The position numbers and the translations under genes are program-made. Of a DNA stretch of 8,995 nucleotides, positions 1 through 8,995 are shown one piece after another. How positions within the stretch are numbered: position 1 is the first letter of the stretch; every line of letters starts with the position of its first letter. The stretch is from a virus (lineage: Duplodnaviria; Heunggongvirae; Uroviricota; Caudoviricetes): the IMG/VR virus record IMGVR_UViG_2609460067_000017. The stretch is one strand, 5' to 3'. Below the pieces are notes generated by a model. That model searched no databases and was not told the origin of the DNA. It saw nothing but the letters and a program-made list of their open reading frames with translations.

Positions 1-573
1 ATGCTGATTGGCTACATACGTGTGTCAACAAATGACCAAAACACAGATTTGCAACGCAATGCATTAATGTGCGCAGGATGTGAACAGATTTTTGAGGACA
101 AAATGAGCGGAACCAAGTCGGAACGACCAGGCCTGAAACGCGCTTTAAAGTGCCTTAAAAGAGGGGATACATTGGTGGTCTGGAAGCTGGATCGGTTGGG
201 TAGAAGAATGAAACACCTCATTGCTCTCACAGAAGAGCTACGCGCAAAAGGTGTCAATTTTCGCAGTCTGACGGATTCAATCGATACCAGCACTCCGATG
301 GGAAGGTTCTTTTTTCATATGATGGGTGCACTGGCAGAAATGGAGCGTGAACTGATAGTTGAGCGCACGCTGGCTGGACTGGCTGCTGCGCGAGCACAAG
401 GAAGAGTTGGAGGACGTCGCCCGAAACTGACGAAGGAGCAGCATGAGCAGATCGCAAGATTGCTCCAGAAAGGGTATGACAGAAAGCGGCTGGCAATTAT
501 CTATGATATTGGACTGTCAACGATCTACCGCTATCACCCTGTTGGGACTGTCATAACGCAACCTGAAATGTAA
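1..573 (+). CDS. pin: Serine-type DNA invertase (Pin/Gin/Hin/Cin family site-specific recombinase)
   Basis: 190-aa ORF starting MLIGYIRVSTNDQ, the canonical resolvase/invertase N-terminal catalytic-serine motif, with a C-terminal HTH-like tail; TAA stop at 571-573. Near full-length resemblance, by recall, to E. coli prophage Pin invertases. The ATG is at window position 1, so any upstream crossover site or invertible segment is outside the window. Confidence 0.9.
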   Translation: MLIGYIRVSTNDQNTDLQRNALMCAGCEQIFEDKMSGTKSERPGLKRALKCLKRGDTLVVWKLDRLGRRMKHLIALTEELRAKGVNFRSLTDSIDTSTPMGRFFFHMMGALAEMERELIVERTLAGLAAARAQGRVGGRRPKLTKEQHEQIARLLQKGYDRKRLAIIYDIGLSTIYRYHPVGTVITQPEM

Positions 574-801
574 TTCTTTTTCAAATAATGAAACGCCGCG
601 TGGATGCCATTTATCGCACAAGATAGAGTGCATTTATCGCGCGGCGCATCATGCAGCTGCGACGCGGCCATCGAATATGGGGCGGATCTCTGCAACATGT
701 GCCGGGCGTCCATTCAGGTGCCAGCCGTTACGCCAGGTAATGCGGTCAATATGTCTTAACATCGGTCTTTCCTCGGTATAAGTTAAACGCTGGTCAGGCG
801 C

Positions 802-1278
802 TCATGCATGGTGGTCTTGCGCAGTGCGTATCACTGCTCCTCGCGTCGCTACCAGCGCCGCTATTGCTTCGTCAATTTCCTGAATAGTTAACTCTGGCGC
901 GAAGTGGAGATGTACAGCGTTAATCGCTTCCACCCCTTCTTTTGCCGCCAGCGTTGCCAGCAAAACGGGATCGCCCGGCGACTCCAGACGTGCCCGCCGT
1001 TCTGCGGGTAGCACGGCTTTCATCACACTGGCCAGCACCTGAGTTTTTCGGCGCGCCGCCGTTGTCTCGCCACGTAACCAGCGAAAGATTTTCTGCCGAT
1101 TGTTGTTGATGGCTCTCCAGTCCACGTTGCCGTCCGCGTCCTCAAATTCATGTAGTCTCAACTCATCATTGCGTCCCTGACTGAACCAGGCCCGGCAGAT
1201 TTCAATCGTGACGAGTTCCTGCCCTGCCCTTGCCGCCCAGGTCAAAATCTCTTTTTGTAATTCCTCTTGGTTTTCCAT
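802..1278 (-). CDS. YdaT-like prophage regulator in the cII position (hypothetical)
   Basis: 158-aa ORF with SD AGGAGA about 4 nt upstream of the ATG at 1278; lies immediately downstream of the Cro/YdaS-like gene on the same strand. Contains an RQKIFRW-type segment that I recall from the YdaT family; this is memory-based, not searched. Confidence 0.5.
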   Translation of the reverse strand: MENQEELQKEILTWAARAGQELVTIEICRAWFSQGRNDELRLHEFEDADGNVDWRAINNNRQKIFRWLRGETTAARRKTQVLASVMKAVLPAERRARLESPGDPVLLATLAAKEGVEAINAVHLHFAPELTIQEIDEAIAALVATRGAVIRTAQDHHA

Positions 1279-1336
1279 AGCGTCTCCTGTCGCTAAAAAT
1301 TGATTACGCTTAATCAGATTTGGGGCTCACCAACAG

Positions 1337-1567
1337 TTAAGCTGCTTCCGTTTTAGGCAAGCTGTCATCTGGGTTTGGGTAAAGATCCGGTCTAAGATCA
1401 TGAGGGGTCACGCGCCATTCAAGAGCTTCAGATGTGCGCAAAACCTCTTCACCGGGAACCCGTCCTTTGAACCAGAGGCTTACCGTTTGTGGTTTTTTCC
1501 CTAATCGCCGCCCTAACTCGGATTGACTCATTACGGAAAGAATTTTGTCTTGCAGTTGTTTATCCAT
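1337..1567 (-). CDS. Cro/YdaS-like helix-turn-helix regulator
   Basis: 76-aa product MDKQLQDKILSVMSQSELGRRLGKKPQTVSLWFKG... with an HTH signature and a C-terminal LRPD motif typical of YdaS/Cro-like proteins. Strong SD AAGGAG (1573-1578, minus strand) 5 nt upstream of the ATG at 1567. The longer track ORF (to 1603) starts at TTG and would run into the operator region, so the shorter start is preferred. Divergent from the repressor gene. Confidence 0.65.
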   Translation of the reverse strand: MDKQLQDKILSVMSQSELGRRLGKKPQTVSLWFKGRVPGEEVLRTSEALEWRVTPHDLRPDLYPNPDDSLPKTEAA

Positions 1568-1592
1568 ATGGACTCCTTGTGTCCGCGTCATC

Positions 1593-1631
1593 ATTACAAA
1601 CAATAACTGTAATTACAAATTATATTTGCAA
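1593..1631. promoter_or_regulatory. Divergent immunity-region operators (two adjacent 19-21 bp imperfect palindromes sharing the half-site TTACAAAT)
   Basis: ATTACAaacaataacTGTAAT (1593-1613) and TTACAAATtatATTTGCAA (1613-1631) lie between the divergent Cro-like and repressor genes; ATTACAAA occurs as a direct repeat at 1593-1600 and 1612-1619. Confidence 0.45.
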
Positions 1632-1665
1632 TGCTCCCTACAATTAAACCTTGTATCCTTACGGT

Positions 1666-2079
1666 ATGAACACAAAAACGAAAAACATGGCTTTTGCTAG
1701 CCGACTACAACGGATTCTAAAAGACTTAGGCTGGTCTCAATCTGAGTTAGCTCGCCATATTGGGGTTACGGCTCAATCAGTTCAGGCATGGTGTAATGGG
1801 GTAACTCCAAGAAAAGATAAATTAGACAAGCTAGCAAAAGTGACCGGATACCCTGTTCATTTTTTCTTCATGAATGAAGGGGAATATTTGGATGAATCCA
1901 CACTACACCCGGGTAATTACAATCAAGAACTAACCCCGCAAGAACAGGCTCTACTGCAACTATTCAGAGGACTGCCTGAGAGCGAAAAAAATAAATTAAT
2001 CAATGAGCTAAAAGAAAAAAGAGAGCACTTCGATCTACTGCTAAAAGAACTACTTGAAGCCAAAAACCAGACAAAATAG
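1666..2079 (+). CDS. XRE-family HTH transcriptional repressor (cI-like immunity repressor)
   Basis: N-terminal HTH (LGWSQSELARHIGVTAQSVQAWCNG) typical of XRE/cI-type repressors; divergent from the Cro-like gene across an operator-containing intergenic region; same strand as the int-ward early operon, as in lambda. Start is ambiguous (TTG 1651, ATG 1666 or ATG 1687); none has a strong SD, so a leaderless or weakly initiated start is possible. TAG stop at 2077-2079. Confidence 0.7.
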   Translation: MNTKTKNMAFASRLQRILKDLGWSQSELARHIGVTAQSVQAWCNGVTPRKDKLDKLAKVTGYPVHFFFMNEGEYLDESTLHPGNYNQELTPQEQALLQLFRGLPESEKNKLINELKEKREHFDLLLKELLEAKNQTK

Positions 2080-2197
2080 TTCAGTTCAAATTTCCAGGCC
2101 AGCCGCTGCTGGCATGCAACTTTCCCCTAACACAAAAACACCTTTACACAGTGAATATTTTTTTGCCCCTCACTACAAATTATTTTTTAAAAACACA

Positions 2198-2226
2198 TTG
2201 ACCATTACAAATACAAATTGTAAAGT
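2198..2226 (+). promoter_or_regulatory. Candidate pL-like early promoter overlapped by a third operator
   Basis: -35-like TTGACC (2198-2203), 17-nt spacer, -10-like TAAAGT (2221-2226); overlapped by TTACAAATacaAATTGTAA (2206-2224), which shares the TTACAAAT half-site with the two operators at 1593-1631. A partial copy CTACAAATTAT lies at 2173-2183. Confidence 0.4.
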
Positions 2227-2562
2227 CACTTTCATCAACAACGCTTACCCAGCGGCAGTTGTTCAGAAACACGTTCTGACAGCCGGAAAGACGGCACCAA
2301 ATTTTGCGCGTCGGCGCCAACACGGTGACAGAGGGAAAGACTTCACCGGCATATGGCACATGTGTCGAAGCGGTCTGGATGGAAGCGGAGCCTTAACGCG
2401 TTGTCTCCATAGCAGGTAGCCGGAATGTGCAAGCCACAGCCAGGTATGAGCGATTGATTCACCATCAAGGCGATACGGTGTGACCACCAGGGAAGAGTCC
2501 TGGCTACAACACGAGAGCGCACTTCATCGACTCAACTTTGAGCTTTGTCGTTAAATTTTGAA

Positions 2563-2648
2563 ATGGCGGAGTGCGCTCCCGGTTGTGGTGAACAGGTGTT
2601 TAACGGGAACTCCCTGCCCGTTACCCGGTTCGATTCCGGGCGCCCATC
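2563..2648 (+). other. tRNA-like element or fragment (T-arm CCCGG-TTCGATT-CCGGG followed by an acceptor-like CGCCCAT)
   Basis: A perfect T-stem/loop motif at 2624-2640 (GGTTCGATTCC embedded in a 5-bp GC stem) followed by 7 nt and a C. No CCA is encoded and I could not pair a clean 5' acceptor strand (ATGGCGG at 2563-2569 pairs only 5 of 7), so this is a tRNA-like structure or tRNA 3' fragment, not a confident tRNA gene. Confidence 0.2.
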
Positions 2649-2672
2649 ATCAATTTGCTGTGTTTAGTCTTT

Positions 2673-2700
2673 GCCCAGTCCGCACGATGGGCCATTTTTT
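2673..2700 (+). terminator. Possible weak intrinsic terminator (GCCCA-N10-TGGGC followed by CA and T6)
   Basis: 5-bp GC-rich stem at 2673-2677 and 2688-2692, then a T6 run at 2695-2700; about 25 nt downstream of the tRNA-like motif. The loop is long, so strength is uncertain. Confidence 0.25.
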
Positions 2701-2981
2701 CACACAGCCAGGTTTTATCGCTGTGCCTGAGTCCCCAACAGGAGAGGCCAAACCCGCAGCGTGACACCAGGGAAAGACCGGAGGAAGTACCACGCCTGAC
2801 CAGCGTTGACCATGAGCCTGACCAGCTCAAAACAGGAAAGACCAGCCCGGGCCTGACCAGCCCTGTACGGTCGTAATGGAAACATAACGACGCCGGAAAC
2901 GTAACCGGCACCCTTTAGATAGCAAAAGACCCGCACAAGGCGGGCCAGTTACCCCGAACGGCGACCAAACCATTCGGATTT

Positions 2982-3005
2982 ATCACAAGTGACCAAACTT
3001 GTGAT
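2982..3005. repeat. Perfect 9-bp inverted repeat (ATCACAAGT-gaccaa-ACTTGTGAT)
   Basis: Perfect palindromic arms at 2982-2990 and 2997-3005; it overlaps copy 1 of the ATGAGGAAAGACCA motif by 2 nt and lies upstream of the first early ORF. Could be a protein-binding site or an RNA hairpin in the early leader. Confidence 0.5.
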
Positions 3006-3017
3006 GAGGAAAGACCA
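3004..3017 (+). repeat. Copy 1 of conserved motif ATGAGGAAAGACCA (followed by ACG, not ATG)
   Basis: The 13-nt core ATGAGGAAAGACC matches the copies at 3427 and 6602 exactly. Here no ORF follows directly, which may mark a decayed gene start or a recombination joint. Confidence 0.6.
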
Positions 3018-3089
3018 ACGACACTGACGCTATGGAAGCTGATCAATATTCGCTGATCGGCTCTGAGTATACATTACCAAGGAGTCGCT

Positions 3090-3410
3090 ATGGAAGCGCG
3101 CACCATCCCAGTAACACTCTTTATTCATTATGCAACTTCAACTTTCAGCCACGAAAAGCTGCTTGTTGCGACTGTTGATATGTCAAAAAATTTTCCAGAC
3201 AGGTACATCCTTCTGGAAAGCCGCGAAATTGAAATTACCGTTAACCAGCCCGAGCCAATCGACATCATCGGTTTACAGGTCGAGCAACTGCGTGAACAAA
3301 AACAGAAAACAGTCGCCGACGCCCAACAGCGTATTGCTGCTATCGATGACAAAATCCAGCAGTTACTTTGCATCGAATACACGCCAGATACCGATGAGCT
3401 CCCCTACTAA
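3090..3410 (+). CDS. Hypothetical early-operon protein (106 aa, predicted coiled-coil C-terminus)
   Basis: ORF with a strong SD AAGGAG (3077-3082) 7 nt upstream of the ATG at 3090; TAA stop at 3408-3410; C-terminal region rich in Q/E/K heptad-like residues. No recognisable family. Confidence 0.6.
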   Translation: MEARTIPVTLFIHYATSTFSHEKLLVATVDMSKNFPDRYILLESREIEITVNQPEPIDIIGLQVEQLREQKQKTVADAQQRIAAIDDKIQQLLCIEYTPDTDELPY

Positions 3411-3426
3411 AAACCACTGACCTGTA

Positions 3427-3440
3427 ATGAGGAAAGACCA
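3427..3440 (+). repeat. Copy 2 of conserved motif ATGAGGAAAGACCA, immediately 5' of the 738-aa ORF start codon
   Basis: The motif ends at 3440 and the ATG is at 3441; the embedded GAGGA acts as the SD. Confidence 0.7.
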
Positions 3441-5657
3441 ATGACCATTTTTAACGGCTTGTTAGAAGCGAAAAAAGGCGCGCTCAAAAACGGCGCGATC
3501 CCGGCGCTGGCCATCGCCATCGCCGCCCCTAACAAAAAAGTTGCCGAGAACATCATCATCGGCAAATTGTGGGAAGCCTACCCTGACCACGGCGACAACT
3601 ATTTCAAACCTAAAATCTGGGAAGATGCCCCGGGCCAACCGCGCCCAGGCGTCGGTGAGTTTGATGAGACGTTTGCCACAGAACACAGTTTTGATGGCGA
3701 AAAATGGGTAGTTAACACTCCTGTTGATTCAGATTGCAGTTCAGCAGATATCTCACAGGTTAGCGACCTGATGAAACTGCCGGCTCGTGAACGATTCGCC
3801 GCCGTTCTGCTGTTCAGCCACGACGCCAACGAAGTCGACAGTGAATTGCTTGTGCAGACGCGTGAATACCTGGAGATGCTCGATAACAGTGATACTGACA
3901 GTGAGGATGAGGTTGACGCGTTTAACCGCATCGTTCTTGATGCCATGGTGGCGTGTAAGCCCATCGAGTACATGCATATTGCTGGATTGAATAATCTGGT
4001 ACATGCAATTTTGGCAAGTTGCGATACCCAGGAACAAAACCCGACCAGTTGGACTATCTCCAAATTTATAAAAAAATGGGTAGAGAATCCCGGTAAACGA
4101 GATGAAATGCTGCCGGAGGTAAAACCAGAAACAGCATCCGCACGTCCTTACAAACAGACTCACGCCACTCTGGATCGTGAAATTGCCTGCGCCCTGTTAC
4201 CTGTTGCCCCGGAAAAAATCACCCCCAGCATCCTGAAAGCGGCAGACGAAATAATCAGTCAGGACAGGGAAGATTTTAAACGCTGGTCAATGGCCTTGCG
4301 CACAACGGATCAGATCCTTGCCTATGACCGCGCATCAGTATTCGGTGTTATTCAGAGCGCCCCCGCAAAAGACACGTACCACTTCCCACAATCCCTGCGC
4401 AGTCACATCGACAACTGGCTGCAAGCTAACGGGCAGCGTGATGCAAATGCTGTTGAAGAGAAGCCAAAGGAAGCAGCACCCAAGGATGATGTAAAAGTCA
4501 CCAACCACGGCGGCGGACGATTCTCAATTGATGGGATGATGTCAGAAACACCCTCAAATCAGGGCGAAAAAAGCGAAGCTGCAAATGCTGGAGAACGTAG
4601 TTTGCAGCAGTTGCGTGAGCAGTTTGTCACGCCTCGCCATGTGTATGACGTACCTGAAAATAACGCCGTATCACAGAGGGAACCTGCAGCTATTACCCTG
4701 GCAGAAGAGACTCCTCCACAAGAACAACTTAGCGAGCAGGTAAAGGATCTGGTGCAGAACGTTGACGCGCTGGTTGAGCGGATCCATGCCGAAGAGCACA
4801 AGCGGCAGAATGCAATCTCAGCTATCGAAACGGAGTTAAAGGACTCAGATGACACGGATAACCTGGCATTGTGGAAGAACGTATTCAAAACCGATGAGCG
4901 CTTCACCAGTGCTTTCTCTCAGAATGGCGGCGGCACATCCATCAACGGCACTTATATAGCGATGAAAGCGACTCGCGAATTTGGGCCATTTGGTATTGGC
5001 TGGGGGGTAGAGGTGCTGGAGGAGCGCTTTGATAAAGGCGCACCAATAGTTCGCAAAAAACAGGTTGGTGAAAAAATAGAATGGGATCTGATTCAAGACG
5101 GTGTTGGCGGGTACCTATGTGAAATGCACCACACCATGAAAGTGAGAGTCTGGTACATATTGAATGGGGTACGCGGTGAGTCCGAGGCTTACGGATGCAC
5201 ACCTTATATCTACGACACTAAATACGGACCAACAAGCGACGGCGAAGCACCGAAGAAATCCTGGACGGATGCTGTTAAGAAAGCGCTATCCCCTCTCGGA
5301 TTCAGCGCCGATATTTTCATGGGCCTGTACGACAATCCGGAATACCGCCAGAGGAATAAAGCTGAGTTTGATATCAAGAATGCCAGCGAGAATGCGGAAG
5401 ATGCTACCCGTCTGCGTAAGGAACTGGATGAGAAGCTTATCAACGTTGCCAATACGCTGGCCGCCGCGGTAACCGCCAACGAAGTAAACAAGGTATTTGG
5501 CCTCATCGCCCGCGAAGTGGATGTACACAGGAAAGCAGCGGAAACCAAAGGCGATAAAGAATATTCATCGTATCTGGGATCACGTCTGCGCCGTATCACC
5601 GACATTAAAACTGAACGCCTCGCCGCCCTTACCGCTGCACAGGAGCAAACAGCATGA
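3441..5657 (+). CDS. Large prophage protein with a C-terminal Rad52-family single-strand annealing (SSAP/Sak-like) domain fused to an uncharacterised ~330-aa N-terminal domain and a charged low-complexity linker
   Basis: Uninterrupted 738-aa ORF. Residues ~470-640 (nt ~4850-5360) carry recalled Rad52 signatures: GGG...YI...FGxxGW (FSQNGGGTSINGTYIAMKATREFGPFGIGWG versus human RAD52 [29 protein letters not shown]) and the helix K..WTDAVKKAL.PLGF......GLYDNPEY (versus [28 protein letters not shown]). The N-terminal ~330 aa have no family I recognise. The TGA stop overlaps the next gene's ATG (ATGA at 5654-5657). Confidence 0.8.
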   Translation: MTIFNGLLEAKKGALKNGAIPALAIAIAAPNKKVAENIIIGKLWEAYPDHGDNYFKPKIWEDAPGQPRPGVGEFDETFATEHSFDGEKWVVNTPVDSDCSSADISQVSDLMKLPARERFAAVLLFSHDANEVDSELLVQTREYLEMLDNSDTDSEDEVDAFNRIVLDAMVACKPIEYMHIAGLNNLVHAILASCDTQEQNPTSWTISKFIKKWVENPGKRDEMLPEVKPETASARPYKQTHATLDREIACALLPVAPEKITPSILKAADEIISQDREDFKRWSMALRTTDQILAYDRASVFGVIQSAPAKDTYHFPQSLRSHIDNWLQANGQRDANAVEEKPKEAAPKDDVKVTNHGGGRFSIDGMMSETPSNQGEKSEAANAGERSLQQLREQFVTPRHVYDVPENNAVSQREPAAITLAEETPPQEQLSEQVKDLVQNVDALVERIHAEEHKRQNAISAIETELKDSDDTDNLALWKNVFKTDERFTSAFSQNGGGTSINGTYIAMKATREFGPFGIGWGVEVLEERFDKGAPIVRKKQVGEKIEWDLIQDGVGGYLCEMHHTMKVRVWYILNGVRGESEAYGCTPYIYDTKYGPTSDGEAPKKSWTDAVKKALSPLGFSADIFMGLYDNPEYRQRNKAEFDIKNASENAEDATRLRKELDEKLINVANTLAAAVTANEVNKVFGLIAREVDVHRKAAETKGDKEYSSYLGSRLRRITDIKTERLAALTAAQEQTA

Positions 5658-6223
5658 GCACTGCTATCGCTATTGCAAAAGAATATGCCAGTCTGATTGA
5701 CCTGTTAGAAACCGCCGATGAACTGACGCCAGAGATGATCGCCGACACGCTTGAAGGCATGGAAGGAGAACTGGGAGACAAACTGGACGCCATGATGGTC
5801 ATCTGCCGTAATTTACAGGGCAATGCCAATACCTGCGCTGAAGAAATGTCTCGCCTGGCAACCCGTAAGACGTCCTTTGAAGGCAAGGAAAAAGCAATTC
5901 GAAAGCATATGCTCACCTGCCTGCAAGCTGCTGGCCTGGATAAACTGAAAACCGCAAAAAACACATTTACTGATGCACAGGGGGCTATCCGGGTAATTAT
6001 CGATAGCAAAGATAAGATCCCGGATGAGTATGAGGGCGTGTCACTTGTTGATGTAGAAACGGTTATTACACCAAACAAGCGAGCCATTAAAGAAGTGATT
6101 GAATCTGCGGAGGCGGTTGCCGCCGAAATACTGGCGCGTGGAGAAACACCACCAGCCGAGTTATTAAACCCGGTACCAGGCGCACATCTGGAACGCGGCG
6201 AACGGTCACTGAGGATACGCTAA
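5654..6223 (+). CDS. Siphovirus Gp157-like protein (prophage recombination/replication-module accessory protein)
   Basis: 189-aa acidic helical protein; its pattern and its position next to an SSAP gene match my recollection of the Sipho_Gp157 family. SD AGGAG at 5641-5645; start overlaps the upstream stop (ATGA); its stop overlaps the next start (TAATG at 6221-6225). Confidence 0.65.
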   Translation: MSTAIAIAKEYASLIDLLETADELTPEMIADTLEGMEGELGDKLDAMMVICRNLQGNANTCAEEMSRLATRKTSFEGKEKAIRKHMLTCLQAAGLDKLKTAKNTFTDAQGAIRVIIDSKDKIPDEYEGVSLVDVETVITPNKRAIKEVIESAEAVAAEILARGETPPAELLNPVPGAHLERGERSLRIR

Positions 6224-6405
6224 TGCTTAAACTCACATTAAAGCGTGGTGACGCGGTTCACCTGGTACTTGCCGATGGTACCAATGGCATTATTGAAGCA
6301 CGGAGCCGCTGCGAACTTGGGCTACACCTGCCAGAAAACATTAAGGTCACTCGGGAGAAATCGGCATTCACCCCACAAGAACTGATTACGCCTAATCAGA
6401 AATAA
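6223..6405 (+). CDS. Small CsrA-like protein (60 aa), translationally coupled to the Gp157-like gene
   Basis: Ungapped alignment by eye to E. coli CsrA (61 aa) over residues 1-47: M1, L2, L4, T5, G9, G33, P37, V42, R44 and E45 are identical, with conservative matches at K7/R7, D10/E10, L34/V34 and I40/V40. This includes the positions corresponding to CsrA L4 and R44, which are important for RNA binding. TAATG overlap with the upstream gene; SD-like GAGGA upstream. Confidence 0.55.
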   Translation: MLKLTLKRGDAVHLVLADGTNGIIEARSRCELGLHLPENIKVTREKSAFTPQELITPNQK

Positions 6406-6454
6406 AAACTCACCATCGCTAGCATTGCGATTCACCAGACACCGGAGGATCACA

Positions 6455-6679
6455 ATGCTGCGATGGCAACCGGGAGCAACTCTGCTCTCCGCATTTGATA
6501 TCAAAATTGGTCGACTGTCGGCCAGCGTCAGGAAACAGACTTTGACCGAGTCTGATATTGCCCGTGCCTGCCAGAAGGCAGATGACGCAATAAGCTACAT
6601 AATGAGGAAAGACCATGAAAAGCGATCACGACATAATCACCAGAGAAGAAATGGTCGAGCTGACGGGAAGCCCACTTAA
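6455..6679 (+). CDS. Hypothetical small basic protein (74 aa from the ATG at 6455)
   Basis: SD GGAGGA (6445-6450) precedes the ATG at 6455; overlaps the start of the next ORF by 65 nt in a different frame. The C-terminus is very basic. Coding status is uncertain. Confidence 0.35.
   Translation: MLRWQPGATLLSAFDIKIGRLSASVRKQTLTESDIARACQKADDAISYIMRKDHEKRSRHNHQRRNGRADGKPT
6602..6614 (+). repeat. Copy 3 of conserved motif ATGAGGAAAGACC, immediately 5' of the excisionase-like ORF start codon
   Basis: The motif ends at 6614 and the ATG is at 6615; identical 13-mer to the copies at 3004 and 3427. Confidence 0.7.
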
Positions 6680-6878
6680 ATCAAAGCAATGTGAGGCTCT
6701 TCGCCGGGCTGGAATTTTCTTCATGGAAAGGGCTGACGGACACCCAAAAACAACCTGGGGCCATTTCATGAACCCAATAAAATTTCGCAATTTACAGGAG
6801 GTGACGACGCGAAAAGATGATGAACCTGATTTTGGAGCAATATTTAATGGCCGGAAAGAGAAAGAACCCAGCAGATAA
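6615..6878 (+). CDS. Excisionase-like / recombination directionality factor candidate (small DNA-binding protein upstream of int, DUF4224-like)
   Basis: 87-aa ORF directly upstream of and overlapping the integrase start by about 30 nt, an arrangement like lambda xis-int. The MVELTGSPLKSKQCEALRRAGIFF segment resembles the small DNA-binding proteins commonly found upstream of phage integrases (recall, not searched). Confidence 0.5.
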   Translation: MKSDHDIITREEMVELTGSPLKSKQCEALRRAGIFFMERADGHPKTTWGHFMNPIKFRNLQEVTTRKDDEPDFGAIFNGRKEKEPSR

Positions 6879-7863
6879 CTGGATGCCGCCTCGTGTTTAC
6901 CAGGGCAAAGCGGCCTACGAATTCAGGAATAAAGATAACAAAGCGATACGCCTGTGCGCATTGGATGCACCACGATCAGCCGTATGGCTGGCATATGAAA
7001 AAGCGGTCGGTGACGAAAAAGAAAGAAATACTTTTCAGGCGCTCACGGAACAATTCATGACCTCCCCTGATTTTATGGATTTGGCAGTCGAAACCCGGAA
7101 AGACTACACAAAATATTCCGGAAAAGTTCTGCCTGTCTTCGGGAAGATCGACCCGGATAAAATCAAACCTGAACATATTCGGCGCTATATGGATCAACGC
7201 GGTTTATCAAGCCGAACTCAGGCAAACAGGGAAAAAAGCTTTATGTCCCGGGTATTCCGTTGGGGTTATGAACGAGGTTATGTTCAGAGGAATCCTTGTC
7301 AGGGAGTTAAACAGTTTAAAGAGAAAGCTCGCGAACGTTATATTACGGATGAAGAATATCAGGCCGTTTATGAAGTGTCTCCTGATGTTGTTCGCGTAGC
7401 AATGGAGATTGCCTACTTATGCGTGGCCAGACAGAGTGATGTACTTTCATTGCAGAAAGACCAGCTGTTCGATTCCGGGATCTACATTCGTCAGGGAAAA
7501 ACCGGCGTTAAGCAAATCAAAGCCTGGTCGCCTCGTCTGCAGAAAGCGATAGCTCTGGCTCGTTCTCTGCCATTAAAAACGGGAATCAGTAGCCTGTTTG
7601 TGATTCATCAAACTACCGGTGGCAAGTATACCCGTGATGGTTTTAACTCTCGTTGGCGTGATGTCAAAGCGGCAGCACAGGAAAAATATCCTCATCTGCA
7701 AATAGACTTCACATTTCATGATCTGAAAGCAAAAGGTATCTCTGATCTGGAAGGCAGCCTGGAAGAGAAGCAAGCAATTTCCGGGCATAAGAACCCGCGA
7801 CAGACAGCAGCATATGACCGGAAAGTTAAAGTAGTGCCCGTAGTTGGTGGCCAGAGAAAATGA
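6847..7863 (+). CDS. int: Lambda-family tyrosine integrase
   Basis: C-terminal catalytic-domain motifs by recall of lambda Int: KTGVK (versus SKTGVKIAIP), FHDLKA (versus FHELRS) and GHKNPRQTAAYDR (versus GHKSDTMASQYRD), with the tyrosine nucleophile near the C-terminus. The start is taken as ATG 6847 (MAGKRK, analogous to lambda MGRRRS); the track ORF begins at 6817. Lies next to the tRNA-Leu 3' end. TGA stop at 7861-7863. Confidence 0.9.
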   Translation: MAGKRKNPADNWMPPRVYQGKAAYEFRNKDNKAIRLCALDAPRSAVWLAYEKAVGDEKERNTFQALTEQFMTSPDFMDLAVETRKDYTKYSGKVLPVFGKIDPDKIKPEHIRRYMDQRGLSSRTQANREKSFMSRVFRWGYERGYVQRNPCQGVKQFKEKARERYITDEEYQAVYEVSPDVVRVAMEIAYLCVARQSDVLSLQKDQLFDSGIYIRQGKTGVKQIKAWSPRLQKAIALARSLPLKTGISSLFVIHQTTGGKYTRDGFNSRWRDVKAAAQEKYPHLQIDFTFHDLKAKGISDLEGSLEEKQAISGHKNPRQTAAYDRKVKVVPVVGGQRK

Positions 7864-7887
7864 ATGATGATGCGTCCAGAGAAAAAT

Positions 7888-7909
7888 CATCTTCGGACGC
7901 ATCTTCGGA
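7888..7909 (+). repeat. Direct repeat CATCTTCGGA x2 (12-bp period) between int and the att/tRNA junction; candidate integrase arm-type binding sites
   Basis: Exact 10-nt copies at 7888-7897 and 7900-7909; they overlap a 9-bp inverted repeat GATGCGTCC (7869-7877) / GGACGCATC (7895-7903). The position matches where an attP arm would end up in an integrated prophage. Confidence 0.3.
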
Positions 7910-7926
7910 AATGAGAAAGAAGATAC

Positions 7927-7950
7927 AAAAAAACCACCCGAAGGTGGTTT
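7927..7950 (-). terminator. Strong rho-independent terminator for the glyW-cysT-leuZ tRNA operon (weakly bidirectional)
   Basis: Minus-strand RNA reads AAACCACC-UUCG-GGUGGUUU followed by a U-tract (A7 on the plus strand at 7927-7933): a GC-rich stem with a UUCG tetraloop about 45 nt downstream of the leuZ 3' end. On the plus strand the same hairpin is followed by only TTT, so it is at best a weak terminator for int. Confidence 0.7.
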
Positions 7951-7993
7951 CACGACACTGCTTATTGCTTTGATTTTATTCTTATCTTTCCCA

Positions 7994-8080
7994 TGGTACC
8001 CGGAGCGGGACTTGAACCCGCACAGCGCGAACGCCGAGGGATTTTAAATCCCTTGTGTCTACCGATTCCACCATCCGGGC
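7994..8080 (-). tRNA. leuZ: tRNA-Leu (anticodon UAA), 87 nt including CCA
   Basis: The reverse complement reads GCCCGGATGGTGGAATCGGTAGACACAAGGGATTTAAAATCCCTCGGCGTTCGCGCTGTGCGGGTTCAAGTCCCGCTCCGGGTACCA: class II tRNA with a long variable arm, anticodon loop TTTAAAA and T-loop GGTTCAAGTCC; matches E. coli leuZ by recall. Confidence 0.95.
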
Positions 8081-8092
8081 TCGGGAAAAAAG

Positions 8093-8166
8093 TGGAGGCG
8101 CGTTCCGGAGTCGAACCGGACTAGACGGATTTGCAATCCGCTACATAACCGCTTTGTTAACGCGCC
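8093..8166 (-). tRNA. cysT: tRNA-Cys (anticodon GCA), 74 nt including CCA
   Basis: The reverse complement reads GGCGCGTTAACAAAGCGGTTATGTAGCGGATTGCAAATCCGTCTAGTCCGGTTCGACTCCGGAACGCGCCTCCA; matches E. coli cysT by recall. Confidence 0.95.
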
Positions 8167-8219
8167 AAATTCTTCAGGCCTTTCAGCCAGACATCCGCTG
8201 ACGCCGATGCCTTTTAAAC

Positions 8220-8295
<76 letters not shown>

Positions 8296-8368
8296 ATTCA
8301 TCAAGCAATCAGTTAATCACTTGATTTTATTATCGTCTGGCAATCAGTGCCGCCGTTCGATGCGTTGC

Positions 8369-8396
8369 ATTCTACTTACCTGGCGCGATGAGTCAA
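8369..8396 (-). promoter_or_regulatory. Candidate sigma70 promoter of the glyW-cysT-leuZ operon
   Basis: On the minus strand: -35 TTGACT (plus 8391-8396), 16-nt spacer, -10 TAGAAT (plus 8369-8374), followed by a GC-rich discriminator (GCAACGC) as in stringently controlled stable-RNA promoters; an A/T-rich block lies upstream. About 70 nt upstream of the glyW 5' end. Confidence 0.5.
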
Positions 8397-8446
8397 CGAT
8401 ATTTTTCACCACTTTTGATCGTTTGCTGAAAATTGCGCCGAAACGA

Positions 8447-8995
8447 TCACTGATCAAGCAAATCTGCACGCGCAGCGCTCAAATATTGCAACATTGACCA
8501 CAGAGTCAGTACCGCAGCCACAAAGAAAAGTGCAATACCGGCGTACTCAACCCAAATATTCGGACGCCACAGCAGCCATGCCAACGCCACCATCTGGGCA
8601 GTGGTTTTCACTTTTCCAATCCAGGAGACAGCCACGCTACTGCGTTTACCCAACTCCGCCATCCATTCGCGTAGCGCAGAAATAATAATTTCACGGGCGA
8701 TCATCGTTGCTGCCGGTAAGGTCACCCACCAGCTGTGGTAATGCTCGGTTACCAGCACCATGGCGATAGCCACGAGAACTTTATCTGCGACAGGGTCAAG
8801 GAAAGCACCAAACCGGGTACTCTGATTCCAGCGGCGTGCCAGAAAACCATCGAACCAGTCAGTCACCGCCGCGACGCAGAAAATGAGCGCGGCGGCAAAC
8901 GGCGACCAGGTGACAGGCAAATAAAAGACCAATACAAAGAATGGGATAAGGATGACACGGAACAGTGTAAGCAACGTAGGGATATTAAATTGCAT
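8447..8995 (-). CDS. pgsA: CDP-diacylglycerol--glycerol-3-phosphate 3-phosphatidyltransferase (phosphatidylglycerophosphate synthase)
   Basis: 182-aa membrane protein [20 protein letters not shown]... with the CDP-alcohol phosphotransferase motif ([10 protein letters not shown]...[10 protein letters not shown]); full length and, by recall, identical or nearly so to E. coli PgsA. The start codon is at the window edge (8993-8995). Confidence 0.97.

Follow-up and report, generated by a model that had tools for sequence, protein, structure and literature searches.

The segment at positions 802-2226 of the window (the whole stretch of DNA analysed, 8,995 nt) very probably constitutes the on/off control (immunity) region of a lambda-like E. 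coli prophage. The prophage is integrated at the leuZ-cysT-glyW tRNA cluster beside pgsA and was found in 475 of 5426 complete E. coli genomes (~9%), ST131 clinical strains among them; the copy in the window is truncated 150 bp beyond ydaT, its left junction being at 651/652. The same layout has already been described experimentally in the Gifsy prophages, CP-933P and Rac, and there is no new biology in the switch itself. The sole new detail is a second box for the CII-like YdaT regulator in front of the excision/integration genes; the region is otherwise a textbook-style immunity switch, and no current view is altered by it.

The repressor, its operators and the promoters

The features of the switch on which the argument rests are the following:

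1666-2079, plus strand: repressor gene, 137 aa, with an N-terminal HTH, a disordered linker and a helical C-terminal domain
1590-1618, minus strand: candidate promoter PR, -35 TTGTAA at 1618-1613, 17-nt spacer, -10 AATGAT at 1595-1590, TG before the -10
1594-1612: operator OR1, TTACAAACAATAACTGTAA, overlapping the candidate PR -10; conserved in relatives L004, L006 and L008
1613-1631: operator OR2, TTACAAATTATATTTGCAA, overlapping the candidate PR -35
1638-1656: operator OR3, CTACAATTAAACCTTGTAT, with a perfect core TACAA-N7-TTGTA; conserved in all relatives
2173-2191: weak operator OL2, CTACAAATTATTTTTTAAA, 32 bp from OL1, a member of repeat family D1
2198-2226, plus strand: PL-like promoter, TTGACC-17-TAAAGT
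2205-2223: operator OL1, TTACAAATACAAATTGTAA, occupying the PL spacer and part of the -10

The initial annotation had described a repressor of about 140 aa without an obvious S24 domain, and both points were borne out. The ATG at 1666, the only repressor start conserved in the relatives, gives a product of 137 aa; no SD precedes it, and TTGTAT stands 9 nt before it. Pfam searches returned HTH_3 only (1.9e-12), the S24 peptidase family PF00717 gave no match to the repressor at E values up to 0.01, and an Ala-Gly cleavage site was absent from the linker. The AlphaFold model was all-helical (pLDDT 73), with a disordered linker at residues 70-89 and a C-terminus formed by two helices; confidence in the C-terminal domain is moderate because the prediction drew on only five close sequences. 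The repressor matches the 434 repressor DNA-binding domain, and its C-terminal motif, LLxLFxxLPESEK, is invariant in the repressor alignment. By tblastn it was 33.3% identical to the Gifsy-1 repressor and to that of Gifsy-2 over residues 10-137 (E 5e-11, 93% coverage), being a full-length homologue of these non-cleaved proteins.

The 98-bp intergenic region between the divergent repressor and cro-like genes contains three 19-bp sites. The operator consensus, the 19-bp palindrome (T/C)TACAAAT-N3-ATTTGTA(A/G), occurs at 1594-1612, 1613-1631 and 2205-2223, the last beginning 126 bp past the repressor stop codon (2079). Three matches to the full palindrome were obtained against 0.04 expected, and none of 200 shuffles reached three. 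The core TACAA-N7-TTGTA with at most one mismatch gave four matches against 0.24 expected (0/200 shuffles reached four), all of them confined to the two control regions. The 8-mer half-site alone, again with at most one mismatch, was not significant (14 matches, 8.98 expected), so that the full palindrome is the basis of the statistics. The sequence used to test these patterns was also the one from which they had been derived, and the independent support for them is comparative. A four-copy 20-nt repeat family (D1) was found independently of the palindrome scan, and mismatches number three in OR1 and four in OL2. The three operators proposed earlier were all present in the sequence, the downstream one at 2205-2223 instead of 2206-2224, one base off; OR3 and the weak OL2 had been overlooked, and the total is five, three at OR and two at OL.

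PL was the only sigma-70 consensus match in a scan of positions 1250-3500, where a single match is below the shuffle mean of 2.7, and it is kept, in BUCT708 as well as in four relatives, as TTGAC(C/G)-17-TA(A/G)A(G/T)T. PR is conserved in the alignment as TTG(T/C)A(A/T)-17-AAT(G/T/C)AT and is treated as a candidate because its score, 8/12, falls under the promoter-scan threshold. Candidate -10 elements for the repressor promoter are TACAAT at 1638-1643 and TTGTAT at 1651-1656, neither with a good -35 and both overlapped by OR3, and the centre of OR2 lies at about -42 relative to the repressor start. An Rfam search identified three tRNAs and one sub-threshold match to RprA, which was rejected as being caused by a terminator. 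The fold after the repressor gene was no better than that of shuffled sequences as a terminator (z = -0.5). Over its first 120 nt the PL transcript offered no covariation for a consensus fold, the relatives being too alike and L013 diverging there, and the putL-like and M3-like antiterminator RNAs of HK639 showed no similarity to the window.

Comparison with relatives was consistent with the operator assignment. Relatives with repressors 65-87% identical, and with the recognition helix TAQSVQAWC in common, retain the five operators and PL. OL1 and OL2 are conserved in four relatives; the outer bases of OL1 change symmetrically there, from T..A to C..G, and the same degenerate right half of OL2 is kept in L004, L006 and L008. 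In BUCT708, where identity is 31% for the repressor and 60% for YdaT and the Cro is unrelated, TTAGA-N4-TCTAA occurs at the same three positions, its own PL included (three matches, 0.17 expected). This co-variation was followed in 80 IMG/VR loci (viral contigs): all 11 with a window-type repressor had TACAA sites in the immunity region, all 16 of BUCT708 type had TTAGA sites, and the remaining 53 had neither there. In six loci YdaT was 97-99% identical to that of the window, the repressor was different and the TACAA sites were absent. The operator is immunity-type-specific and travels strictly with the repressor and Cro type in the 80 loci. Overlap of the operators with the conserved PL and the candidate PR, together with this co-variation, upholds the lambda-like OR/OL architecture suggested at the outset. 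Such an operator map predicts which phages the prophage would exclude.

From the arrangement of these elements we infer binding and regulation as follows. The 137-aa repressor, probably as a dimer, would bind the 19-bp palindromes, three at OR (starting at 1594, 1613 and 1638) and two at OL (2173 and 2205). With OR1 and OR2 occupied, the leftward PR would be blocked; this promoter is predicted to drive the genes for YdaS-like Cro and YdaT-like CII, as well as the replication genes where the copy is intact. Occupation of OL1 would occlude the rightward PL, from which the recombination genes and xis/int would be expressed. OR2 could activate a PRM-like promoter, given its place ~42 bp upstream of the repressor start, which has no SD. 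OR3, overlapping that promoter, would shut it off at high repressor levels or upon binding of the Cro-like protein.

The YdaS/YdaT pair and the boxes of the CII-like regulator

The genes divergent from the repressor gene, the boxes and the integration end of the prophage are these:

1337-1567, minus strand: YdaS-like gene, Cro analogue, 76 aa, with SD AAGGAG at 1578-1573
802-1278, minus strand: YdaT-like gene, CII analogue, 158 aa
1300-1317, plus strand: YdaT box 1, TTGATTACGCTTAATCAG, TTGATT-N6-AATCAG, between ydaS and ydaT
1338-1343, plus strand: candidate -10 TAAGCT of a PRE-like promoter, 20 nt after box 1
6382-6399, plus strand: YdaT box 2, CTGATTACGCCTAATCAG, a perfect box and putative PI-like site upstream of xis/int
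6420-6425, plus strand: candidate -10 TAGCAT of a PI-like promoter, 20 nt after box 2
6615-6878, plus strand: DUF4224 excisionase-like gene
6817-7863, plus strand: tyrosine integrase gene
7994-8080: tRNA-Leu, adjoining the excisionase/integrase genes

The gene in the Cro position had been designated YdaS-like and the next one YdaT-like, and both Pfam families were matched. The YdaS-like product, encoded by the first gene of the operon divergent from the repressor gene, matched PF15943 at 35.1 bits (cut-off 30) and also HTH_3, phrog_35 at 2.7e-24 and, weakly, the Cro structure 3bd1; it is 76-80% identical in homoimmune relatives and unrelated in BUCT708. The YdaT-like product matched PF06254 (2e-15; 57.4 bits, cut-off 21), phrog_163, labelled "CII-like transcriptional activator" (7e-42), and the PDB entries 3c4r (2e-5) and 8bt1, YdaT of CP-933P (1e-4). 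In Rac YdaT, the DNA-recognition residues of helix alpha3 are H56, R57 and W58 (PMC11879457). R66 and W67 of the window's protein align with R57 and W58 and are invariant, and the position of H56 is occupied by Phe. The Pfam, PHROG and PDB matches, together with a YdaT box resembling the published one that lies between ydaS and ydaT, agree with the earlier view of the pair as Cro/CII-like regulators (PMC9986795, PMC8630535, PMC11879457).

Box 1 differs by one mismatch from the footprinted sequence TTGATT-N6-AATCAA (PMC9986795) and lies ~40 bp upstream of ydaT in 80/80 IMG/VR loci. Of 79 loci, 67 have TAAGCT at +20 from it and six more have it at +21, while the 20 bases between them vary. Box 2 was present in all 70 IMG/VR loci with enough upstream sequence, and in 68 of these TAGCAT stands at +20 despite a variable spacer. 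The xis-int box occurs in the window's prophage family (also in L002, L011, L012 and L013), in Pectobacterium phage ZF40 and, upstream of xisR, in Rac of E. coli K-12. Each prophage has exactly two YdaT boxes, and behind each come 20 variable nt and then a TAnnnT hexamer; the same is seen in Rac and ZF40. The second box of Rac, TTGATTATTAATAATCAG, is perfect, lies upstream of xisR-intR in the rcbA-xisR intergenic region (NC_000913.3, about 1413480-1413540) and is followed 21 nt later by the hexamer TAACAT. No YdaT boxes occur in HK639, which has a CII-like protein 35% identical, so that the box is not universal in the wider family.

A YdaT-like tetramer would be expected to bind TGATTA-N4-TAATCA boxes centred ~41 bp upstream of two activator-dependent promoters. 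The promoter with its box at 1300-1317 would run antisense through ydaS into the repressor gene, in the manner of PRE, and that with its box at 6382-6399 would run into xis/int, in the manner of PI. We give about an even chance to the proposal that YdaT-type CII analogues have a second, hitherto unreported target of this kind, a perfect TGATTA-N4-TAATCA placed 20-21 nt before TAnnnT and directly upstream of xis-int. If this box is functional, YdaT would directly switch on recombinase expression; alternatively, its tetramer, having two faces that bind DNA, could form a bridge between the PRE box and the xis-int box, ~5 kb apart. In Rac, a fall in RacR has been reported to raise xisR/intR expression ~100-fold and to cause excision, coupled to YdaT expression, an effect left unexplained (PMC11014345); either activation or bridging would supply a direct mechanism for this coupling. 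Conservation of box 2 would thereby offer a simple link from a CII-like regulator to excision/integration that extends to the much-studied Rac prophage of K-12.

Induction and alternative explanations

Because the repressor has no peptidase domain, induction would be expected to follow the Gifsy route, with a LexA-controlled antirepressor whose gene lies outside the immunity region. On induction the Gifsy-1/2 repressor stays uncleaved, and antirepressors directly controlled by LexA remove it from DNA (PMC3121763). The intact prophage has a 59-aa gene (L001, 8597-8776) behind an ATGACA-17-TATAAA promoter whose -10 is overlapped by a LexA box, CTGTATATTTATACAG, and small homologues of this gene with LexA boxes are found in BUCT708, L011 and L013. 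The 59-aa gene of intact copies is a candidate antirepressor; both the gene and its LexA box are absent from the window, which holds a truncated copy. Its product falls in phrog_340, a family without assigned function, and matched only the same phage family among phage genomes, with no detectable similarity to Gifsy records. It does not co-vary with the DNA specificity of the repressor, L011 combining a window-type repressor with a BUCT708-type small protein. If a Gifsy-type route is right, induction would be an SOS response exerted via the antirepressor, a route that in Salmonella permits cross-talk among co-resident prophages. Induction by RecA-stimulated self-cleavage of the repressor, through a peptidase too diverged to detect or one supplied by, for example, an ImmA/IrrE metallopeptidase, is very improbable. 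An ImmA/IrrE (Peptidase_M78) gene does exist in the intact prophage (L001, 10445-10933), and the SOS link to the repressor is itself a deduction. Nevertheless, the S24 fold is beta-rich and the repressor has only ~47 structured C-terminal residues, all helical; the domain and cleavage-site searches described above gave nothing, and the homologous Gifsy repressors stay uncleaved on induction (PMC3121763). The M78 gene, moreover, belongs to a cargo region, has a small ORF of its own upstream, and is missing from L011 and L013.

The other elements of the switch also admit different readings. That the TTACAAAT palindromes arose by chance in AT-rich intergenic DNA, or are bound only by the Cro-like protein or a host factor and not by the repressor, is similarly very improbable. 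The operator region is AT-rich, the half-site alone is not over-represented, and sequence analysis does not separate repressor binding from Cro binding. Against this, the full sites are far above chance, restricted to the two control regions and conserved in position, and a different palindrome takes their place precisely where the repressor and Cro module has been exchanged. The promoter holding OL1 is ~130 bp downstream of the repressor gene, at a position where action of a CI-type repressor would be anticipated, and operators common to repressor and Cro are the norm (PMC8630535). Slightly less remote, though still improbable, is that YdaS and YdaT form a toxin-antitoxin pair and that the 137-aa protein silences a toxic operon in the manner of RacR and is not part of a lysis-lysogeny switch. 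The names point that way ("Bacterial toxin YdaS" and "Bacterial toxin ydaT" in Pfam, "toxin YdaT family protein" in PGAP), and Rac YdaS/YdaT are toxic when derepressed or overexpressed (PMC11879457; 10.64898/2026.09.06.749655). The two genes, however, occupy the place of cro and cII, between the repressor and replication genes of an otherwise complete lambdoid prophage, and PHROG labels the YdaT family a CII-like activator. YdaT is a DNA-binding tetramer with a defined box (PMC9986795), which is present here at two promoter-like positions, and YdaT of CP-933P is non-toxic, PRM, PR and PRE being regulated by the YdaS and YdaT of that prophage (PMC8630535). The reading of box 2 is the one more open to challenge, and it is possible, if rather unlikely, that TGATTA-N4-TAATCA at 6382-6399 is not PI-like and reflects coding constraint at the 3' end of a 60-aa gene or a looping or repression anchor for YdaT. 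The palindrome overlaps the last codons (..LITPNQK*) of ORF 6223-6405, a promoter there would express xis along with int, unlike lambda PI, and looping by the two DNA-binding faces of the tetramer has been proposed (PMC9986795). Yet the arms of the box stay perfect although the encoded residues change (TP, KP and IN variants), and the fixed TAGCAT behind a variable spacer mirrors the PRE site. The box is found before xisR in Rac as well, and before the xis-int block in ZF40, the genes upstream being unrelated there.

Comparison with known systems

The region resembles lambda in having three OR operators between divergent promoters, with starts ~81 bp apart here and 83 bp apart in lambda, a middle operator near -42 of the repressor promoter, a leaderless repressor start, a second operator set at PL downstream of the repressor gene, and an activator with one site antisense to cro and one near int. 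It differs in that the repressor has no S24 domain, in having two OL sites where lambda has three, and in an OR spacing of 19 and 25 bp against 24 and 23 bp. An N gene, present in lambda, was not seen here. Lambda CII, which recognises a direct repeat, is replaced by an unrelated-looking POU-like tetramer recognising an inverted repeat, and the PI-like promoter, which in lambda is inside xis, would lie upstream of xis and transcribe xis plus int.

Rac (RacR/YdaS/YdaT; PMC11879457, PMC11014345) likewise has a YdaS-YdaT pair divergent from a short repressor gene, and there a reverse promoter, activated through a YdaT box at the beginning of ydaT, expresses the repressor. Rac YdaT, however, is only 34% identical and has further targets in the racR-ydaS intergenic region and at the host rcsA promoter; the relatives found for the window's repressor did not include RacR.

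CP-933P of E. coli O157:H7 (PaaR2/YdaS/YdaT; PMC8630535, PMC9986795) differs in its operators, which are of the GTTTAGTAA type, in a paaA2-parE2 toxin-antitoxin pair behind the repressor gene, and in one strong YdaT site in the published work (PMC8630535, PMC9986795), where the window has two boxes. It shares with the window a non-cleavable CI analogue with leaderless translation, a divergent intergenic region of similar length (~97 bp there, 98 bp here), multiple palindromic operators common to OR and PL, a YdaS in the role of Cro, and a CII-analogous YdaT whose TTGATT-N6-AATCAA box is close to the junction of ydaS and ydaT.

In the Gifsy-1/2 prophages (GfoR/GtgR; PMC3121763) the recognition helix and the operators are different, and the CII analogue belongs to the phage D3 CII-like family and not to YdaT. 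No dinI homologue was seen adjoining the LexA box here, another difference from Gifsy, whose LexA-controlled antirepressors are GfoA/GftA (PMC3121763). In common are a short repressor (136 aa there, 137 aa here) without a peptidase domain and with homology over its full length, the C-terminal motif LLxLFxxLPE(S/A)EK in both repressors, cro-like and cII-like genes divergent from the repressor gene and, in intact copies of the present prophage, a LexA-boxed small gene beyond the replication genes.

Predicted operators, promoters and repressor specificity

The initial annotation had described three operators sharing a half-site, arranged as in the lambda OR and OL regions, and a YdaS/YdaT-like pair in place of Cro/CII. 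The three palindromes are real, one base away from the coordinates first given, but the number of predicted operators is five, three at OR and two at OL, since a further copy was found by repeat analysis and another by comparing relatives. The 8-mer half-site alone was not over-represented (14 matches versus 9.0 expected). The 19-bp site TTACAAAT-N3-ATTTGTAA, with up to three mismatches, gave 3 matches versus 0.04 expected, and three or more were found in 0 of 200 shuffles. Independently, a repeat finder returned a 20-nt family of four copies that adds 2172-2191, and comparison of relatives revealed a fifth site (1638-1656) with a perfect TACAA-N7-TTGTA core. With up to one mismatch, this core had 4 matches versus 0.24 expected, all within the two control regions.

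Features of the immunity region
802-1278, minus strand: YdaT-like gene (PF06254 (YdaT), 2e-15; phrog_163, "CII-like transcriptional activator", 7e-42; structures 3c4r and 8bt1)
1337-1567, minus strand: YdaS-like gene, 76 aa, Shine-Dalgarno AAGGAG (YdaS model, 35.1 bits versus a cut-off of 30; phrog_35)
1618-1590, minus strand: candidate PR (-35 TTGTAA, 1618-1613; 17-nt spacer; -10 AATGAT, 1595-1590, preceded by TG)
1594-1612, 1613-1631 and 1638-1656: predicted operators OR1, OR2 and OR3
1666-2079, plus strand: repressor gene
2173-2191 and 2205-2223: predicted operators OL2 and OL1
2198-2226: PL, TTGACC-17-TAAAGT, with OL1 filling the spacer

PL is kept in four relatives as TTGAC(C/G)-17-TA(A/G)A(G/T)T. 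We infer the leftward promoter PR from a sequence that is kept in the alignment of the OR region and scored under the promoter-scan threshold. Given this assignment, the centres of OR1, OR2 and OR3 would lie at about -20, -39 and -64 relative to the predicted PR start; relative to the repressor start they lie at about -62, -43 and -18. The geometry of the lambda OR is close to these positions. The lambda-like architecture was supported, with OL1 within PL, OR1 and OR2 at the candidate PR, and sites that are kept in relatives and track the repressor type.

In relatives from Salmonella (L004/L012), Klebsiella (L006/L011) and a third genome (L008/L013), the repressor is 65-87% identical and its recognition helix (TAQSVQAWC) invariant; all five sites are in place, and the outer bases of OL1 switch symmetrically from T..A to C..G. 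The phage BUCT708 has the gene order of the window prophage, a repressor 31% identical, an unrelated Cro and a YdaT 60% identical. Here TTAGA-N4-TCTAA has 3 matches versus 0.17 expected, two of them in the region separating the divergent genes and the third within the phage's own PL (TTGACG-17-TAAATT). Among 80 IMG/VR contigs retrieved by YdaT alignment, the association between repressor type and operator motif was complete.

Repressor type and operator motif in the immunity region of 80 IMG/VR contigs
Window-type repressor, 11 loci: TACAA sites in 11/11
BUCT708-type repressor, 16 loci: three TTAGA sites in 16/16
Other repressor types, 53 loci: neither motif

Six contigs encode a YdaT 97-99% identical to that of the window together with a different repressor, and lack TACAA sites. 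The palindromes thus go with the repressor-Cro module, which comes as near to proving them operators as sequence analysis can. BUCT708 (OM816834.1) was deposited as "Stenotrophomonas" phage vB_SmeS_BUCT708, a host that looks doubtful: it shares 72% DNA identity and a common gene order with this enterobacterial prophage, and its repressor is 91-100% identical to those of the 16 contigs.

The repressor and a candidate route of induction

ATG 1666 is the sole start codon kept in four relatives. Because it lacks a Shine-Dalgarno sequence and lies 9 nt downstream of a TTGTAT hexamer, a leaderless or almost leaderless repressor mRNA is suggested; mRNAs of this type have been reported for lambda cI and CP-933P paaR2 (PMC8630535). 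The domain search returned HTH_3 as the only Pfam match, and in the predicted model five helices at the N-terminus (pLDDT 87-91) are joined by a disordered linker (residues 70-89) to two helices at the C-terminus, with zero beta strands. Neither room nor signal is left for an S24 peptidase, in agreement with the initial annotation. The window repressor can be aligned along 93% of its length with the Gifsy-1/2 repressor, at 33% identity, and the two have in common the invariant C-terminal motif LLxLFxxLPE(S/A)EK. A profile-free search with the repressor gave 1145 relatives (E up to 1e-3); a large share were 125-145 aa long and matched along the full length. The region is a lambdoid immunity switch of an already known type, whose Gifsy-type repressor is predicted to be non-cleavable and in which YdaS/YdaT take the places of Cro/CII, a pairing upheld by the Pfam and PHROG matches and by the YdaT structure matches. 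Overall, the first observation and its interpretation were correct but incomplete.

Directly behind the repressor gene, at the rexAB/lysogenic-conversion position, L004, L006 and L008 carry a 157-aa gene without a Pfam match (about 3410-3900 in their own coordinates), with a terminator between it and the operators OL2 and OL1; this cassette is absent from the window.

Gifsy repressors remain uncleaved during induction; they are displaced from DNA by small antirepressors, which LexA controls directly, which are encoded past the replication genes and which are able to act on heteroimmune repressors (Lemire et al.; PMC3121763). No LexA box was found within the window. A single one is present in the intact prophage, CTGTATATTTATACAG, overlapping the -10 of an ATGACA-17-TATAAA promoter 5' of a 59-aa gene just ahead of DUF1367, and homologous small genes with upstream LexA boxes occupy the corresponding position in BUCT708, L011 and L013. 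We give even chances to this gene encoding an antirepressor. It belongs to phrog_340, where no function is assigned, and showed no similarity to Gifsy sequences. Nor does it follow the repressor's DNA specificity, which is compatible with an antirepressor only if the target is the conserved C-terminal domain. If this reading is true, the truncated copy in the window would stay repressed permanently, except where an antirepressor is supplied by another phage in the same cell. Between its nin and replication regions the intact prophage also has cargo (L001 9813-11548 and 14996-15784, outside the window) with an ImmA/IrrE (Peptidase_M78) gene, a 77-aa ORF upstream of it, and an ORF6N-domain (antirepressor-like) gene; either gene could be an alternative route of repressor inactivation, or an unrelated defence module.

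The PL leader and the prophage

About 850 nt without a convincing ORF separate PL from the first early-left gene. This leader is a mosaic of modules kept in BUCT708, L011 and L012, and contains NNNG-GAAAGA-CNNN hairpins with compensatory stem changes between phages.

Features of the leader
2233-3090, plus strand: leader
2281-2294: hairpin, GCCG/CGGC versus CCCG/CGGG
2330-2343: hairpin, GAGG/CUUC versus GCGG/CUGC
2487-2503: hairpin, CCAGG-GAAGAGU-CCUGG versus CCCGG/CCGGG
about 2985-3005: hairpin, GACCAAA loop, covarying stem
2678-2700, plus strand: intrinsic terminator, stem different yet maintained in relatives
2928-2946, minus strand: strong, conserved terminator

The hairpins are similar in form to boxB, yet an N-like gene was not seen, and the HK639 putL-like RNA showed no similarity; the leader may act in RNA-based antitermination or as a regulatory leader. 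The terminator at 2678-2700, whose BUCT708 counterpart is GCCCGGG CGC CCCGGGC followed by seven T, implies that PL transcripts end about 470 nt downstream unless antiterminated. A sub-threshold RprA match arose from it and was discarded. The minus-strand terminator suggests a short leftward transcript starting at about 3090.

The octamer GGAAAGAC occurs 9 times in the window versus 0.26 expected (765-772 on the minus strand; 2285, 2334, 2771, 2835, 3008, 3431, 6606 and 7097 on the plus strand), always on the sense strand of early operons, and 11 times in the intact prophage. Four of these 11 form GAGGAAAGACC, followed after 0-1 nt by a gene ATG: three in the window (74-aa gene, 738-aa gene and DUF4224) and one in L001 only. 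The octamer may serve as a shared cassette for translation initiation or at module boundaries, or as an RNA motif to which a protein binds. In E. coli strain XDL and at least one further genome, a type I-E CRISPR spacer matches 2779-2810 (32/32) beside a functional ATG PAM (2811-2813, minus strand), indicating that E. coli has gained immunity to this family of phages.

The prophage part of the window (652-8995) is shared with E. coli strain Ecol_867, whose lambdoid prophage is 100% identical, and 700-3500 has matches in 475 of 5426 complete E. coli genomes, ST131 being frequent among them. Prophage neighbours are tRNA-Leu, tRNA-Cys, tRNA-Gly and pgsA. Intact copies have the gene layout of lambda: int, DUF4224/xis, Gp157, the 738-aa exonuclease-like gene, the 850-nt leader, PL, repressor gene, OR, ydaS-like, ydaT-like, 74-aa gene, O-like, DnaB, nin region, Q, lysis and morphogenesis. 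Homology ends at 651/652, within the 74-aa gene just past ydaT, where the prophage is joined to a Pin/Gin-like serine recombinase gene (1-573; Resolvase and HTH_7 domains); the two homologies overlap by about 15 bp (652-666), and the side beyond lacks replication, lysis and structural genes. None of the complete E. coli genomes covers at least 80% of 1-1300, so this junction is absent from all of them. It could stem from a recombinase-mediated deletion or inversion, or be an assembly artefact.

YdaT boxes and a possible xis/int promoter

In CP-933P, YdaT footprints on TTGATT-N6-AATCAA by the ydaS/ydaT junction, activating a PRE-like promoter (PMC9986795, PMC8630535); in Rac its binding site is ATGATT-N6-AATCAA, where ydaT begins, and it activates racR via a reverse promoter within ydaS (PMC11879457). 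Two such boxes occur in the window.

1300-1317: YdaT box 1, TTGATTACGCTTAATCAG, between the ydaS-like and ydaT-like genes
6382-6399: YdaT box 2, CTGATTACGCCTAATCAG, about 230 bp 5' of the DUF4224/excisionase-like gene and int

Both are followed, after 20 nt, by a TAnnnT hexamer (TAAGCT, 1338-1343; TAGCAT, 6420-6425). The box centres would lie about 41 bp 5' of the predicted start, which is typical of activators overlapping the -35 region. Box 1 is present in 80/80 IMG/VR loci, and exactly one more box, 4.5-5.6 kb away, in 70/70 of those whose sequence upstream of ydaT runs to at least about 5.4 kb; none of the 80 has a third. TAAGCT is kept at +20 of box 1 in 67/79 loci and TAGCAT at +20 of box 2 in 68/70, the 20-nt stretch between being freely variable at both sites. 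Boxes were not found in HK639, which has a more distant CII-like protein.

The simplest reading of box 2 is a YdaT-activated, PI-like promoter; alternatively, a two-faced YdaT tetramer might use it for DNA looping. The analogy of the PI-like promoter with lambda PI is weakened because, unlike PI, it would transcribe xis too. Between it and the DUF4224 gene lies an unannotated 74-aa ORF (MLRWQPGATLLSAFDIKIGRL...; 6455-6679, plus strand; Shine-Dalgarno GGAGGA) that matches phrog_27062 (1.4e-32), has a conserved protein sequence in BUCT708 and overlaps the DUF4224 start with its 3' end. The YdaT literature accessible to us reports no YdaT site near xis/int, and the second box is a modest, testable addition. 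The two-box layout is found likewise in Pectobacterium phage ZF40 (YdaT 49% identical), where the second box precedes gp04 and the genes for excisionase and integrase, and in Rac of K-12 (YdaT 34% identical), where TTGATTATTAATAATCAG lies 21 nt ahead of TAACAT, immediately 5' of xisR-intR. In Rac, xisR and intR rise about 100-fold as RacR falls, and have been described as "functionally independent but coupled" to YdaT (PMC11014345).

Follow-up and report, generated by a model that had tools for sequence, protein, structure and literature searches.

In a lambdoid prophage of E. coli, the interval that follows the cI-like repressor gene and leads up to the early-left operon (positions 2080-3089 of the window, the whole 8,995-nt stretch of DNA that was analysed) is a string of non-coding RNA modules, neither empty nor decayed DNA. 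On balance, we lean towards reading it as an early non-coding RNA locus driven by a pL-like promoter, which would be processed into trans-acting RNAs and would attenuate early-left transcription. Copies of the window sequence that are at least 99% identical were detected in 416 E. coli genomes.

As the preliminary description had claimed, the interval contains no convincing coding sequence, only short and unconserved ORFs. The features at its left end are:

1651/1687-2079: cI-like HTH gene
2054-2419, plus strand: largest short ORF, TTG start, 121 aa
2621-2911, minus strand: short ORF of 96 aa
2098-2113, plus strand: hairpin GCCAGC-cgct-GCTGGC, 19 nt past the cI stop, without a U-tract

None of the short ORFs is kept in 72%-identical relatives, and the indels between the blocks conserved with relatives have lengths that are not multiples of three. 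A shared ORF, sought in seven relatives through stop-free stretches of at least 35 aa with no start codon required, was not found. The 42-aa basic ORF of BUCT708-type phages was rejected as a candidate, as its start codon is absent in the window and it overlies a covarying hairpin. In RefSeq, no annotation covers the interval in 475 genomes. A decayed gene had been offered as one explanation, together with a comparison of homologous prophages to look for a lost ORF; no relative has an ORF across the interval, which speaks against it. TUM13936 carries a 680-bp two-ORF moron inserted at about 2277-2300, and its other 790 bp are ORF-less at 94.8% identity. Scars of gene junctions are confined to the last ~90 nt (about 3000-3090).

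All features that the preliminary description listed are located where it had placed them, and two of its characterisations need correction. The interval is GC-rich in a relative sense only (0.52-0.56, versus 0.36-0.44 in the immunity region and about 0.50 elsewhere). It does not lie in the slot of rexAB, which extends from cI to pL and measures about 118 bp here, but in the N/nutL slot downstream of pL. We found no conserved ORF that could represent a rexAB- or sieB-type protein gene between cI and the early-left genes. The hairpin at 2098-2113 may form the 3' end of the cI transcript or stabilise it.

Transcription of the interval would start from the following elements:

2198-2226, plus strand: pL-like promoter TTGACC-17-TAAAGT, the sole sigma-70-like match in 1500-3500
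2205-2223: operator TTACAAATACAAATTGTAA (TTACAA-N7-TTGTAA), overlapping the pL-like promoter
2233-2346, plus strand: 5' leader with five small hairpins (2237-2344), from the folded alignment of seven relatives
2237-2263 and 2264-2278, plus strand: leader hairpins 1 and 2
2282-2295, plus strand: leader hairpin GCCG-GAAAGA-CGGC, with an extra C-G pair in relatives
2306-2317, plus strand: leader hairpin GCGC-GUCG-GCGC, the stem changed to UCGG/CCGA in relatives with the loop GUCG kept
2331-2344, plus strand: leader hairpin with a GGGAAAGAC loop

The promoter-like site noted earlier is present, but the motif alone is not above chance (one sigma-70-like match in 1500-3500 against 2.9 expected). It is supported by the overlapping operator, whose half-sites recur twice in the cI/cro intergenic region (1594-1612 and 1613-1631), and by the equally placed promoters of two other immunity types. 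In BUCT708 and TUM13936 the promoters have other sequences, with unchanged spacing between their ends and CATCAAC, where the conserved leader begins, and operator-bearing promoters are found upstream of the RNA described below in several lineages. Five pairs of the 5' leader show double compensatory change in the alignment of seven relatives.

The leader is followed by an apparently undescribed RNA:

2347-2588, plus strand: conserved structured RNA of ~240 nt, made up of a core (2347-2503) and the long closing stem D2
2347-2367, plus strand: P1 hairpin
2369-2375, plus strand: invariant AGCGGUC
2415-2433, plus strand: invariant 19-mer GGUAGCCGGAAUGUGCAAG
2460-2480, plus strand: P4
2487-2503, plus strand: P5
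2506-2525 with 2568-2586, plus strand: closing stem D2

In the alignment of the core RNA, 94.8% of cells are paired, compared with 31-42% in slid controls, and 19 pairs are changed on both sides. The covariance model R1 matches the window at 2336-2521 (139 bits, E 5e-47) and eight relatives with 135-183 bits, one copy per locus. Coding is excluded for the core because of a 1-nt indel between invariant blocks, and the 19-mer is identical in 22 of 23 species. The earlier proposal that the interval is non-coding and encodes a structured RNA is thus borne out by RNA structure with covariation. It had also called for an Rfam covariance search, which returned sub-threshold matches to tRNA-Sec and RprA and none on the core: E-value-mode scans (Rfam 15) of the window and of 2230-2720 left the core without any match, and a gathering-mode scan of 12 relatives detected only tRNAs, C4, isrK and int-alpA, all elsewhere than the core. 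Nothing relevant emerged from full-text literature searches for the invariant sequence, for structured or tRNA-like prophage RNAs, for ileZ/argO contexts, for RprA-like RNAs or for the locus tags of spurious ORFs. The prophage sRNAs PasA-D and HnrS were considered as relatives and set aside, as they are located in late-gene regions and show no sequence match. A CsrA sponge was likewise rejected, GGA not being enriched (20 in 857 nt versus a window mean of 15.2 +/- 5.0).

Homologues of the core RNA, gathered by exact-pattern seeding, were identified in more than 150 phage or prophage loci, all restricted to Enterobacterales. About one third of complete E. coli genomes (1833 of 5426) carry a member of the family, as do 165 GenBank phage records, including Stx2a and Stx2c phages and mEp460. 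In the window, BUCT708, mEp460 and Stx2a_1447 lineages, the RNA immediately follows a cI-like repressor and precedes early genes of the same orientation, and no N gene was seen in the other lambdoid lineages that have it directly behind cI. P1-like tRNA clusters and Uetakevirus morons contain it as well. The distance from promoter to RNA varies from about 45 to 120 nt. The nearest called ORF downstream shares the strand of the RNA in 98 loci; in 36 loci it faces the other way, some of these opposite calls being spurious. We detected one copy in the 25 kb spanning both early operons, with no second copy in the pR operon. In genome annotations the spot is left blank or covered by spurious "hypothetical proteins".

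Adjoining the closing stem is an element that resembles a tRNA:

2586-2652, plus strand: tRNA-like element with an acceptor-like stem, an anticodon-like arm and a T-arm, without a D-arm and without CCA
2624-2640, plus strand: canonical T-arm CCCGGTTCGATTCCGGG, inside the tRNA-like fold

The tRNA-like motif that had been pointed out here is real, and it occupies the exact position of a genuine tRNA-Arg(UCU) in homologous elements. Its best match in the Rfam tRNA clan (2568-2648) is to tRNA-Sec with 19.3 bits, below the gathering score of 47, and ARAGORN called nothing at the element, only three host tRNAs in the window (7994-8295). In more than 25 relatives, a real tRNA-Arg(UCU) begins at the same junction (GUUGU/GG), which is followed in relatives either by this tRNA or by at least five different tRNA-like modules; the equivalent module of E2348/69 was called a 113-nt pseudogenic tRNA by PGAP. 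A tRNA adjoins the RNA in 44 of 128 loci, always on the same strand and at fixed distances (tRNA-Arg at +165, or tRNA-Met/Ile(CAT) at -170), and the variable parts of several relatives contain tRNA fragments and T-loop-like hairpins. Since the element is not conserved in the BUCT708 type, the closest diverged relatives of the window, it may represent a tRNA in decay and not a processing signal under selection.

The next module is homologous to the 3' end of a host sRNA:

2657-2672, plus strand: RprA-like seed GCUGUGUUUAGUCUUU
2673-2700, plus strand: intrinsic terminator hairpin with a T6 run, from the terminator scan

The terminator-like hairpin of the preliminary description is real. Across 50 nt, positions 2655-2704 match the 3'-terminal part of annotated rprA with 84% identity in 5424 of 5426 E. 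coli genomes. The alignment is restricted to query positions 16-65 of 2640-2705, and both the 5' stem-loops and the rpoS-pairing region of RprA are absent from the window element. Rfam RprA (RF00034) scored 37.4 bits, below its gathering score of 70 (E 0.099 for the window and 0.0054 for the sub-region), and the upstream part of this alignment falls on the T-arm of the tRNA-like element with low posterior probability. Across 19 distinct loci the seed shows no variation, although it is joined to at least four different terminator stems, and RNA units in relatives end in different seed-plus-terminator modules. RNase E cleavage of RprA yields a shorter 3' form (PMC6202311). No seed-complementary site with up to three mismatches was found in 25 kb of the prophage, and self-targeting was rejected, the 6-7-nt matches to GGAAAGAC cassettes being too weak. 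A promoter scan detected no promoter downstream of the terminator at 2700, so the early genes depend on read-through.

Beyond the terminator, a further leader extends to the first early-left gene:

2703-3089, plus strand: untranslated distal leader of ~390 nt with covarying hairpins (z = -3.09)
2703-2725, 2767-2781 (GAAAGA loop) and 2930-2944, plus strand: distal hairpins
2794, 2816 and 2851 (2794-2861), plus strand: three copies of the repeat GCCTGACCAGC
2982-3005, plus strand: perfect 9-bp palindrome with the loop GACCAAA, the stem occurring in three sequences and the loop conserved
3002-3020, plus strand: start-less RBS cassette that duplicates the real gene junction at 3420-3445 but reads ACG in place of ATG
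3053-3074, plus strand: anti-SD block, in which 3058-3064 pairs with the first-gene SD at 3081-3087
3090-3410, plus strand: first early-left gene (106 aa, phrog_2479)
3441-5657, plus strand: gene of a 738-aa exonuclease, following the first early-left gene

The short repeat families (2765-2860) and the palindrome reported earlier were found again. The repeats TGACCAGC and GGAAAGAC have five and nine matches against 0.28 and 0.26 expected, respectively; five GGAAAGAC cassettes are RBS-like and lack start codons, and CGCTATGGAAGC is present twice (3028 and 3086). Eleven pairs of the distal leader show double compensatory change, and the CGGCUCU/GGAGUCG pairing that involves the first-gene SD is kept in all eight relatives. 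Further downstream, an N-like candidate with an arginine-rich N-terminus at TTG 6425 was discarded, the true start of that ORF being ATG 6455.

Taking these modules together, we infer that the repressor-controlled interval doubles as the leader of the early-left operon. The pL transcript would start at about 2233 and give a ~470-nt precursor mostly ending at the intrinsic terminator at 2700. Module 1 of this precursor would be the ~240-nt structured RNA, representing a widespread unannotated family of enterobacterial temperate phages. Module 2, the tRNA-like element, would most likely be an RNase P/RNase E processing signal separating the modules. Module 3 would be a ~45-50-nt 3' sRNA with the single-stranded seed and terminator of the RprA 3' end, most likely Hfq-bound and acting on mRNAs recognised by the same part of RprA. 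The released RNAs would act in trans, and the invariant unpaired segments suggest that the core binds a conserved host macromolecule. Polymerases reading through past 2700 would cross further structured leader, the last stem of which is predicted to occlude the RBS of the first gene, so that the locus would also throttle early-left expression. The modularity, with variable tRNA or tRNA-like modules and exchangeable seed-terminator ends, is what one would expect if the RNA products function separately.

The core RNA could instead be a cis-acting processive antiterminator, similar in function to HK022 put, unrelated in sequence and about three times larger, that modifies RNA polymerase to pass the terminator at 2700 and any Rho-dependent sites in the 860-nt untranslated leader and so replaces N/nut; we consider this rather unlikely. 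It would explain why at least three lambdoid lineages, whose repressors are unrelated, have the RNA immediately after pL, in the slot of nutL/putL, why neither Pfam nor PHROGs identified an N-like gene and no arginine-rich small ORF occurs in 25 kb, and why a terminator with no promoter-like site behind it separates the RNA from co-oriented early genes, whose dependence on read-through fits cis antitermination at least as well. The predominance of same-strand ORFs downstream points the same way, and the extreme invariance of the unpaired segments would fit binding to a conserved RNA polymerase surface. However, the RNA is a single copy per prophage and missing from the pR operon, unlike putL/putR, and shows no convincing similarity to HK022 putL. 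Its presence in P1-like tRNA clusters and Uetakevirus morons and its variable promoter distance are also at odds with such a role; an antiterminator would defeat 3'-end formation at the conserved downstream seed-plus-terminator modules, and the real tRNA genes after the RNA point to processed products.

Alternatively, a phage tRNA cassette may have lost its tRNA to decay in this prophage and left behind its conserved 5' leader; the RNA would matter solely for expression or maturation of the adjacent tRNA and would be a relic here. The tRNA-Arg(UCU) or tRNA-Met/Ile(CAT) abutting the element in 44 loci, the tRNA fragments and T-loop-like hairpins of several relatives and the failure of the window's element in tRNA models all agree with this reading, yet the core keeps its near-invariant blocks and compensatory changes in the 84 of 128 loci that have no tRNA, and neither the 416 genomes with near-identical copies nor the family's spread over a third of E. 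coli genomes favours a relic; we regard it as improbable. That the interval once encoded one or more proteins, analogous to N, rex or sieB and since lost, or acts purely at the DNA level, for example as an origin or a site of recombination, seems highly improbable. The five start-less RBS-like cassettes, the copied junction at 3002-3020 with the duplicated CGCTATGGAAGC, and the moron in the leader of one relative are what such a history might leave, but the relatives have no ORF in common and block indels ignore the reading frame, conservation tracks base pairing on one strand, the orientation relative to tRNAs is fixed, and the scars are limited to the last ~90 nt.

Returning to the early non-coding RNA locus that we prefer, a broader and more tentative proposal, which as a whole we hold well short of even confidence, is that the ~240-nt RNA founds an undescribed class of phage regulatory RNA in the N/nut slot. 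This RNA would travel in a mobile cassette, punctuated by tRNAs or tRNA-like elements, with Hfq-sRNA heads that can be exchanged and of which one would mimic host RprA. Lambdoid phages without a recognisable N, among them phages that convert to Stx2a or Stx2c production and a common prophage of ST131, would then control the early lytic programme without a phage protein, through terminator-resistant RNA polymerase or capture of a conserved host factor. If the locus functions as we propose, a strongly conserved structured RNA that annotations miss lies where the lytic programme starts in several Shiga-toxin phages, in P1-like phage-plasmids and in about one third of complete E. coli genomes. This would bear on how lambdoid phages without N or put pass early terminators, a phage-borne RprA mimic would be a possible route for induced prophages to rewire Hfq networks, and phage non-coding RNAs would seem to be built from interchangeable modules with tRNA-like elements between them.

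Several known systems resemble parts of this locus. The 3' module shares with RprA a single-stranded UGCUGUGUnUAGUCUUUGCC and a near-identical terminator hairpin with a U-tract. The rpoS-pairing region of RprA lies in its 5' two-thirds, which are missing here, both 5' stem-loops included. The window copy would be the 3' end of a long pL transcript, whereas RprA is a stand-alone Rcs-controlled gene, and it is phage-borne and combined with other terminator stems in relatives. Among lambdoid leaders, the HK022 put RNA has two stem-loops in ~70 nt, and each of the two early operons contains a copy (PMC9378689). Like put, the core is a structured RNA directly past pL, upstream of terminators and early genes, in a phage in which an N gene was not found; it differs in its size (~240 nt, at least five helices), in occurring once per phage and in its presence beside tRNAs in non-lambdoid phages. 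Homology to putL was rejected after reading the pL-nun interval directly, which gave only a 9-nt coincidence (CAUGCGUCG) in a different architecture, and the covariance model R1 had no match in the HK022 locus. As for lambda nutL, the hairpin at 2282-2295 resembles boxB in its purine-rich loop of the GAAA type and in its distance of ~50 nt from the inferred start. Its loop has six nucleotides instead of five, neither a boxA consensus nor an arginine-rich N-like protein was found, and the GAAAGA motif recurs as the ordinary RBS cassette of the phage.

The P4 CI RNA and the P1/P7 C4 RNA are phage RNAs matured by RNase P, and tRNA-punctuated transcripts are known. By analogy, a tRNA-like fold in a leader transcript could set RNA ends via RNase P. 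In contrast to these RNAs, an antisense target was not found in the prophage, and neither C4 nor isrK of Rfam matched in the window. In some relatives, C4 and isrK genes are located 2.2 kb from the RNA. None of the phage families of Rfam 15 compared with 2233-2590 (C4, isrK, ROOL, GOLLD, AgvB, AsxR, STnc100 and others) gave a match. ROOL and GOLLD are large structured phage RNAs, often beside tRNAs, and both are in Rfam. The core RNA is similarly ornate, conserved and phage-borne and frequently adjoins tRNA genes; it differs from both in having no Rfam match, in its smaller size (~240 nt), in its restriction to Enterobacterales and in its typical location in a repressor-controlled early leader.

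The window lies in a lambdoid prophage integrated beside the E. coli tRNA genes leuZ-cysT-glyW. Of 5426 complete genomes, 475 contain its 1010-bp interval 2080-3089 (416 with at least 99% identity), and RefSeq annotates nothing under it in the 475 genomes. The surrounding genes are:

ends at 2079, + strand: cI-like HTH repressor gene, upstream of the interval
downstream of the interval, + strand: early-left operon (106-aa protein, 738-aa exonuclease, Gp157-family protein, small ORFs, DUF4224, integrase)
divergent, - strand: Cro-like and YdaT/CII-like genes

Given this gene order and the divergent Cro-like and CII-like genes, the interval is the counterpart of the pL-N region of lambda. Further downstream, a 74-aa ORF (6455-6679, + strand) with a good ribosome-binding site (GGAGGA, 7 nt, ATG) matches phrog_27062 (E 1e-32); it is missing from RefSeq and runs at its 3' end into the DUF4224 gene, in a different frame.

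Sequence and pattern scans recovered every feature listed for the interval in the preliminary description, each at its given position. Pattern matching alone gives the promoter-like site at 2198-2226 no significance (1 observed, 2.9 expected). It is overlapped by an operator, TTACAA-N7-TTGTAA, with two further copies between cI and cro, and in two relatives of different immunity specificity a promoter lies at equal distance from the conserved leader start CATCAAC; the putative pL gains support from both. The proposed lack of coding sequence also held, as we found zero conserved ORFs among the relatives compared, none of which carries an intact ORF across the interval. BUCT708-type phages (72% identity over 2233-3120) have indels of lengths not divisible by three and retain hairpins, not reading frames. 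The E. coli relative TUM13936 carries a 680-bp two-ORF insertion at about 2277-2300, and its remaining 790 bp are 94.8% identical and ORF-free. This moron (1616-2293 of locus L153), with a 124-aa ORF (+) and a 72-aa ORF (-), takes the place of a GAAAGA-loop hairpin in the 5' leader, so cargo is tolerated at this spot.

Using a sensitive phage-genome search, we found that 2347-2518 has 70-77% identity to unannotated DNA of unrelated phages, namely the Uetakeviruses SPN1S, Tyrion and PAT1, Klebsiella phages, and the P1-like D6 and SJ46. Alignment of eight phage matches showed invariant blocks with variable hairpins of differing length between them. The exact 19-mer GGTAGCCGGAATGTGCAAG (2415-2433) taken from this alignment matches at least 120 IMG/VR contigs, with 105 distinct core sequences among the matches listed. 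In a nine-helix consensus of 80 distinct homologues, 94.8% of cells are paired and 19 pairs change on both sides; sliding the 3' partners by 1-3 columns lowers pairing to 31-42%. The core continues into a long stem, D2 (2506-2525 with 2568-2586), whose sequence varies among subfamilies while complementarity is maintained. A covariance model trained on 50 diverse members scored 139 bits at 2336-2521 (E 5e-47, a rough value) and 135-183 bits in relatives, and each locus had a single copy. Variants of the invariant blocks are separated by a 1-nt indel (TCG-AAGCGG versus TCGTTAGCGG), which rules out coding by the core. The suggestion of a structured noncoding RNA is supported for 2347-2588. The invariant loop and 3' stem of hairpin P1 (GCACAU, within 2351-2362) perfectly complement AUGUGC in the 19-mer (2425-2430) and could form a pseudoknot or alternative fold, a pairing beyond the reach of covariation because both sides are invariant.

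Homologues were gathered by exact-pattern seeding, so that the invariance of the seeded blocks is partly by construction; a pattern leaving the second half of the 19-mer free, which eases this bias for that half, found the core RNA in 23 representative species, with the 19-mer identical in 22. All named species are Enterobacterales (Escherichia, Klebsiella, Citrobacter, Kosakonia, Enterobacter, Erwinia and others); one extra match, a short contig assembled from a metagenome, carries the label Bacillota. The commonest subfamily is represented in 165 GenBank phage records, among them mEp460, cdtI, Ayreon, Stx2a_1447, Stx2a_WGPS2 and Stx2c-converting phages. Of 5426 complete E. coli genomes, 1833 match it, each with one to four copies; 554 of the matching places are plasmid-borne. 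Under the 30 E. coli matches listed, annotation is mostly 'none', with tRNA-Arg four times and 'phage tail protein' and 'hypothetical protein' once each. The antisense 'hypothetical proteins' mEp460_036/037 and cdtI gp40 (locus L156) cover RNA modules and are probably spurious.

The strand of the core RNA is constant: 44 of 128 loci have a same-strand tRNA at a fixed distance, either a tRNA-Arg(UCU) starting at +165 from the 19-mer or a tRNA-Met/Ile(CAT) ending 24 nt upstream of the core. The commonest neighbourhood is that of the window, just 3' of a cI-type repressor (218-239 aa; HTH and S24 peptidase in locus L016) and 5' of co-oriented early genes, and in those other lineages the repressor and early genes are unrelated to the window's. 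In Uetakeviruses the core is the first element of a moron that lies between terminase and portal genes in the opposite orientation, and it follows a promoter with a ATTACCTTnnAGGTAAT palindrome; in P1-like phages it lies within a tRNA cluster. In the SfV/mEp460-like lineage, genes for isrK and C4 antisense RNA (Rfam scores above gathering; L016 2538-2726, -; L020 5052-5240, +) lie about 2.2 kb from the core on the opposite side of the immunity region. A D2-type stem module (..GCGCnCUUCA...GUCGUUAAAU...GGAGUGCGC..) precedes the core in PAT1 (L008), Tyrion (L005) and ST512-KPC3phi13.3 (L007) and follows it in the window, and module order is therefore permuted. A conserved module of about 60 nt, CCCAGACGATATCTGAGTGGCTnAAAAAACAGATGGGnGCCGGTGGAATCCCGGCAC, is inside the core in loci L012 and L013 and downstream in L006 and L137, its shifting position suggesting a wider pool of shuffled RNA modules.

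After the junction GUUGU|GG, the units continue directly with a genuine tRNA-Arg or one of several tRNA-like modules. The one in the window is:

2586-2652, + strand: tRNA-like module with acceptor-like stem, anticodon-like arm and canonical T-arm

The tRNA-like motif of the preliminary description is real and occupies the slot where relatives have tRNA-Arg; it fails against tRNA models and is missing from BUCT708. The E2348/69 module combines an 8-bp acceptor stem and an encoded CCA with D- and T-arms and an enlarged anticodon region; in the PGAP annotation it is a 113-nt pseudogenic tRNA ('pseudogenic tRNA-Gly', locus L129 3730-3842). Units close with a short single-stranded stretch and, behind it, an intrinsic terminator. 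The stretch is GCUGUGUGUAGUCUU in 19 distinct loci, joined to at least four different terminator stems, which is the conservation pattern of a putative sRNA seed. In the window, 2655-2704 has 84% identity to the annotated rprA 3' end (5424 of 5426 genomes), and RprA is the sole notable Rfam match (37.4 bits; gathering score 70). The 5' stem-loops of RprA are missing, which identifies the predicted module as a paralogue of the RprA 3' end, not the rprA gene. The short 3' form of RprA reportedly keeps regulatory activity. It arises by RNase E cleavage (PMC6202311).

Outside the core, the 5' segment 2233-2346 contains five hairpins, several with compensatory changes. Recurrent hairpins in the interval are:

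2282-2295, 2331-2344 and 2767-2781: three GAAAGA-loop hairpins

The motif GGAAAGAC occurs nine times in the window (0.26 expected); three copies serve phage genes as real ribosome-binding cassettes (TAATGAGGAAAGACCAATG type) and five leader copies lack a start codon. Its AAAGAC core complements GUCUUU in the RprA-like seed (6-7 nt), a possible, weak self-regulatory link. A recurrent cassette, TAATGAGGAAAGACC(A)ATG, forms the stop/start junction ahead of several phage genes (3420-3445, 6598-6617 and 762-775 on the - strand), with a start-less copy at 3002-3020. The fold of the distal leader (2703-3089) is better than that of shuffled sequences (z = -3.09), and its hairpin 2982-3005 has three stem sequences among relatives with the loop GACCAAA kept. 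A conserved stem, CGGCUCU (3058-3064) with GGAGUCG (3081-3087), is predicted to sequester the first early gene's Shine-Dalgarno sequence; the 22 nt at 3053-3074 hardly vary among relatives only 72% identical otherwise. Junction scars mark the last ~90 nt: the gene junction of 3420-3445 recurs there with ACG in place of ATG, and CGCTATGGAAGC is duplicated. The leader stretch 2779-2810 is matched at all 32 positions by a natural type I-E CRISPR spacer of E. coli strain 702/18 (also of 23CRST013); this protospacer adjoins a functional ATG PAM on the - strand (CAT at 2811-2813, + strand).

From these comparisons we favour a model in which pL would transcribe a polycistronic non-coding RNA locus whose products would act in trans, with the terminator (2673-2700) and structured distal leader throttling the early-left genes. 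It is favoured because modules swap independently between phages, because the slot is also held by real tRNAs, which need excision, and because the terminal seed-plus-terminator modules resemble Hfq sRNAs needing termination there. Its main rival is that the core RNA would be a cis antiterminator like HK022 put. Profile searches of the early ORFs and an ORF scan found no N-like gene in the prophage, the core occupies the nutL/putL slot in several lambdoid lineages without annotated N, and a terminator and long untranslated leader, with no promoter-like site between, separate pL from the co-oriented genes. However, the core is single-copy per phage, lacks similarity to putL and is present also in tRNA clusters and morons, and an upstream antiterminator would be at odds with the conserved sRNA terminators. 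A trans-acting locus and an antiterminator role do not exclude each other.

Rfam 15 gave no match to the core RNA in the window, sub-region or relatives scanned, and text searches found no description of it in the literature, an absence that does not prove it undescribed. The core RNA, which matched no curated family, belongs to a known kind, the structured non-coding or leader RNAs of phages, and the RprA-like module represents a known sRNA in a new variant, carried by phage.

Follow-up and report, generated by a model that had tools for sequence, protein, structure and literature searches.

A probable KilS-family small RNA gene bearing a tRNA-like cloverleaf in the early-left leader of a leuZ-integrated prophage

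Positions 2566-2700 (+ strand) of a prophage integrated at leuZ probably constitute a small RNA (sRNA) gene, whose product would be a trans-acting variant of the KilS family. The window is the whole stretch of DNA that was analysed (8,995 nt; IMG/VR record IMGVR_UViG_2609460067_000017), and all positions refer to it. The predicted cloverleaf-bearing sRNA is approximately 135 nt long, is collinear with kilS (b4833) and occupies the same genomic slot. A first-pass annotation had described 2563-2700 as a tRNA-like element with a canonical T-arm and no encoded CCA, followed by a terminator-like hairpin. What this description overlooked is the most important feature: the hairpin belongs to the seed-plus-terminator, of the RprA/KilS type, of a probable sRNA gene.

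An HTH repressor gene (1687-2079, + strand) is located upstream of the element and the first early-left ORF (from 3090, + strand) downstream of it; the integrase gene is at 6817-7863 and leuZ, the prophage integration site, at 7994-8080 (- strand). By a promoter scan, a pL-like promoter (TTGACC-17-TAAAGT; 2198-2226, + strand) was found, from which the early-left leader containing the element would start. Two operator-like 20-mers (2172-2191 and 2204-2223, + strand) overlap this putative promoter. They belong to a family (ATTACAAA..TGTAA) with four copies, the other two of which are in the cro/cI divergent region (1593 and 1612). The same slot, in which a repressor is followed by a noncoding stretch with the motif and then by early-left genes, was observed in the window, L044, L014, L019, Rac-SA53 and K-12 Rac. 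When the whole element (2540-2710) was searched by blastn, no match was obtained among 50,697 phage records, and the leader is common only to BUCT708/709 among sequenced phages. In E. coli, the 1-kb unannotated gap that holds the element is present in 448 of 5,426 complete genomes, including that of JJ1886, an ST131 strain. The blastn matches in E. coli genomes were rprA and the element itself only, in a search where matches of 24 nt or shorter could escape the threshold.

KilS is an sRNA of the K-12 Rac prophage and is located in the 5′UTR of kilR (Bar et al. 2021; PMC8175672). It is discrete, northern-verified and Hfq-dependent, and possesses its own TSS and an RNA partner (PMC8175672). In NC_000913.3, kilS is annotated as b4833. 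As seen in alignment A8, the 5′ 21 nt of KilS, its 17-mer seed and the upstream region align with the window, whereas the middle and the terminator type differ. The Rac order, racR ... kilS and then kilR, corresponds to the slot in the window. The 5′ ends are homologous (G(C/U)GGGAGUGCGC..CCGGUUGU), the KilS seed UUGCUGUGUGUAGUC is common to the two barring a G to U change in the window, GTTAAAT is common upstream and both end at an intrinsic terminator. In contrast, KilS (98 nt, versus approximately 135 nt for the window element) has AAAUAACGACA where the window carries the 58-nt cloverleaf, and its terminator is of the DicF type (GGCGGCAUCAG...) instead of the RprA type. The 17-mer region of KilS is predicted to pair with the 5′UTR of yncL (-40 to -16) at -18.9 kcal/mol, a value equalled by 0.3% of shuffled queries, and yncL is the RIL-seq partner of KilS.

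The upstream GTTAAAT is kept in the window, K-12, L006 and L018. Homology to K-12 points to the -10-like TAAATT (2552-2557, + strand) as a probable internal promoter of the KilS type: it aligns with TGtTAAATT of K-12, 7 nt 5′ of the annotated KilS 5′ end, and transcription is predicted to begin at G2565/G2566. No -35 was found for this internal promoter, and the extended -10 TG is CG in the window (CGTTAAATT, versus TGTTAAATT in K-12 KilS). At the 5′ end of the short transcript, the minimum-free-energy fold contains a hairpin, GGAG-UGCG-CUCC (2568-2579, + strand); the homologous region of KilS is the KilS 5′ end, GGGAGUGCGCCUCC. This hairpin is the alternative to a long-range helix, module A, in which CGAGAGCGCACU (2512-2523) pairs with AGUGCGCUCCCG (2570-2581, both + strand) across a 46-nt loop (inverted repeat I4). 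The stems of module A covary in L004 (two copies), L067 and K-12 Rac. The module A helix can be formed in long (pL) transcripts only, and its 3′ strand coincides with the predicted sRNA 5′ end. The bases 2563-2581, which had been taken as part of the tRNA-like element, are not tRNA-like and comprise this 5′ end together with the 3′ strand of the long-range helix. We also considered whether the loop of module A forms a pseudoknot with the sequence 3′ of the T-arm; complements of 4-6 nt are present in every lineage, but at differing places, and were treated as chance.

DicF (RF00039; dicB operon of the Qin prophage) is, like the sRNA predicted in the window, a short early-operon sRNA beside a lambdoid immunity region and is terminator-ended. 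DicF is an Hfq sRNA, whereas the Hfq link of the window element is predicted, and the DicF seed UUUCUGGUGACG differs from that of the window. The DicF model (gathering score 48) gave no match at E up to 10 in window positions 2080-3100. Two sister cassettes with the RprA-like seed (L061 and L078) scored 61.6 bits with Rfam DicF and are called DicF because they share the DicF terminator.

The 3′ part of the element is homologous to RprA: positions 2653-2700 are the counterpart of the final 47 nt of that RNA, from the 5′ end of the processed form (RprAproc) to the U-run. The processed RprA, consisting of these 47 nt, is an active species (PMC9262595). A blastn search against 28 Gb gave 84% identity over 50 nt (E 7e-5) with rprA in approximately 5,424 E. 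coli genomes. The Rfam RprA model (RF00034; 108 positions) scored 37.4 bits (E 0.0055), which is below its gathering score of 70, and the alignment is convincing over the 3′ half only. The 22-nt conserved core of RprAproc (AUUGCUGUGUGUAGUCUUUGCC) and the terminator type are shared by the window, with one mismatch in the 17-mer. In contrast, the window has no similarity upstream of 2653 to the 5′ 60 nt of RprA, which comprise stem-loops 1 and 2 plus the region that pairs with rpoS, and the RprA locus is ydiK-ydiL whereas the element lies in a leuZ prophage. No evidence of an RcsB-dependent promoter, as in RprA, was found at the window element.

The seed-like 17-mer, TTGCTGTGTtTAGTCTT (2655-2671, + strand), is identical at 16 of 17 positions to the core TTGCTGTGTGTAGTCTT of RprA, KilS and phages; the change, G to U at 2664, is lineage-specific. 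The core followed by a terminator was found in at least 120 IMG/VR contigs. In all of 89 distinct viral copies, a hairpin and a T-run are present 3′ of the 17-mer (an automatic test passed 78 of them, and the other 11 failed solely through T-runs inside loops). The 17-mer and terminator also occur in lytic Erwinia N4-like and jumbo phages as a 3′UTR module; in Ea9-2, for example, they follow thymidylate synthase. Rfam made no RprA call on 27 viral loci, and in the literature searched on RprA-like phage sRNAs, the motif and KilS, the homology and the cloverleaf were not mentioned.

The terminator listing and the fold located the terminator-like hairpin of the first-pass annotation at 2673-2692, and a run of six T (2695-2700) comes after it. 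Together they make an intrinsic terminator of the RprA type (2673-2700, + strand) with a stem formed by 2673-2677 with 2688-2692 and 2679-2680 with 2686-2687. With G2678 bulged and the U6 (2695-2700) set off from the stem by CA, the terminator is weaker than that of RprA. Directly after the U-run, CACACAGCC (2701-2709, + strand) is complementary to GCUGUGU in the seed. The sequence ACAC(A/G) recurs just past the U-run in many phage copies; for ACACACAG, 20 occurrences were counted on the motif strand versus 9.6 expected.

This conserved ACAC(A/G) could pair with the seed in read-through transcripts, a point in favour of the element being chiefly a cis-acting attenuator. The element would then be the first terminator of the pL leader, passed by antitermination read-through; the 17-mer and the structures 5′ of it would serve control of termination or antitermination instead of trans regulation, and any short RNA would be a by-product. 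The location is suitable, approximately 470 nt 3′ of the repressor-controlled pL-like promoter and approximately 390 nt 5′ of the first early-left ORF, and the leader has repeated GAAAGA-loop hairpins resembling boxB. Furthermore, within 3 kb on either side of 121 loci, no complementary targets were found except AAAGAC boxes. However, the 17-mer and terminator also end ordinary lytic-phage genes and host rprA, where there is no antitermination logic, and K-12 KilS acts as a discrete, Hfq-dependent RNA with a partner. Moreover, the cis and trans roles are compatible, and lambda PreS at tL2a has both. We consider it unlikely that the element is chiefly an attenuator.

Lambda PreS/LPR1 is an Hfq-bound sRNA formed at the early-left terminator tL2a; this sRNA undergoes processing to a shorter form and has host mRNAs as its targets (bioRxiv 10.1101/2024.10.31.621285). 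PreS provides a precedent for an Hfq sRNA at an early-left terminator; it differs from the window element in having no tRNA-like domain, and its expression is confined to the lytic cycle. Identity of the two was rejected: there is no real homology, and only CUUUGCCC before the terminator is common. For phage-internal targets of the seed, by the logic of P4 CI and P1 C4, there was little support; 17-mer complements other than AAAGAC/GGAAAGAC boxes are not enriched nearby, and the best seed duplex in the window (GAGGGAAAGACUU at 2330, -23.5 kcal/mol) is no better than background. As candidate targets, the AAAGAC/GGAAAGAC boxes number eight on the window + strand and 165 over the 121 loci versus 9.6 expected, and are concentrated in 25 of these loci.

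Between the 5′ hairpin and the seed, the window lineage carries a 58-nt cloverleaf with a linker-free four-way junction (2587-2644, + strand), which was identified by RNAalifold, pair counts and the minimum-free-energy fold. The acceptor-like helix P1 (2587-2590 with 2641-2644) is supported by covariation. It is followed by a D-like arm (2591-2593 with 2598-2600; loop AGGU), an anticodon-like arm (2601-2607 with 2617-2623; loop AACUCCCUG, with a conserved U-CCC-U inside) and the T-arm (2624-2628 with 2636-2640; loop UUCGAUU), all on the + strand. When RNA folding was run as the first-pass annotation had proposed, the minimum-free-energy fold of 2585-2646 was the same cloverleaf. Reading the sequence directly, we found the T-arm as that annotation gave it (CCCGG 2624-2628, TTCGATT 2629-2635 and CCGGG 2636-2640), and CCA is indeed absent 3′ of it, where CGCCCAT (2641-2647) and the linker CAUCAUCAAU are present. 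Within the proposed 7-nt acceptor-like strand, covariation with an opposite strand, GGUG (2587-2590), is limited to CGCC (2641-2644). A GUUG/CAUC extension (2582-2585 with 2645-2648) is possible; it is 83% paired overall, shows no covariation and has a 5′ strand that is invariant in most lineages. A 7-bp acceptor made with ATGGCGG (2563-2569) was rejected, given that the sRNA 5′ end and module A already account for these bases and that the pairing shows no covariation.

The pairing of the cloverleaf is kept by compensatory changes in at least seven phage lineages, with 92.6-99.3% of cells paired versus 33-49% in slid controls. In the MAFFT alignment A5, 99.3% of cells are paired and 8 of 19 pairs show two-sided changes, a level reached in 0 of 500 shuffles. 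With model R1 and 23 distinct sequences, 92.6% are paired and two-sided changes occur in 18 of 23 pairs (slid controls, 33-47%). It should be mentioned that alignment A7 was fitted to the model and its pair counts are therefore flattered. Compensatory double changes were observed in all four helices; in the T-arm, 100% of cells are paired and three of the five pairs covary. The UUCCCU loop, the AGG of the D-like loop and the T-loop GGUUCGAnUCC are invariant, and the stems vary. In 2.4 Mb of phage DNA, the frequency of T-arm-type hairpins is 0.0038 per 120 nt. The T-arm here is beyond chance and is conserved with compensatory changes across several phage lineages. The fold energy is no better than that of shuffled sequence (z -0.3 to -0.8).

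In most lineages, the cloverleaf is followed by an exact or diverged RprA-like seed and a terminator, and in L197 a genuine tRNA-Met, the cloverleaf and the seed-terminator stand in tandem. A seed-less cloverleaf was found in L135, L209, L243, L222 and L220. Conversely, the close relatives L006 and K-12 KilS do well without the cloverleaf, which is therefore dispensable for the cassette. In approximately 1 Mb of motif-bearing viral loci, model R1 detected no cloverleaf beyond the model-building lineages (L067, L075, L018, the window-identical L056 and L095).

The cloverleaf shares with canonical tRNA (RF00005) the order of the four arms, the GG in the D-like loop and a 5-bp T-stem with a UUCGAUU loop, and the T-arm fits a 5-bp stem and 7-nt loop UUCRANY. 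In contrast, the acceptor-like helix has 4 bp instead of 7 and no CCA, the D-stem has 3 bp with a loop of 4 nt, and the linker and variable nucleotides are absent. The anticodon-like stem has 7 bp versus 5 in tRNA, and its loop, for which tRNA has 7 nt, consists of 9 nt in the window but 5-8 nt elsewhere. This loop carries U-CCC-U; in the L190 lineage it is 7 nt (UUCCCUA). Position 37 of tRNA is a purine, whereas U-CCC-U puts a pyrimidine at the equivalent position. ARAGORN found no tRNA at the site in the window or 20 relatives, and Rfam at gathering thresholds made no call at the site. Covariance scoring, as the first-pass annotation had suggested, gave tRNA-Sec as the best tRNA-clan match (19.3 bits, E 0.31); the best tRNA-clan score of the L190 type was 18.9 bits. 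The annotation had reasoned that, if no tRNA 3′ half matched and covariance models gave no tRNA-like score, the T-arm would be a chance hairpin. No such score was indeed obtained, but the conclusion is wrong because the structure is conserved.

The option of a phage tRNA-like RNA is supported: acceptor-like, D-like, anticodon-like and T arms are kept by covariation, and the L197 copy abuts a genuine tRNA-Met. As had been noted, the element (+ strand) is opposite in strand to leuZ (7994-8080, - strand) and does not match it, the leuZ T-arm being GCGGG-TTCAAGT-CCCGC. The same annotation had also offered a remnant attachment site of another element or a tRNA fragment captured by illegitimate excision. 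Such a relic, or a decayed tRNA gene, would sit without function beside an ordinary terminator; the canonical T-arm, the lack of an encoded CCA and of any tRNA call, and the integration of the prophage family at tRNA genes (leuZ in the window and in L135) would be consistent with this idea. However, compensatory double changes in all four helices in the seven or more lineages, together with invariant loops, largely refute it. Several points speak against a remnant attachment site: the location within the immunity/early-left leader, separated by approximately 4.2 kb from the integrase gene and by 5.3 kb from leuZ, the presence of the element in phages with other contexts, stems that vary by compensatory changes and match no host tRNA, and the silence of ARAGORN and the Rfam tRNA models in every lineage. 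Moreover, the supposedly ordinary terminator carries a 17-mer kept in the phage contigs and rprA. We judge a functionless relic to be very improbable; capture by illegitimate excision is unsupported as a present-day description, although the cloverleaf may have a remote tRNA origin.

The cloverleaf might instead be a tRNA mimic with its own job, a decoy or substrate for a tRNA-recognising factor (an anticodon nuclease, a modification enzyme, an aminoacyl-tRNA synthetase or an EF-Tu-type factor might be considered) whose association with the sRNA cassette would be incidental. The invariance of UUCCCU, AGG and GGUUCGAnUCC amid variable stems speaks for this, since conservation of the anticodon-like loop would not be required of something that was just a spacer or a processing signal; the five lineages with a seed-less cloverleaf and the adjoining tRNA-Met in L197 are also in line with a mimic. 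Against this, the structure lacks CCA and a 7-bp acceptor stem, its loop in the window is 9 nt with U at position 37, no tRNA model calls it and the seed and terminator follow it in most lineages. We regard an independent tRNA mimic as improbable, somewhat more so than an attenuator.

The interval is also open to translation in the window: an ORF of 34 aa (MAECAPGCGEQVFNGNSLPVTRFDSGRPSSICCV) runs from ATG 2563 to TAG 2667 (a TTG-started version covers 2545-2667), and the same ATG-TAG frame is open in L018. However, there is no Shine-Dalgarno, offsetting 1-nt indels shift the T-arm frame between the window and L018 so that the middle third is unrelated, and the ORF is missing in L067, L153 and L190-type relatives. 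The frame is not conserved; base pairs, not codons, are conserved. A coding function was rejected as extremely unlikely.

For the sRNA gene of the KilS family, we infer the promoter, 5′ end, Hfq binding and processing as follows. Transcription would begin at the element's own weak -10-type promoter, judging from the K-12 KilS homology, and/or proceed within the pL leader, and would end at the RprA-type intrinsic terminator at 2700; the terminator itself is evident, and its use is predicted. The 3′ module (seed UUGCUGUGUuUAGUCUU, hairpin and U-run) is homologous to processed RprA and the KilS seed, and in the window it would bind Hfq and act in trans by base-pairing with mRNAs, as has been shown for K-12 KilS and yncL. 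The role of the cloverleaf may be that of a processing signal, a stabiliser or a second seed. We propose that it is most likely a tRNA-type elbow for the tRNA-processing machinery: RNase P would cut on its 5′ side and RNase E would cut the A/U-rich linker CAUCAUCAAU (2645-2654, + strand), releasing an RprAproc-like sRNA of approximately 48 nt with a 5′ monophosphate. The RNase E site is predicted near A2652/A2653 and, in the alignment to rprA, matches the processed RprA 5′ end ACAACG|AAUUGCUG. RNase P recognition is uncertain because the acceptor-like helix has only four covarying pairs; the stack of this helix and the T-stem is 9 bp versus 12 in tRNA. The cloverleaf may double as a stabilising 5′ domain, and the invariant UUCCCU loop might speculatively have an extra sequence-specific role, for example as a second seed or protein contact.

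Several regulatory RNAs are linked to tRNAs, including 3′ETS-leuZ of glyW-cysT-leuZ, phage C4 (P1/P7) and CI (P4), of which C4 and CI are processed by RNase P, as well as the tRNA-miRNA chimeras of murine gammaherpesvirus 68 and MALAT1-mascRNA. In these RNAs, a tRNA-like fold lies upstream or within, tRNA-processing enzymes set the ends, and several are viral. The window element has the tRNA-like fold in common with them; it differs in its acceptor-like helix of four covarying bp and the absence of CCA, and its processing is predicted. The Rfam C4 model gave no match at the window element.

We tentatively suggest, as a possibility about which we remain rather doubtful, that temperate and lytic enterobacterial phages share a mobile "plug-in" sRNA cassette, consisting of the 17-nt seed and a terminator, of which the active 3′ domain of RprA, KilS and part of DicF are versions. 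In several lineages this cassette would have been fused to a degenerate tRNA with the anticodon-like loop UUCCCU, as a processing or punctuation signal and possibly a second C-rich seed. If so, phages would act on a core stress sRNA regulon or the host would have domesticated a phage module, and the fusion would be a bacterial-virus counterpart of the herpesvirus tRNA-miRNA chimeras. If the KilS-family reading is correct, the unannotated 1-kb gap gains an identity, and RprA, KilS and DicF are linked via a single seed-plus-terminator module, which is in circulation among phages as well, lytic Erwinia and Dickeya phages included; this link is made in none of the papers searched. It would bear on the origin of core sRNAs and on the ways in which phages exploit post-transcriptional networks of the host, and could shed light on unexplained effects of processed RprA, such as that on narP(+1+50). 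The cloverleaf would represent a new covariation-supported family of tRNA-like RNAs in phages and an opportunity to test whether processing of the tRNA type supplies an Hfq sRNA.

Model R1 gave the real tRNA-Cys of the window a weak score (16.3 bits). A pattern scan of genome contigs with GTTGYGGYGAWCAGG..GGTTCGA gave 47 matches, nearly all of them chance and in unrelated phyla; the real matches were those in E. whittamii (L135) and an Enterobacterales MAG (L153) only.

The predicted small RNA (window 2566-2700, + strand) is encoded by a lambdoid prophage inserted at leuZ, of which the window covers the left part. In the window, the integrase gene ends at 7863 and glyW-cysT-leuZ occupies 7994-8295 (- strand); pgsA and uvrC lie beyond it in matching genomes. 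The 501 bases around the element were found at at least 99% identity in 448 of 5,426 complete E. coli genomes, and in all 448 this stretch is chromosomal and unannotated. In RefSeq, the element falls inside a gap of about 1 kb between an HTH repressor gene (about 1687-2079, +) and the first early-left ORF (3090-3410, +); the cro-like gene, ydaT and the replication genes are in the opposite orientation to these two. A sigma-70-like promoter (TTGACC-17-TAAAGT, 2198-2226) is located downstream of the repressor gene. Two copies of an operator-like 20-mer (ATTACAAA..TGTAA) are positioned over this promoter (2172-2223) and two more between the divergent cro-like and repressor genes (1593-1631). We infer that it is a repressor-controlled promoter of the pL type. 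On the - strand, leuZ is followed by AUGGGAAAGAUAAGAAUAAAAUCAAAGCAAUAAGCAGUGUCGUGAAACCACCUUCGGGUGGUUUUUUU with a terminator at its end (7925-7993), which we take to resemble the native 3'ETS-leuZ sRNA sponge. If it is 3'ETS-leuZ, integration at leuZ spares the sponge, or the phage brings its own copy.

The cassette type of viral locus L061 (a 17-mer seed-like core plus terminator) has matches in about 2,200 of 5,426 E. coli genomes, K-12 included. The K-12 copy is flanked by sieB and kilR in the Rac prophage, where NC_000913.3 annotates kilS (b4833, 'small RNA KilS', 1418405-1418502, - strand). Hfq RIL-seq data led Bar et al. 2021 to predict KilS; the RNA was detected by northern blotting in the wild type and not in an hfq deletion strain, accumulates in stationary phase, has its own mapped TSS and has yncL as its RIL-seq partner (PMC8175672). 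That paper does not mention RprA or DicF, and no other paper on KilS was found in the searchable literature. Window 2505-2712 aligns collinearly with the kilS region through the upstream sequence, 5' end, seed and terminator, and a -10-like GTTAAAT is common to both upstream regions. K-12 KilS has an extended -10, TGtTAAATT, 7 nt before its 5' end, whereas the window has CGTTAAATT at 2549-2557; the 5' ends read GUGGGAGUGCGCCUCCGGUUGU in KilS and GCGGAGUGCGCUCCCGGUUGU, from G2566, in the window. The two differ in two respects: where KilS has AAAUAACGACA, the window carries the cloverleaf as an extra 58 nucleotides, and its terminator is of the RprA type whereas that of KilS is of the DicF type. 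The same slot, running from an immunity repressor through a noncoding stretch with the motif to early-left genes, was also found at three further loci (L044, L014 and L019) and in Rac-SA53. Therefore, from this collinearity and the common slot, the interval 2563-2700 marked in the first-pass annotation corresponds almost exactly to a KilS-type sRNA gene. By sequence comparison, the sRNA-gene architecture of the element is homologous to KilS, and its predicted sRNA as such is a member of this known but barely studied family.

The terminator-like hairpin noticed earlier is present at 2673-2692, followed by U6 at 2695-2700. Rfam gave no match at the element at gathering thresholds; the best permissive match was RprA (37.4 bits against a gathering score of 70, E 0.0055), with almost all of the signal in the 3' half. 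When 2560-2710 was compared with all complete E. coli genomes by blastn, annotated rprA was matched in essentially every genome (window 2655-2704, 84% identity, E 7e-5), and the matched portion is the last 47-50 nt of RprA. According to Brosse et al. (PMC9262595), the last 47 nt constitute RprAproc, a processed form that is found alongside full-length RprA and has activity of its own, for instance on narP(+1+50). The alignment begins in the window exactly where RprAproc starts (CAUCA followed by AUUUGCUG versus ACAACG followed by AAUUGCUG). As judged from these alignments, the 3' half of the element is an RprA/KilS-type seed and terminator homologous to RprAproc. To test the seed reading, we folded KilS against the mRNA of yncL, its one reported partner. 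The pairing predicted between the yncL 5'UTR (-40 to -16) and ACAUUGCUGUGUGUAGUCCU has an energy of -18.9 kcal/mol, a value reached by 0.3% of shuffled queries; this pairing is suggestive of a seed but is not proof. Right after the terminator U-run, ACAC(A/G), often CACACAG, occurs in the window (2701-2709) and at many viral loci. It is the complement of the seed GUGU/CUGUGUG, and in transcripts that read through the terminator it could mask the seed. Lambda PreS/LPR1 ends in ...AAUCUUCUUUGCCCUCCAGUGUGAGGGCGAUUUUUU (L182, about 930-985, - strand) and has the CUUUGCCC junction in common with RprA and the window sRNA, but lacks the 17-mer.

The cassette is widespread. A scan of IMG/VR for TTGCTGTGTNTAGTCTT matched at least 120 contigs, and among the matches listed the 17-mer (window copy, 2655-2671) was followed by a hairpin and T-run in all 89 distinct copies, the hairpins being diverse in sequence and length. 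Upstream of the copies are stop codons of ordinary genes or several types of structured noncoding module. In a blastn comparison with sequenced phages, the cassette was also present in lytic phages, as in the Erwinia N4-like phage Ea9-2, where it immediately follows the thymidylate synthase gene; further matches were in Erwinia/Dickeya jumbo phages and in Escherichia, Cronobacter, Citrobacter and Aeromonas phages. The main rival explanation, in which the element would serve purely in cis as a leader terminator, fits its position but accounts neither for the cassette behind ordinary genes of lytic phages and in rprA nor for an Hfq-dependent KilS RNA. Terminator and trans-acting sRNA roles may coexist, by analogy with lambda tL2a/PreS. 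Rfam called RprA in none of 27 viral loci tested and DicF (61.6 bits) in two, L061 (2444-2495, -) and L078 (7883-7934, -). Both combine the same RprA-like seed with a terminator of the DicF type, their 5' part being the RprA/KilS 17-mer and not the DicF seed. Thus, seed and terminator act as exchangeable modules, and automatic 'DicF' annotations may conceal KilS-like sRNAs. Elsewhere, several contexts have ...GGCCACCACA(C)AA at their end, behind a hairpin; this resembles a further minihelix whose end is CCA-like.

Between the 5' hairpin and the seed lies a conserved tRNA-like fold. Its T-arm reads as first described (CCCGG 2624-2628, TTCGATT 2629-2635, CCGGG 2636-2640, then CGCCCAT 2641-2647), and direct reading confirmed that CCA is absent after it. 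Relatives were collected by motif scans. RNAalifold on a MAFFT alignment of eight sequences gave a four-way junction with zero linker nucleotides on the + strand: P1 (2587-2590 with 2641-2644), a D-like hairpin (2591-2593 with 2598-2600, loop AGGU), an anticodon-like hairpin (2601-2607 with 2617-2623, loop AACUCCCUG) and the T-arm (2624-2628 with 2636-2640). The minimum-free-energy fold of 2585-2646 is the same cloverleaf. In this alignment, 99.3% of cells were paired and 8 of 19 pairs had both-sided changes; none of 500 shuffles reached these values, and slid controls were 37-49% paired. A covariance model of the cloverleaf, R1, matched strongly (52-87 bits) 40 times in a set of 65 further viral loci. 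Across 23 distinct sequences from at least seven lineages, 92.6% of cells were paired (slid controls, 33-47%) and both-sided changes occurred in 18 of 23 pairs, in an alignment fitted to R1 and hence biased in favour of the model. Three features are invariant across lineages: AGG in the D-like loop, the UUCCCU loop motif and GGUUCGAnUCC of the T-loop. Covariation thus upholds the tRNA-like part of the first-pass annotation but not its boundaries: 2563-2581 belongs to the 5' end of the sRNA and, in longer transcripts, also pairs as 3' strand with 2512-2523 in another helix, which covaries. The proposed 7-base acceptor strand has only partial support: CGCC is paired and covaries, and a GUUG/CAUC extension that bulges U2586 could form but does not covary. 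The suggestion of a remnant attachment site is contradicted by covariation and location, as is a relic; a peptide is contradicted by covariation and has no frame conservation.

ARAGORN called no tRNA at the element site in the window or for the cloverleaf in any lineage. The best tRNA-clan match at the element, at permissive Rfam thresholds, was tRNA-Sec (19.3 bits, E 0.31). The most tRNA-like lineage, L190, has a 7-nt loop (UUCCCUA) and linker nucleotides, and reached no more than about 19 bits on tRNA-Sec and tymovirus tRNA-like models. R1 weakly recognises the genuine tRNA-Cys of the window (16.3 bits). In locus L197 (2267-2407), the cloverleaf starts where a genuine tRNA-Met(CAU) on the same strand ends; in L229 (1472-2180) this tRNA is about 570 nt upstream. 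In most lineages, the cloverleaf is followed by the RprA-like seed, exact or diverged (e.g. AUUGCUGUGUGUAGCUGU or GGUGUGUAGUCAUU), and terminator, sometimes with an extra hairpin intervening. Cloverleaf and cassette are separable, since L006 and K-12 KilS carry the cassette but no cloverleaf, and the cloverleaf occurs without the seed in L135, L209 and L243. L135, from Escherichia whittamii, is a prophage relative that shares the leuZ site; its cloverleaf and upstream long-range helix are identical to those of the window, but it diverges after CCGGGCGC, and neither the RprA-like seed nor the terminator follows. Another module of the noncoding arrays recurs in L067/L075/L004/L020-type loci: a hairpin, AUCACG-(C)UUAGGAC-CGUGAU, whose loop contains AGGA and which separates the seed from the cloverleaf or from other modules.

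We propose that the KilS-type sRNA would be transcribed from the internal -10-type promoter and/or pL, terminate at 2700, bind Hfq and base-pair in trans via the 17-mer. More speculatively, the cloverleaf may form a tRNA elbow through the GG of the D-like loop and the T-loop; RNase P might cut 5' of it and RNase E in the A/U-rich linker, which would yield an RprAproc-like, 5'-monophosphorylated RNA of about 48 nt. This arrangement would be analogous to tRNA-linked sRNAs, for which 3'ETS-leuZ, P1 C4, P4 CI, herpesvirus tRNA-miRNA chimeras and MALAT1-mascRNA are precedents. The invariance of the UUCCCU loop speaks, if speculatively, for a cloverleaf that is more than punctuation. In the literature searched, which included few subscription journals, we found no report that links KilS, RprA (through its processed 3' domain), part of DicF and the widespread phage cassette by homology, and none that describes a family of tRNA-like cloverleaves or their fusion to the cassette.

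The same leader contains a conserved noncoding block upstream of the element, GGTAGCCGGAATGTGCAAG...TCACCA..GGCGAT.CGGTGTGAC..GGAAGAG (window 2343-2520; L003, 2501-2593; L004, about 2995-3190; L005, about 1403-1540). It is about 70-78% identical to sequences found between tRNA-Ile and ban/dnaB in P1, P7, D6 and P1-like plasmids, and also matches epsilon15-like, TL-2011b, mEp390 and Klebsiella phages; it has no Rfam family, and the overlapping epsilon15 feature is an annotated RNase III site. Finally, GGAAAGAC occurs eight times on the + strand of the window (2285, 2334, 2771, 2835, 3008, 3431, 6606 and 7097) and once on the - strand, where about 0.14 would be expected on either strand. Ribosome-binding regions account for two of the copies, one ahead of ATG 3441 and one ahead of ATG 6615. 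The leader copies are within boxB-resembling hairpins with GAAAGA loops, of which GCCG-GAAAGA-CGGC (2281-2294) covaries with GUCUG-GAAAGA-CAGAC in L018, and they are partly complementary to the seed (GUCUUU) and the cloverleaf loop (UUCCCU).

Follow-up and report, generated by a model that had tools for sequence, protein, structure and literature searches.

A candidate antisense small RNA and a matching ribosome-binding-site motif in the early region of a lambda-like prophage

The window, by which we mean the whole stretch of 8,995 nucleotides analysed here (IMG/VR record IMGVR_UViG_2609460067_000017), is the early region of a lambda-like prophage located at the leuZ tRNA gene of E. coli, in which the divergent promoters pR and pL flank a cI-like repressor gene. 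Because the prophage breaks off at position 652, one of the target clusters described below is incomplete here. Operator-like repeats, which also occur at 1593-1631, accompany a predicted pL promoter (TTGACC, 17 nt, TAAAGT; 2172-2226, plus strand) that is predicted to read through the entire feature considered in this work. The first pL gene encodes an acidic product of 106 amino acids, which belongs to a PHROG without known function and gave no match in Pfam. The pL leader of 1 kb is blank in the RefSeq annotation, and in phage ZF40 a doubtful protein gene has been annotated over part of it. A terminator scan places an intrinsic terminator in the leader (2678-2700, plus strand), which is stronger in relatives. 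A further leader element at 2592-2702 matches the RprA family (Rfam RF00034) with 37.4 bits as compared to a gathering score of 70, the likeness being limited to its 3' part of about 45 nt.

The early region is marked by short repeats, which an earlier note had described as lying far above chance, and this description holds. The 13-mer ATGAGGAAAGACC is found exactly at 3004, 3427 and 6602 of the plus strand, as claimed; when up to two mismatches are allowed there are five matches in the window versus 0.21 expected, and none of 200 shuffled sequences reaches five. The 9-mer GGAAAGACC was likewise correctly placed at two more sites, so that its exact plus-strand copies are at 2771, 2835, 3008, 3431 and 6606, and with up to one mismatch it is matched 12 times in the window (2.07 expected). 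The three copies of CCTGACCAG at 2795, 2817 and 2852 (plus strand) are exact too, this word being matched seven times with up to one mismatch as compared to 1.37 expected. What had been overlooked is a minus-strand copy of each, at 764-772 for GGAAAGACC and 790-798 for CCTGACCAG, and this pair closely follows the stop codon of ydaT and closely precedes the ATG of the next gene. As regards gene starts, the 6602 copy of the 13-mer abuts the ATG at 6615 as had been stated, whereas the 3427 copy is separated by a single A from the ATG at 3441. The 3004 copy is indeed without a gene; it is followed by AACG and thus has ACG in the place of the ATG of the 3427 copy.

The distribution of the motif is confined to the early operons. 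Seven copies of GGAAAGACC are observed in the two early operons, none in about 30 kb of late genes and none in about 20 kb of flanking host DNA. Nor is it a common context of host genes, a possibility raised earlier: in 228 kb of a prophage-carrying host chromosome GGAAAGACC occurs once, away from any gene start, and the longer form GAGGAAAGACC is absent. Within the prophage GAGGAAAGACC precedes four of about 56 genes, each of them the first gene after an intergenic gap. The 13-mer is part of a phage-specific ribosome-binding-site cassette, consisting of GAGGAAAGACC(A), 0-5 nt and AUG, and often preceded by a short hairpin with a CUGACCA loop. The four delayed-early clusters headed in this way are those for replication, recombination and excision and one of unknown function; their leading genes are a 74-aa gene (with the replication genes), a 136-aa gene, a 738-aa gene which PHROGs label as exonuclease (with Gp157), and the xis-int pair. 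In the window the motif forms the ribosome-binding site of the 738-aa gene (3427-3439, plus strand; ATG at 3441), followed in its cluster by Gp157 and a 60-aa gene, and that of the DUF4224 excisionase gene (6602-6614, plus strand; ATG at 6615), which heads xis-int. On the minus strand CCGAGGAAAGACC (764-776) serves the 74-aa gene (ATG 762 to 760), which in intact prophages heads the replication cluster and is here cut off at 652. Ordinary ribosome-binding sites are seen at the genes for Cro, the cII-like YdaT and CI and at the first pL gene.

Additional copies of the two repeats are embedded in the pL leader. Near the 5' end of the pL transcript two hairpins with GAAAGA loops can form within 2282-2344 of the plus strand (CCG-GAAAGA-CGG with its loop at 2286-2291, and GAGG-GAAAGA-CUUC at 2331-2344). 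The leader copy of GGAAAGACC at 2767-2781 (plus strand) may also be presented in a short hairpin with a GAAAGA loop, and its versions in relatives read CCGG-GAAAGA-CCGG, GCGG-GAAAGA-CCGC and CUG-GAAAGA-CAG. The second copy, AACAGGAAAGACCAG at 2831-2845 (plus strand), is unstructured. Interleaved with these are three plus-strand hairpins, ACGC-CUGACCA-GCGU (2792-2806), UGAGC-CUGACCA-GCUCA (2813-2829) and GGGC-CUGACCA-GCCC (2849-2863), and a fourth, GCGC-CUGACCA-GCGU, is located on the minus strand (787-801), after the stop codon of ydaT and ahead of the ribosome-binding site that serves the 74-aa gene. Counts of G-U versus A-C pairs do not settle the strand on which these hairpins act, being 9 versus 10 for the GAAAGA and 18 versus 10 for the CUGACCA hairpins. 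Both kinds may act as decoys, take part in kissing contacts or belong to a longer antisense RNA.

The orphan copy of ATGAGGAAAGACC at 3004-3016 of the plus strand lies opposite a conserved structured element that we regard as a putative small RNA gene of about 135 nt on the minus strand (2924-3061), as suggested by its fold, covariation, strand-specific base pairs, -10 box and terminator. The element comprises four hairpins, with compensatory changes: SL1 (3058 to 3013), SL2 (3005 to 2982, loop UUGGUC at 2996 to 2991), SL3 (2977 to 2954, loop UUGGUC at 2968 to 2963) and a terminator stem (2946 to 2928) followed by a U-run (2927 to 2924), which is called as a minus-strand terminator by the terminator scan. 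The orphan copy is the reverse complement of what would be the seed of this RNA, the full anti-motif GGUCUUUCCUCAU running from 3016 to 3004 on the minus strand. Of this seed, the 5' half (UUGGUC) is predicted to pair within SL1 and the 3' part, UUUCCUC (3012 to 3006), to stay unpaired. In all homologues the anti-motif occupies the same place between SL1 and SL2 and is nearly invariant, while the flanking stems vary.

Several observations assign the structure to the minus strand. At the window locus the minus strand has a minimum free energy of -59.4 kcal/mol (z-score -5.66) as compared to -45.7 kcal/mol for the plus strand, and it folds better in all 49 distinct homologues, with means of -59.7 and -44.7 kcal/mol, that is, about 15 kcal/mol apart. 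When the stems are read in the plus-strand (pL-sense) direction, 37 A-C or C-A pairs are found versus 4 G-U pairs, so that the corresponding G-U pairs are possible only on the minus strand. The consensus produced by RNAalifold held long-range pairs that are alignment artefacts, and SL2 and SL3 were therefore tested on a structure set by hand. They are 90.4% paired in this structure as compared to 73.6% in shuffles, of which none out of 500 reaches 90.4%. Compensatory changes occur at 14 of the 18 pairs, with a covariation score of 0.524 versus 0.227 and slid-partner controls at 0.05-0.15. Directly before SL1 lies a candidate -10 box, TATACT (3066-3071, minus strand), and TATACT, TATAAT or, at one locus, TATAAA stands there in 64 of the 64 homologues examined, some of them with TGaTATAAT. 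A conserved -35 element was not found among the homologues compared, and a consensus promoter scan made no call at this site. Scans against Rfam of the whole window and of 2230-3100 assigned the RNA to no family, the sub-threshold RprA-like leader match being the only one returned, and literature searches on the motif, the seed and the small RNAs or transcriptomes of ZF40 brought up no account of this element. The motif copy that lacks a gene is probably the complement of a small RNA not described so far, one that could pair with all four clusters and silence them. It had been suggested before that such copies are relics of decayed gene starts, which does not fit because the 3004 copy is kept in every relative irrespective of whether an ATG follows.

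The RNA is complementary to the start regions of the delayed-early clusters. Its UUUCCUC segment, extendable to UUGGUCUUUCCUC, is perfectly complementary to the ribosome-binding-site motif, with all four sites being matched by the seed over 11-13 nt, and the UUGGUC loops are complementary to GACCA(A/G) in the motif as well as in the loops of the CUGACCAG mRNA hairpins. Duplex energies were predicted with a 20-nt stretch around the seed since the full-length RNA gave unrealistically long duplexes. The four start regions ranked as the best four of 77, with energies of -25 to -32.5 kcal/mol, the next being -20.5 and the median -12 kcal/mol; the start of the 738-aa gene was the best of the 77 (-32.5 kcal/mol), and those of the 74-aa gene and the DUF4224 excisionase gene gave -25.6 and -25.1 kcal/mol, respectively.

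Seed and targets moreover match across phages. Cassette and RNA are found in Escherichia, Raoultella, Citrobacter, Enterobacter, Serratia, Rosenbergiella and Pectobacterium, and 9-13 nt of the motif are invariant across genera whose proteins share only 40-60% identity; about 8% of complete E. coli genomes carry a prophage of this group, which extends to at least seven genera of the Enterobacterales. About 45 loci have the seed GGUCUUUCC and gene starts with GGAAAGACC only, and phage ZF40 and 25 related loci have the seed GGUCUUGCC and gene starts with GGCAAGACC only. Among these roughly 70 related phages no mixed locus is observed, and the single variant of the seed tracks the variant of all distant ribosome-binding sites. 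The A-type and C-type classes may, however, go back to one evolutionary event. A control scan with GGBAAGACC in place of GGAAAGACC returned single chance matches, mostly in coding sequence where GGCAAGACC reads Gly-Lys-Thr, with the sole exception of a true ZF40-like phage. The flanks of the 9-nt core show no clean co-variation; seeds ending in CCUA mostly face GAGG targets, and a permutation test on the flanks was weak and confounded by relatedness, for which reasons we leave flank covariation out of the evidence. We also note that GGAAAGACC equals positions 2056-2064 of 23S rRNA, the site recognised by TLR13 and Erm, and that AAGACCAG is presumably complementary to 16S rRNA near position 985. 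Both likenesses are treated as coincidence because the words are short, no mechanism suggests itself and the C-type variant breaks both. A role of the 7-nt CUGACCA loop as an anticodon-loop or tRNA mimic is supported neither by gene content nor by the position of the motif.

How would such an RNA act? On balance we think it probable, judging from sequence features, that the phage uses a small RNA as a gate on the translation of its delayed-early genes. We infer that minus-strand transcription opposite the pL leader, shortly ahead of the first pL gene, yields an RNA of about 135 nt, which would pair with the motif sites, perhaps after an initial loop-loop contact. Pairing would hide the Shine-Dalgarno sequence and the start codon and so repress translation of the replication, recombination and excision genes, while cro, the gene for the cII-like YdaT, cI and the first pL gene, with their ordinary ribosome-binding sites, would escape. 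Once pL fires, the extra GGAAAGACC and CUGACCA copies of its leader, together with the leader's full complement to the RNA, would soak up or destroy the small RNA, the leader serving as a decoy.

A protein could in principle read the same sites. The 60-aa beta-rich product encoded downstream of the 738-aa gene, or the basic 136-aa protein, would then recognise GGAAAGACC and the GACCA loops as a translational operator, the leader copies would be decoys or nucleation sites, and the antisense RNA would be an element apart that acts in cis. The motif covers part of the Shine-Dalgarno sequence, and its copies there contain GGA, which is absent from the CUGACCA loops of the upstream hairpins; a hairpin site lies 10-30 nt upstream of the Shine-Dalgarno site, an arrangement that resembles the binding of CsrA dimers to two sites. 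Members of the family retain the 60-aa protein, and a concerted change of sites would also be expected for a protein operator, as it fits a changed specificity of the protein. However, the 60-aa protein is not recognisable as CsrA: it scores 13.1 bits against a cut-off of 27 for Pfam PF02599 (E = 0.097), a similarity that is not significant, and a profile comparison with hhalign yields a probability of 3.5%. A search of the sequences of solved structures found no relative of it, and Foldseek returned no significant structural match to its four-stranded AlphaFold model. None of the candidate proteins has a recognisable RNA-binding domain. A co-occurrence test for a protein partner was uninformative because all early genes travel together. 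Finally, a protein operator leaves unexplained why the orphan copy coincides with the unpaired segment of an RNA that is encoded on the minus strand and comes with a -10 box and a terminator of its own. We give this explanation a low probability. The earlier note had proposed a shared translational operator over the Shine-Dalgarno sequence as one of three explanations, and this stands in kind, given that the motif is specific to the early operons, lies at the ribosome-binding sites of four cluster-leading genes, is kept across genera and has changed in concert in a sister clade. The CsrA-like regulator proposed along with it is not supported. Of the other two explanations, the gene-start relics do not fit, and a recombination boundary sequence leaves the concerted A-to-C switch and the antisense RNA gene unexplained.

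Alternatively, the antisense RNA might have no targets beyond the pL leader and the first pL gene, on which it would act in cis through transcriptional interference, cleavage by RNase III or masking of that gene's ribosome-binding site; its match to the other sites would then be a by-product, the leader having one copy of a favoured cassette. In favour of this, the complementarity to the pL leader is complete, about 20 nt separate the -10 box of the RNA from the ATG of the 106-aa gene, and phage immunity regions commonly contain cis-antisense RNAs, lambda OOP and P22 Sar among them. We consider a purely local role unlikely nonetheless, in view of an anti-motif that is fixed between SL1 and SL2 in all homologues, nearly invariant and predicted to be unpaired in its UUUCCUC part, of the way in which its one variant tracks all distant ribosome-binding sites, and of loops that match a second conserved element beside these sites.

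Very unlikely, in our opinion, is a function of the repeats as nut-like sites for processive antitermination, in which, N being absent, a protein or the RNA itself would modify RNA polymerase to pass the leader and intergenic terminators. The sites do lie downstream of both pL and pR, like nutL and nutR, with hairpins in both operons and in many copies, and the GAAAGA and GACCAA loops resemble those of boxB, which are GAAAA or GAAGA in lambda and GACAA in P22; terminators are present in the leader and T-rich tails on 10 of 79 intergenic hairpins. Yet this reading is supported neither by gene content nor by motif position: no N-like protein was found, the first pL product being acidic and without a Pfam match, no boxA is seen, and most intergenic hairpins are not terminators. 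There would be no reason for a nut site to have its most conserved element between the Shine-Dalgarno sequence and the ATG, and the strand asymmetry assigns the hairpins with GACCAA loops to the strand that is not the mRNA. The motif could also be no more than a strong ribosome-binding-site cassette that recombination has carried from module to module, without a regulator of its own; this would agree with its good Shine-Dalgarno sequence (GAGG or AGGA), normal spacing and position at the head of gene modules, but is hardly credible for 9-13 nt that stay invariant across genera with proteins of only 40-60% identity, switch in all copies together in one clade, are conserved in an orphan copy lacking a gene, and are not used by late genes or the host.

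Returning to the small RNA as a gate of translation, we tentatively extend the proposal, in a form that may well prove too broad: the RNA would represent an undescribed family of phage small RNAs (120-150 nt) that acts as the master gate in lambda-like phages devoid of an N gene and silences every delayed-early cluster in both operons via a co-evolving ribosome-binding-site operator of 11-13 nt and a kissing hairpin. Decoys in the pL leader would neutralise the RNA on induction, and A-type and C-type seeds would sort related prophages of the Enterobacterales into groups of RNA-based immunity or exclusion. If this is true, widespread prophages control replication, recombination and excision post-transcriptionally by means of one small RNA and a shared operator at the ribosome-binding site, which would amount to a compact switch made of RNA in phages without the classical antiterminator N. 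This would also suggest a layer of RNA-based superinfection immunity that is overlooked by current annotation pipelines, and one seed with several identical targets and natural compensatory variants would offer a clean system for the study of small-RNA specificity.

The closest known systems include the c4 RNA of P1 and P7 and the CI RNA of P4. These small phage RNAs pair with short repeated targets in early transcripts, including ribosome-binding sites, as is predicted here, and in both cases RNA and targets co-evolve as specificity classes. Different from our candidate, c4 and CI are cut from the same strand upstream of their targets, whereas the putative RNA would come from the other strand and has a -10 box and a terminator to itself, and its targets lie in both divergent early operons at no fewer than four cluster-leading ribosome-binding sites; a covariance search with the C4 antisense RNA family of Rfam gave no match at E <= 1 in the window and none at E <= 10 in 2230-3100. 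With P22 Sar, which hides a ribosome-binding site, and lambda OOP it shares the design of a short antisense RNA with a terminator opposite an early leader or gene. Sar and OOP, however, act on the one transcript they overlap, while here the seed sequence is found again at ribosome-binding sites far away, implying that several operons are acted on in trans. The combination of seed, hairpin loops and intrinsic terminator recalls kissing-loop systems of the OxyS-fhlA and CopA-CopT type, two contacts being predicted, one of them at the ribosome-binding site. An operator over the Shine-Dalgarno sequence together with a many-copy RNA as a possible sponge is also reminiscent of CsrA/RsmA and its CsrB-type decoys, but no CsrA-family protein is confirmed here and the complementary partner of the operator is an RNA. 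Finally, unlike the trans-acting small RNAs of enterobacteria, which pair with imperfect sites in host genes, the RNA proposed here would be directed at genes of the phage itself that carry an identical, co-evolving operator of 11-13 nt.

The 13-nt motif ATGAGGAAAGACC occurs exactly at 3004, 3427 and 6602, as the earlier note had it, and its recurrence is indeed not due to chance: allowing up to two mismatches gives five matches where 0.21 are expected, a number not reached in any of 200 shuffles. Of the two copies thought to end directly at a start codon, the one at 6602 does abut its ATG while the one at 3427 falls a base short; the copy at 3004, described as followed by ACG and no ORF, is followed by AACG at the place that corresponds to AATG after copy 3427. 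Further exact copies of the 9-mer core GGAAAGACC stand at 2771 and 2835, and the interleaved repeat CCTGACCAG is found at 2795, 2817 and 2852, again as claimed, but each has a further, minus-strand copy (764-772 and 790-798, respectively) that had been missed. Across the whole 43-kb prophage GGAAAGACC is confined to the two early operons, with none in about 30 kb of late genes or in the flanking host DNA. Its form GAGGAAAGACC precedes four of about 56 prophage genes (those for the 74-aa, 136-aa and 738-aa proteins, and xis), each of which comes first after an intergenic gap and opens a series of overlapping genes; the sites of cro, ydaT, cI and the 106-aa gene are of the ordinary AGGAG type. 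After both ydaT and dnaB the pR operon shows the same order of stop codon, hairpin, 10-30 nt, GAGGAAAGACC, 0-5 nt and ATG. The concern that the motif might simply be a common ribosome-binding-site context of the host is not borne out, as in 228 kb of the chromosome of one host strain the 9-mer occurs once, away from gene starts, and the 11-mer not at all. The motif is a phage-specific ribosome-binding-site cassette. GGAAAGACC is also identical to 23S rRNA positions 2056-2064, the Erm/macrolide site and TLR13 ligand core, which is probably a coincidence because the variant of the ZF40 type breaks the match.

A lambda-like prophage, inserted at the leuZ tRNA gene beside pgsA in E. coli, contributes its early region to the window at 652-7993, and 1-652 are part of a different, P2/P88-like element. 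The lambda-like sequence ends at 652 within the 74-aa gene, where it is joined to a Hin-type recombinase gene 100% identical to that of a P88-like phage of ST131, and the pR operon in this genome is therefore cut off ahead of the replication genes; none of the best matches listed from 5426 complete E. coli genomes extends to the left of 652. The gene order is that of an intact prophage copy. Leftward run the cro-like gene (1337-1603, minus), the YdaT/cII-like gene (802-1278, minus), the 74-aa gene, the O-like and DnaB replication genes and the 136-aa gene cluster. Rightward, the cI-like gene (1651-2079, plus) is followed by about 1 kb without annotated gene, the 106-aa gene (3090), the 738-aa gene (3441; exonuclease by its PHROGs label), Gp157, the 60-aa gene, the DUF4224 excisionase (6615) and the integrase. 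From the operator-like repeats at 1593-1631 and 2172-2223 and a pL-like promoter predicted at 2198-2226 it follows that the plus-strand motif copies lie on the pL transcript, and those of the minus strand on the pR transcript. The 60-aa protein (phrog_2482; 6223-6405, plus) is highly conserved in this prophage family, in that 16 of its residues do not vary across 24 sequences; four beta strands are predicted, and we could detect no relatives of known function.

The CCTGACCAG copies form 7-nt CUGACCA loops, each on a different stem of 4-5 bp (ACGC/GCGU, UGAGC/GCUCA and GGGC/GCCC for the three plus-strand copies, GCGC/GCGU for the minus-strand copy). Scanning viral contigs for CTGACCAG followed after 8-30 nt by GGAAAGACC returned more than 120 loci, 57 of them with two to four modules, and about 80 have the same early genes, at a median protein identity of 30-80% depending on the gene; a control scan in which the 9-mer was altered at its third base gave single matches only, except for one true relative. 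The 79 distinct gene-adjacent hairpins have stems of 3-8 bp, mostly 4-6, and since a T-rich tail is found in only 10 of them most are not terminators.

A conserved RNA structure lies on the minus strand of the pL leader. Read in the pL sense, its hairpins with GACCAA loops contain 37 A-C or C-A juxtapositions against four G-U pairs, and the minus strand has G-U pairs in place of these A-C juxtapositions. Taken from its putative start as far as the T-run, the segment folds better on the minus strand in 49 of 49 distinct homologues (means of -59.7 versus -44.7 kcal/mol); the copy in the window gives -59.4 (z -5.66) versus -45.7 kcal/mol. In an alignment of 26 homologues, ZF40 and one ZF40-like contig among them, pairing in hairpins SL2 and SL3 reaches 90.4% as compared to 73.6% after shuffling (0 of 500 shuffles as high), 14 of the 18 pairs show changes on both sides, and the covariation score is 0.524 versus 0.227 for shuffles and 0.05-0.15 with slid partners. 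The putative small RNA would comprise SL1 (3058->3013), an unpaired UUUCCUC (3012->3006), SL2 (3005->2982) and SL3 (2977->2954), both with UUGGUC loops (2996->2991 and 2968->2963), and a predicted terminator stem (2946->2928) with its U-run (2927->2924). The terminator scan likewise ends the unit on the minus strand with a GC-rich hairpin and U-run (2946->2928, then TTTTGC), and many relatives have 6-7 U's here. Transcription would presumably start from the predicted -10 box TATACT (3071->3066, minus): in all 64 sequences TATACT, TATAAT or, at one locus, TATAAA stands directly ahead of the first hairpin on the minus strand, in some as TGaTATAAT. No conserved -35 was found, the promoter scan made no call at the -10 box, and no Rfam family matches the RNA. 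Two further terminator-like sites (2912->2889 and 2864->2838, minus) follow, and read-through would put extra anti-motif copies on a longer antisense RNA. In this phage subgroup CGCTATGGAAGC, which takes in the 106-aa gene's start, occurs in duplicate at 3028-3039 and 3086-3097 along with a nearby CTGATC, and the duplication gives a spurious ORF (3032-3178) and an SL1 about 23 nt longer.

The RNA and 5-9 motif copies are found in representative genomes of Escherichia, Raoultella, Citrobacter, Enterobacter, Serratia and Rosenbergiella, and most of the leader in 448 of the 5426 complete E. coli genomes. Phages vB_SmeS_BUCT708 and BUCT709, deposited as Stenotrophomonas phages, share 72% nucleotide identity and the full gene order with this enterobacterial family and carry the small RNA and all motif copies; their host label looks doubtful.

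The seed of the putative small RNA, 5'-UUGGUCUUUCCUC-3' (3018->3006), is exactly complementary to GAGGAAAGACCAA; the conservation and restricted distribution of the motif are evident from the scans. When a 20-nt piece around the seed was paired in silico with 77 start regions, taken from the prophage and from host genes next to it, the four motif genes ranked as the best four, with predicted duplexes of -32.5 (738-aa gene), -30.6 (136-aa gene), -25.6 (74-aa gene) and -25.1 kcal/mol (xis); the next was -20.5 and the median -12. SL1 is predicted to engage one half of the seed in pairing with a conserved GAUCAG; this may mask the seed or may be a folding artefact. The UUGGUC loops are complementary to GACCAA of the motif and, given a terminal G-U pair, also to GACCAG of the CUGACCAG loops, and the geometry would fit such loop contacts, with the mRNA hairpin 5' of the ribosome-binding site and SL2/SL3 3' of the seed. 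In Pectobacterium phage ZF40, whose homologue of the 738-aa protein is 35% identical, six equivalent gene starts have GAGGCAAGACC, one of them with GATC; the orphan copy, which has no gene behind it, reads GGCAAGACC and hence the seed GGUCUUGCC. ZF40 also has a perfect TATAAT as its -10 box, and a terminator with a G-U pair possible only on the minus strand. A search seeded with ZF40-type homologues of the 106-aa gene found the seed GGUCUUGCC in 25 loci, where gene starts have GGCAAGACC only (3-6 per locus); GGUCUUUCC is the seed in about 45 loci, with GGAAAGACC only. No locus among these 25 and about 45 is mixed, so that seed and target classes match perfectly. ZF40 gp08 (4919-5407 of locus L125; 162 aa from a GTG start) has overlaps with the leader, with the putative small RNA and with the unannotated homologue of the 106-aa gene (5212->4919), and its annotation is probably wrong.

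Between cI and the 106-aa gene every relative has 2-7 GGAAAGACC copies in a leader of 476 to 1500 nt, many of them as GAAAGA-loop hairpins on varying stems (CCGG/CCGG, GCGG/CCGC, CUG/CAG) and others unstructured. Two hairpins with GACCAA loops always stand ahead of the last copy, and after it comes a conserved stretch with ..GTATAC.. or ..ATTATA... Depending on the relative an ATG follows or is absent; this copy is therefore not a conserved gene start, which speaks against one of the earlier suggestions, that of relics of decayed gene starts at 2760-3020. The leader also holds several features of other kinds. Window 2780-2811 (L002 4011-4042), spanning one CUGACCA hairpin, is identical over 32/32 nt to a spacer that E. 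coli strain 702/18 carries in a type I-E CRISPR array; a second strain among the listed matches, 23CRST013, has the same match. The cat directly after the stretch (2812-2814) is an ATG PAM on the opposite strand; this prophage family is therefore a natural CRISPR target. The stretch 2592-2702 (plus), whose end is at the leader terminator, is similar to the 3' part of RprA, a small RNA of the host (AUUGCUGUGU.UAGUCUUUGCCC, hairpin, U-run). Relatives have it conserved, and several of them come nearer the RprA consensus. As a member of the RprA family it fails (37.4 bits against a threshold of 70; E = 0.0096 in a local scan), but a pL transcript halted at this terminator would have an RprA-like 3' end. 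A tRNA-like T-arm and acceptor fragment, CCCGGTTCGATTCCGGGCGCC, lies at about 2600-2650 (plus) and is conserved in ZF40 (about 5480-5520, minus, of L125); ARAGORN finds no tRNA gene there, and there is a weak tRNA-Sec-like match (E = 0.54). Finally, non-coding 2347-2518 (plus), without Rfam match, is 72-79% identical to unannotated intergenic DNA of unrelated phages (P1-like SJ46 and D6, SPN1S, Tyrion, several Klebsiella phages) and of P1-like plasmids of E. coli, and in SJ46 sits between tciC and the dnaB/ban gene.

The most economical reading of the comparative data is that a phage small RNA pairs with a shared ribosome-binding-site operator. As to repression, its timing and a decoy role of the leader, we infer that binding would block translation of the delayed-early clusters and spare cro, the cII-like gene, cI and the first gene of pL, and that upon de-repression of pL the leader, which contains the small RNA's full complement along with several operator copies and several CUGACCA hairpins, would titrate or destroy the RNA. 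An operator bound by a protein is a possible alternative. No candidate protein has a recognisable RNA-binding domain, and the similarity to CsrA for which the 60-aa protein had been put forward as the regulator is not significant. An antisense RNA acting purely in cis would leave without explanation both the conserved anti-motif, whose 3' part is predicted to be unpaired, and its tracking of distant ribosome-binding sites. A nut-like role in antitermination has neither an N protein nor a boxA behind it and does not account for an element between Shine-Dalgarno sequence and ATG. A plain strong ribosome-binding-site cassette accounts for neither the concerted switch nor the orphan copy.

In the literature searched we found no earlier description of such a phage small RNA with a shared operator, for which the evidence is comparative. 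Closest to it in logic are the P1 c4 and P4 CI immunity RNAs, P22 Sar and lambda OOP. It does not belong to the C4 family: the model does not match, and the putative small RNA would be a transcription unit of its own on the other strand. In build it is the same as the trans-acting small RNAs of enterobacteria but, unlike these, it would target genes of the phage itself that share an identical operator.

Follow-up and report, generated by a model that had tools for sequence, protein, structure and literature searches.

The window (the whole 8,995-nt stretch of DNA that was analysed) carries a 738-aa ORF that belongs to the early-left operon of an E. coli lambdoid prophage located at tRNA-Leu (leuZ). 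The ORF starts with ATG at 3441, stops with TGA at 5655-5657, exactly as given in the original prediction, and is preceded by an RBS-like GAGGA. It is the second gene of a cassette with the conserved order orf106, annealase, Sipho_Gp157, orf60, and the features of the cassette and of the protein are as follows.

3090..3410, + strand: orf106 (phrog_2479), first gene of the cassette
3441..5657, + strand: 738-aa ORF (WP_000151806.1; from the ORF list) with platform, linker, Rad52-fold annealase and helical tail
3441..3716, + strand: head sub-domain, aa 1-92, a small alpha/beta unit (tagged Pfam PF27430, YdfE_N)
3762..4115, + strand: acidic helical sub-domain, aa 108-225, net charge -11 (AF2 helices H115-223, composition)
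4137..4454, + strand: RecE-N-like helical segment, aa 233-338, with the motifs DREDFKRWS and YDRxSxFG (NCBIfam, PHROG, BLASTP)
4455..4850, + strand: linker, aa 339-470, acidic and poorly conserved, probably helical over the final ~40 aa
4851..5336, + strand: predicted Rad52-fold single-strand annealing core, aa 471-632
5337..5654, + strand: three-helix C-terminal tail, aa 633-738 (AF2 helices), a candidate partner- or SSB-binding module
5654..6223, + strand: Sipho_Gp157 family gene, 189 aa (Pfam PF05565, E 9e-29; phrog_253)
6223..6405, + strand: orf60 (phrog_2482), last gene of the cassette, its start overlapping the Gp157 stop (TAATG)

Homologues of orf106 lie upstream of the annealase gene in Salmonella, in phages BUCT708 and ZF40 and in Vibrio phage VvAW1, and orf60 is conserved in Salmonella, BUCT708 and ZF40. 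The Gp157 gene is translationally coupled to the annealase gene through an ATGA overlap that can be read from the sequence, and it adjoins a fused or a standalone annealase gene in Salmonella, BUCT708, ZF40, PseuP_222 and Yersinia. The same order was found in a Yersinia lambdoid prophage with a 103-aa ORF, an annealase without the platform, Gp157 and a 60-aa ORF, where the two small ORFs were matched to orf106 and orf60 by position alone. As had been predicted, Pfam, PHROG and NCBIfam revealed no exonuclease gene between the repressor and int in the window operon, and no exonuclease is annotated in the complete genome of BUCT708, where the same module is present. On the other hand, the idea that such a module is unusual is not borne out, as a 2025 survey (PMC12315714) of 246 enterobacterial lambdoid recombination modules counted 84 with no gene for a nuclease.

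Of 5426 complete E. coli genomes, 463 (~8.5%) carry the gene; 439 of these have an intact ORF, and in some strains it is interrupted by an IS insertion. A great many Salmonella genomes have the gene as well. We gauged selection on the gene by its cross-genus conservation profile and found that the full-length architecture is kept at 33-76% identity among E. coli, Salmonella, Klebsiella-type sequences, phage BUCT708 and Pectobacterium phage ZF40, both of them isolated phages that carry the module, and recurs in ~23 clusters at 50% identity. Among Salmonella phage records none matched near full length, and the one listed, SPN3UB, matches only within aa 142-324. Because the full-length architecture is conserved at these identities across genera and phages, the ORF is, on sequence comparison, no chance reading frame and the 738-aa protein a real, conserved fusion, as originally proposed. 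An identical CDS in SK1144 is annotated as a hypothetical protein, and the 738-aa protein is a full-length member of phrog_2489, which PHROG labels 'exonuclease'; across the family the labels are either 'exonuclease' (phrog_2489, phrog_7838, ZF40 gp07) or 'hypothetical protein' (PGAP).

The C-terminal third had been predicted to be of the Rad52 family, and its identification as a Rad52/Sak-type DNA-annealing domain is supported by the modelled fold, by motif alignment and by a sub-threshold Pfam signal. In the model, aa ~471-632 adopt the Rad52 N-terminal-domain fold with its core of beta-sheet and long basic helix, and this region retains the glycine-rich motifs and the basic helix KK..TD..KK of the Rad52 family. 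The previously quoted motifs GGG...FGxxGW and K..TDAVKKAL..GF are present in the translation, where we read NGGGTS at aa 495-500, FGPFGIGWG at aa 514-522 and KKSWTDAVKKALSPLGF at aa 605-621. The suggested check against Pfam PF04098 (Rad52_Rad22) gave a divided answer: the window protein scores 13.5 bits (E 0.069), under the gathering score of 20.3, but a consistent remote signal comes from the family, of whose 28 members 25 reach E<=1 (best E 8.3e-5). When aligned with hhalign to the RAD52 sequence, the probability was only 23%; in that alignment the motifs GGG, FG..GW and KK..TD..K(K/R)AL..G stand opposite their RAD52 equivalents, and KKSWTDAVKKAL is paired with the RAD52 stretch containing K152/R153, which we take to be ssDNA-groove residues. 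K145, K146, D150, K153 and K154 are invariant across the annealase family, RAD52 R156 is not conserved and is Ser at that position in the window protein, and the fused forms have Ser or Thr in place of a Lys that is near-invariant in standalone annealases. Single-sequence searches of Pfam, NCBIfam and the PDB with the whole protein returned no annealase match, nor did RAD52 come up when PDB sequences were searched with a profile, so the annealase call rests on fold and sub-threshold profile evidence.

The core and the tail are the best-conserved parts of the protein, with identities of 0.56 and 0.55 across the fusions. The tail of ~100 aa that had been described as helical consists of three long helices (H173-215, H219-242 and H246-277 in the C-terminal AF2 model) and is shared by the standalone homologues, which are 240-280 aa long and in some phages are annotated as RAD52-like or SSAP. 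The fold is that of the Rad52 SSAP superfamily, which includes the human RAD52 N-terminal domain, yeast Mgm101, staphylococcal 80alpha Sak and lactococcal Sak. Compared to the Rad52/Sak annealases, the window protein is three times longer, with an additional 470 aa of N-terminal platform and linker, and has an extra beta-hairpin insertion as well as its own three-helix tail. We found no report of such a platform and linker on a Rad52/Sak annealase in the literature searched. In its architecture the gene is a novel form of a recombinase type already known, and it has been mis-annotated as an exonuclease.

The N-terminal region that had been taken for a single domain of ~330 aa is present, but it comprises three sub-domains (aa 1-92, 108-225 and 233-338) joined by linkers of low confidence. 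The head is conserved about as well as the annealase (0.51 vs 0.56), and its PF27430 assignment comes from a precomputed tag on the identical protein P0001 and on homologues. The helical sub-domain has a conservation of 0.26 across the fusions and is duplicated in some homologues, with an extra copy of the 'ARERFAAVLLF' type in P0006 and P0016. The third segment matches phrog_607 and phrog_2082, and its aa 233-336 align with positions 262-370 of the NCBIfam exodeoxyribonuclease VIII profile PRK09709 (E 1.9e-12, 46 bits, against a cutoff of 1269). The linker had been called charged and Pro/Glu/Lys-rich; it is acidic (net charge -12) with 14% Glu, but Pro and Lys make up only 6% each, and it has an identity of 0.18 with a gap fraction of 0.2-0.3 across the fusions. 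The net charge of the whole protein is -32.

A nuclease had been considered for the N-terminal domain, but structure prediction and structural comparison gave no enzyme fold in aa 1-338, and according to the model this region is a non-catalytic platform. The N-terminal AF2 model is only moderate (pLDDT 75.6, pTM 0.41), with pLDDT <50 at its end (aa 339-345), so that a small or novel catalytic site may remain in aa 1-338. What the original prediction had missed is that the N-terminal region is homologous to its non-catalytic counterpart in RecE and to that of a DEDD-exonuclease family in the same slot. The protein resembles RecE of the Rac prophage in where its gene lies in the operon, with the immunity region on one side and xis-int on the other, in the homologous non-catalytic segment described above, and in its plan of a long N-terminal region of unexplained function, a linker and a C-terminal DNA-processing domain (PMC11611040). 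Unlike RecE, it lacks both the Exonuc_VIII (PF06630) N-terminal head and the PD-(D/E)xK (DUF3799) nuclease domain; Pfam found no DUF3799 or other nuclease match in the window protein, whereas DUF3799 is present in true RecE-type relatives. Its C-terminal domain is instead the predicted annealase, which in Rac is the separate protein RecT. The Gifsy-1/2 'recE' genes (Bossi laboratory) were considered as members of the 738-aa family but, given the lack of near-full-length matches among Salmonella phage records, are probably true RecE types.

Platform aa 18-331 are also homologous to the DEDD protein of phage HannyBb (26% identity, E 2e-19, BLASTP). The 823-aa 'exonuclease' of ECO26_1771 / HannyBb shares the head and the DRED.KR.S / YDR...FG motifs and, like the window gene, is encoded directly upstream of xis-int. 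It differs from the window protein in its C-terminus, which is an Rv2179c-like DEDD 3'-5' exonuclease (PF16473, E 2e-67), and its loci are without orf106, Gp157 and orf60. Single-linkage clustering had chained all unclassified C-termini together, and they were sorted by HMM-based classification. Among 80 long representatives, 23 carry the annealase, 11 a DEDD domain, 11 a PD-(D/E)xK domain and 35 no recognised effector, and the platform-only proteins form phrog_26058. As judged by homology, the platform recurs elsewhere at the corresponding genomic position, where it is joined to a DEDD 3'-5' exonuclease or to a RecE PD-(D/E)xK 5'-3' nuclease, or stands alone. A possible fourth fusion type, P0334, with a RecE-N segment and a RecT-like C-terminal part, may be a recE-recT deletion fusion and was given little weight.

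We think it likely that the gene product is a single-strand annealing recombinase of the lambdoid early-left recombination module, equipped with a non-catalytic platform. By analogy with RAD52, Mgm101 and Sak, the Rad52-fold domain would oligomerise, bind ssDNA in its basic groove and pair complementary strands, and the three-helix tail probably contacts a partner, which may be host SSB or the co-translated Gp157. The platform, made up of the head tagged YdfE_N, the acidic helical sub-domain and the RecE-N-like segment, would be tethered through the flexible acidic linker of ~130 aa; its architecture suggests a portable targeting or assembly module that would bring the attached DNA-end-processing activity to a common site or host partner. 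Host nucleases or replication forks would supply the ssDNA substrates, as happens in P22-type modules that have no nuclease, and Gp157, going by its label, possibly shields DNA ends.

An alternative that we regard as unlikely is that the protein mainly serves counter-defence or host-nuclease modulation, the acidic platform and linker being a DNA mimic or decoy (e.g., against RecBCD or restriction) and the Rad52-fold domain mainly a DNA or oligomer anchor. The strong acidity of the helical domain and linker would fit this role, and the existence of platform-only proteins means that the platform does something by itself. The phrog_253 label of Gp157 is 'Mu Gam-like end protection', and PHROG, RefSeq and PMC12315714 treat the type as MuGam-like, with others annotating it as Gam-like or as a host-nuclease inhibitor; the ZF40 module is also scored anti-RecBCD positive there. 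Our own comparison of Gp157 with Mu Gam by hhalign gave a probability of 0.7% from a shallow 5-sequence alignment, and a profile search from a similarly shallow alignment found no PDB sequence match. A defence or anti-defence role had also been raised in the original prediction, but none of the four cassette proteins (orf106, the fusion protein, Gp157, orf60) matched a PADLOC defence model at E<=0.01, and in structure the platform matches no known DNA mimic. The high conservation of the annealase core and tail, with the residues of the RAD52-aligned basic helix kept, further argues against this alternative, as does the occurrence of the same cassette in Yersinia with a standalone annealase and no platform.

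It is very improbable that the protein is instead a two-in-one recombinase in which an N-terminal exonuclease of new fold resects dsDNA ends and the same polypeptide anneals the product, even though the same platform is otherwise joined to exonucleases, the family is labelled 'exonuclease', the module has no separate exonuclease and the N-terminal model is of only moderate confidence. Least probable of all, a non-functional ORF made by a deletion or frameshift that joined two genes in a defective prophage could be suspected from the rearranged window prophage, in which an invertase abuts a cII-like gene, from the IS insertions and from K-12 YdfE, presumably a truncated relative, but is effectively refuted by conservation, as the ~23 clusters share the architecture with head, annealase and tail all conserved, the gene is present in isolated, viable phages and intact in most E. 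coli carriers, and close relatives uniformly split into two genes were not seen.

Returning to the platform-bearing annealase, the window annealase and Gp157 have their orthologues in ZF40 gp07 and gp06, respectively. In PMC12315714, the ZF40 module is scored nuclease negative and SAP negative, and RecE-related early-left proteins without a nuclease domain are termed 'RecE-2', with no roles assigned to them there. The name 'RecE-2' may correspond to the fused-annealase family or to the platform-only phrog_26058 family. The P22-type module, described in PMC12315714 as Erf plus the Abc anti-RecBCD function with no nuclease, would have the same layout if Gp157 is an end-protection or anti-nuclease protein, whereas its proteins are unrelated and the window annealase bears a RecE-like platform. 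We also put forward, tentatively and with considerable doubt, a broader proposal, namely that the RecE N-terminal region is one version of a portable non-catalytic platform fitted to one of several interchangeable partners (a nuclease of 5'-3' polarity, a DEDD nuclease of 3'-5' polarity, a Rad52-type annealase, or none) and would steer these to a host target or DNA structure that they share, and that the strand-annealing protein 'missing' from ZF40-type prophages, and from many E. coli and Salmonella prophages taken to be 'Rec-minus', may be the fused annealase.

Since the database label is 'exonuclease' or 'hypothetical', prophages with this gene have probably been counted so far as lacking a recombinase. 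Annotating the annealase would alter the set of recombination-proficient prophages, which bears on models of mosaicism involving Rad52-like recombinases, and the ZF40-type module would become SAP-positive, filling a gap in the survey (PMC12315714), which leaves ZF40 without an annealing protein and the 'RecE-2' proteins without roles. Recombineering may gain from this protein a new annealase that is native to E. coli, with natural platform-plus and platform-minus versions that can be compared. The main value of the finding is the inroad that it offers to the unexplained N-terminal region of RecE, with relevance to RecET-based linear-linear cloning, and a platform found on an annealase, on two unrelated exonucleases or alone provides a comparative handle on its function. 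If the acidic platform is an adaptor directed to host nucleases or SSB, this would account for the requirement for full-length RecE in efficient linear-linear recombination.

A lambdoid prophage is integrated at tRNA-Leu(taa), with tRNA-Cys, tRNA-Gly and pgsA adjoining; the window is its left arm, in which the 738-aa ORF occupies the classical early-left (PL-type) operon slot of phage recombination genes.

1651-2079, plus strand, cI-like HTH repressor
3090-3410, plus strand, orf106, after the repressor and a ~1-kb gap lacking annotated genes
3441-5657, plus strand, 738-aa ORF, between orf106 and the Sipho_Gp157 gene
5654-6223, plus strand, Sipho_Gp157 gene (Gp157), between the 738-aa ORF and orf60
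6223-6405, plus strand, orf60
Last two genes, plus strand, DUF4224 excisionase, then tyrosine integrase
Divergent from these, minus strand, YdaS-like cro and YdaT-like cII

Of 5426 complete E. coli genomes, 463 carry the 738-aa gene, chromosomal in every case, and PGAP labels an identical copy "hypothetical protein". Since the start of Gp157 overlaps the stop of the 738-aa ORF (ATGA) and the start of orf60 overlaps the stop of Gp157 (TAATG), each pair appears translationally coupled. In several strains (e.g. NZ_CP107114.1), the match to the gene is split in two, and an IS3-family ISEc52 transposase is annotated beneath it, suggesting interruption by ISEc52. A Hin/Pin-type DNA invertase gene directly adjoins the YdaT-like cII gene (window 1-573 and 802-1278), whereas strain SK1144 has replication genes, a DnaB-type helicase gene among them, after the same cII gene; the right side of the window prophage has therefore been deleted or rearranged.

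The original prediction read the C-terminal third of the protein as a Rad52-type annealing domain, and the ORF, its length and the motifs quoted for it are all present in the sequence. With aa 461-738 as the query, we recovered standalone proteins (240-280 aa) from Yersinia, Proteus, Providencia, Morganella and Salinicola. Phages of Pseudomonas, Vibrio, Sulfitobacter and Pelagibacter have standalone homologues too, some of them named "exonuclease" and a few already "RAD52-like annealing protein" or "single strand-annealing protein". The Pfam check proposed for this region gave a remote signal across the family, with Rad52_Rad22 matching 25 of the 28 members of its alignment (best E 8.3e-5), but the window copy misses the threshold (13.5 bits vs 20.3). 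When the family was aligned to the RAD52 N-terminal domain, the profile-sequence match was statistically weak (probability 23%, E 9e-4); in it, NGGG, FG..GW and KKSWTDAVKKAL face RAD52 AGGG, FGYNGW and a 13-residue motif, and the family-invariant K613/K614 align with RAD52 K152/R153. Together, the fold, the Pfam signal and the motif alignment support the Rad52 reading: aa ~471-632 have the Rad52/Sak fold and, by analogy with the family, would anneal DNA and oligomerize. The basic helix is conserved, as is the tail (aa 633-738), which forms three long helices, equals the core in conservation and is kept in standalone forms too.

The N-terminal platform (aa 1-338) is joined to the annealase by a linker (aa 339-470). 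An AF2 model of moderate quality (pLDDT 75.6, pTM 0.41) resolves three units in it.

aa 1-92, alpha/beta head, Pfam PF27430 "YdfE_N" from a precomputed tag
aa 108-225, acidic helical domain
aa 233-338, helical segment

The helical segment is homologous to the non-catalytic part of RecE, aa 233-336 matching the exodeoxyribonuclease VIII profile (877 positions) at 262-370. We recognized no enzyme fold in the platform, which leaves the nuclease function once proposed for it unsupported; nor did we find support for a role in defence. Two homologues, P0016 (844 aa) and P0006 (837 aa), carry an additional copy of the acidic helical module ("AHDRWIYVLLFD..."), and P0016 has a much more divergent annealase core attached to a near-identical tail, suggesting module shuffling within the family.

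By BLASTP, aa 18-331 align at 26% identity (E 2e-19) to a phage HannyBb protein of 823 aa, and the DRED.KR.S and YDR...FG motifs are kept in both. Like the window protein, it carries the platform and sits directly upstream of xis-int, but its C-terminus is an Rv2179c-like DEDD 3'-5' exonuclease (PF16473, E 2e-67) instead of a Rad52-fold annealase. An exhaustive search with aa 1-345 against 1.84 billion cluster representatives returned 136 proteins, and local HMMs sorted those of 480 aa or more, 80 in all, by effector: Rad52-type annealase (23), DEDD exonuclease (11), RecE-type PD-(D/E)xK nuclease (11, one bearing the YdfE_N head) and none recognized (35). The last class contains the platform-only family phrog_26058, in which neither a nuclease nor an annealase domain was detected; its members (e.g. 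P0274, P0289 and P0326; ~600-670 aa) combine the YdfE_N head with RecE-N-like regions and may be the "RecE-2" proteins, described in a 2025 Genome Research survey of lambdoid recombination modules as RecE-related, without a nuclease domain and of unknown roles (PMC12315714).

In 22 diverse full-length annealase fusions that are 33-76% identical to the window protein, mean identity to it is 0.51 in the head, 0.26 in the helical domain, 0.37 in the RecE-like segment, 0.18 with many gaps in the linker, 0.56 in the annealase and 0.55 in the tail. This conservation indicates that the fusion is old and constrained, and it rules out a recent join of two pseudogenised genes, the alternative raised initially.

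The cassette of orf106, annealase, Gp157 and orf60 is syntenic in E. coli, Salmonella (where the window protein's homologue has 757 aa and 55% identity), isolated phage BUCT708 and Pectobacterium phage ZF40 (gp08, gp07, gp06 and gp05, respectively). A Yersinia bercovieri lambdoid prophage has a 103-aa ORF, annealase, Gp157 and a 60-aa ORF in matching order, its annealase being 273 aa without the platform, and in Pseudomonas phage PseuP_222 Gp157 follows a standalone annealase. Since this gene order occurs in Yersinia without the platform, and orf106, Gp157 and orf60 are all absent from DEDD-fused platform loci, the partners go with the annealase and not the platform. In Vibrio VvAW1, Pseudomonas LKA5 and a Salinicola prophage, the annealase instead has a small DEDD exonuclease, an SSB and/or an RdgC-type recombination-associated gene within a few genes of it. 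Gp157 is provisionally "Mu Gam-like", a label that PHROG and RefSeq give; hhalign with a shallow alignment reproduced no similarity to Mu Gam. orf60 (6223-6405) has a weak CsrA-family Pfam match (E 0.097, aa 1-45), phage VvAW1 has a CsrA/COG1551-like gene in the equivalent module, and the Yersinia 60-aa ORF at the equivalent position is tagged DUF1317.

The missing exonuclease had been considered exceptional. Its absence held, with no exonuclease gene in the window operon and none annotated across the 43.9-kb BUCT708 genome, but its rarity did not, since the survey reports 84 of 246 enterobacterial lambdoid recombination modules as lacking a nuclease gene (PMC12315714). The same survey lists ZF40 as nuclease-negative, without a strand-annealing protein and, at the phage level, anti-RecBCD positive. 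The label "exonuclease" is widespread on fused and standalone annealase members (phrog_2489, phrog_7838, ZF40 gp07, PMG1 and the Vibrio phages D-series) and seems to have passed to them via the RecE-like segment, whose shared presence accounts for it on phrog_2489 and ZF40 gp07. The standalone phrog_7838 (242 aa) spans only the annealase and tail region, aa 472-722, in which we detected no nuclease domain.

Between the repressor gene and orf106, window 2083-3089 (~1 kb) holds no convincing ORF, is unannotated in ~448 E. coli genomes and has a GC of ~0.54, above its flanks; the Salmonella and BUCT708 loci have a comparable gap of ~0.7 kb. Possible identities are a PL leader, an antitermination region and an RNA gene. 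Within it, 2592-2702 (plus strand) matches the whole Rfam sRNA RprA model below threshold (37.4 bits vs a gathering score of 70, E 0.011), ending at a plus-strand terminator-like hairpin (2678-2692) followed by a T-run, and may on this match encode a prophage sRNA. The 14-mer ATGAGGAAAGACCA has three exact plus-strand copies (3004-3017, 3427-3440 and 6602-6615; 0.04 expected) and a further copy with 2 mismatches at 2831-2844. Two copies stand directly before the 738-aa ORF and xis start codons, with only the one before xis present in Salmonella and BUCT708; the 14-mer may mark a module junction, or act as a shared site for regulation or translation initiation. A 33-nt stretch including it (~2989-3021) matches, at 100% identity, a feature that strain 2020CK-00188 of E. 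coli has annotated as "CRISPR", which suggests a spacer acquired against this prophage.

Our literature search found no paper on the fusion of a Rad52-type annealase with a RecE-like platform, and no functional work on YdfE. The Gifsy "recE" genes (Bossi laboratory) were considered for membership in this annealase family but seem to belong to the true RecE type. The function of the RecE N-terminal domain is unknown, and full-length RecE enhances linear-linear recombination (2023 review, PMC11611040). We propose that derepression would let the operon yield the annealase together with Gp157, and that the C-terminal domains would oligomerize and anneal complementary ssDNA from host nucleases or replication forks. 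The tail may contact SSB or Gp157, and the flexible linker would allow the platform to reach a common host target or DNA structure, its task presumably being the same here as in RecE-type and DEDD-type nucleases. The 738-aa protein is a new architecture of a known recombinase type, widespread and mis-annotated, and the annealase fusion family is useful for attacking the unexplained RecE N-terminus.

What the first reader, a model, noticed from the sequence alone, without database searches (positions are those of the whole stretch)
6223..6405. Prophage-encoded CsrA-like small protein translationally coupled to the Gp157-like gene
The 60-aa product aligns without gaps to E. coli CsrA over about 47 residues, with identities at M1, L2, L4, T5, G9, G33, P37, V42, R44 and E45, including the positions corresponding to CsrA L4 and R44 that are important for RNA binding. 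A phage-borne CsrA paralogue in an early operon could reprogramme host post-transcriptional regulation or titrate CsrB/CsrC-type sRNAs. Several genes in this operon are preceded by a GGA-containing motif (see the motif finding), which raises the possibility of autoregulation or operon regulation by this protein.
Basis: partly seen in the sequence, partly recalled or inferred. Interest (0 to 1): 0.65.

Follow-up and report, generated by a model that had tools for sequence, protein, structure and literature searches.

The report
Divergent CsrA-like small prophage protein
A conserved 60-residue protein of an E. coli lambdoid prophage is probably a very distant relative of the RNA-binding regulator CsrA, and its phage carries conserved GGA-loop RNA hairpins it might bind, but neither the fold nor RNA binding could be shown here.

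Summary
ORF 6223-6405 (+) is a real gene under strong purifying selection (dN/dS about 0.07). It overlaps the stop of the Gp157-family gene (TAATG) and lies in a prophage inserted at tRNA-Leu beside pgsA, found in about 9% of complete E. coli genomes. The ten listed identities to E. coli CsrA are exact.

The CsrA reading is partly supported:
- Pfam CsrA is the only or top hit, but below threshold (13 bits against 27).
- Profile-profile comparison gives 18-23% probability against typical CsrA. It gives 89-94% (E 1e-6 to 1e-7) once divergent genuine CsrA proteins are included.
- Five strands are predicted where CsrA has them, and R44 is kept.

Against it:
- BLASTP finds nothing, and no CsrA chain appears in sequence or fold searches of the PDB.
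- The CsrA helix is not predicted and A36 is lost.
- The family has its own invariant features, including a C-terminal LIxxNQK tail.
- The dimer could not be modelled.

The gene always follows Gp157 in the recombination module.

Separately, GGAAAGAC is about 35-fold over-represented. It forms covarying hairpins in the early leader and overlaps several ribosome-binding sites. That is suggestive of a CsrA-like target set, but the link to this protein is untested.

The parts
6223..6405 (+). 60-codon gene for the small beta-rich protein (phrog_2482). Probable divergent CsrA-superfamily member.
   Evidence: ORF; PGAP CDS; dN/dS 0.07; Pfam CsrA sub-threshold; hhalign.
6211..6215 (+). GAGGA Shine-Dalgarno of the small gene, lying inside the 3' end of the Gp157-family gene.
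   Evidence: Read directly from the sequence.
5654..6223 (+). Siphovirus Gp157-family gene (PHROG label 'Mu Gam-like end protection'). Its TAA stop overlaps the ATG of the small gene.
   Evidence: Pfam PF05565 E 9e-29; phrog_253 E 1e-46. It lies directly upstream of the small gene in every locus whose gene map was obtained.
3441..5657 (+). 738-residue exonuclease-like gene (YdfE/RecE-like), the first gene of the conserved three-gene module.
   Evidence: phrog_2489 'exonuclease'; YdfE_N, YdfE_C and Exonuc_VIII on homologues.
2282..2295 (+). Leader hairpin 1: GCC-GGAAAGAC-GGC, preceded by CTGACA.
   Evidence: covariation of the hairpin family.
2331..2344 (+). Leader hairpin 2: GAG-GGAAAGAC-UUC, preceded by GTGACA, 49 nt after hairpin 1.
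   Evidence: The 49-51 nt spacing of the pair is kept in related loci.
2767..2781 (+). Leader hairpin 3: CC(A)G-GGAAAGAC-CGG, an imperfect stem.
3427..3440 (+). RBS-type motif ATGAGGAAAGACCA immediately before the ATG of the exonuclease-like gene.
6602..6615 (+). RBS-type motif ATGAGGAAAGACCA ending in the ATG of the DUF4224 excisionase-like gene, 197 nt after the small gene.
   Evidence: present in nearly all relatives.
3004..3017 (+). Start-less copy of the RBS-type motif. The 26-nt repeat matches the exonuclease-like gene's start region, with ATG replaced by ACG.
763..776 (-). RBS-type motif CCGAGGAAAGACCG directly before an ATG at 762 in the oppositely transcribed early operon.
2198..2226 (+). 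Promoter-like site TTGACC-17-TAAAGT, the candidate early-left promoter upstream of the hairpins.
   Evidence: The only promoter-like site found in 1600-3450.
2678..2700 (+). Terminator-like hairpin plus T run in the untranslated leader.

Best explanation
The gene encodes a small, all-beta protein that belongs to a previously unnamed, highly divergent branch of the CsrA/RsmA superfamily. The branch is carried by Rac-like lambdoid prophages of Enterobacterales.

Shown:
- It is expressed from the early-left operon, directly after the Gp157 (Gam-like) gene and, in E. coli, coupled to it.
- It is a fixed third member of the exonuclease-Gp157 module.

Inferred: like CsrA, it acts as a dimer that binds short RNA hairpins or single-stranded stretches. 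The most likely targets are the phage's own GGAAAGAC elements. These are a pair of conserved hairpins about 50 nt apart in the early leader, and sites that overlap the Shine-Dalgarno sequences of the exonuclease-like, excisionase-like and some replication-operon genes. Binding there would give feedback control of early gene translation or of read-through.

The invariant C-terminal LIxxNQK tail probably docks a protein partner. Gp157 is the obvious candidate.
For: Homology to CsrA:
- CsrA is the only Pfam hit, colinear over 45 of 53 profile positions, and is hit by 17 of 23 members.
- The gapless score is far above shuffles.
- hhalign gives 89% (E 2e-6) with divergent genuine CsrA proteins included; no permutation of 300 reached it. 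It stays at 68% without the most similar bridging sequence.
- hhalign gives 94% against PF02599-annotated Lachnospiraceae CsrA.
- A residual signal (E about 6e-4 to 1e-3) remains after the first nine residues are removed.
- The model has five strands at 2-6, 11-15, 21-25, 30-34 and 41-45. This fits the beta1-beta5 plan described in PMC7366521.
- R44, the arginine essential for RNA binding in CsrA (PMC7366521), is kept in at least 90% of the family.

Gene and context:
- Strong purifying selection.
- Invariant synteny after Gp157, even where the xis/int type differs.

Candidate targets:
- GGAAAGAC occurs 9 times against 0.26 expected, always on the sense strand.
- The leader hairpins have an invariant loop and compensatory stem changes: 89% of cells paired against 65% in shuffles, 35 double changes against 11, none of 500 shuffles reaching this.
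- PMC7366521 states that CsrA binds short hairpins with GGA in the loop and that each dimer can bind two such motifs.
Against: Against homology:
- The Pfam score is half the gathering score.
- Divergent family members do not hit CsrA.
- BLASTP finds nothing against E. coli CsrA.
- The family profile finds no CsrA chain in the PDB at E up to 10.
- Most of the boost from Lachnospiraceae CsrA comes from nine N-terminal residues. Comparable short-motif matches occur in unrelated repeat proteins: ankyrin repeats and the Bap C-repeat.
- A36, invariant in the CsrA set used, is L/F/M here. R6 is L here, although L6 also occurs in Lachnospiraceae CsrA. The CsrA helix H1 is not predicted.
- hhalign shifts the middle of the alignment by six residues relative to the gapless register, so strand equivalence is uncertain.
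- ZF40, whose gp05 belongs to this family, is not named in a converged PSI-BLAST survey of phage CsrA alleles (PMC7366521).

Against the target link:
- In phages ZF40/L247 and L250 the RBS-type motif is GGCAAGACC or GGTATAACC, with no GGA, although the protein is present.
- Co-occurrence of protein and motif is explained by physical linkage within one phage lineage.
- Fixed association with a recombination module points as readily to a DNA-end or protein-binding role.
Confidence: 0.45

Rival explanations
1. The protein is an accessory subunit or modulator of the phage recombination module and has no RNA role. It would bind Gp157 (Gam-like), the exonuclease, or a host nuclease such as RecBCD through its beta core and its conserved C-terminal LIxxNQK tail. 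Its resemblance to CsrA would then be either ancient and functionally irrelevant, or convergent.
For: - The gene lies directly after Gp157 in every relative whose gene map was obtained, down to 37% identity. The downstream xis/int genes are swapped among three types (DUF4224, Exc, HTH_17).
- The stop-start overlap or 0-4 nt spacing in close relatives suggests stoichiometric co-production.
- The most invariant residues (D18, I24, R29, I55, N58, Q59) are family-specific, not CsrA positions.
Against: - No similarity to any known Gam, Abc, Kil or Ral type protein was returned by Pfam, PHROGs, NCBIfam or the PDB searches.
- Synteny within one phage lineage can reflect shared descent rather than function.
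- In divergent relatives the coupling is replaced by a spacer; L248 and L250 have a hairpin and their own SD there.
Confidence: 0.3
2. The protein is a small beta protein of an unrelated fold (SH3-like barrel, half of an Ig-like sandwich, or TRAP-like). It would have an unknown host-directed function, and the CsrA similarity would be a chance match of short beta-hairpin motifs.
For: - Nine of 23 members give weak SH3_2 hits.
- The family profile hits Bap C-repeats in PDB entry 7dm0 over residues 11-42.
- Long repeat proteins of other folds match short parts of the profile.
Against: - None of these matches is colinear over the whole protein.
- Each Bap repeat scores only 13 bits (per-repeat E 0.76).
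- The CsrA match is full-length, has the same length up to P37 and R44, and both halves contribute independently.
Confidence: 0.2
3. The GGAAAGAC hairpins are nut/boxB-like sites for a different factor, either an N-like antiterminator or host CsrA, and are unrelated to the 60-residue protein.
For: - The hairpin form (GC-rich 4-5 bp stem with a purine-rich GAAAGA loop) resembles lambda boxB, GCCCU-GAAAA-AGGGC (own knowledge).
- The hairpins sit 50-100 nt downstream of the candidate early promoter and upstream of a terminator-like site.
- The hairpin loop stays GGAAAGAC in phages whose RBS-type motif has changed, so the two motif classes may have different readers.
Against: - No N-like arginine-rich ORF is evident between the leader and the first gene.
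- No hairpin copy was seen in the opposite early operon, where a nutR equivalent would be expected.
Confidence: 0.35

Closest known systems
CsrA/RsmA family (Pfam PF02599), including mobile-element copies: RsmQ on Pseudomonas plasmids (PMC9928087), and csrA alleles in Pseudomonas, Vibrio, Burkholderia and E. coli phages (PMC7366521)
   Same: - About 60 residues with an N-terminal MLxL(T/S)xKxG(D/E) strand.
- Five predicted beta strands in matching positions.
- G9, G33, P37, V42, R44 and E45 in the same register.
- Carried by a mobile element.
- hhalign probability of 89-94% against divergent genuine members.
   Different: - Its phage ZF40 is not named in the published PSI-BLAST survey of phage CsrA alleles.
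- No predicted C-terminal helix H1.
- A36 is replaced, and R6 is replaced (as it is in Lachnospiraceae CsrA).
- Family-specific invariant D18-G19, G22, I24, R29 and a C-terminal LIxxNQK tail.
- A fixed position after a Gp157/Gam-like gene, whereas the phage csrA genes looked at sit in other contexts.
Lachnospiraceae/Eubacterium CsrA subfamily (PF02599-annotated 'carbon storage regulator', e.g. P0087, P0091)
   Same: - A nearly identical N-terminus (MLKLTLKPGE against MLKLTLKRGD), including L6 in place of the usual R6.
- P37 and R44 at the same positions.
- A 'D-x-I/V-h-I/V-V-F-x-x-G-S/T' stretch.
   Different: - These proteins pass the Pfam threshold, are 80-90 residues long and have a long helical C-terminal extension.
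- Without the first nine residues the profile match falls to 19%.
Lambda N / boxB (nut) antitermination sites. Compared with the hairpins, not with the protein.
   Same: A short GC-rich stem closing a purine-rich GAAA(G)A loop, placed just downstream of the early-left promoter and upstream of a terminator-like site. The stem covaries and the loop is invariant.
   Different: - The loop is 6-8 nt rather than 5.
- It is preceded by CUGACA rather than a boxA.
- No N-like gene was found.
- No copy was seen in the rightward operon.
T4 RegA-type translational repression of many early genes through a shared operator at the ribosome-binding site
   Same: A motif of more than 12 nt is shared by the ribosome-binding sites of several early genes in both divergent operons. 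All copies differ in the same way between phages: GGAAAGACC, GGCAAGACC or GGTATAACC.
   Different: No sequence relation to RegA. The repressor, if there is one, is unidentified.

Membership tests
CsrA/RsmA (PF02599) | Scores above the Pfam gathering threshold against the CsrA profile | tested here: not met
   13.1 bits against a cut-off of 27, E 0.097. The best of 23 members reaches E 9e-4. Members at 37-50% identity give no hit.
CsrA/RsmA (PF02599) | Profile-profile similarity over the whole core | tested here: inconclusive
   hhalign gives 18-23% against 13 typical CsrA proteins, 89% with divergent CsrA included, with none of 300 permutations reaching it, and 94% against Lachnospiraceae CsrA. 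The result depends strongly on the N-terminal nine residues.
CsrA/RsmA (PF02599) | Secondary structure beta1-beta5 followed by helix H1 (PMC7366521) | tested here: inconclusive
   The AlphaFold2 monomer model (pLDDT 77) has strands at 2-6, 11-15, 21-25, 30-34 and 41-45. No helix follows residue 45; there is only a three-residue turn at 52-54.
CsrA/RsmA (PF02599) | Homodimer formed by intertwining of beta1 and beta5 | not testable with these tools
The monomer model matches no CsrA chain, which is expected for one chain of a swapped dimer and so does not decide the question.
CsrA/RsmA (PF02599) | Conserved arginine at the beta5/H1 boundary (R44), essential for RNA binding | tested here: met
   R44 aligns in the gapless register and in the hhalign alignments. 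It is kept in at least 90% of 25 family members. It is absent in the two most divergent members, P0040 and P0046.
CsrA/RsmA (PF02599) | Conserved beta1 motif M-L-x-L-x-R and A36-P37 | tested here: inconclusive
   M1, L2, L4 and P37 are kept. R6 is L and A36 is L/F/M. L6 also occurs in PF02599-annotated Lachnospiraceae CsrA. L4 is not kept in divergent members.
CsrA/RsmA (PF02599) | Binds GGA in hairpin loops or at Shine-Dalgarno sequences | not testable with these tools
   Candidate sites exist in the same phage. No binding data can be produced here.
AbrB/MazE/SpoVT swapped-hairpin family | Match to the SpoVT-AbrB/MazE profile | tested here: not met
   No such Pfam hit at E up to 10 for any of 23 + 9 members.
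Bacterial Ig-like / Bap C-repeat | Full-domain match to the repeat | tested here: not met
   Only residues 11-42 match, at 13 bits per repeat (per-repeat E 0.76). The whole-chain E of 1e-5 comes from summing two repeats. Foldseek gives E 3.9 and TM 0.44 for 7dm0.

The most novel reading that the evidence does not exclude
As a dimer it would bridge the two covarying hairpins set about 50 nt apart in the early leader. It would also occupy the Shine-Dalgarno-overlapping copies at the exonuclease-like, excisionase-like and replication-operon genes. This would form a self-contained, phage-private Csr-like circuit for feedback control of early gene translation or read-through past the leader terminator. 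It could also cross-talk with host CsrA and with CsrB/CsrC.
Probability: 0.15. Interest if true: 0.85.

Novelty: new variant of a known kind. Interest (0 to 1): 0.55.

Why it matters
Genuine csrA genes are already known on plasmids and in phages. Their roles there are barely understood, apart from the plasmid regulator RsmQ.

If this family is a true CsrA relative, the superfamily extends well below current profile thresholds. It would also reach a common prophage type, present in about one in eleven complete E. coli genomes and in Salmonella, Klebsiella, Citrobacter, Enterobacter and Pectobacterium phages. The family is currently annotated only as a hypothetical protein.

The phage's conserved GGA-loop hairpins and shared ribosome-binding-site motif provide a concrete regulon that can be tested directly. 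Either outcome would be informative:
- A phage-private Csr-like circuit.
- A CsrA-like fold recruited as a partner of a Gam-like recombination protein.

Tried and rejected
- **AFDB Foldseek library.** Unavailable.
- **Family profile against PDB sequences.** No CsrA chain. The hits were designed TIM barrels and Bap repeats, through short motifs.
- **Exhaustive HMMER search with the family profile.** Only 17 hits at E <= 0.001. These were family members plus repeat proteins matched through short motifs; none was CsrA.
- **NCBIfam.** No hit.
- **The search for related loci on genome contigs with the wide alignment.** Failed for lack of a conserved stretch.
- **Pattern TGACAGNNGGAAAGAC in viral contigs.** Dominated by chance single matches, so not informative.
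- **Co-occurrence of the xis RBS motif with the small gene.** Found in all 29 true relatives, but the two lie only 380 nt apart in one lineage, so this is not independent evidence.
- **Rfam.** No known RNA family covers the leader hairpins. There was only a weak sub-threshold RprA match.
- **AbrB/MazE and Kil-like readings.** Rejected for lack of any profile signal.
- **P0031.** Dropped from the alignments because it is a frameshifted copy.

Full report
**Where the window comes from**

The window is the left arm of a Rac-like lambdoid prophage of E. coli. The prophage is integrated at the tRNA-Leu/Cys/Gly cluster next to pgsA, uvrC and uvrY. The segment 5600-6900 occurs in 509 of 5,426 complete E. 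coli genomes, always on the chromosome.

Gene order on the + strand:
- a cI-like HTH repressor, 1651-2079;
- about 1 kb with no annotated gene;
- a 106-residue ORF;
- a 738-residue exonuclease-like protein, 3441-5657;
- a Siphovirus Gp157-family protein, 5654-6223 (PHROG label 'Mu Gam-like end protection');
- the 60-residue ORF, 6223-6405;
- a 74-residue ORF that PGAP does not annotate;
- a DUF4224 excisionase-like gene, 6615-6878;
- a tyrosine integrase.

YdaS/Cro-like and YdaT-like genes run the other way on the - strand.

**The observation**

The ORF is there. Its ATG shares one base with the TAA stop of the Gp157-family gene, and a GAGGA sits 7 nt upstream. There is no promoter-like site or + strand terminator-like site between the two genes.

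The gapless BLOSUM62 score of 30 was never reached in 20,000 shuffles (mean -34, sd 14.5). BLASTP reports no alignment.

The gene is real. Among 38 distinct 60-codon alleles, median dN/dS is 0.07, with a maximum of 0.24. It matches phrog_2482, a family of unknown function, at E 2e-36.

**The family and its context**

- The word-indexed protein search found about 30 clusters. They come from E. coli, Salmonella, Citrobacter, Klebsiella, Enterobacter and Yokenella, and all are 60-61 residues long.
- The exhaustive HMMER search added members at 37-50% identity.
- tblastn found homologues in Pectobacterium phage ZF40 (gp05, 43%) and in phage BUCT708.

In every locus whose gene map was obtained, the gene sits directly after the Gp157-family gene, which in turn follows the large exonuclease-like gene (truncated at the contig end in L247). 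The excisionase and integrase downstream belong to three different types: DUF4224, Exc and HTH_17. The small gene therefore travels with the exonuclease-Gp157 module, not with the integration module.

The stop-start overlap or 0-4 nt spacing holds in close relatives. In divergent ones there is a 32-41 nt spacer, with a GC-rich hairpin and a separate SD in L248 and L250.

Residues conserved across the family:
- invariant: M1, G9, D18, I24, R29, P37, I55, N58, Q59;
- nearly invariant: L2, D10, G19, G22, R44, L54, K60.

The C-terminal LIxxNQK tail is a hallmark of this family and has no counterpart in CsrA.

**Is it a CsrA relative? Evidence for**

- Pfam returns CsrA as the only hit. It is colinear over positions 1-45 of both protein and profile, but scores 13.1 bits against a cut-off of 27.
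- Seventeen of 23 close members hit CsrA, best E 9e-4.
- Against 13 typical CsrA proteins taken from phage and plasmid records, hhalign gives 18-23% probability and a P value near 1e-3. One of 400 column permutations reached the observed score.
- tblastn with CsrA at a looser threshold recovered divergent CsrA-like proteins: E. coli phage PTXU04, Burkholderia phage Bcep22 and three metagenomic records.
  - With these added, hhalign rises to 89% (E 2e-6), and none of 300 permutations reached it.
  - It stays at 68% when the most similar bridging sequence is left out.
- That bridging sequence belongs to a Lachnospiraceae/Eubacterium subfamily. The subfamily carries PF02599, is named 'carbon storage regulator', and starts MLKLTLKPGE. 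The phage family matches it at 94% (E 2e-7).
- With the first nine residues removed, a weaker signal remains (E 6e-4 to 1e-3). Both halves of the protein therefore contribute, in the same order.
- The AlphaFold2 monomer model (pLDDT 77) has five strands at 2-6, 11-15, 21-25, 30-34 and 41-45. This fits the beta1-beta5 plan of CsrA described in PMC7366521.
- The arginine essential for RNA binding aligns with the well-conserved R44.

**Is it a CsrA relative? Evidence against**

- Divergent family members give no CsrA hit.
- The family profile finds no CsrA chain among PDB sequences at E up to 10.
- The helix that follows beta5 in CsrA is not predicted.
- A36, invariant in my CsrA set, is replaced. 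R6 is replaced too, although Lachnospiraceae CsrA also has L6.
- hhalign shifts the middle of the alignment by six residues relative to the gapless register.
- Parts of the profile match unrelated repeat proteins: ankyrin 'LKLLKERGANIHV' and Bap C-repeat 'TVKLTFPDGT'. Short-motif matches of this kind can therefore arise in other folds.
- A converged PSI-BLAST survey of phage csrA alleles does not name ZF40 (PMC7366521).
- The dimer, which is the defining structural feature, could not be modelled.

I put true homology at roughly 60%.

**The GGA motif**

Its core, GGAAAGAC, occurs nine times against 0.26 expected, and always on the sense strand of the local operon. Across about 80 related loci it falls into two classes.

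*Leader hairpins*
- Form: CUGACA, a 3-5 bp stem of variable sequence, the invariant GGAAAGAC, then the complementary stem.
- On 37 distinct copies, 89% of cells pair against 65% in shuffles. There are 35 double-change cells against 11, and the covariation score is 0.51 against 0.13. None of 500 shuffles reached these values, and slid controls are far lower.
- The window has two such hairpins 49 nt apart, at 2282-2295 and 2331-2344. A pair spaced 49-51 nt recurs in many of the relatives. There is a third, imperfect hairpin at 2767-2781.
- They lie downstream of the only promoter-like site (2198-2226) and upstream of a terminator-like site (2678-2700).

*RBS-type copies*
- Form: YGAGGAAAGACCA followed by ATG within 0-3 nt.
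- Positions: before the exonuclease-like gene, before the excisionase-like gene, and before a gene in the opposite operon. One further copy has lost its start codon.
- In ZF40 and L247 this class reads GAGGCAAGACC, and there it also precedes the small gene itself. In L250 it reads GAGGTATAACC.
- The hairpin loop stays GGAAAGAC in those phages.
- All copies of the RBS-type motif differ in the same way from one phage to another. This argues for a specific trans-acting reader rather than ribosome pairing alone.

**How it most likely works**

Shown:
- a conserved, selected small protein;
- co-transcribed with and following Gp157;
- with a weak but colinear CsrA-like signature.

Inferred: it acts as a CsrA-like dimer on RNA.

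The phage's own GGA-containing hairpins and ribosome-binding sites are the natural candidate targets. CsrA family proteins bind GGA in hairpin loops and at Shine-Dalgarno sequences, and each dimer can bind two such motifs (PMC7366521).

This link is not demonstrated. Co-occurrence is explained by linkage within one lineage. The RBS-type variants without GGA do not fit canonical CsrA recognition. The hairpins also look like lambda boxB sites for an unidentified N-like factor.

The fixed pairing with a Gam-like gene, together with the family-specific tail, keeps a protein-partner role in recombination as a serious rival.

**Novelty**

Genuine csrA genes in phages and plasmids are known: 88 phage records and 299 plasmids here, plus PMC7366521 and PMC9928087. 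A phage CsrA as such is therefore not new.

What would be new is a branch this divergent, in this fixed context, in common enterobacterial prophages. It is currently annotated only as hypothetical.

Noticed in passing
window 2282-2295, 2331-2344, 2767-2781 (+); related loci L003, L016-L095, L248, L250: A family of conserved RNA-type hairpins lies in the roughly 1 kb untranslated early-left leader. Each has CUGACA, a variable 3-5 bp stem, an invariant GGAAAGAC loop and the complementary stem. Compensatory stem changes are strong: 89% of cells paired against 65% in shuffles, with none of 500 shuffles reaching this. The shape is boxB-like, no Rfam family covers it, and its reader is unknown.
   Followed up: yes
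window 3427-3440, 6602-6615, 3004-3017 (+), 763-776 (-); L002 (ZF40), L247, L250: Several early genes in both divergent operons share a ribosome-binding-site motif, YGAGGAAAGACCA followed by ATG. All copies read GAGGCAAGACC in ZF40 and L247, and GAGGTATAACC in L250. This consistent difference between phages suggests a specific trans-acting reader, in the style of RegA.
   Followed up: partly
window 2592-2702 (+): A weak, sub-threshold Rfam match to the sRNA RprA spans the whole model (37 bits against a gathering score of 70, E 0.1). It ends at a terminator-like hairpin plus T run at 2678-2700. The stretch 2627-2650 also reads like a tRNA T-arm and acceptor end (GGTTCGATTCCGGGCGCCCA). It may be a small RNA or a leader terminator.
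   Followed up: no
window 2794-2804, 2816-2826, 2851-2861 (+), and about 790 (-): A second repeated 11-mer, GCCTGACCAGC, occurs three times in the leader. It occurs once in the opposite operon, between the YdaT-like gene and the next gene, again on the sense strand.
   Followed up: no
window 2080-3090: About 1 kb between the repressor gene and the first early-left ORF has no annotated gene and no convincing ORF. No N-like gene is evident, although the region holds a promoter-like site (2198-2226), hairpins and a terminator-like site.
   Followed up: partly
window 6455-6679 (+): A 74-codon ORF lies between the small gene and the excisionase-like gene. It matches phrog_27062 (E 1e-32) but is not annotated by PGAP. 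Its arginine-rich C-terminal end overlaps the start of the DUF4224 gene in another frame.
   Followed up: no
window 1-573 (+) compared with L001: The window starts with a Pin/Hin-type serine recombinase (invertase-like) ORF. In strain SA186 (L001) the corresponding position continues with the replication operon. The prophages therefore differ in structure to the left of about position 600.
   Followed up: no
window 7994-8295 (-) and beyond; L001: The prophage attachment site is at tRNA-Leu(taa). This places the phage about 3 kb from uvrY, the response regulator that drives CsrB/CsrC. The proximity is most likely a coincidence of the tRNA integration site.
   Followed up: no
P0031; window 6245-6385 (+): One database 'homologue' at 43% identity is a frameshifted copy. 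Its middle part is the translation of the overlapping alternative frame. It was excluded from the alignments.
   Followed up: yes
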